34,413 bases of DNA. Origin: Candidatus Iainarchaeum sp. GTDB lineage: Archaea > Iainarchaeota > Iainarchaeia > Iainarchaeales > JAFCCW01. Position numbers and translations under genes: made by a program. Shown here one piece after another: positions 1 to 34,413 of this stretch (within the stretch, counting starts at the first letter, position 1; each line of letters begins with the position of its first letter). The DNA is taken from positions 1 through 34,413 of the forward strand of contig JAFCCW010000007.1 of NCBI GenBank assembly GCA_017609985.1. The letters are read 5' to 3'. The notes under the pieces are model-generated. The model did not search any database. It was not told where the DNA came from and saw only the letters and a program-made list of their open reading frames with translations.

Positions 1-7
1 TGTTGTC

Positions 8-1000
8 GTGTTTTCTTTGGTTGTTGGTGCTCTTGCCGGAAGCAACTTGTTTCCGAACACAACAGGATTTGTTTCGCTTACTGATGCAGGAAGCGGGTCG
101 TGCGATGTTGGTGTTGGCACAATAACACAAGATCAAGCTGGGAATAAAACAATTTCTTACTTGAACGATAATTTTTTTGCAGCGCAAGGTGCTGTTGCAG
201 AACTTGCATCTATCGAAGAGGAAGCAGGCATGTACAAAGTAACATTTAATATATTGCAGGATGGAAATTTAGTCCAGGAAGGGCAGGTGTATACTGCGAA
301 GGATGGTAGTGTTGCAGTTGCAGGAACTGTTTTTGACCTTGACACTCCTATTGAACAGCCTGAACCAAAGCAGCCTCAGGAACTTCAGCAGTCTGAAGTG
401 CCTGAAGTTTTAATGTTTGTCATGAGTTTTTGTCCTTATGGGCAGCAGGCTATGGCTGGGCTTGGTCCCGCAGAAAAGCAGTTGAGTGCATCAATTGATT
501 TTGAGCCTCACTATATTTTCTACTCCGACTATGCAACTGGTGCTGGTGCTTCGTGGGAACAGTACTGCTTTGACGAAGAGCAAAAATACTGTTCAATGCA
601 CGGAGCAGGCGAACTAAAAGAGGATGTAAGGCAGCTTCTTGTCTGGAAGTATTTCCCTGAAAAATACTGGGATTATATAAATGCTATAAGCAGTAGCTGT
701 ACTTACTCTGATGTTGACACTTGCTGGAAAGATGTAGCTGAAGCAAATAATATCGATTCAGTGGCAATTGAAGAAGCATTTGTCAATGAAGCAGAAGCAG
801 TCCTTGCAGCAGAGGTTGCTTTATCAGACCTGTATGGTGTTTCAGGTTCTCCAACAGTGTTAATCAACGGCACAGCATATTCTGGAGCAAGAACTCCTGA
901 AGCATACAAGTCAGGAATCTGTTCAGCATTCACTGAAATGCCGCCAGAGTGCTCTGCAGAGCTTAGCTCTGAGGGCGCAGCAGCAGAAGGACAGTGTTAG
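8..1000 (+). CDS. Exported thioredoxin-fold (DsbA/GILT-like) protein, probably 5'-truncated by the window edge
   Basis: Hydrophobic N-terminus; FVMSFCPYG active-site-like motif; CSMHG..E segment; C-terminal GVSGSPTVLING cis-Pro loop typical of DsbA-like folds. Confidence 0.7.
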   Translation: MFSLVVGALAGSNLFPNTTGFVSLTDAGSGSCDVGVGTITQDQAGNKTISYLNDNFFAAQGAVAELASIEEEAGMYKVTFNILQDGNLVQEGQVYTAKDGSVAVAGTVFDLDTPIEQPEPKQPQELQQSEVPEVLMFVMSFCPYGQQAMAGLGPAEKQLSASIDFEPHYIFYSDYATGAGASWEQYCFDEEQKYCSMHGAGELKEDVRQLLVWKYFPEKYWDYINAISSSCTYSDVDTCWKDVAEANNIDSVAIEEAFVNEAEAVLAAEVALSDLYGVSGSPTVLINGTAYSGARTPEAYKSGICSAFTEMPPECSAELSSEGAAAEGQC

Positions 1001-1070
1001 TAACACTCTCCTTTTTTTCTTTTTATTTTTCTTTTTTTTAACCTTCCTTACACAACAACCTTAAAAACAC

Positions 1071-1102
1071 TTGCACACTCATACAATTGTATGTCGGTGC
1101 AA
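1071..1102. promoter_or_regulatory. Inverted-repeat operator, probable ArsR autoregulatory site
   Basis: TTGCAC-act-CATACAATTGTATG-tcg-GTGCAA: a perfect 14-bp palindromic core with 6-bp palindromic flanks. It lies just downstream of TATA-like CTTAAAAA and overlaps the arsR start. Confidence 0.65.
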
Positions 1103-1366
1103 TTGAATTCACTTGTTTCTGCATTGGATTCTGAAACCCGTTTGAAGATGCTTGAATGCCTTTTGAGAGGCAAATATGGTTGTTCTGCTTTGGCTGAGTG
1201 TGTTGAAAAAGACCCTTCTACGATAAGCAGGCACTTGGACAAGCTTGAGAAAGCAGGCCTGATTGAATTAAAGAGGCATGGAAAGCAGGTTCACTGCACA
1301 ATTAAGAATAAAAAAAAGCTTAGGCAATTGTTTAAGTTGCTTAAAGAATTTGAAAAAAGGAGTTGA
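1091..1366 (+). CDS. ArsR/SmtB family transcriptional regulator
   Basis: ALDSETRLKML...DPSTISRHLDKLEKAGLI...GKQV winged-helix signature. Confidence 0.88.
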   Translation: MSVQLNSLVSALDSETRLKMLECLLRGKYGCSALAECVEKDPSTISRHLDKLEKAGLIELKRHGKQVHCTIKNKKKLRQLFKLLKEFEKRS

Positions 1367-1372
1367 TTGAAT

Positions 1373-1606
1373 ATGGCTAAAGTAATTGTGTATAGCACAA
1401 CAACCTGTCCTTTTTGTGACATGGTTAAACAGTTTTTGGACGAAAAAGGAGTTGAATATCAGCACTTTGATGTTGGGGAAGACCATGACAAGGCTATTGA
1501 AATGGTTTCAAAGAGCGGTCAGAATGGCGTGCCTGTTGTTGACATTGACGGCAAGATAATCATTGGCTTTAACAAGCCAGCAATTGAGGAGGCTCTTTCC
1601 GAATGA
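1373..1606 (+). CDS. Glutaredoxin-like protein (NrdH/YruB type)
   Basis: YSTTTCPFC motif, GQNGVPVVDI, IIGFN; SD-like AGGAG upstream of ATG 1373. Confidence 0.92.
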   Translation: MAKVIVYSTTTCPFCDMVKQFLDEKGVEYQHFDVGEDHDKAIEMVSKSGQNGVPVVDIDGKIIIGFNKPAIEEALSE

Positions 1607-1872
1607 GGTCGAAAGAGGAAATGATTGCTGGTCTTAAAAAATATGCTGAGGCAAAAAATCTTGCTTTTAATCCGGACAAGGAACAGCTGGAAGCAGTGTT
1701 TGACAAGATTTACAAGAATCTTACAGAACACGACTATCAGTACTGTCCTTGCAGGGCAAGAACAGGCAATCTTCAAGAGGATGCAAAAAGCATTTGCCCC
1801 TGCATCTATCACCTTGACGAAGTTGAACAGCAAGGCAACTGTTTGTGCAGGCTTTACTTTAAAAAAGAGTAG
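1603..1872 (+). CDS. Ferredoxin:thioredoxin reductase catalytic subunit-like protein
   Basis: YCPCR...ICPC..H...G.CLCRLYF (CPC/CPC/CxC) signature; ATGA overlap with the glutaredoxin gene. Confidence 0.9.
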   Translation: MRSKEEMIAGLKKYAEAKNLAFNPDKEQLEAVFDKIYKNLTEHDYQYCPCRARTGNLQEDAKSICPCIYHLDEVEQQGNCLCRLYFKKE

Positions 1873-1948
1873 AGCCGGGCATAGCTTTTTTAACTTGTTA
1901 GAGCTTTTTTATATCATCTAGCTGTTTTACAGTCAGGGAGGTTTTTGA

Positions 1949-2632
1949 ATGAATTTTTCAGCAAAGAAAGTTTTTTTCTTATTAGCTTTTTCTGCACTAG
2001 TGCTTTTGGGGAGTCAGATAAATTTTTCCTCGTTGCTTGGTGTTGAAAATCAGTCTTTCACCCTGTTTCAGATGGTGGGGCCAATAGCAGGAGTTTTTCT
2101 TGGCCCAATTTTTGGAGCAGGCGCAGTTCTTCTCGCAGAAGCAGTTAACTTTGTTTATGCGGGCAAGGCAATAGATTTGATTAACATTTTCAGGCTTACG
2201 CCAATGCTTTTCGCAGCATATTACTTTGGAAGGCATGGCAAAGCAAAGTTAAAGGATTTGAGTACTGCAGTCCCAATAATTTGCATGGCTTTGTTTATGC
2301 TTCATCCAGTTGGGGCACAGGCGTGGTTTTACTCTCTTTACTGGGTAATTCCTGTCGCAGCAAAGTTTTTGCCTAACAGACTTTTTCCAAAGAGTCTTGG
2401 GGCAACATTTACTGCTCATGCAATCGGAAGCACTTTGTTCCTTTACACAATTCCAACAGCTCCAGAGCTATGGGTTGCTTTGATTCCGGTTGTTGCAATT
2501 GAGAGAACAATGTTTGCTCTTGGAATCTCGGCAAGTTACATTGTTGTTAACACAGCATTGGACAGGCTTGCTTCAAGGATTCCAGCAGGCATTCTCGACG
2601 TTGACAAGAGATATGTCTTTGGGAAGGTTTAA
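1949..2632 (+). CDS. Polytopic membrane protein, possibly ECF S-component-like
   Basis: About 6-7 hydrophobic segments; GPIAGVFLGPIFGA pattern; GGAGGT SD. Confidence 0.6.
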   Translation: MNFSAKKVFFLLAFSALVLLGSQINFSSLLGVENQSFTLFQMVGPIAGVFLGPIFGAGAVLLAEAVNFVYAGKAIDLINIFRLTPMLFAAYYFGRHGKAKLKDLSTAVPIICMALFMLHPVGAQAWFYSLYWVIPVAAKFLPNRLFPKSLGATFTAHAIGSTLFLYTIPTAPELWVALIPVVAIERTMFALGISASYIVVNTALDRLASRIPAGILDVDKRYVFGKV

Positions 2633-2677
2633 TCCCTTCCCCCAATTCATTTATTTTAAAAAAAAGGAGTTGATACA

Positions 2678-2863
2678 ATGGCAGAAAAACCATATGTTGA
2701 CAAAGAAAAATGTGTTGGATGCGGAACCTGTGTAAGCGTTTGCCCGGTCGGAGTTTTTGAAATAAAGGACGGCAAGTCAGTTGTTGTTAATCCTGATGCG
2801 TGCATTCAGTGCAGAGCTTGTGAAGCATCTTGTCCACAAAAAGCAATTGAAGTGAAGGAATAG
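2678..2863 (+). CDS. 2x[4Fe-4S] ferredoxin
   Basis: CVGCGTCVSVCP and CIQCRACEASCP motifs. Confidence 0.95.
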   Translation: MAEKPYVDKEKCVGCGTCVSVCPVGVFEIKDGKSVVVNPDACIQCRACEASCPQKAIEVKE

Positions 2864-2872
2864 GTGTTTTTA

Positions 2873-3082
2873 TTGAAAATATCTAAAGATATGAAGATTA
2901 CAGATGTTGTTCAGGGCCATCCTGAAACAATTCCTGTTTTTCTTGAACACGGTCTTCACTGTGTTGGCTGTGCTGCAGCGCGCTTTGAAAGTATTGAAGA
3001 AGGTGCTGAAGTGCATGGAATTGATGCTGGTGCATTAATCGCTGATTTGAATAGTGCAATTGAAAAAGAAAAAAAGGATTGA
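2873..3082 (+). CDS. DUF1858 domain protein (hybrid-cluster-associated redox disulfide domain)
   Basis: ISKDMKITDVV..HPE...VFLEHGLHCVGC....FESIEEGAEVHGID; start TTG 2873 or GTG 2864. Confidence 0.88.
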   Translation: MKISKDMKITDVVQGHPETIPVFLEHGLHCVGCAAARFESIEEGAEVHGIDAGALIADLNSAIEKEKKD

Positions 3083-3130
3083 CTGGCTTTTCAGCCAGCC
3101 TTTTTATTTATTTTTTTTATTTTCTATTTT
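3083..3130. terminator. Hairpin plus T-tract between convergent genes
   Basis: CTGGCT-tttc-AGCCAG stem followed by T-rich runs. Confidence 0.5.
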
Positions 3131-3141
3131 TATTCGTTCAC

Positions 3142-3717
3142 TTATTTTTTCTCAACTGTTTGAACAGGCCAAGTTGGAAGAATTGTTTTTCCAAGTGACT
3201 CGTTCAATACCTGTGCCATTGCAAGATATATTGCTGAGAGGCCGCAGATTATTCCTTCGTAGCCAGCTATCTGTTTTATCAGTGCTGAACCTGTAAAGTC
3301 TCCTATTGCCAGAAGCCAGAACAGTATTACGAGTGAACCGAATACAAATTGCAGTGCTCTGTTTGCTTTCAATGTTCCAAAGAACATGAATGCAGTGAAC
3401 AAACCCCACACGAAAAGATATGCTGCCATTGCTGTGCTGCCAGCTGCAGTTCCCATTCCTTTTAGTGGCATTACGATAAGTCCAACAAGGCTTAACCAGA
3501 ACAAGCCGTATGATGTAAAGGCTGTTGTTCCAAAAGTGTTTCCTTTTTTGAACTCCATTATTCCTGCAATTACTTGTGCTATTCCTCCGTAGAAGATTCC
3601 CATTGCGAGAATCATTGTTCCTAGTGCAAAGAATCCTGCGTTGTGCAGATTCAATAACACTGTTGTCATTCCAAAGCCCATTAATCCAAGAGGGGCTGGG
3701 TTTGCTAGATTGTCCAT
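3142..3717 (-). CDS. satP: Acetate/succinate channel, GPR1/FUN34/YaaH (SatP) family
   Basis: [22 protein letters not shown]...[17 protein letters not shown] signature; AAAGGAGG SD before ATG 3717. Confidence 0.93.
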
Positions 3718-3835
3718 AATTCTACCTCCTTTGGTAGTTTTTCTTTTATAAAATCTGGAAAACAATCCTTTTATGGCTTTTCATGCTTTTTGTTTAAAAG
3801 CTTTATTGGAGTTAATTTGAGTATAAAGTGATTTG

Positions 3836-5110
3836 ATGGCAAAATATAGTTTGAATGTACTGGGCGGAGGCCAGGAAGTTGGCCGTTCTTCTTTCCTGCT
3901 TGATGTTGGAGAAAAGATTCTTTTAGAGCGTGGAGTAAAATTGAATGCTGACGAAATACAGTATCCTGCTCCAGTCACAACAAATCTTGATGCTGCAATT
4001 ATTTCTCATGCTCATCTTGATCACTCTGGTTATCTTCCAAAACTTTTCGTGGACAGCCATTCAATGTGTTATATGACTCCTCCCACTCTTGAAATTTCCA
4101 AAATGCTCTGGTTTGATTCTTTGAAAATTGCAGGTTATGAGGGTGTGGCTCCCCAGTTTTCTGAGGATGAAATAGTTGAAACAGAAAAATATACTTTTCC
4201 AATTTCTTACAGGCGACCTGTAAATATTTCAAAAAACTGTTCTCTTGAACTCTTTGATGCTGGTCATATTTCTGGCTCTTCAATGCCGTTGATTTCTTTC
4301 AAGAACAAGCGTTTCCTTTTCACTGGAGACTTTAATCCTGCTGAAACAAGGCTTTATTCTGGTGCTGATTTGAGGGCTGGGAAGGTTGACTATGTTATGA
4401 TGGAGAGCACTTATGGTGACAGGAATCATCCAAGCAGAGCTGAAACAGAAAAAAGGCTTTGTGAAAGTGTTCAGGAAACAGTTGACAACGGAGGGCATGC
4501 TCTTATTGCTGCTTTTGCTGTTGCTCGTTCTCAGGAAATAATAGATGTACTTCACGAGTACAACATTGATGTGCCTGTTTATCTTGACGGAATGTCTCAA
4601 AAGGCTTCAAGAATTTTCCTTGACTATCCTGAGTATTTGAAGGACCCAAAGTTTCTCAAAAAAGCTCTTGACAAAACAATCTGGGTAAGGCGGGACAAGC
4701 ACAGAAAAGAGGCATTAAAGCAACCTTCTGTAATCGTGACCACCAGCGGAATGCTTTCAGGCGGTCCAATACAGCACTATGTTAAAACAGTTCACAAGGA
4801 AGAGAACAGCAAGATAATTTTAACAGGTTATCAGGTGGAGGGAACACCGGGAAGAAAGCTTATGGATGAAGGAATTCTTGAAACAGAGGCTGATACTTTC
4901 AAGCCGGTTTGTGGTGTTGAAAAATATGACTTTTCTGCTCATGCTTCTCAGTCTGAACTGCTTCGAGCTCTTAACAAATGGTCTCCTGAAAAAGTTATTC
5001 TTGTTCACGGTGACTTGGAAGTTACTGAAGTATTGAAAGCAAAGATTGAGAAAGACCTAGGCATTGATACTGTTAATCCTGCAAACGGGGACACAGTTAA
5101 ACTTGATTAA
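3836..5110 (+). CDS. MBL-fold beta-CASP ribonuclease (CPSF-like, no KH domains)
   Basis: GGGQEVGRS, SHAHLDHSG, AGHISG, ESTYG, TSGMLSGGP, GYQVEGTPG, FSAHA, VHGD. Confidence 0.92.
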   Translation: MAKYSLNVLGGGQEVGRSSFLLDVGEKILLERGVKLNADEIQYPAPVTTNLDAAIISHAHLDHSGYLPKLFVDSHSMCYMTPPTLEISKMLWFDSLKIAGYEGVAPQFSEDEIVETEKYTFPISYRRPVNISKNCSLELFDAGHISGSSMPLISFKNKRFLFTGDFNPAETRLYSGADLRAGKVDYVMMESTYGDRNHPSRAETEKRLCESVQETVDNGGHALIAAFAVARSQEIIDVLHEYNIDVPVYLDGMSQKASRIFLDYPEYLKDPKFLKKALDKTIWVRRDKHRKEALKQPSVIVTTSGMLSGGPIQHYVKTVHKEENSKIILTGYQVEGTPGRKLMDEGILETEADTFKPVCGVEKYDFSAHASQSELLRALNKWSPEKVILVHGDLEVTEVLKAKIEKDLGIDTVNPANGDTVKLD

Positions 5111-5130
5111 ATTGGCTAAACTTGATTAAA

Positions 5131-5826
5131 ATGTCTAAGCTTGAAAGATTTTGCCCTTCTTGTGGTTCGACTAAAGGACCTTTTGTGAAAGGTTTTTGTA
5201 TCAACTGCTTTGAGCGCAAAAAAGAACTAGTGTCTATTCCAGCTGAACTTAAAATAGACTTTTGCAGAAACTGTGCAATGATTCGACTTCATGGAAAATG
5301 GGTTAATCAGGATGAGTCATTGCTCAAAAAATCTGTGGAGTCTTTTGTTAAAATAAGCCCTTGTTTTGAAAAGTCAGTCATTACTGTGGAACTTGAGCCG
5401 GAGGACCAAGACCAGACTATAGCTCATGTTACTGTAAACGGTCTTGTTGACGGTCAAATGATTGTCGAGAAAAGAGATGTCCTTCTAAAGCCAAACTATT
5501 CTAGCTGTGAACGTTGTTCTAAAATTTCAGGACACTATCATGAAGCAATTATTCAGGGAAGGGGAAACCCGCCTTCTTCTGCAATTGAAGAGTTCAGAAA
5601 CTTTTTTGAACGCTATCTTGAAAAAGATTCTTTTTCAGTGATTGTTGGAATTGAAGAAAAAAAACAAGGCTTTGATTTGCTTGTTGGTTCAAAGCGGGCG
5701 GCAAAGCATGCAGTAGAATTTGTTTCTTCAAGATATGGTGCTGAAGTTAAGACTTCGAGCAAGCTTATTGGTGAAGACAAGTCAGGCAAAAAAAAATACA
5801 GGTTTACTTTTTCTGTCAGATTTTAG
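5131..5826 (+). CDS. nmd3: NMD3 family ribosome biogenesis protein
   Basis: Four CxxC pairs, GHYHEAIIQ.R, KLIGED..GKKKYRFTFSVR. Confidence 0.85.
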   Translation: MSKLERFCPSCGSTKGPFVKGFCINCFERKKELVSIPAELKIDFCRNCAMIRLHGKWVNQDESLLKKSVESFVKISPCFEKSVITVELEPEDQDQTIAHVTVNGLVDGQMIVEKRDVLLKPNYSSCERCSKISGHYHEAIIQGRGNPPSSAIEEFRNFFERYLEKDSFSVIVGIEEKKQGFDLLVGSKRAAKHAVEFVSSRYGAEVKTSSKLIGEDKSGKKKYRFTFSVRF

Positions 5827-6533
5827 CCTTCAAATTCGCTAAATTCTTTGAGAATTTCTTCGACTGGTTTTTTTGTTACAATAAGTGGAATCTTTTCGCT
5901 TTCAGCAATTTTTATCGCAATTTTGTCAACATTCTCTGGTTTGAGGTCTCCGTGCAAAACAACTATTGCTGGTTTCATGTCTGTACTGAATCTTCCTATC
6001 TTAACTGCAATCATTGGTGATCTGCCGTTTTCAACTTGTCTAAAAACAAGTGCTCGTTCAGGTGTTTTTCCATACAATTGCATGTACTCGTGAATTGGAA
6101 CTTCAAGAATTACTTTTAATGAATCAATTACTGTGTAGCCATAAACCTTGCTTTCCTTTAGTCTTGCCTGGTTTGCAACACATTCTCCGCCAACTTTTTT
6201 TACAAAGTTTTTTCCGCTTATTGCAGTAAAAAATTCATGAGTATCAAATGTGTCTTCATCTGGTTTGAAATCTTTTTCAAGTTGTTTAACAACTTTTCCG
6301 CCCCTGCCTTTGTCAATTTCAATAAGTGCTTCAACAAGTCTTGCAACTATTCCAATGCCCGGACTCTTTCTTCTTCCACCCTCGTAGTCTGAGATAGTGG
6401 AACTGCTTACTTGAAGAAATTCTGCAAGCTCGCTTTGATTAACTCCGAAGATTTCTCTCCATTTTTTCATTGACCCGCCGGGATCCTTGCTGAGGGTAAT
6501 CTCTCCTGCGACAGTCACTGGAAGTTTTTCCAT
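5823..6533 (-). CDS. Archaeal XRE-HTH transcriptional regulator (COG1709-like)
   Basis: AGEITLS..PG..MKKWREIF...QSELA...SSTISDYEGGRRKSPG; YGYTVIDS; ERALVF..V..GRSPMIAVK. Confidence 0.88.
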   Translation of the reverse strand: MEKLPVTVAGEITLSKDPGGSMKKWREIFGVNQSELAEFLQVSSSTISDYEGGRRKSPGIGIVARLVEALIEIDKGRGGKVVKQLEKDFKPDEDTFDTHEFFTAISGKNFVKKVGGECVANQARLKESKVYGYTVIDSLKVILEVPIHEYMQLYGKTPERALVFRQVENGRSPMIAVKIGRFSTDMKPAIVVLHGDLKPENVDKIAIKIAESEKIPLIVTKKPVEEILKEFSEFEG

Positions 6534-6680
6534 TGATTATCTATGTTTAAACTGATTTAAATAGTTTTCGTTGATTGTCATTTAAATTCAGCAAAACTTA
6601 ACCTTTCAACGAATTCGGTGTTTTTCTTTTTTTGATTTTTCTTTCTTCATTTTTTTATTATTTTTATTTTTCATTTTCTT

Positions 6681-7364
6681 TTACTTTTTTCCTTTTATTT
6701 CTTCTTCCATTCTTTGAATAAACTGTTTGTAAAACTCACTTCTTTCTTTTGCTAATTCCTTTGTTTTTTGAAAATGCATTTTTGATGAAAGCTTGCCAAG
6801 CTTTGTTTCAAACTCTATCTGCATTGAATGCTTTTTCTTGTCCTGAATTCTGCTGTTTGTTTTTCCGCACAGGTTTTCTTTAGCATATTCTTCTGTGCTT
6901 CTTTCTTCAATCTTTATTGGATTTGCATTGTTCTCCGCATACCACATTATTCCTCTTGCAACACCAACTGCACCTATTGCATCTAGTTTGTCTGCATCAA
7001 AAAGAATTTTTGCTTCAGTGCTCTCTGCTTTCCTGTCTGCTCTGAATCTGTGTGTCTTGATGCATTCTTGAACATGATTTATTTTTTCTTCGGGAAATCC
7101 TGCGTTTCTTAGAATCTTCTCTGCTCTTTCTGCTCCAATCAAGGCATGGTCTGTTTCACTGCTTGAATCTTCGTCTTCTTCTTGTCTTGCTACGTCATGA
7201 AGCCATGCTGCTGCTTTCAGCACATCAAGGTCTATTTCTTCTTCAAGCTCTTCTGCGACGTGAATGCAGGTATTGTAGACACGTTCCACGTGTTCGAAGT
7301 TGTGGCTTTCTCGCAAAATACTTCTCTCTGCTTCTTTTCTGATTTCTTCAAATACTTTTTCCAT
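6681..7364 (-). CDS. HD-domain metal-dependent phosphohydrolase
   Basis: HNFEHVERV, WLHDVAR, DHA, THRF, DADKLDAIGAVG. Confidence 0.92.
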   Translation of the reverse strand: MEKVFEEIRKEAERSILRESHNFEHVERVYNTCIHVAEELEEEIDLDVLKAAAWLHDVARQEEDEDSSSETDHALIGAERAEKILRNAGFPEEKINHVQECIKTHRFRADRKAESTEAKILFDADKLDAIGAVGVARGIMWYAENNANPIKIEERSTEEYAKENLCGKTNSRIQDKKKHSMQIEFETKLGKLSSKMHFQKTKELAKERSEFYKQFIQRMEEEIKGKK

Positions 7365-7415
7365 GAAAATCTATGAATTGAATCTTCCTTTAAACATTTT
7401 CTTTCAAATTCTTTT

Positions 7416-7790
7416 ATGGTTCCTGAAGAAGAATTTCATAAGTCTAGAAGAATGTTTGTGTTTCACACAGGCCGTGTCTTTGTAGCTGAAAAAAAGTCTC
7501 CTCTTTCTCACAAAGAATGGTTTGAATCTCTTGAATGGGATTCTGAAAAAGTTATTGAAAACAATGTTCGCGGTTTTGTTTCCTGGAAGGGAGATGTCTA
7601 TTTCTACAAGGGAACTGATTTTCATGTTGACAAGGAATCTGAGTGGGAGTTCTTTGAATTTCTTCCAGTGCTTGCAGAAAAAATAAATATTTCCAAGAAA
7701 GCAAGAATTTACGGCGGGTTAGAGAAAGCAAACATTGGCTGGCAGTGGAATCCGCTAAAAAAATATGGCTTGTTCGGGGACTTTGTCTAA
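7416..7790 (+). CDS. Hypothetical protein
   Basis: 124-aa ORF filling the gap between the HD gene and the tRNA; SH.EWF...RG motif. Confidence 0.7.
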   Translation: MVPEEEFHKSRRMFVFHTGRVFVAEKKSPLSHKEWFESLEWDSEKVIENNVRGFVSWKGDVYFYKGTDFHVDKESEWEFFEFLPVLAEKINISKKARIYGGLEKANIGWQWNPLKKYGLFGDFV

Positions 7791-7802
7791 GAAAAGAAAT
7801 AA

Positions 7803-7998
7803 CGGGTCCGGGGAGATTCGAACTCCCGACCTACTGCTTGCCCCGACTAACCGGTTTTTGCCGGCTCGCTATCCCGCAAGCGGGATGCGCCCGTTCGAGT
7901 TTGCTCGAACTGGGTTTTGGAAGCGAGTCCTCCGCAGAGGGTGAGTGCTCCGAAAAAGCCGTAGGAGGCAGTTGCCCTATCCTCTAGGCTACGGACCC
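7803..7998 (-). tRNA. tRNA-Arg(CCU) with an intron at position 37/38 (exon1 7998-7962, intron 7961-7839, exon2 7838-7803)
   Basis: Acceptor GGGTCCG/CGGACCC; D-arm TAGCCTAGAGGATAGGGC; anticodon stem ACTGC/GCAGT with loop CT-CCT-A|A; T-loop GTTCGAATC; mature length 73 nt. Confidence 0.93.
7839..7961 (-). other. 123-nt archaeal tRNA intron with bulge-helix-bulge motif
   Basis: Central helix CUCC/GGGG, bulges UA|C and CA|A, outer helix GGCU/AGUC. Confidence 0.88.
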
Positions 7999-8032
7999 AT
8001 TGAAATAAAATTCCTCGACAATCAATAAAAAG

Positions 8033-8758
8033 CTATTTGCGTCTTGTTTTTCTTTTGTTTTTTCTCTCTTTGCCTCTTCTATTCATTCTTTCCATTTCTC
8101 GTTTTGCAAGATCTCTCAACTGGCTTCTTTCATCGAATACTAAGTCTCCTAACCTGAACACATCTCGGTCATCTCCAAGTTTTCCAATTGTAGTCAATGC
8201 CTGCAGTCTTACATTAAATTTTTGGTGTTTTTCAGTAAGGTGCATGATTGATGGAATGTCTGCTCTTGTTCCGATTTTTCTCAGCGCAATAAGGCAGTTA
8301 ATTATAATTTCATTTCTTTCTTGCATTTTTTTTCCTGGAAAAAGCTGCCTTAGAACAAGGTTTTTGTATCTCGTGTGCCCCATGTCTCCAATCACGCTGA
8401 TTATGTGCAGTTTGTATCTTTCGTTTGGGTTTTCTAATGCTTTTTCAAGTTCTCTTCCAACAATGCTTGGGTGAACGTGAGCAAGAAATGTGAGTACGGC
8501 AAGCACATGCTCTCTAGTGAGTGTGTGGGTGTGAAGCAGGTCTCCGGCAATCATTGCACTGTTTCCTGTGACTGATTTTCTTTCTCTTTCCCCGATTTTA
8601 AGATATCTTTCCGGAATAAATTCTTCTGTTACCTCTGGCTTTGCATCACTTGCTCTCATTTTTTTCAACACTCTCTGAAAATGTGTTTCCAGTGCTCTGT
8701 AAGTTTCAGGAGGGCATACTTCTTCCAAAGATTTTTTTGCAGGTTTTATTTTTCTCAT
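8033..8758 (-). CDS. HEAT/PBS-lyase-like repeat protein
   Basis: Repeated helical units (CLIALRKIG; VRLQALTTIGKLG; LRDLAKREM); very basic termini. Confidence 0.7.
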   Translation of the reverse strand: MRKIKPAKKSLEEVCPPETYRALETHFQRVLKKMRASDAKPEVTEEFIPERYLKIGERERKSVTGNSAMIAGDLLHTHTLTREHVLAVLTFLAHVHPSIVGRELEKALENPNERYKLHIISVIGDMGHTRYKNLVLRQLFPGKKMQERNEIIINCLIALRKIGTRADIPSIMHLTEKHQKFNVRLQALTTIGKLGDDRDVFRLGDLVFDERSQLRDLAKREMERMNRRGKERKNKRKTRRK

Positions 8759-8770
8759 TCTATCTTCTTC

Positions 8771-9328
8771 TTAAATCAGAAAAGTTAAAACTGCTCCGCA
8801 CGCGACTGGGATAGTGAGATTGTCTTCGAACGGAATTAATTCAACAATTGTTCCGGACAGTGCAACAACCAATGATGTTGCTGGAGAAAAACCTGCAAGC
8901 AACAAAGCAAACTCTGCTGAAAAAAAGAATGCTGCTGAACCCTCCAAGCTTTTGTTTTCAATAATCTTTTTCTTTCCAAACTTTTTCCCAATCAATGTAG
9001 AGAATGCATCCCCTACGACTGTGACAAGCATTGCTCCAAGAACAATCTGCTCTGAATTAAACAAAACCATTGTGAGCAGCATTCCTGCAAAGAAAGACAG
9101 TGCGCCTTTTCCTGGAAATTCCTCTGTGTCTCTTCCAACTATTTCAACTATCTGCGAGAATGGAAACAGTCTGTGTCCTTTTGAAAGAATAAATGCTGTT
9201 AGTCCTCCAAGAACAAGTCCTGTTCCAAGAACAAGCTTTGTGTTTTCAAGTCCAGAAAAAACAAGCAATGCAATAAATGCAAGGCCAAAAAACAGGTGCA
9301 CTAACTGCCTCTTAATTTCTGTTTTCAT
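8771..9328 (-). CDS. Dolichol/phytol kinase (SEC59/DGK1/VTE5, CTP-dependent) family membrane protein
   Basis: RQLVH, VGDAFSTLIGKKFG, KSLEGS, EDNLTIP motifs. Confidence 0.88.
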   Translation of the reverse strand: MKTEIKRQLVHLFFGLAFIALLVFSGLENTKLVLGTGLVLGGLTAFILSKGHRLFPFSQIVEIVGRDTEEFPGKGALSFFAGMLLTMVLFNSEQIVLGAMLVTVVGDAFSTLIGKKFGKKKIIENKSLEGSAAFFFSAEFALLLAGFSPATSLVVALSGTIVELIPFEDNLTIPVACGAVLTFLI

Positions 9329-9987
9329 TTTTTCACTCCTAGCACAAGCAAGTGTTCTTTTTCAAATGGCTCTAGCTTTATTTTTTCCAAAATCGTAAAC
9401 TCTTTTTCAAGTTCTTTTACCTCTGTTGCAAAAACACGGCCTAGGTTTTTTTTCTGGGAAATGCTTCTTCCCTTCAAGGCAATTATTCCAAACTTTCCTT
9501 TTTTCAAAAATTGTTTTGCGTTCTTGTTGAAAATGCTTGCCTGGTCTCTTTGTGAAACATCTTGGTATAGCAAATCGATTTCCTGTTCTTCTAAATATTC
9601 TGCGTATTCTTCTGGCTTTCCAGCGTCTGCCACAACCGGCACAATGTTCTCTCTGTCGTCACATATCTGAAGCAGTTTTCTCATTGTTCTTTCGCTTATG
9701 TCAACTCCGAACACAACTCCTTTTTCTCCAACAATGTCTGAGATGTGCGAAGCAGTTGTTCCCTCTGCCACTCCAAGATAAAGCACTTTGTTTCCTTCGG
9801 CGAGGGGGACCTGTTTTAGTCCATTCTTTATTCCTGCTGCAAGTTTGCTTCTGAAAGGATTCCATTCCCTGAATTCTTTTCCCTGTATGTTCAAGAGCTT
9901 TTCGCCATAGACTCGCTTGCCGGGGGCAAGGTTGGGAGTAACCAAAGCAGAATTATGTATAAGTATTCTTGTGTGTTTTTCTTTCAT
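9325..9987 (-). CDS. flpA: Fibrillarin-like rRNA/tRNA 2'-O-methyltransferase
   Basis: VYGEK, REWNPFRSKLAAGI, VLYLGVAEGTTASHISDIVG, YQDVSQRDQ, LEPFEKEH. Confidence 0.96.
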   Translation of the reverse strand: MKEKHTRILIHNSALVTPNLAPGKRVYGEKLLNIQGKEFREWNPFRSKLAAGIKNGLKQVPLAEGNKVLYLGVAEGTTASHISDIVGEKGVVFGVDISERTMRKLLQICDDRENIVPVVADAGKPEEYAEYLEEQEIDLLYQDVSQRDQASIFNKNAKQFLKKGKFGIIALKGRSISQKKNLGRVFATEVKELEKEFTILEKIKLEPFEKEHLLVLGVKK

Positions 9988-10062
9988 GGATTATTATTGC
10001 TTGAAAGAGTATAAATAGTTTTTCTGATTTTTTCTTTTCTTCTAAAAATTAGGATTTGGTAA

Positions 10063-11169
10063 TTATTGTGGTTTTGTTGGTCTCTTCAAGGGTTTTCTTT
10101 TTCCAAAGCCTGCTTTTGGAGTCCTGTTTTTGTGCCTGTGTTTTTGTCTTGGTTTGTGTTTTGCTTTGCTTGAAGTATGTGGTTGATGTTTTGTTTTCCC
10201 TGAAGTGTGTGTTTGGTGTCTGGGTTTTGTTTTCCTTGAAGTATGCGGTTTGTGTTTTGTTTTTTCTGCAGTGTGTGTTTGGTGTTTTGTTTCTGGTTTA
10301 TCTATCCCTGGATTTGAAATTTGGGCTCTGTGTCTTTTTTTTGGATTGTTTATTATTGGTCTGTCTGGCCCTGCAAGATCTTCTGCTCTTTTCTCAAGCC
10401 ATGCAACAAGCTCTTTGGAATTATTGCTTTTTCCAAAAAAGTCTTCTCTTGCAGCTATTGCTAGCTTTCCCGCAAGAGCTCTTGATATTTTTCCCCTGTT
10501 TCTTCTTGGAACTTTTTTAAGTAGCGGGTGCTGGAATATTACTCCGTGCTTTGGACACTTTGTTCCCTTTTTGAGATGCGAGAACAATGCCTTTTCCGCA
10601 CCCAACACTTGTATGGTTGAAGAAGGCATTTTTGCAAGCCTTTCCTTGCTTCCTGCTTCTGCTAAAAGCTTTGCTCCAATGTTTGCTCCTGCAAGAGCAG
10701 TAAAGTTTGGCATTTCTTTACTCATTTCTTTTTCAATGTAATCAGCAATTTCTTTTTTCTCGTCTCTTAATGCGAGAGATTTTTTTGCTGCTTCTTTTAT
10801 TCTCTTGAATGTTTCTTCATCAAACTCTGCGCCCATGCTCTTGCTTGCTGCCTGAGAAATCTTTTCAGCGCTTTCACTGCTTTGCCCTGTTTCCTCAATT
10901 TTTTCAACAGCGAAATTTTCTCTGCTTCCCAACTCTGCAACAAGCCTGATGTATGTTTCTGAATTGTTCGCTGTTCTCTGAAGCTCTGGAAAGTGGCCAC
11001 CATACCATTCAATGACCTGTTCTGCCAGAAGATTAAATGCGTCATCAAGGTCCTGACTTAATCCAACGGCTCGCACAATGCTCTGTTCTTTGCCAGAGTA
11101 TTTTTCTTCAACTTTCTTGCGCGCTTTTCCGAGAAGCTTTTTTCTCAAAGCACCCATGTCTTTTGCCAT
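10063..11169 (-). CDS. nop5: C/D box RNP protein Nop5 (Nop56/58) with repetitive basic C-terminal tail
   Basis: EWYGGHFPEL, MPNFTALAG, MPSSTIQVLGAEKALF, PKHGVIFQHP, RGKISRALAGKLAIAAR; adjacent to flpA. Confidence 0.95.
   Translation of the reverse strand: MAKDMGALRKKLLGKARKKVEEKYSGKEQSIVRAVGLSQDLDDAFNLLAEQVIEWYGGHFPELQRTANNSETYIRLVAELGSRENFAVEKIEETGQSSESAEKISQAASKSMGAEFDEETFKRIKEAAKKSLALRDEKKEIADYIEKEMSKEMPNFTALAGANIGAKLLAEAGSKERLAKMPSSTIQVLGAEKALFSHLKKGTKCPKHGVIFQHPLLKKVPRRNRGKISRALAGKLAIAAREDFFGKSNNSKELVAWLEKRAEDLAGPDRPIINNPKKRHRAQISNPGIDKPETKHQTHTAEKTKHKPHTSRKTKPRHQTHTSGKTKHQPHTSSKAKHKPRQKHRHKNRTPKAGFGKRKPLKRPTKPQ
10171..10296 (-). repeat. Four imperfect 30-36 nt tandem units encoding K-T-K-H-[QK]-[TP]-H-T-[SA]
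   Basis: Plus-strand units start TGAAGT/TGCAGT at 10171, 10201, 10237 and 10267. Confidence 0.85.
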
Positions 11170-11338
11170 GTTATAACCTTGTTTGCAAAGTGTTTTAAAG
11201 CTTCTAACCTGAGTCAAATCCGCCTCTATTGCTGGGTCTCGAATGATTCTCTGTTTCAGTATTGCTTTTATTTGGTTAAGCCTTGAAGCCCTCTTTTTTT
11301 TGGAATGAATTTTTCTTGCCTTTCAAATATTCTTGGCA

Positions 11339-12274
11339 TTATTCAAGCACTCCTGTTTTTCCTTCCGCCAGTTTTATTTTAATTCGATTAAGCCTGTGTT
11401 TAACTTGTCTTGAGCGAGCTTTTTTCAATGCTTCTTCAACTCTTTCAATTGCTTTTTTTATATCTCTTGGATTAAACACAATGTTTCCTTCTGTTTCAAA
11501 AATTGTGAATGCAATAAACCTTTCTGGGTTTGATTGGACTATCTGATTTACAAGTCTGGGGGTTAATCCTGTTTCCTGTGCAATTTTTCTTGTTCCTTTT
11601 CCCGGAGAGTTTGCTATTGGTCTGAAAACTCTTTTTGCAAGGCTGTCTCTAAATTCTCCCGCGAGATATTTTAACCAGCCACCATATCCTGCGAATGTTT
11701 TTCCATTAACTTTTGTTATCGAAAGTCTTCCATATAGTCTATTGAGTTCTTCTGAAAAGTTTCCTTTATCAATTGGAGCTCCCGATTCAATTGCTCTTTG
11801 AATTATGTTAGTGTCTCTTTCAGGATATGTTCCTGGCGGGGCTGTCAGCATACTTATGTTGTGTCTTTCTTTCAAATATTCTGCCCAACTCCCATGCCCT
11901 GCAAATCTTTTGCCTCTTATTGTTTGGTTTCTCACTCTTGAGTAAAGATTTCTTAGTCGCGAATGTTCATCCCAGTAACCAGCATCCATTTGTGTCCCTT
12001 TCTGGATTTCTTTTTCGACAAGATTGTGGGTTTGTTCATGATATGTTCCTTCCATCGCAGTAAGAGAGTTTATCCCGTGCTCTTGCTCCAGATACTTGTA
12101 CCATGTACCGTGTCCTCTGAATGATTTTCCCTTTTTTCTCTCTCGTCTGACACGGTGAAGAAGCGTTTTCAACGAACTTTTGCTTTCCCAGTGCCCATAG
12201 TCCATTGGCAAGCCTGCTTGAATTCTTTTTTGTATTTGGGAGTGCGTTCTCGCGTGGCTTGGTCTTGCAGGCAT
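11339..12274 (-). CDS. Hypothetical protein with three 72-aa tandem repeats and a C-terminal HTH-like region
   Basis: Repeats aligned at G21/G93/G165, consensus I..G..[MI]D.G.W...L..LY.R.....GK.F.G[HY]G.W..YL; HTH-like segment TRKIAQETGLTPRLVNQIV. Confidence 0.8.
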   Translation of the reverse strand: MPARPSHARTHSQIQKRIQAGLPMDYGHWESKSSLKTLLHRVRRERKKGKSFRGHGTWYKYLEQEHGINSLTAMEGTYHEQTHNLVEKEIQKGTQMDAGYWDEHSRLRNLYSRVRNQTIRGKRFAGHGSWAEYLKERHNISMLTAPPGTYPERDTNIIQRAIESGAPIDKGNFSEELNRLYGRLSITKVNGKTFAGYGGWLKYLAGEFRDSLAKRVFRPIANSPGKGTRKIAQETGLTPRLVNQIVQSNPERFIAFTIFETEGNIVFNPRDIKKAIERVEEALKKARSRQVKHRLNRIKIKLAEGKTGVLE

Positions 12275-12358
12275 CTAATCAATAATGTTTTTCTAAAATT
12301 AAAGCCTTTTCCTTTCCCCCGATTCTGTTTAAAACCTTTTTCCATGCAAATTTATTCT

Positions 12359-13855
12359 ATGCCAAAAGAAGAAACAGTCAATCTTGCCCTGCGACGCGGT
12401 CTGTTTTATCCTGCTGCTGATGTTTATGCTAATGCTCCAGGGGGCTTCTGGGATTTTGGTCCAGAGGGAAGCAAGATTCGAAGAAACATTATTCAGCTCT
12501 GGCGTTCTGAGCTAGTTGAAAAAGAAGGCTTTGTTGAAATTCACGGGGCACAAATTCTGCCAGAAGATGTTTTCAAAGCCTCAGGTCATCTTGAAAACTT
12601 TAATGACCCGATTGTTCAGTGCAGGAAATGCAATTCTTTAAACCGCGCTGACAAACTTATTGCTGACAAGATTGATGACATTGTTCCAGAGAGCCTTGCT
12701 ACTCCTGAATTAGACAAAATGATTGAAGAACACAAAATAGAGTGCCCAAAATGCAAAGCTCGCGATTTCAATGAGGTTAAAAAATTTAACATGATGATGA
12801 GGGTTGACATTGGTGCAACCGGCGACCAGCCATGTTATCTTCGCCCGGAGACTTGCCAGTCAATTTTCCTTGACTTCAAGCGTCTTTACCAGCTTCACCG
12901 AGGAGATCTTCCATTAGGAATTTCTCAGGCAGGAGCTTCTTTCAGAAACGAGATTTCTCCGAGAAACACTCTTCTCAGGGCACGTGAGTTTGGACAAATG
13001 GAAACAGAAATTTTCTTTAATCCTGACAAGATAGATGAAGTGCCTCAGTGGGGTGAAGTGAAAGACTACAAAATCAACTTAATGCTTCTCGGCAAGAAGG
13101 CGAAGGGAATTTCTTGTGAAGAAGTTGCAAAGAAAAAAATTGTTTCAGGAAAACTTGTTGCTTACTATATTGCTCGCGTCCAGCAATTGTACGAGAAATA
13201 CAATATTCCTGTTGAAAAGATGCGTTTCAGGGAACTTGACAAGGACGAGAAGGCTTTTTATGCAAAGGAAACATGGGACTTTGAAGTTGAAACAGACCTT
13301 GGCTGGATAGAGCTCATGGCCTGCAATTACAGAACAGACTATGATCTTGCAGGACATTCAAAGATTTCAAAGAAAGACTTGATGGTTAATGAGGGCGGCA
13401 AGAAATTTACTCCCCATGTCTTTGAACTCTCAGCAGGAATTGCCAGAACATTTTATGTTGCTTTAGACCTTGCTTTCAGAAAAGAAAAGAGGGGAGGCGA
13501 AGAAAGAATTTTCCTTGACTTTCCTGCCCGAGTCTCTCCCTATCTTGTTGCTGTTTTTCCTCTTGTCAAGAAAGACGGCTTGTTTGAGAAAGCCCGTGAG
13601 CTGTTTGAAGAACTGAACGAGTCTTCTTTTTCTGTTTTCTTTGACGAAAAGGGAAGCATTGGAAAGCGTTATGCGCGCGTTGACGAAATTGGAGTGCCGT
13701 ATGCTGTGACTTTTGACTATGATTCAATGAATGACAAAACAGTTACTCTTAGAGACCGCAACTCAATGAATCAAAAGCGTGTTAAAGTGAAAGAGCTTTC
13801 TGAAATTCTCTGGAAGCTTTCAACGCAAAAGCTTTCCTTCAAGGACATAAAATAG
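12359..13855 (+). CDS. glyS: Glycine--tRNA ligase (archaeal/eukaryotic alpha2 type)
   Basis: GFWDFGPEG, VFKASGHLENFND, YLRPETCQ, FRNEISPR, GSIGKRYARVDEIGVPY; start taken at ATG 12359. Confidence 0.96.
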   Translation: MPKEETVNLALRRGLFYPAADVYANAPGGFWDFGPEGSKIRRNIIQLWRSELVEKEGFVEIHGAQILPEDVFKASGHLENFNDPIVQCRKCNSLNRADKLIADKIDDIVPESLATPELDKMIEEHKIECPKCKARDFNEVKKFNMMMRVDIGATGDQPCYLRPETCQSIFLDFKRLYQLHRGDLPLGISQAGASFRNEISPRNTLLRAREFGQMETEIFFNPDKIDEVPQWGEVKDYKINLMLLGKKAKGISCEEVAKKKIVSGKLVAYYIARVQQLYEKYNIPVEKMRFRELDKDEKAFYAKETWDFEVETDLGWIELMACNYRTDYDLAGHSKISKKDLMVNEGGKKFTPHVFELSAGIARTFYVALDLAFRKEKRGGEERIFLDFPARVSPYLVAVFPLVKKDGLFEKARELFEELNESSFSVFFDEKGSIGKRYARVDEIGVPYAVTFDYDSMNDKTVTLRDRNSMNQKRVKVKELSEILWKLSTQKLSFKDIK

Positions 13856-14113
13856 TTATTTGTATATTTTGTCGTGATGGTCATAATCTTCAAGTATTAC
13901 TGTTTTTTCTTTGACAGAGTATATCATCACAAAGGGTCCGAACACATGAACTCTTCTGAATCCCTGCATTGGTTTTCTTAATGGCTTGAATCTATACGGG
14001 TTTTTTAGAATTTGTTTTATTTTTCTTTTCAGTGCTCTTTCCTGCACAGGGTCTTTTTTTGATATTTTTTTAAAAGTTTTTTCAAGATGATTTCTTATCT
14101 TCAGGCTATACAC
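13856..14113 (-). CDS. Type II toxin, RelE/ParE/YafQ superfamily
   Basis: NPYRFKPLRKPMQGFRRVHV.GPFVMIY...DYDHHDKIY; likely GTG start at 14113, just after the antitoxin stop. Confidence 0.88.
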   Translation of the reverse strand: MYSLKIRNHLEKTFKKISKKDPVQERALKRKIKQILKNPYRFKPLRKPMQGFRRVHVFGPFVMIYSVKEKTVILEDYDHHDKIYK

Positions 14114-14117
14114 TGAA

Positions 14118-14360
14118 TTATCCCTTCTTGAGCTTTTCAAAGTATTCATCTATGTCTTTTACTTTGAATGCTTTTTGCTTTTTGAGCTTTTCCAGTTTTT
14201 TGATATATTCTGGCCTAAGCTCTGGCTCAAGAAGTTCCTGCTCATATTCTTCTGCCATCTTGTTGATGGCTGCGCTTTTGTCGCGCAGTGCGTATTTTGC
14301 CTTTACAAGGTTAATCACATGGTTTGCTTCATCATTAAGTTTTACTATTGCAGTTGGAAT
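14118..14360 (-). CDS. DUF2683 family antitoxin (apparent ATT start at 14360; first GTG at 14318)
   Basis: ANHVINLVKAKY.LRDKSAAI...EYEQELLEPELRPEYIKKL is the DUF2683 pattern; directly upstream of the RelE-like toxin. Confidence 0.8.
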   Translation of the reverse strand: MPTAIVKLNDEANHVINLVKAKYALRDKSAAINKMAEEYEQELLEPELRPEYIKKLEKLKKQKAFKVKDIDEYFEKLKKG

Positions 14361-14369
14361 ATTATCACC

Positions 14370-14390
14370 GTATTAATATGGTATTAATAT
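14370..14390. promoter_or_regulatory. Putative antitoxin operator: two GTATTAATAT copies at an 11-bp period
   Basis: Each copy contains the palindrome TATTAATA; both lie between a TATA-like TTTTAAG (minus strand) and the GGTGAT SD. Confidence 0.5.
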
Positions 14391-14461
14391 TGTCTTAAAA
14401 GTCTTTCTCCTTCTGAATAAAATAGCATTTTAAAACTTGTTCTTGTAGTATTTTCTCTATT

Positions 14462-14534
14462 GCCCTTGTAGCTCAGAGGCCAGAGCACCACTCTCGTAAA
14501 GTGGGGGCCGGGGGTTCGACTCCCCCCAAGGGCT
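14462..14534 (+). tRNA. tRNA-Thr(CGU), intronless
   Basis: Acceptor GCCCTTG/CAAGGGC; anticodon arm CCACT-CT-CGT-AA-AGTGG; T-loop GTTCGACTC; followed by a T-tract. Confidence 0.95.
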
Positions 14535-14559
14535 TTTTATTCAAAAAAAATTTTTCTTT

Positions 14560-16059
14560 CTAACTGCTAGTGCTTAACACAAGCCTTTTTTCTGTTGTTC
14601 CCTGTTTTCTTGGGCCGCCTAATGGGTCGTCGTAAAAATAGCTTATTTCACATTCTATTGTTGTTCCGACCATGGTTCCGCTTGGAGCGCTAACATTTAG
14701 GAAAATTGTTTTGTCGTCTCCTGATGAAAGCGAGCTAATGTTTGGAGTTGTCTGGAATTCTATCCAGTCTTCACAATTTGGGGATACAACAACATTTATG
14801 TTGTTGATTGAAACGCTTCCGTCATTTTCAACTTCAAGATACTGGTCGCGGTCAATCTCGTATTCTCCTGTTACGCTGTCAAGTTCTATTTCAAAATCGT
14901 AAAGACTGCTTTTTGGTTTAACTGTTAGCTGAACATCTGCGCTCTTTTTTATTTCAAGCTGGAAAGAAGTCTTTTTTGGAACAGCAAGATAGTCTGCGGT
15001 GAGAACAAAGTTTCCCACAATTATGTCTTGTTGTGCTGTAATTGGTGGCTTTATGTAAAAGTTTAGTTCAAGGTCTTCTCTTTCTTCAATCACTGGAATG
15101 TTTACTTTCCATTTTTCACTGTTTTCGTTTGGCACAAACTGGAACCATTCTCTTATTTTTTCTTCTCCAAAGAACTTGTTGTTTTCTGTGTCAGTAATCT
15201 CTATTTCAAGAACAAGGTCGGTTATGTCAAACTTGCTGTTGTTTTCAATCTTTATTTTTTCAGTGTCGTCAAATTCTCCTGCATTTGCACTAAAGTCTTC
15301 TGGCTTGTCTCCCGCAAGCTCTATGTCGGGAGCTGGTTTGACTTCAATATCTGCATCAGCGTCTTCTTTGAGATATTTTATTCTTGCTTTAATTTTTGCT
15401 TCTTTTCCACTCTTTCCTGCGTCAAATCCGTCTGGTACAGAAATAACTACTGTTGCCTGGGCTGTCCCGTTTCCTGGCACAATGATTTCCTGCGGAGCAC
15501 TCTCCAAATTTAATCCATCTTCTTCAAACACGAGGAATATTGTTTCTGTTTTTGAAGACTTGTTTTCAAAAGAAATTGGAACCTGAATTGTCTGTCCTTT
15601 TATTATCTGGGCTGGTGGATTGAATCCAGTTATTTTTATTGATATGTCTTTTTCGAGAACTACTTTCATTGGGCTGTTTTCTTCTCTTGAAACTGTCAGG
15701 CTTTCTGTTTCGTCATCGTATCCTGGTGCTTCCACTTTCACAGAGTATTCTCCTGCGCGTATCTGGAAACTGAAGGAGTCTTTTCCACTGCCTTTGTGAA
15801 TAGGGTCTTCTCCGCCTGTTGCATAAATCTTCACGCTTGCTTTTACATCGTCTCCCTCTGCATCCACGACGCTTATGTTTACTTCTTTCACGCTTGCAAT
15901 AAAATAGTCGTATGCAAAGTAGGCTACTGCCAAAATCGCAATCACTGCGATTATTTTTGGCAAGTTATCTTTTATCAGGTCAAGCGGACTGTCTGAAGCG
16001 TATTCCACATCATCCGAACCGAACATTTCCGGGTCATCAAAATCTGATAGTCCTGCCAT
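14560..16059 (-). CDS. Single-pass membrane-anchored acidic protein with Ig-like/beta-sandwich domains
   Basis: TM segment near residues 35-54; AGEYSVKVEAPGYD (carboxypeptidase-regulatory/PEGA-like); VEN.G...I.N and LNVSAP Ig-like strands. Confidence 0.7.
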   Translation of the reverse strand: MAGLSDFDDPEMFGSDDVEYASDSPLDLIKDNLPKIIAVIAILAVAYFAYDYFIASVKEVNISVVDAEGDDVKASVKIYATGGEDPIHKGSGKDSFSFQIRAGEYSVKVEAPGYDDETESLTVSREENSPMKVVLEKDISIKITGFNPPAQIIKGQTIQVPISFENKSSKTETIFLVFEEDGLNLESAPQEIIVPGNGTAQATVVISVPDGFDAGKSGKEAKIKARIKYLKEDADADIEVKPAPDIELAGDKPEDFSANAGEFDDTEKIKIENNSKFDITDLVLEIEITDTENNKFFGEEKIREWFQFVPNENSEKWKVNIPVIEEREDLELNFYIKPPITAQQDIIVGNFVLTADYLAVPKKTSFQLEIKKSADVQLTVKPKSSLYDFEIELDSVTGEYEIDRDQYLEVENDGSVSINNINVVVSPNCEDWIEFQTTPNISSLSSGDDKTIFLNVSAPSGTMVGTTIECEISYFYDDPLGGPRKQGTTEKRLVLSTSS

Positions 16060-16125
16060 AAAAACACCATTCTTTTAATATCTAAAGAAAGTATTATATA
16101 AAACTCAAACCCATTAATTAACGTT

Positions 16126-16533
16126 TTGGTGATTTTTTTGAAGGAAAATGAACAAAATCTTTTTTTGATTGCTTTAATCACACTTTTGCTTGTTTCTGTT
16201 TCGCTTATTTTTCTTGTTGCAGGATTAAAGGGAGGGGAGAATTTCACAGAACTTTACTTTGAGGGCGGTTCTGTTCTTGGAACAGTTTCCAGTGGAAGCG
16301 AGCATTCTCTTGTTTTTGAAATCTCAAATCAGGAGGGCAGGCCTGTTTTATATTCTTTTACTGTGTTGCTTGACAATTCAGTTGTGTCCAGGGGCAGTGC
16401 AAAAATTTCATCTGGTTCAACGGAACAGTTTTCTGAACCAGTTATTTTTTCTTCCGCTGGAACAAAACTTCTGAAGGTTAGAATTGATTCTCCAAAACTG
16501 ATTGAGATTTCTCAGTGGGTTTCAGTTGAGTAG
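16126..16533 (+). CDS. Small membrane-anchored protein, DUF1616 C-terminal-like
   Basis: TM helix followed by ENFTELYF and ISNQEG...Y. Confidence 0.6.
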   Translation: MVIFLKENEQNLFLIALITLLLVSVSLIFLVAGLKGGENFTELYFEGGSVLGTVSSGSEHSLVFEISNQEGRPVLYSFTVLLDNSVVSRGSAKISSGSTEQFSEPVIFSSAGTKLLKVRIDSPKLIEISQWVSVE

Positions 16534-16542
16534 CTGATTTTT

Positions 16543-16941
16543 ATGAAAATAGTTCTTGTAGCAAGCATGGAAAATGAGGTTGAGTTTTTTTCAGAGCTTG
16601 AAGAGCTTGTTTCAAAGCAGGCGCTTGGAATAGATTTTGAGCAGGTGATTGTTCCATCTCACGACAATCTTCCTGCTGCAGTTGCAAAGAATTCTGCTGG
16701 AGCCGACCTTGTTCTTGCAGTTGCCTTGTTTGAAGATGAAGAACAGGAAAAAGAATTTTCTGTAATTCGGGAAAAGCTTGTTGATGCGGAGATTTCTTCT
16801 GGTGTTTTGGTTCTCAAATGCATTCGCGTCTCCGAACTTGAACGCAAAGACCAGAAACAAGAATACATTGCAGAGCTTGCAAATGAATGGTCTGAAAAAA
16901 TTATTCAGGCTCTTTTCAAACCAAACCAATCTTTTCCATAA
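16543..16941 (+). CDS. Hypothetical protein, distant lumazine synthase/archaeal riboflavin synthase-like fold
   Basis: MKIVLV...IVPSHDNLPAAV...ADLVLAVA pattern parallels VPG.xxLP.A...D.V.A; catalytic motifs are degenerate. Confidence 0.45.
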   Translation: MKIVLVASMENEVEFFSELEELVSKQALGIDFEQVIVPSHDNLPAAVAKNSAGADLVLAVALFEDEEQEKEFSVIREKLVDAEISSGVLVLKCIRVSELERKDQKQEYIAELANEWSEKIIQALFKPNQSFP

Positions 16942-17818
16942 CTGCATCAATCTTTTTAGCAGTTTCTTGTGTAACATCCACAAGCGGAAGTCTTGGAACT
17001 CCCACAGCAATTCCCAGCTTTCTTAGCATGTAGTGTGCTGGCATTGGGTTGGTTTCAATGAACAGTGCATCGTACAGCTCTCTTATTTCATCATCAACTT
17101 TTTTTGCTTCTTCAAACTTTCCTTCAAGTGCTAGCTTTATTGCTAGCGAGGTTCTCTTTGGGTCTACGTTTCCAGCAACTGTGATGCATCCTGTTCCGCC
17201 TGACTTAATTATCTCGTGCGTTAACCCATCGTCTCCGGAAATAACATCAAAGTCAAGGTCTTTGCTCATTTCGATTATTTTTCTTATTTGTTCAATGTCT
17301 CCGCTTGCTTCCTTGACTCCAATGATGTTGTCAAATTCTTTGCCAAGCCTTATGTCTGTTTCAGGCTCGATATTTTTCCCTGTTCTGCCTGGCACGTTGT
17401 AGACAATAATGTCTGAGTCTGTTGATTCAGCTATTGCCTTGTAATGCTGGTAGAGTCCTTCCTGGGTTGGCTTGTTCTGGTAGGGTCCGATTGAGAGATG
17501 CGTTTCAATTCCTATGTCATCCATTTTTTTTGTGAACTCGATTGCTTCTCTTGTGCAATTGCTTCCGTCTCCGACAATTAATCTTGTTCTCTTTCCTGCG
17601 TGCTCTAGCGCAAGCTCTGCAAGTCTTACCTGTTCATCTATGGTGAGAGTGCAGGCGTGTCCAGTGCATCCTGCTACAACTATTCCATCTACTCCGCCTT
17701 CAATAACATAATCAATCAGTTGTTTGTATGCTTCTCCGTTCACTTCATGCATTAACCTGTTTCCATCTTCTTTCATTGATGTCACCAATGCTGGATAGCA
17801 TCCTTTTATTCCCGTCAT
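16916..17818 (-). CDS. dapA: 4-hydroxy-tetrahydrodipicolinate synthase
   Basis: IVYNVPGRTG, GVKEASG (Schiff-base Lys), SGDDG, ETNPMP, PRLPL; overlaps dapB. Confidence 0.9.
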   Translation of the reverse strand: MTGIKGCYPALVTSMKEDGNRLMHEVNGEAYKQLIDYVIEGGVDGIVVAGCTGHACTLTIDEQVRLAELALEHAGKRTRLIVGDGSNCTREAIEFTKKMDDIGIETHLSIGPYQNKPTQEGLYQHYKAIAESTDSDIIVYNVPGRTGKNIEPETDIRLGKEFDNIIGVKEASGDIEQIRKIIEMSKDLDFDVISGDDGLTHEIIKSGGTGCITVAGNVDPKRTSLAIKLALEGKFEEAKKVDDEIRELYDALFIETNPMPAHYMLRKLGIAVGVPRLPLVDVTQETAKKIDAVMEKIGLV

Positions 17819-18576
17819 ATTTTAGCCCCCTTGTCCAGAATCTCCTTCATCATATCGTCTATTGAAAAAAATCCTTTCTTTCCTTTAATCCATTCTGCTG
17901 CTTTGACTGCTCCTGTCGCAAATCCTTTTCTGTTTCTTGCTGTGTGTTTTAATTCAATTGTGTCTGCTTCAGAGTCAAAAAAAACCGAGTGAGTTCCCGG
18001 CACGTGCCCGCCTCTTACTGATGCAAGGTGAAGTTCCCTCTCATCAATTTGTCTGTCAAGTCTTCCTGTTTCAATCTTGTCCTTGCTGTCAAGTTCTTTT
18101 AGGAGAATGTCTCCAATGGATTTTGCTGTTCCGCTTGGTGAATCTTTTTTTCTTTTATGGTGTTGCTCAACTGCAAAGCAATCATATTCTGGAAAGCAAT
18201 TCAGTAACCTTGCTCCTTCCTTAACCATTCTGAAGAACAGGTTTACTCCTATTGAAAAATTGCTTGCATAAATGCATCCTGTTCCTGCTTTTTCAACAAT
18301 CTTTCTTGCTTTTTTTTCCTGTTCGTACCACCCGGTTGTGCCAATTACTGTGTTTTTTCCAAGCTCTGAAATTTTTTCAAGATTTGGGATTGCTGTTTCT
18401 GGTTGAGTAAAATCAATGCACACGTCTGCGTCTCCAATTGACTCTTTGCTTATTTCTTTGAAGTCTGCTTCTTCTGCAACAGGGTCAATTCTTGAAGCTA
18501 TTTCAATCTCTGTTTCTCTTGCAATATTTTCCACTTCTCTGCCCATTTTTCCGTATCCAATTATTGCTATTTTCAT
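17815..18576 (-). CDS. dapB: 4-hydroxy-tetrahydrodipicolinate reductase
   Basis: GYGKMG, IDFTQP, VIGTTGW, NFSIGVN, EQHHKRKKDSPSGTA, R.GFATGA. Confidence 0.95.
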   Translation of the reverse strand: MKIAIIGYGKMGREVENIARETEIEIASRIDPVAEEADFKEISKESIGDADVCIDFTQPETAIPNLEKISELGKNTVIGTTGWYEQEKKARKIVEKAGTGCIYASNFSIGVNLFFRMVKEGARLLNCFPEYDCFAVEQHHKRKKDSPSGTAKSIGDILLKELDSKDKIETGRLDRQIDERELHLASVRGGHVPGTHSVFFDSEADTIELKHTARNRKGFATGAVKAAEWIKGKKGFFSIDDMMKEILDKGAKI

Positions 18577-18588
18577 GAAACACCAGTT

Positions 18589-18705
18589 GTACGAAAGTTA
18601 TTAAAATAGTTTCCAAATATTGCGAAAGTCGTACTATTTTATATAAATAAACAAAAAACAGTACGTTTTTCGTATTAATGCGTTAGTTTTATAAAAAATT
18701 CGTAG
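18589..18705. promoter_or_regulatory. Divergent dap promoter region with repeated TACG-N5-CGTA-type Lrp/AsnC-like sites and two TATA elements
   Basis: Sites at 18589, 18620, 18661 and 18691; TTTTATATAAA at about 18637 and TTTTATAAAA at about 18687. Confidence 0.6.
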
Positions 18706-18717
18706 AGGGGGTTTTTT

Positions 18718-19908
18718 ATGGTGTTTGAAACTTGCCTAAACATGAGTGTGGAGAAAATCATTAACGCTCCTTATCCTTTTGATGTTGTTGATGCAAACAA
18801 GTCAAAGGCAAGAAAGAAATTCGGAGACAAGCTTATAGACTTTGGTGTTGGCGATCCTACTGACCCAACTCCTGAGCTTGTTCGTGAGAAAGCAAAGCAG
18901 GCTGTTGATTCTCGCGCCTCGTCCGGTTATCCTTCAACTTGCGGAATTTCTGAATTGAAGGAATCTATTTCCGGTTGGATGAAAAGACGTTTTTCTTCTT
19001 CTTTTTCTTCTGACGATGTTCTTCCTCTTTACGGTGCAAAGTATGCTGTTTTTCATATGCCGTTTCATTTTGTTAATCCTTGCAGTGAAGACTTTGTTTT
19101 GATTCCGAATCCAGGCTATCCTCCTTACACTGACGGCTCGGTTATTGCTGGCGCAAGCGTTCACTATCTTAACATGCTGGAAGAAAATGATTTTCTTCCT
19201 GACTTGTCCTCGGTTCCGGCTTACACTGCAAAGAATTCAAAAATTCTTTTTATTAACTCTCCTCATTCGCCAACAGGCAAAGCTTATTCAAAGGAGTTCC
19301 TGAAGCAGGCTGTTGACTTTTGCAATGACAACAACATTGTTCTTGTGAGTGATGAATGTTATAGTGAAATTTATTTTGGAAAAAAACCAGTAAGTGTTTC
19401 TTCTGTTAATGGAAGCAAGGACTGCGCAATCATAGTCAATTCTCTTTCTAAGCGAAGCAGAATGACGGGTTATGCTGTTGGATTTGCTGCTTCAAAGAAT
19501 CCTGAGCTTTTGAAGCCGCTTGCTTCTGTTCAGTCAAAAAGCATTCAGGGAATTCCTGATTTTCTTCAGGATGCTGCTGTTGCTGCTTTCAATGACGACA
19601 GCCATGTCTTGGAAATGAACAAGCTTTACAATGAAAGGCTTGAAGTATTGCTTCCTGCTCTTAAGTCTGCTGGGTGCAATGTGCGAAAACCTGATGGAAC
19701 ATTTTATTTGTGGGCTGGTGTGCCAAAGAATGAAACAGCTCTTTCATTCTCTGAAAAGCTTTTGCTTGAAAAGGGAATAAACTGTGTGCCCGGCTCCTTG
19801 ATAAGCACTGAATTTGAAGGAATTAATCCTGGTGAAGGATTTGTCAGGTTTGCTCTTGTCCCAAGCCTTGAAAAAACAAAGGATGCTGCAAAGAGGTTGG
19901 GGGAATGA
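18718..19908 (+). CDS. PLP-dependent class I/II aminotransferase, LL-diaminopimelate aminotransferase (DapL) or DapC-like
   Basis: IDFGVGDP, PNPGYPPY, NSPHSPTG, SDECYSEIY, SLSKRS, GFVRFALV; operonic with dapF-lysA. Confidence 0.85.
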   Translation: MVFETCLNMSVEKIINAPYPFDVVDANKSKARKKFGDKLIDFGVGDPTDPTPELVREKAKQAVDSRASSGYPSTCGISELKESISGWMKRRFSSSFSSDDVLPLYGAKYAVFHMPFHFVNPCSEDFVLIPNPGYPPYTDGSVIAGASVHYLNMLEENDFLPDLSSVPAYTAKNSKILFINSPHSPTGKAYSKEFLKQAVDFCNDNNIVLVSDECYSEIYFGKKPVSVSSVNGSKDCAIIVNSLSKRSRMTGYAVGFAASKNPELLKPLASVQSKSIQGIPDFLQDAAVAAFNDDSHVLEMNKLYNERLEVLLPALKSAGCNVRKPDGTFYLWAGVPKNETALSFSEKLLLEKGINCVPGSLISTEFEGINPGEGFVRFALVPSLEKTKDAAKRLGE

Positions 19909-20723
19909 TTTCTTTTTCAAAAATTCATGGCTTGGGCAACGACTTCATTGTTGTGAACGAGCTTTTGGAAGAGCTTGTTCCTGAGTCTCTGAAAAAAGAG
20001 TTTGCTGTAAAGCACTGTGCTCGTCACACAGAGGTGGGTGCAGACGGAGTTCTTTTTTTGCAAGAGTCTGCTGAAGCTGATTTCAAAATGCGCATATTTA
20101 ATTCTGATGGGAGTGAAGCAGAAACTTGTGTCAATGGATTAAGATGCGCTGCTTTTCAAAAAGCAATGCTTGACAAAAAATCTGAAGCAAATTATTCAAT
20201 TGAATCAGTTCAGGGAATTGTGAATGCTTCTGTTTCAGTTTCAAGTTCAAGTTCTGGAAAGCTGGCTGAAGTGGAAATAGAATTTCTTGGAACCACAAAA
20301 TATGTTGAGAGAAATTCTGTTGAAATTGGTGGCTGTGAATATGAGTATCATTTTGTTGATGTTGGCAATCCGCACGCGGTTGTCTTTATTGAAAGTTCTG
20401 TTTCCGAGTTTCCAGTTGAGGATGTAGGCCACAAGTTTGAATTTCACGAACGCTTTTCTCCTGCACGAACAAACACTGAATTTGTTAATCTGGTTTCTCA
20501 GGACCAGGTTAAAATGCGGGTTCATGAGCGGGGCGCATGCGAAACAATGGCTTGCGGAAGCGGAAGCATTGCCATAGTCATTGCAGGTGCAGAAAACAAT
20601 CTGCTGAAAAAGGAAACATGGGTCAAGGTAGAGCAGCCAGGCGGAGTTCTTGAAATCAATTATGGAAAAAAACTTCTGTTAAGGGGTGCTGCTGAAAAAG
20701 TTTTTGAAGGAGTGATTGAATAA
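19905..20723 (+). CDS. dapF: Diaminopimelate epimerase
   Basis: KIHGLGNDF, GADG, FNSDGSEAETCVNG, VGNPHAV, HERGACETMACGSG, PGG. Confidence 0.95.
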   Translation: MISFSKIHGLGNDFIVVNELLEELVPESLKKEFAVKHCARHTEVGADGVLFLQESAEADFKMRIFNSDGSEAETCVNGLRCAAFQKAMLDKKSEANYSIESVQGIVNASVSVSSSSSGKLAEVEIEFLGTTKYVERNSVEIGGCEYEYHFVDVGNPHAVVFIESSVSEFPVEDVGHKFEFHERFSPARTNTEFVNLVSQDQVKMRVHERGACETMACGSGSIAIVIAGAENNLLKKETWVKVEQPGGVLEINYGKKLLLRGAAEKVFEGVIE

Positions 20724-22006
20724 TGTGGTGGGAAAAACCAGGCAATCTTGAGGTTAGAAACAACAGGCTTTTTTTTGCAGGCAAGGACACTGCAGAACTA
20801 GCCAGTGAATTCGGAACTCCGTTGTATGTTTACAATGCTGAGAGAATCAAGCATAATTATTCTGCAATTGAAGACTCTTTCAAAAACTCTGGTTGCACAA
20901 ATTTTTCTGTTCAGTATGCGATGAAGGCAAACAGTTCTCTCGCAATCCTTTCACTTCTCAAGAATCTTGGTTCCGGAATTGATGCTACTTCTGTTGGAGA
21001 GGTAGAGCTTGCTTTGAATCTTGGTTTTCCAAAGGAAAAAATAATGTTTACTGGAACATCTGTTTCTAATCAAGACCTTGAACAGCTTGCAGAGCTTAAC
21101 ATTCTCATAAACATTGATTCTTTTTCTCAAATGCGCAGACTGGCAAAAATAGGTTTTGAAGGCCCTGTTTCAATTAGGTGGAATCCTGGTCTGGACGGAG
21201 AACTTCACACTCACGCAAATATTATCACTGCCGGCAAGTATGTAAAGTTTGGTATTCCTCAGAACAGGATTTTTGAAGCATTTGAGGAAGCAAAATCTTT
21301 GAAACTGGATGTTCAGGGTTTGCACCAGCATATTGGAAGCGGCTGGCTTGGAGAAGATGTAAGGTCTTTTATTGAAACTGTGTCCCACACTCTTGATGTT
21401 GCAAAAAAGGCTGAGGAAATCATGGGGCAAAAATTCAAGTTTATTGACTTTGGGGGCGGGCCTGGAATTCCATACAAGCGCGAGCAAAATCCTTTTCCAC
21501 TAGAAAAATGGGCTTTTGAAATAGTTGACACAGTCAAAGCCTCTGGTTTGTCTTCAGAAATAAGAGTTGAGCCTGGCAGATATCTTGTTGGTGATGCTGG
21601 CGTGCTATTGCTTGAAATAAATACTGTTGAAGAAAAAAATATTCCTGTTCTTGGAGTAAACGGCGGCTTCACTACTCTTGCTCGCCCTGCAATGTATGGT
21701 GCTTTTCACGAGCTAGTGGTCTGTGAAAATGTCAATGGAAGAAGCAGAAAAGAGTTTATGGTTGCAGGAAATCTTTGCGAGTCAGGGGATGTGTTCACTG
21801 AAGACAAGAAAACTCTTCGCGAGCTTCCTGTTCCAGAGGAAGGAAACAATCTTGCAATCCTCAATGCAGGAGCTTATGGCTTTGCAATGGCTAGTTCCTA
21901 CAATTCACAGCCCCTGCCAGCAGAAGTTTTAATTGAAAATGGAAAGCCAAGGCTTGTGCGGGAAAGAGGAACAATAAACAATATGTTTGGAAACCAAAAA
22001 AAATAA
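20723..22006 (+). CDS. lysA: Diaminopimelate decarboxylase
   Basis: FGTPLYVY, YAMKAN, HQHIGS, DFGGG, EPGRYLV, GNLCESGD, GAYGFAMASSYN. Confidence 0.95.
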   Translation: MWWEKPGNLEVRNNRLFFAGKDTAELASEFGTPLYVYNAERIKHNYSAIEDSFKNSGCTNFSVQYAMKANSSLAILSLLKNLGSGIDATSVGEVELALNLGFPKEKIMFTGTSVSNQDLEQLAELNILINIDSFSQMRRLAKIGFEGPVSIRWNPGLDGELHTHANIITAGKYVKFGIPQNRIFEAFEEAKSLKLDVQGLHQHIGSGWLGEDVRSFIETVSHTLDVAKKAEEIMGQKFKFIDFGGGPGIPYKREQNPFPLEKWAFEIVDTVKASGLSSEIRVEPGRYLVGDAGVLLLEINTVEEKNIPVLGVNGGFTTLARPAMYGAFHELVVCENVNGRSRKEFMVAGNLCESGDVFTEDKKTLRELPVPEEGNNLAILNAGAYGFAMASSYNSQPLPAEVLIENGKPRLVRERGTINNMFGNQKK

Positions 22007-22019
22007 TTTTTCCTGTTTA

Positions 22020-23192
22020 TCAGTCCATTATTTTAGGATATTTTTTCAGATAGTATTGCAGTGCAATTGGAAATCCAAAAGTTGTTATTAGTGACATGGT
22101 AACGATTGCAGTGTATAGTTCAATTGGAAAATTTGGAATGTTTTGTCTTGCTAATTCTGCTATGGCTAATTCTATTACTCCTCTTGAATTCATTCCCCAG
22201 CCGACAAGCACTAACTGTTTTGTTGTAAGTGTTGTGAATGGCTTTGCTGCCAGAGTCCCAATCATCTTTCCTATAAATCCGAGTGCTACGACTGTTAGAA
22301 TTAGTATTGGGTAAAGAATTATTGCCTGTATGTCAAAATTTAATCCTATTTGCAGATAAAAGAATGGGACAATTAATCCAAAAGTAACTATTTTCAGATT
22401 TTTTTCAACTGCATGTTCAACTTTTTGTGATTTGAATGCTTTTTGGAGAAGGAAGCCTGCAATAAGTGCGCCTATGATTGGGCCAAGGGAAAGGCTACTT
22501 GACAGGAGGGCAATTCCAAGTCCAATGATTATGGTTAGTGTAAAATATCTTTCTTGGCTGCTGCTTTTGAGCATTCCAAAAAATCTGGGAATAAGTTTCA
22601 GAGCAATAAAAACTGTCGCAAAAAATACAATTATTTCAAGCGGCAATAGAATAAGAGCTTGCATGCCTCCAGTCCCAATTAAGACAAGCAAAAGAGCTAG
22701 AAACAAGAGTTCAAAAACATTATCTGCTGTTCCTGCCACAATCATTATTTCGCCAAGTTTTGTTTTCAGAACTTTTTTTTGCATTAGTGCAATTGATTTT
22801 GTTGCTTCTGATGTAAGTGAAAGGCATGCTCCAAGAACAAATGCCACAATCAAAGACCAACCCATTAAAAGTGCAAAGACAAATCCCAGACAAAAAGAAA
22901 ACAAGACTGATGAGAATGCGATTGCTATTACATCTTTTGAACTTTTCTTTATTTTTGTTAAGTCAATTTCTAAACCTGTTAGTATCAATAGAAATATTAT
23001 TCCGAGCTCAGAAAGCAAAAGAAGGCTTGGTTTAATTCCGGCCGAAAAAAGCCATGCGAATAAAGGTAATCCCAGAAACAATCCGGAAATGATTTGTCCA
23101 ATTATTTTTGGAAATTTTAGTTTTGTTGAAATTTCTCCAAAAACAAAAGTAGTCAGGATTATGACAAAGAACAAAAGTAAGAAGTCAATCAT
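22020..23192 (-). CDS. Cation:proton antiporter (CPA2/KefB-like)
   Basis: About 12 TM segments; ELGIIFLLILTGLEID, GALIAG, GWGMNSRGVIELAIA. Confidence 0.9.
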   Translation of the reverse strand: MIDFLLLFFVIILTTFVFGEISTKLKFPKIIGQIISGLFLGLPLFAWLFSAGIKPSLLLLSELGIIFLLILTGLEIDLTKIKKSSKDVIAIAFSSVLFSFCLGFVFALLMGWSLIVAFVLGACLSLTSEATKSIALMQKKVLKTKLGEIMIVAGTADNVFELLFLALLLVLIGTGGMQALILLPLEIIVFFATVFIALKLIPRFFGMLKSSSQERYFTLTIIIGLGIALLSSSLSLGPIIGALIAGFLLQKAFKSQKVEHAVEKNLKIVTFGLIVPFFYLQIGLNFDIQAIILYPILILTVVALGFIGKMIGTLAAKPFTTLTTKQLVLVGWGMNSRGVIELAIAELARQNIPNFPIELYTAIVTMSLITTFGFPIALQYYLKKYPKIMD

Positions 23193-23628
23193 GGTATCCC
23201 TTTGTTAAAATTTGTTTTGAATAAAGATAAATGAAAATCAGATTTGATAAAAGCATTCCAATCGCAATGATTTGTTCTTCTGTAATAACTGCTGAATTAA
23301 TGTTGAACAAGGAAAGGTCTTTGAAAACAGCTAAGGTGAATGCGGTTATAATCAAGAAGAATGAAAGAAACCCAAAAATTTTTGAAGGCAAATTCATTTC
23401 CTGCCATTCGATAAGTATTTTAGATTTGCCGGCAATTTTTTTATTTATACTAAGTAATCCTAAAGTCAAAAGTAATATTCCTATTACTGGAAAAAAGATT
23501 TCTTCTTCAAATGTGAAACCAAAGATAGCAGTAGCTTTTATATCGATAAATAAAATCAAACCACTAAGCAAAATAAAAAAAGCAATAAATGCTTTTGTTG
23601 ACTGGTTGTGCCAAAATTTAAAAATCAT
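23185..23628 (-). CDS. Hypothetical 4-TM membrane protein
   Basis: Hydrophobic, AT-rich ORF overlapping the antiporter start. Confidence 0.65.
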   Translation of the reverse strand: MIFKFWHNQSTKAFIAFFILLSGLILFIDIKATAIFGFTFEEEIFFPVIGILLLTLGLLSINKKIAGKSKILIEWQEMNLPSKIFGFLSFFLIITAFTLAVFKDLSLFNINSAVITEEQIIAIGMLLSNLIFIYLYSKQILTKGYHD

Positions 23629-23736
23629 AATTTTAATATGTTTTGATATTACTTAAGCATTTCGGTGAACCAGGGGGTGTTGGGAATGCATAATCTAGTT
23701 CTCAAACCAAAAAGCAGATGCACTGATTTTTCTTAT

Positions 23737-24912
23737 CTATTTTTTTATTTGGGTTTGCTGTTTATTTCTTTTTTTCCTTTTTTTTGATTTCTTTTTCTTT
23801 TCTGTTTTGTCTGTTTTTTTGTTTTCTTTTTTGAATTTATTTTTTACTGCCTCGTGCTTTTTCTTTGTGTGAAGCATTGCTCTTGTTTCTGCAAGTTTTT
23901 CTTTTGTTTCTTCAAGCTTTTTTGCTTTTGATTCAGCCACGATTCTAAAATGATGTAGCAGGTCATCTGACTTTTTTATTTCTTTTCTCAAAAGAATCAT
24001 GCGTCTTTCATATTTTTCTTCTGCTTCGTCTCTTGCCTTGTTTTTTTCTGATTGCATGTTTATTATTTCCCGCGAATAAGCATTTCTAAGTTGCAGAGTT
24101 TCATGCTCTACATCCAAAACAATCTTTTTTGCATAATCTCTTTCTTTTTTCAAAACAGTTATTAATTCAAAACTTTTTGCTCCAAAATTATCAAATGCTT
24201 CTCTTTGCTCTGCAATTTTTTTATCGATTGCTGTGAGGGACTGTTGAAGTAGTTCAATTGATTTCTTGTGGTCTTTCATTTCTGCTGAAAGTTCTGTTGA
24301 AGTTTTTTCCATGTTTTGATTTGTTGTAATAAGGCTTTGTTCTAAATCAGAGCTTGTTTCTTCTTCCAGTGTTCCAAGATAGCTTTTCTTTCTCATGTTT
24401 TCGTATTTTTTCTTGAGCTGTTGCAATTCACTTTCTTTCTTTTCAAGAAGTTGCAGGATATCTCTTGCAGCACTTTTTCCTTCAATTGGCGTGCTTGAGT
24501 TTTTTCTCACAAAGATGACTAGTCTTTCTGCAAAGTATCTGCATCTGAGAAGCAGGGTAAGAATTTTTTGTTCAATCGAGGAATAAAGTTCTGGCATTTC
24601 CGCAACGTCTTTGAGATTAACTTTTTCCGAAGGGCTTCTTTTTTGTTCTAGTTCAAGATTTCTTTCAAGAAACGGCATTAACTTGTCAAATTCTCTGACG
24701 AGTTCATTTAATTCAATTGGGTTTTGAGCATGCAATAGTTCTTGTCTGATTTTGTCTGATTGGTCTCTTAGTTTTTCAAGCTTTGTTACTGATTTGCCAA
24801 GAGTCTCAACAAAAATATCTCTTGTCATTTCTCTCCAGTTTTGCGCAGAAACAATTTCGTGAAGATTGTTTATTTGCAGAACAAATTCTTCTGTAAGCTG
24901 TTCCAATCCCAT
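23737..24912 (-). CDS. Coiled-coil hypothetical protein with Lys-rich C-terminus
   Basis: Long E/K/L heptad-rich ORF; start taken at ATG 24912. Confidence 0.75.
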   Translation of the reverse strand: MGLEQLTEEFVLQINNLHEIVSAQNWREMTRDIFVETLGKSVTKLEKLRDQSDKIRQELLHAQNPIELNELVREFDKLMPFLERNLELEQKRSPSEKVNLKDVAEMPELYSSIEQKILTLLLRCRYFAERLVIFVRKNSSTPIEGKSAARDILQLLEKKESELQQLKKKYENMRKKSYLGTLEEETSSDLEQSLITTNQNMEKTSTELSAEMKDHKKSIELLQQSLTAIDKKIAEQREAFDNFGAKSFELITVLKKERDYAKKIVLDVEHETLQLRNAYSREIINMQSEKNKARDEAEEKYERRMILLRKEIKKSDDLLHHFRIVAESKAKKLEETKEKLAETRAMLHTKKKHEAVKNKFKKENKKTDKTEKKKKSKKRKKRNKQQTQIKK

Positions 24913-24950
24913 AAAATCAGTTAAATGATAGTGCAAGCTTATTTAAATTA

Positions 24951-25589
24951 CTAATGCTGTGCAGTCTGATAAATCCAAAAAGAATAAGCTAGAAGGAACA
25001 ATGTTGTGCCAAGCAGAGCTGCTATTCCAATAAATATTTGGTTGAACGCAATTGAGGCTGGAAAAACTATTGCAAGTACTTTGAACAGTTTGCCTCCCAG
25101 CTCGTGTGTCTTGTTCCATACATCGTCACTGCTTAGAGTCCACGGTGTCTTGATTCCAACAAACCAGTTTCTTTTTGCCTTGCCAATTACGATTCCGAGA
25201 TAGTAAAATAGGGCAGCCATTGCAATTGCCATTGCATAGTTTATTGGAAATTTGTATCCGAGAGACCATGCAAGTGTTAGTGCATAAATATAAATCATAA
25301 ATCCAACAAGCAAAACCATCATGTTCTCGTAATGCTCTTTGAATAATTCAATGTTTTTTTTGAGCGGATCAATTTTTGGAATCACAATGAAGAGACCAAT
25401 CATTGCAAGTGCAATTCCAGGCAGCATAAATAAGCCAAGTTTTTTGCTTATCTGTCCGTCAACTTCTCCAGCTGCATTCCAGTGGCTTGGCACTTTGTCA
25501 GGCATTGATGGATAGAGAAGCGCTCCACACACGAAAGCAAGCAAAACCAATGCAATTGCAATCCCTATTTTTTTCCTGTTAAGTTTCAT
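24951..25589 (-). CDS. SdpI/DUF1648 family membrane protein
   Basis: MPDKVPSHWNAAGEVDG, RNWFVGIKTPWTLSSDDVWNKTH. Confidence 0.93.
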   Translation of the reverse strand: MKLNRKKIGIAIALVLLAFVCGALLYPSMPDKVPSHWNAAGEVDGQISKKLGLFMLPGIALAMIGLFIVIPKIDPLKKNIELFKEHYENMMVLLVGFMIYIYALTLAWSLGYKFPINYAMAIAMAALFYYLGIVIGKAKRNWFVGIKTPWTLSSDDVWNKTHELGGKLFKVLAIVFPASIAFNQIFIGIAALLGTTLFLLAYSFWIYQTAQH

Positions 25590-25660
25590 AATAATCTTAT
25601 TCCTTAATCAGTATTTATTCATGTCTTTTTTGTTTTTTTTTGTTTTTGTTTTGTTTTTGG

Positions 25661-26188
25661 TTAGGGTTTTCTTGTTGGTTGTCTTTTGTGTGGTTTGGTT
25701 CCTTTTAATCTCCGTGTGTTAATTTCTTCAACAATTCTTTGGGCCAATCCCTCTCTTTGAGCAATAGCTCTTGGGGAAAGTCCTGATTCTAAAGCTTTTT
25801 TAATAACCCAATTTCTTTTTTCTTCAAACAAGTCAAGTTTTCCTGTTTCAATAGCAAAGTCTCGTTCCTTTGCTCTGGCGTATGTGTGTGGTTGCTTTAC
25901 GTGTGGATTTCTCATTCCTGCTGCTTCAACAAATTCATGAAATGCTGTCAAGTCTCCCCAGCCCCTGTCAGCAATATATTTTGGAATAATTATTCTAAAG
26001 CTTTTGTCTTCTGCAGTGAAAAGTATTTCTCGGTTTATTTCACTGGAAACAGCATAATCAAATTTTGGGTAATTTGGGTAGTTGAATTCTATTTTTTCTG
26101 AACGTTCCCATATTTCCAAAAATTCTCTTCTTTTTTCTCTTTGTCTTATGTTGATGCAGGGTTTGTGTTTTCCAAGATTAAAGGGCAT
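25661..26188 (-). CDS. Hypothetical protein with HExxE...H motif
   Basis: AFHEFVEA...PHTYARAKE; TATA-like TTTATAAG about 25 nt upstream. Confidence 0.7.
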   Translation of the reverse strand: MPFNLGKHKPCINIRQREKRREFLEIWERSEKIEFNYPNYPKFDYAVSSEINREILFTAEDKSFRIIIPKYIADRGWGDLTAFHEFVEAAGMRNPHVKQPHTYARAKERDFAIETGKLDLFEEKRNWVIKKALESGLSPRAIAQREGLAQRIVEEINTRRLKGTKPHKRQPTRKP

Positions 26189-26282
26189 GAAAGAATTTGT
26201 TTTTTATCTTATAAATTTCTTACCATTCTCACGCAAGAAATTTAAACCTATAATCTATACTATTAAAGCCGAGGTTGTTTGA

Positions 26283-27269
26283 ATGAAGGTTAGCTATGAG
26301 AATGGACTAAGAGTCGGGAATCTCACAATTGATCCTGAGCGACAGACCAGGGCAGAGCACGTGCTGATAACCCATGCGCACTCTGACCATGTCAAGCTGA
26401 ACAAGGAAAGCAATTTTTTGATGTCAAAGGAAACCCACAAACTTGTGAAGTCTCGCTTCAAAAAAGATTTTCAGGGAAAGTCTCTTTCTTTTGGAAAAAA
26501 ACACAAAGTGGATGGTGTTTCGCTTACTCTTTCAGAGAGTGGTCACATTCTTGGCTCGTCCCAGTCGCTGGTTGAGGGTGATGGAAAGAGCCTGGCTGTG
26601 AGCAGTGACTTCAAGTTGCAGGATTCTCTTGTCACAAAGTCAGCAAAACCTATTTCTGCAGATATTCTTGTTATTGAAACAACTTTTGGTCTGCCGTCTT
26701 ACAGCTTTCCTGAGCGAACCCAAGTATATGAAGACATGGGCAATTGGCTGAAGCAGAATGAAAAAGATGGTTGTTTTTCTCTCCTTGCAGGTTATTCTCT
26801 TGGCAAGGCGCAGGAGCTAACTGCTATTTCAAATCAATATGCTGGGGTTTCTCCGATTGTTCATGAAAGCGTTTTTGAAAATAACGAGGTTTACAAAAAC
26901 TTTGGTGTTAATCTCGGCAAATACTTGAAGCTTAATCACAATCTTGGCGAAAGCTCTGTCTTGATAATGCCTCCTTCCCTTGTTGACGCACACCTGCTTC
27001 AGGCTTTGGAGATTTCAACAGGCAAGAAGATTAGATCTGCTATGGCAACTGGCTGGCCTTATCGAAGATGTTATGACCGTATCTTTCCGTTAAGTGATCA
27101 TGCAGATTTTGCCCAGCTTGAAAGTTATGTCCAGCAGTCAAATCCAAAGCTTGTTCTCACAACCCATGGGTTTTCAAAACAGTTTGCAAGGCATGTCCAA
27201 AGAAGGCTTAAGATTCCTGCACGGCCGCTTGAAGAAGCATGGCAGAAGAGTATGGCAGAGTTTTTTTAG
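26283..27269 (+). CDS. MBL-fold beta-CASP nuclease (ligase-associated/SNM1-like)
   Basis: ITHAHSDH, SGHILGS, IETTFG.P.Y.FP, YSLGKAQE, LSDHADF, TTHG. Confidence 0.88.
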   Translation: MKVSYENGLRVGNLTIDPERQTRAEHVLITHAHSDHVKLNKESNFLMSKETHKLVKSRFKKDFQGKSLSFGKKHKVDGVSLTLSESGHILGSSQSLVEGDGKSLAVSSDFKLQDSLVTKSAKPISADILVIETTFGLPSYSFPERTQVYEDMGNWLKQNEKDGCFSLLAGYSLGKAQELTAISNQYAGVSPIVHESVFENNEVYKNFGVNLGKYLKLNHNLGESSVLIMPPSLVDAHLLQALEISTGKKIRSAMATGWPYRRCYDRIFPLSDHADFAQLESYVQQSNPKLVLTTHGFSKQFARHVQRRLKIPARPLEEAWQKSMAEFF

Positions 27270-27378
27270 TTTCAAAAGATTTCAAACATCATTTGTAATA
27301 CAATTGATTGTTTTGTTGTTGTGTTTGTTTTTTTTTCCAAAAAATTTGCTTTTTTTTTGAGTTAGTTATTTATATTTA

Positions 27379-27852
27379 ATGAATGTAATACATTGGGGTT
27401 TTTTATTGGGGTTGGGAAATCATAATTTTAAGACAGTTGCCTTTTTTTGTTTTGCAATACTTTTCCTTTTAGGCAGTGCTTTTGCCTGGTGGGATAACAG
27501 TTGGGGATATCGGCAGAAGATAACAATCAACAGTTCCCAGGTTCCCTCAGACCAGGTTGATTTTCCAGTTCTAGTTGACATTAATGTTTCTTCAAACAAG
27601 GTTTTTCTCCGCGCACTTTCTGACGGGAACGACGTTGCTTTTATTGCAAGCGATGACTTGACTCAGCTTTCTCACGAGCTTGAGCATTTTGATTCTGATG
27701 GAAACCTGACAGCATGGGTTAAAATTCCTTCGCTTTCAAGTTCTTCCGATACACTAATTTACATGTATTATGGGAACTCTTCTGCTTCTTCCCAAGAGGA
27801 TGCATTCAATGCCTGGGACTCAAATTACGTGTCTATTTTGCACATGAATGAG
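27379..27852 (+). pseudogene. 5' part of a secreted DUF2341 protein, truncated by fusion to an ATPase fragment
   Basis: Signal peptide ...SAFA|WWDNSWGYRQKITI, DFPVLV, AWVKIPSLS, YMYYGN, then LHMNE followed by an abrupt switch. Confidence 0.75.
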
Positions 27853-28522
27853 ACAGGCTCTGGAAAAACAGTTTTTTGTCTTAATGCGCTTTACAATGCC
27901 TGCAAGCAGGGTTATCGTGCATTGTACATGTCTTTTGAAGAGCCCGAGGACAGGCTTGTTTCGCATATGCAAAATTTCGGGTTTGATGTTCAACCATTTA
28001 TTGACAAGGGCACTCTTATAATAAAACGATTTTCTGCTCTTGATATTGCAAGAAGTGTTGAGGCTCTTCTTTCAGATGCAAAGAATGAATTGCTTGTTGA
28101 TGTTCAGCCGATTCTGATTCCTGAAGAATTTAAGGCAGATATTGTTGTAATGGATTCTCTTTCTTCAATAGCTTCTGCTTTTTCAGGGGAAGAGTATAGG
28201 TTCAGAATTTTACATGGAGCAGCTTTTTCGCTATCTTGAATCTCATAAGATTACTTCTCTTCTCATTCGTGAAACATCCCGTCCAACCCATATTGGGATT
28301 TCTTTTTCCGAAAAGGGTGAGGCAATTTCATTCCTTTCAGATGGGATAATTGCAATATACAATGTTTTTTATAAAGAAGGGCACAGGGGCAGGGGAATTG
28401 AAGTTCTTAAACTTCGTGGTTCAAAGATTGACAGGCGAATTGTGGAAATGGATATTCTTGAAAAGAAAGGAATTGTTGTTTTCCCAAAAAAGCAGTTAAA
28501 GGGAAGCTATACTTTGACCTAG
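27853..28522 (+). pseudogene. KaiC/RAD55-like ATPase lacking its N-terminus, with a frameshift at about 28208-28211
   Basis: TGSGKT, YMSFEE, VVMDSLS in one frame; LSDGII...RGIEVLKLRGS...GIVVFP in the 28214-28522 frame. Confidence 0.8.
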
Positions 28523-28575
28523 TTGGATTGCTCTTTTTTTATATTCTTTTCCCTCTACTTTTCTTATTGATTTGA

Positions 28576-30342
28576 ATGCTTAGAACACACACTTGCGGAG
28601 AACTTAACAGCAAATCCATTGGAAAGCAGGTTGAACTTTCTGGTTGGGTTTCCACGAGACGAGACCATGGAAAGCTGACTTTTATTGATTTAAGGGACAG
28701 ATATGGAATTACTCAATGTGTTTTCAATCCTGAAAAGCATAATAAAACTCATTCTCTTGCAAAGGATTTGAGAAGCGAATTTGTTGTTAAAGTCAATGGC
28801 AAAGTGCAGAAGAGACCAAGCGGAACCGAGAACAAGGATATTCCAACTGGTGATGTAGAGGTTGAAGTTGAAGAACTTGAAATTTTTTCCCCTGCTGAAC
28901 CACTGCCTTTTGAACTTGATGGGCGGATTGAGGTAAACGAGGATTTGAGAATGAAACATCGTTATCTTGATCTTCGCACTGAGAGAATGAAGAAAAATAT
29001 TGAAGCAAGGCACAGAATTGTTAAAGTTTTCAGAGATTATTTTGACAAGCTTAATTTTTTAGAAATTGAAACTCCAATGCTTGCAAAGAGTACTCCTGAG
29101 GGAGCAAGAGATTATCTTGTTCCAAGCAGAGTGCATGCAGGCAAGTTTTATGCACTGCCTCAGTCACCGCAGATTTACAAACAGCTTTTAATGCTGAGCG
29201 GACTCGACAGATATGTCCAGATAGTTAAGTGCTTCAGGGACGAGGATTTGAGGGCAGACCGGCAGCCAGAATTTACTCAGGTTGATGTGGAAATGTCCTT
29301 TATTGAACAGGACGACATAATCCGCGTGATTGAGGGGGCAGTAGAACTTGTAATGAAAGAATATAAGGGATTGAGTGTGAAGACTCCTTTTCCAAGAATG
29401 ACTTATGAAGAGGCAATGGACAGGTTTGGTTCAGACAAGCCTGACACAAGATTTGGCTTAGAGCTAATTGACTTGAGCAAAGAGCTTTCTGATACTGAAT
29501 TTAATATTTTCAATACTGTTTTAAAATCTGGAGGCGTGCTTAAAGCAATTGTTGCTCCTGGAATGGGAGGTCACTCACGAAAAGAGCATGATAAATTGCA
29601 CGATGTAGTAAAGGTTTATGGTGCAAAAGGTCTCTCAACCCTTCGCGTTGAAAAAACAGGTTTTGATTCACAAATTTCAAAATTTTTAAAGGAAAAGCAT
29701 TTCAAGGAAGTTGTGAAAAAAACTAATGCAAAGGAAGGAGACCTTATTCTGATTGTTGCAGACAAGCCAGGCATAGTTAATACTTCGCTTGGGGAACTAA
29801 GAAACTATCTTGGAAGAAAACTAGAGCTTATTGACAAAAGCAAATTTAATTTTCTCTGGGTTGTTGATTTTCCCTTGTTTGAATGGGATGACGATGATGA
29901 GCGATGGAAGTCAATGCATCACCCGTTCACTTCTCCAATTAACGAGGATGTGAAGTATCTTGAAAAAGAGCCCGGCAGGGTAAGAAGCAATGCTTATGAT
30001 CTTGTCCTGAATGGCTCGGAAATTGGCGGTGGCTCGATTAGAATTCATAACAGGGAGATGCAACAGCGCATGTTCAAGGCTCTTGGCATCTCTGAAAGCG
30101 AGGCTCAGGAAAAATTCGGATTTATGATGGACTCTTTTAAGTACGGTGCTCCCCCGCACGGCGGAATTGCGCTTGGTCTTGACAGATTTGTTGCTTTGCT
30201 TGCAGAAGAAGATTCTATCCGGGAAGTTGTTGCTTTTCCAAAAAACAAGGCTGCTGAGGGTGTAATGGAGGGTTCTCCCTCAGAAGTTGACGATAAGCAG
30301 TTGAAGGAACTCTCGTTGAAGAAAGACCTGAAAAAGAAATAG
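28576..30342 (+). CDS. aspS: Aspartate--tRNA ligase, bacterial type, probably non-discriminating
   Basis: MLRTHTCGEL, RRDHG, STPEGARDYLVPSR, LPQSPQ, FRDEDLRADRQPEFTQ, GAD insert, HHPFT, GAPPHGG. Confidence 0.97.
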   Translation: MLRTHTCGELNSKSIGKQVELSGWVSTRRDHGKLTFIDLRDRYGITQCVFNPEKHNKTHSLAKDLRSEFVVKVNGKVQKRPSGTENKDIPTGDVEVEVEELEIFSPAEPLPFELDGRIEVNEDLRMKHRYLDLRTERMKKNIEARHRIVKVFRDYFDKLNFLEIETPMLAKSTPEGARDYLVPSRVHAGKFYALPQSPQIYKQLLMLSGLDRYVQIVKCFRDEDLRADRQPEFTQVDVEMSFIEQDDIIRVIEGAVELVMKEYKGLSVKTPFPRMTYEEAMDRFGSDKPDTRFGLELIDLSKELSDTEFNIFNTVLKSGGVLKAIVAPGMGGHSRKEHDKLHDVVKVYGAKGLSTLRVEKTGFDSQISKFLKEKHFKEVVKKTNAKEGDLILIVADKPGIVNTSLGELRNYLGRKLELIDKSKFNFLWVVDFPLFEWDDDDERWKSMHHPFTSPINEDVKYLEKEPGRVRSNAYDLVLNGSEIGGGSIRIHNREMQQRMFKALGISESEAQEKFGFMMDSFKYGAPPHGGIALGLDRFVALLAEEDSIREVVAFPKNKAAEGVMEGSPSEVDDKQLKELSLKKDLKKK

Positions 30343-30392
30343 CAAAAGCGTTTACTTTTAAAGCATTAAATAACTCAATTTATCTGGTTTTC

Positions 30393-30695
30393 ATGGCAGA
30401 AAAAAAGCCTAAAGTGAACAAGGAATTGCTTGAGCAGGTTGCAAAGAACGCGCGCTTAAAGCTTTCAAAAAAAGAAGCTGAAAAATTTCTTCCCCAGTTA
30501 AAGGACATCATTGACACTTTTTCCACTTTGGAGGATGTTGATGTTTCTGATGTCGAGCCAAGTTTTCAGCCTATTTCTCAGCCAAACATCTTCAGGGAAG
30601 ACAAGGTTGGAGACTGTTTGTCGCAGGAAGAGGTGCTGGCAAACACAAGGCACAAGAAAAAAGGATATTTCAAGGGCCCGAAGGTGGTTGAATGA
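30393..30695 (+). CDS. gatC: Asp/Glu-tRNA amidotransferase subunit C
   Basis: VAKNARLKL, FRED, GYFKGPKV; directly upstream of gatA. Confidence 0.93.
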   Translation: MAEKKPKVNKELLEQVAKNARLKLSKKEAEKFLPQLKDIIDTFSTLEDVDVSDVEPSFQPISQPNIFREDKVGDCLSQEEVLANTRHKKKGYFKGPKVVE

Positions 30696-32113
30696 TTCGA
30701 GACTTTGTTCAGTCCGTCAAGTCTGGTGAAACCTCTGCAGAAGAGCATACTTTTTCAATAATCAAGGAAGCAAAGAAGGCAAACAAGACACTTCATCACT
30801 TCAATGCAATTGATGAGCTGGGAGCAATAGAACAGGCTAGGAAAATTGACAAGAGAGTAAAGTTGGGCAAGGCAGATGGAAAACTTCTCGGAGTCCCCAT
30901 AAGCGTAAAGGATGCAATCTGTGTTAAGGGAATTGAAAGTACTGCTGGAAGTGCAATCCTAAAAGGATACAAGCCAGTGTTTGATGCAACAGTTGTCAGA
31001 AAAGCAAAGGAAGCAGGAGCAATAATTATTGGAAAAACAGCACAGGATGCTTTTGGTTTTGGAACATTTTCAGTGAATGTTGGAAATGGTTTTTCAATTC
31101 CAAGAAATCCTCTTGACCTTGACAGGTCATGCGGTGGTTCTTCAGGCGGAAGCGGTGGATTTACTGCTTTCACAGAACACGAGCATCTTTCAATAGGTGA
31201 GAGCACTGGGGGGAGCATTGCTGCTCCTGCAAGTTTCTGTGGTGTTGTTGGGTTATGTCCTACTTACGGGCGGGTTTCCAGATACGGTTTGATGGACTAT
31301 GCTTCTTCGCTTGACAAAATCGGACCGATGGGAAAAACTGTTGATGATGCTGTTTTTTTCCTTGAAGTTCTTGCTGGAATGGATGAGCGTGATTCAACTT
31401 CGCTTGATTCCACTGTTCCTGATTACAGTTCTTCCAAAAAGAAGAAAATGAAAATCGGAGTAGTTAAAGAATTTTTTGGGAAGGGAATTGACAAAGAAGT
31501 AAGTGATGCTGTTTGGAAAAAAATCAAAGCGCTTGAAAGCGAGGGATTTTCTTATGAAGAAATTTCTCTTCCACTAAATGCAAAGTATGGGATGGCTTGT
31601 TATTATTTGATGGCAGTAGCAGAGGCTTCAACAAATCTTGCAAAATACTGTGGGATGAGGTGCGGTGCAGAAGAAAAACTTGAAGACGGGTTTGATAAAT
31701 ACTTCACAAAGGTTCGGTCTTCTTATCTTGGAGAAGAAGCAAAGCGAAGAATTATTCTTGGAACATTTGCAAGAATGTCTGGCTTTCGAGACGCTTATTA
31801 TCTAAGGGCTGTGAAGGTTAGGACTGTTCTCATAAACGAGTTCAAGAAAGCGTTCAAAAAAGTTGATGTTTTGGTTAATCCCACGATGCCTGTTGTTGCT
31901 CCGAAGTTTTCAGAAATTGAAAAACTTACTCCATTGCAAAACTATGCTATGGACTTGTGCACCTGTCCTGCTAATCTTGCTGGCATGCCACATCTTTCAG
32001 TTAAAGCAGGAGAGCACAAAAAAATGCCAATAGGCATCATGTTTACTGCAAACCATCTTGAAGAAGAAAAGCTCGCAAGCATTGGAAAAGCTGTTGAAGA
32101 GGTGAGCCCATGA
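30692..32113 (+). CDS. gatA: Asp/Glu-tRNA amidotransferase subunit A
   Basis: GVPISVKD, GGSSGGS, TGGSI..PAS, PTYGRVSRYGL, KRRIILGTF. Confidence 0.95.
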   Translation: MIRDFVQSVKSGETSAEEHTFSIIKEAKKANKTLHHFNAIDELGAIEQARKIDKRVKLGKADGKLLGVPISVKDAICVKGIESTAGSAILKGYKPVFDATVVRKAKEAGAIIIGKTAQDAFGFGTFSVNVGNGFSIPRNPLDLDRSCGGSSGGSGGFTAFTEHEHLSIGESTGGSIAAPASFCGVVGLCPTYGRVSRYGLMDYASSLDKIGPMGKTVDDAVFFLEVLAGMDERDSTSLDSTVPDYSSSKKKKMKIGVVKEFFGKGIDKEVSDAVWKKIKALESEGFSYEEISLPLNAKYGMACYYLMAVAEASTNLAKYCGMRCGAEEKLEDGFDKYFTKVRSSYLGEEAKRRIILGTFARMSGFRDAYYLRAVKVRTVLINEFKKAFKKVDVLVNPTMPVVAPKFSEIEKLTPLQNYAMDLCTCPANLAGMPHLSVKAGEHKKMPIGIMFTANHLEEEKLASIGKAVEEVSP

Positions 32114-32865
32114 ATCTAACCGTGCTTGGCTGTGGGACAGGACTCAGCGGGGGTGAGAAAGCAGGTTCTGGATTTCTTATAGACAATGGTTTGCAGAAAA
32201 TAGTTTTTGATTTAGGTTTTGGCACAAACAAAAACTTGCAGAAAGTTATTGATTTCACAAAAGTCAATAATATCTTCTTTTCTCATTATGGGCACATGGA
32301 TCATATTGCGGATTTGTTTTCTTTTATTTCTCAAAGAAGTGCTTTTGTAAAGTTAGGTGCCTCGAAAGAAAAGACTCAAATTAACTTGTTTGGGCCAAAG
32401 GGATTCAGCGAGTTTGTATTCTCGGTATTCAAGTCTCTTAGCCTTGATAATTTCCCTTTTCCTGTAAACTGCACTGATATTGAATATTTTGACAAGAAAA
32501 TTTTTGGATACCGTGTTCAAACAAAACCTGTTAGACATTTGGTTGATACGCTTGGATATCGTGTTGAGTCGTCCGGGAAAATTTTTGCTTACTCTGGTGA
32601 CACAGAATATTGTGATTCAGTAGTTGAATTAGGAAAAGAAGCAGACTTGTTTGTTCTTGAATGTGCTTTTCTTGAAGATGAAAAAAAATCAGGGCATTTG
32701 ACTGCAAACGATTGCGCAAGGATAGCAAAAGAATCTGGCGCAAAAAAGATTTTGCTTTCTCATTTATTTCCTTCAACTGATGAATCAGAAGCAAAAAATA
32801 TTGTGCAAAATGGTTTTGACGGCGAAGTTTTAATCGCAAAAGACTTGATGGAGTTAGAGGTGTGA
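32110..32865 (+). CDS. RNase Z/ElaC-like MBL-fold hydrolase
   Basis: LTVLGCGTG, FDLGFG, HYGHMDH, YSGDT, ADLFVLEC, GHLT, LSHL, AKDLM. Confidence 0.85.
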   Translation: MNLTVLGCGTGLSGGEKAGSGFLIDNGLQKIVFDLGFGTNKNLQKVIDFTKVNNIFFSHYGHMDHIADLFSFISQRSAFVKLGASKEKTQINLFGPKGFSEFVFSVFKSLSLDNFPFPVNCTDIEYFDKKIFGYRVQTKPVRHLVDTLGYRVESSGKIFAYSGDTEYCDSVVELGKEADLFVLECAFLEDEKKSGHLTANDCARIAKESGAKKILLSHLFPSTDESEAKNIVQNGFDGEVLIAKDLMELEV

Positions 32866-32867
32866 AC

Positions 32868-34241
32868 ATGGCAAAGGAACGAAAAACAATCATTGGTCTT
32901 GAAGTTCATGTTCAGCTCAATACCAAGAGTAAGCTGTTTTGTTCCTGTCCAACAAAGGCAGAGGAGCCGAACACTGCCTGCTGTGAAATATGCCTTGGAA
33001 TGCCGGGCAGCAAGCCATCCATTAACAAGAAAGCAATTGATTATGCTTTGATGATTGCTCTTGCAATGAACTGCAAGATAAACAAAGAATTTTTCTTTTC
33101 AAGAAAAACATATTTTTATCCAGACCTTGCAAAAAACTTTCAGATAACTCAGTATGAGGTTCCTGTCGGAGAAAAAGGTTTTATTGAAGTTAATGGAAAA
33201 AAGATTGGAATCACGCGAGTTCATCTTGAAGAAGATCCTGCTTCCCTTGTTCACGAAGAAGGAATGAGGTCAAGCAGTTATTCTTTGGTTGATTATAACA
33301 GGAGCGGAATTCCGCTTGCAGAAATTGTTACAGATCCTGATATGCGCTCGCCGGAACAAGCAAGAGCTTTTCTTGGAGAGCTTGTGAAAATTCTTCAGTA
33401 TCTGGAAGTTTTCATTCCTGGCGAAAACGTGCTAAAAGCTGATGCGAATCTTTCGCTGGAAGGTGGAGAGCGCGTTGAAATAAAGAACATTACTGGAAGA
33501 AAAGCAATAGAGGATGCCTTGTTTTCAGAAGAGGAAAGACAGCGTTCTTCAAAAGAAAAAATAAAGCTTGAGACAAGAGCCTGGGATGCGGAATCCTGCT
33601 CTACTTATTCGCTTCGTTCAAAGGAAACAGAGGCAGACTATGGTTATATTTTTGAACCAGATCTTACAAAGTTTGTTGTGGATAATGCCTGGCTTGAAGA
33701 CATCAAAAATAAAATGCCTGAGCTTCATTCCCAGAAGTCAAACAAGTTTGTGGAAGAATATGGCTTGGACAAGTACACTGCTGATGTGCTTTCAAAGGAA
33801 AAAGCTCTCGGAGAATTATTTGAAGAGGTTGCAAAAGATGTTGATGTTGGACTTTCTGCTTCTTTTTTGACAAGAGAGCTTCTCGCGATTGCTAACCACG
33901 AAGGAAAGCAGGTTAAGGAATTAAAGCTTGAGGCAAAAGAGCTTTCGTCTCTTATCACACTCCTTGCTGAAAAGAAGATTACTGACAAGGTTGCAAAAAA
34001 ATCTGCCATAGAATACATTACAAAAGGAGTGAGACCAACAGACTTCATCGAAAAAGAGGGCTTGCTGAAGGATCTTGATTCTTCCTCTCTTGAAATCGCA
34101 GTCAAAAAAGTTCTTGAATCAAACAAGCAGGCTGTTGAGGACTTAAAAAAGGGAGAGCAAAAGTCAATGAACTTCCTTATCGGCCAGGTCATGAAGGAAA
34201 CAAGGGGAAAAGCAGGAGATCCCTCTGGATATCTTTCCTGA
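32868..34241 (+). CDS. gatB: Asp/Glu-tRNA amidotransferase subunit B (last residues abnormal)
   Basis: IGLEVHVQL, FSRKTYFYPDL, HLEED, DYNRSGIPL.EIVT.PD, FLIGQVMKETRGKA; terminal helix replaced by GDPSGYLS*. Confidence 0.93.
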   Translation: MAKERKTIIGLEVHVQLNTKSKLFCSCPTKAEEPNTACCEICLGMPGSKPSINKKAIDYALMIALAMNCKINKEFFFSRKTYFYPDLAKNFQITQYEVPVGEKGFIEVNGKKIGITRVHLEEDPASLVHEEGMRSSSYSLVDYNRSGIPLAEIVTDPDMRSPEQARAFLGELVKILQYLEVFIPGENVLKADANLSLEGGERVEIKNITGRKAIEDALFSEEERQRSSKEKIKLETRAWDAESCSTYSLRSKETEADYGYIFEPDLTKFVVDNAWLEDIKNKMPELHSQKSNKFVEEYGLDKYTADVLSKEKALGELFEEVAKDVDVGLSASFLTRELLAIANHEGKQVKELKLEAKELSSLITLLAEKKITDKVAKKSAIEYITKGVRPTDFIEKEGLLKDLDSSSLEIAVKKVLESNKQAVEDLKKGEQKSMNFLIGQVMKETRGKAGDPSGYLS

Positions 34242-34396
34242 TGTTTTTCATTTCTTACCATGTCCAAAAAGAACAAGCCTATTTCTCTTGCAACAAATCC
34301 TGCTTTCCTATGCAGTCCTTTTCTTTTTCTAGTGTCTGCTGGATGAGCATAGTGCACATGTGGCTTGCCACCACTATATCTGACTCTTACCGGCAT
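34215..34396 (-). pseudogene. 5' fragment of an orphan gene (MPVRVRYSGG...) that runs into antisense gatB
   Basis: About 59 protein-like codons from ATG 34396 after an AT-rich upstream stretch; the remainder of the ORF is antisense to gatB. Confidence 0.45.
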
Positions 34397-34413
34397 AATA
34401 TTCTTTTATTGCT

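Follow-up and report, generated by a model that had tools for sequence, protein, structure and literature searches.

DPANN archaea have tiny genomes in which many genes are unannotated, and the regulation of their transcription is little understood. The gene described here recalls several known systems. The homing-endonuclease-associated repeat PF18780 (HNH_repeat) is found, like the family reported below, in small proteins made of tandem helical units, each ending in an aromatic-Gly-Ser-Trp turn that leads into a short helix; PF18780 proteins are archaeal and bacterial, and in our family's archaeal phylum both kinds of protein have a scattered distribution. Myb/SANT proteins, which we take to be similar in general layout, are basic and carry two to three or more small helical domains with a regularly spaced Trp/aromatic core, joined by linkers. 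A further parallel is presumably offered by the DNA-binding arms of free-standing homing endonucleases (NUMOD plus HTH, I-TevI), in which a string of modules ends in an HTH and whose genes are inserted between conserved genes. Sigma-70 region 2, which enters this account through one fusion protein, is a promoter-DNA and RNA-polymerase module.

The window, by which we mean the whole stretch of 34,413 nucleotides analyzed here (contig JAFCCW010000007.1 of Candidatus Iainarchaeum sp., from a genome of 1.16 Mb in 37 contigs and 86.6% complete), carries archaeal genes for fibrillarin, Nop5, NMD3 and an archaeal-type beta-CASP nuclease. At positions 11339-12274, on the minus strand, a single ORF encodes a protein of 311 aa (P0001); the gene has a GC content of 0.40 and a GC3 of 0.29, both of which match the neighboring genes, and a genome-wide profile search found it to be single-copy in the source genome. 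The public gene model (P0002) has 288 aa and starts at M24 of P0001. Because residues 1-23 align with the N-termini of two relatives (P0005 and P0007) and build helix 1 of the first repeat unit in the structural model, we place the true start at M1 (position 12274) rather than at M24. A spacer of 84 bp (12275-12358) separates this start from the divergent glycyl-tRNA synthetase (GlyRS) gene, which begins at 12359, and a TATA-like AT-rich stretch read on the minus strand at 12294-12303 (TTTAATTTTA, −29 to −20 from the ATG) is a putative promoter element. On the other side, 121 bp (11218-11338) lie between the stop codon and the start of the Nop5 gene on the same strand, and no tRNA or Rfam family adjoins the repeat gene, the 121-bp spacer included. 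We conclude that the repeat gene is a real, putatively expressed gene for a strongly basic protein.

The first-pass annotation, made from the letters of the window, had described three tandem repeats with an exact period of 72 aa at 11651-12247, which corresponds to residues 10-208 of P0001 and is the repeat region. The 72-residue diagonal of P0001 holds 51 identities, whereas 1000 shuffles averaged 27 and never exceeded 36, and the tandem repeat is thereby borne out. The exactness of the period survived in part: G21, G93 and G165 are spaced by exactly 72 residues, but unit 3, which is more diverged than the other units, carries a 2-residue deletion in the alignment, so that for this unit the period is exact only in the first half. 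The three units, all on the minus strand, lie at 12038-12253 (unit 1, aa 8-79), 11822-12037 (unit 2, aa 80-151) and 11612-11821 (unit 3, aa 152-221), and score 79, 83 and 44, respectively, with an HMM of the unit. Units 1 and 2 are identical at 32/72 residues. The identity between units at the DNA level is just 30-52%, which argues that the duplication is old, and the unit closest to unit 1 of P0001 is unit 1 of P0005 (61% identity). The F.G.G.W..YL core that had been noticed in the repeats is real, with F52, G54, G56, W58 and Y61 each at least 90% conserved across 30 relatives.

AlphaFold2 returned a pLDDT of 41.5 for P0001 without an alignment, and a mean pLDDT of 82 with a pTM of 0.47 when an alignment of 30 sequences was supplied. 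In the latter model the units are at 84-97 (90-97, 87-94 and 84-90 for units 1, 2 and 3), the two linkers at 58, the tail at 65-70 and the final helical hairpin at 86-93. Each unit is modeled as a 13-residue helix, a short helix with an invariant Trp and a 12-residue helix, after which come a tight K-x-G-K turn, a one-turn helix (SF.G), an H-G-S/T loop and a last helix of 9 residues that begins at the second Trp. Local confidence is thus high although the pTM is low, as would fit domains that are separate from one another and strung on flexible linkers like beads, and the three units are accordingly predicted to be independently folding helical domains joined by flexible 12-residue linkers. 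Fold searches with the whole-protein model either gave nothing at E≤1e-3 or matched only at the C-terminal hairpin; for the whole model Foldseek listed only helical repeat scaffolds, all of them non-significant (best E 0.24).

The repeats are followed by a C-terminal tail, in which a wHTH-like segment had been proposed. The candidate segment (aa 224-248, 11531-11605 on the minus strand, containing TRKIAQETGLTPRLVNQIV) is modeled as helices at 224-235 and 239-248 with a pLDDT of 65-70, and a C-terminal helical hairpin is predicted at aa 269-303 (11366-11470, minus strand; pLDDT 86-93). The segment does have the look of an HTH by eye, but the tail matched no sigma or HTH model, its best matches (KORA, E 0.057; MRB1590_C, E 0.03) are both far below the cut-off, and the residues of the putative wing (254-267) have a pLDDT under 50. 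Among the homologues the tail is common only to P0005, and a search with the tail alone across 215 genomes gave only matches at E 1e-3 to 8e-3, in unrelated ORFs.

P0001 had been called an orphan, and this did not hold. An exhaustive search of 1.84 billion representatives with P0001 yielded 51 proteins at the threshold of E≤1e-3, 20 at 1e-10 and 4 at 1e-30; one of the 51 is the window's own shorter model (P0002), and three long proteins (P0032, P0048 and P0049, 921-3059 aa) were left out on account of low-complexity repeats and implausible Pfam patterns, which leaves 47 credible relatives, or 48 family proteins when the query is counted. Word-indexed searches found only the gene's own model when P0001 was used alone, and only P0035 and the own model when the family alignment was used. 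A unit HMM, iterated from the three units of P0001 and then run over the 48 proteins, found 144 units with the consensus ERLHSLIAKAIQKGTPLSAKHWRKSKEPVTGKSLKSLYRLARRRKVNGKSFFGHGSWYKYLEKEHGVSPL. The repeat number varies among relatives, as a search of this kind had been proposed to reveal: 3, 9, 24, 7 and 5 proteins have one, two, three, four and five units, respectively. Units alone make up 37/48 proteins, and an extra region of at least 80 residues is present in 11/48. The nearest unit sits in the same protein for just 18/144 units, which argues that the units are old and individually constrained. No notable Pfam match was found in the 50 relatives scanned, and eight protein clusters looked up for the relatives have one or two members each and are named "hypothetical protein" at most.

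All relatives that could be placed are from DPANN archaea. The family profile matches 8/215 genomes of the source phylum, representing seven families plus the source's own (1/58 when high-quality genomes of the phylum are considered), and 5/401 sampled genomes of a second phylum, centered on a Candidatus Micrarchaeota genome; some of the second-phylum genomes have several family copies, on different contigs. We also scanned DNA with a degenerate pattern for FFG[HY]GxWxxYL, which demands one exact motif and so gives lower bounds: true members account for at least 6/32 genome loci and at least 8/37 metagenome loci, and for 0/5 viral loci. The six true genome loci are from Micrarchaeota, Norongarragalinales or Iainarchaeum, and the other 26 are bacterial and represent chance matches, as do the non-member loci of the metagenome and viral sets. 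The motif strings FFGHGSW, FFGHGNW and FFGYGSW were absent from the literature searched, and a search of the literature on Iainarchaeota and Micrarchaeota for repeats and homing endonucleases returned no paper. The unit defines a small undescribed family in Iainarchaeota- and Micrarchaeota-type genomes, so far confined to DPANN, and the family is accessory and patchy in distribution.

The annotation had further remarked that the core loosely recalls PF18780, and we compared the two families by several routes. PF18780, for which the match threshold is 26 bits, gave no match at E≤10 to P0001 or its three units, no match at E≤1 in the source genome, and none among relatives (0/50 at E≤0.01; 0/30 at E≤10); the same model found true members in 4/215 genomes of the source phylum. 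An hhalign comparison of the 144 family units with 11 PF18780 units taken from those true members, the latter being a shallow profile, aligned 9 columns (GSW..YL with GSW..AL) at a probability of 1.3% (P 0.04); the global mode gave a probability of 0.3%, and hmmsearch produced no significant match whichever side served as the query. When units 1-2 were used for a language-model search, PF18780 clusters came second and tenth (score 0.78), which we treat as a lead only, and the lead was not reproduced when the search was repeated with the relative P0012. Since these sequence tests failed and no family member has a nuclease, membership of PF18780 was rejected and the suggested kinship was not sustained. 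In the table of a 2021 modelling paper (PMC8078820), no close solved template is given for PF18780. The PF18780 proteins of the phylum include small free-standing ORFs at four loci (L034, L035, L036 and L038, in genomes G079, G181 and G165) that carry two PF18780 repeats and are Cys/His-rich at the C-terminus, which is HNH-like by eye; these ORFs adjoin housekeeping genes, and one follows an ORF that resembles the RFC small subunit by eye.

Other libraries agree that the repeat is a candidate new one, as had been proposed. P0001 has no significant match in Pfam or NCBIfam; PDB sequence searches with P0001, the family profile and the unit profile returned nothing significant; and Myb, SANT and helix-hairpin-helix models had no Pfam match up to E 10 in P0001, its units or 30 relatives. 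By sequence, the unit resembled none of the known DNA-binding families. DUF3102 (PF11300) reaches 17.1 bits on P0001 against a cut-off of 24.4, and the best scores of relatives for DUF3102 and DUF4287 (PF14117) are 17.8 and 19.9 bits (cut-offs 24.4 and 27). These weak matches, in 4/30 and 2/30 members, respectively, fall on the F-G-H-G-S-W..YL segment over about 25-35 residues, and membership of either DUF was not accepted, all scores being below the curated cut-offs.

The composition of the proteins bears indirectly on nucleic-acid binding. P0001 has a pI of 10.2, the family median is 10.05, and the pI is 9.5 or higher in 47/48 proteins. The nearly invariant residues of the unit (W21, F50, G52, W56 and Y59) belong to the core or the turn. 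A basic run occupies unit positions 41-48, with K/R at 57-72% at positions 43, 44 and 48, and the other conserved polar positions are H3, H/Y53, S/N/T55 and H64. None of the conserved polar positions is invariant, and thus no catalytic set is apparent; in keeping with the absence of a nuclease motif from the first reading, a nuclease family match was found in 0/48 family proteins. The variable positions lie in helix 1, the long loop and helix 3. The earlier idea of a fixed scaffold on which the basic helix residues vary was therefore half right, but the basic patch at 41-48 is itself conserved.

Fused domains, for which a search of homologues had also been suggested, turned up in one clear case, but other extra regions gave weak matches. 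A 417-aa protein at L155:1826-3079 (plus strand) combines two family units with Sigma70_r2 (PF04542; 30.4 bits against a cut-off of 24, E 3.4e-7), and against the PDB its sigma region matched region 2 of RpoS/SigA at E 7.6e-6. Sigma-70 region 2 is the only recognizable fused domain in the family and occurs in one protein. A region-4-like HTH can also be seen in this protein by eye. To our knowledge it is unusual for a DPANN archaeal bin to hold a module of the sigma-70 type. The locus is a 3.9-kb contig of a metagenome bin from the second phylum searched, and because the contig is short and comes from such a bin its archaeal origin is uncertain and contamination is possible. A look-alike of the fusion (P0052) had no Pfam or PDB match. 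Elsewhere, a 188-aa member with one unit has a weak HTH_20 match (E 1.6e-4), and the extra region of P0018 has a weak Sigma70_r4 match (E 0.13) and the look of an HTH by eye. The claim that the family binds nucleic acid is thus consistent with the median pI, the conserved basic patch and one sigma-70 region 2 fusion, and binding itself is what we infer from them.

The location of the gene was compared across relatives. In the window it lies between the Nop5/Nop56-58 gene (10063-11217, minus strand; Pfam Nop, 1.6e-64) and the GlyRS gene (12359-13855, plus strand; Pfam tRNA-synt_2b and HGTP_anticodon), the latter with a start, MPKEE..., that is conserved in relatives. Nop5 loci were examined in 29 relatives, one per family, with start-to-start distances extrapolated. 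GlyRS is head-to-head with Nop5 in 19/29 loci, a more distant class-II synthetase lies upstream in the same direction in 4/29, and no synthetase is found within the 1.5-kb flank in 6/29. The extrapolated start-to-start gap between Nop5 and GlyRS is 0-138 bp in 15 of the 19 head-to-head loci and 506-1155 bp in the remaining 4, and it is 1142 bp in the window, where the repeat gene occupies it. Given a gap of at most 138 bp in 15/19 relatives and of 1142 bp here, we consider the repeat gene a lineage-specific insertion. One other wide spacer is filled by a HicB/HicA pair (L094:2268-2736, minus strand, genome G020; HicA_toxin 3.4e-16, HicB_lk_antitox 4.4e-7), and in two further ones there are small unrelated ORFs that matched nothing in Pfam. 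The Nop5|GlyRS spacer thus accepts accessory genes in this group, and the repeat gene here together with a toxin-antitoxin pair elsewhere mark it as a landing site for them. A direct repeat (D2) flanks the gene at 11357-11382 and 12307-12332 with 19/26 bases identical; a reading of D2 as a target-site duplication was rejected as too weak, since 10/300 shuffles reach this value.

Two features of the Nop5 gene itself were seen in passing. Its product ends in a long His/Thr/Lys-rich low-complexity tail (10063-10300, minus strand; KHQTHTAEKTKHKPHTS... repeated), the usual Nop5 tail being Lys/Glu-rich, and the TTG at which the ORF is listed to start precedes by a good distance the point where relatives come into alignment (about residue 36). 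Elsewhere in the window, a full-length Rfam tRNA match (48.9 bits, model positions 1-71) extends over 196 bases at 7803-7998 on the minus strand with no ARAGORN report, which suggests an intron-containing tRNA. At 27379-28522, on the plus strand, two overlapping ORFs of 286 and 102 aa are the halves of a KaiC-type ATPase domain (profile positions 27-138 and 144-230; the first ORF also has DUF2341) and represent a split or frameshifted gene.

The gene neighborhoods of other family members are not conserved and give no functional signal. One member lies between the C and A subunits of an A-type ATPase operon (L028, genome G020), one locus is between MetRS and the thermosome, and another between CobA and transaldolase; two tandem copies are found between Alba and ThiF, three between NifU and pyruvate oxidoreductase, and a further locus adjoins SHMT. 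At several loci the neighbors are MetRS, LysRS, Alba or GlyRS. Two arrangements recur, namely methionine aminopeptidase followed by the family gene (L131 and L134) and the family gene followed by PRPP synthetase (L051 and L161), which suggests vertical inheritance within subgroups. A LAGLIDADG_3 protein adjoins one family member and is 2 kb from another. At L027:4459-6219 (minus strand, genome G168), a free-standing 586-aa protein with LAGLIDADG_3 and HTH_3 domains, for which no PDB sequence match was found, is encoded 162 bp downstream of a family gene, and at L028:1113-4238 (minus strand), in the ATPase operon that also holds a family member, the B subunit contains an intein with a LAGLIDADG_3 domain.

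We hold it slightly better than an even bet that the repeat family protein is an accessory modular DNA-binding protein with a role tied to transcription. DNA binding in transcription is our best guess, given the high pI, a basic patch that is conserved, the arrangement of the domains in arrays and the fusion to sigma-70 region 2; that the ligand would be DNA rather than RNA, and which surfaces would touch it, are likewise conjectural. In such a protein each unit would present its basic patch (R/K, unit positions 41-48) to the nucleic-acid backbone, against which the G-[HY]-G-[SNT]-W loop, capping the last unit helix, would also be set, and the variable helix faces together with the number of units may determine the recognition target. 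The gene is an accessory one, inserted in this lineage into the otherwise tiny head-to-head spacer of Nop5 and GlyRS. A different origin is conceivable, namely that the protein descends from the arm with which a free-standing homing endonuclease binds DNA, has no nuclease of its own, and is distantly akin to PF18780 and maintained as a selfish or domesticated cassette in spacers by conserved genes. The patchy occurrence in 8/215 and 5/401 genomes, the several copies on different contigs of some genomes, the insertion into a conserved spacer here and inside an A-type ATPase operon elsewhere, the LAGLIDADG_3 protein near two members, the true PF18780 proteins in 4/215 genomes of the same phylum, the GSW..(A/Y)L helix start common to both families and the language-model ranks would all fit such a descent. 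We nevertheless regard it as unlikely, because 0/48 members have a nuclease domain, because PF18780 failed to match in the source genome (E≤1) or in 30 members (E≤10), and because neither hhalign (1.3%), hmmsearch nor the repetition with P0012 gave support; moreover, 0/5 viral-contig pattern matches are family members, the recurring synteny in two subgroups points to vertical inheritance, the GC and GC3 of the gene match those of its neighbors, and the flanking direct repeat is weak, 10/300 shuffles reaching it.

Whether the ligand might be RNA was weighed with the same evidence. The high pI is compatible with RNA binding too, conserved aromatics suit RNA as well as DNA, the gene precedes Nop5-fibrillarin on its strand by 121 bp, and other members adjoin MetRS, LysRS, Alba and GlyRS, so that a function in RNA processing or translation, for example with the box C/D RNP encoded just downstream, could be envisaged. 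However, the link to Nop5 is not conserved (15/19 head-to-head relatives have no room for the gene), other members adjoin unrelated genes, housekeeping genes are most of the neighbors in 1-Mb genomes anyway, and the only recognizable fused domain is sigma-70 region 2; an RNA-binding role of this kind is accordingly improbable in our judgment. We think it very improbable that the helical domains serve as a scaffold or adaptor between proteins and bind no nucleic acid: the tandem domains are all-helical in the model and the Foldseek list for the whole model consists of helical repeat scaffolds, though at non-significant E values, but a pI near 10 in 47/48 members, the conserved K/R patch and the sigma-70 region 2 fusion in one member speak for a nucleic-acid ligand, and the flexible linkers (pTM 0.47, linker pLDDT 58) are at odds with a continuous solenoid. 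A bolder form of the modular idea, which we rate a long shot, is that the units, of about 72 residues each, would individually recognize short stretches of DNA or RNA and that arrays of one to five would make up a modular recognition system that can be re-assorted and is found in DPANN only. Stand-alone regulators and a sigma-like factor would both use this system, and it would have reached spacers next to essential genes by spreading as a cassette without a nuclease.

The favored reading, a modular DNA-binding protein, would have consequences that depend on how the units act. The family, which is small, narrow in range and restricted to DPANN, is described here for the first time, and its proteins are built of basic helical domains in tandem. 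What is new is a compact domain, confidently folded in the model, that lies outside all public family libraries and is used in arrays of one to five units, and that is linked through one fusion to a promoter-recognition module of the sigma-70 type, unexpected in an archaeal bin. If the units bind DNA modularly, they would provide a new handle on gene regulation in DPANN archaea and a small scaffold for engineered recognition; if each of them also reads its own stretch, as in the bolder form, the programmable recognition of nucleic acids would gain a new natural scaffold, one that might have an ancestor in common with PF18780. If they do not bind DNA modularly, the unit would be one more lineage-specific domain of unassigned role.

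When set beside the described systems, the family resembles PF18780 in the turn motif (FGSW..AL in PF18780, FFGHGSW..YL here) and differs from it in the length of the unit (54 positions compared with about 72-77) and in the C-terminus, since the PF18780 ORFs retrieved here end in a Cys/His-rich segment with the look of an HNH nuclease, whereas 0/48 of our proteins have a nuclease. Unlike the NUMOD-type systems it has no nuclease domain and no NUMOD match, and its signs of mobility are patchiness and one clear insertion. The unit exceeds that of Myb/SANT by about 20 residues and contains four to five helices; the two are set apart here by sequence. As for the sigma-70 family factors, the Pfam scan of P0001 found no region 2 (PF04542) and the protein is without any sigma region, whereas the relative at L155 carries region 2 alongside its two family units.
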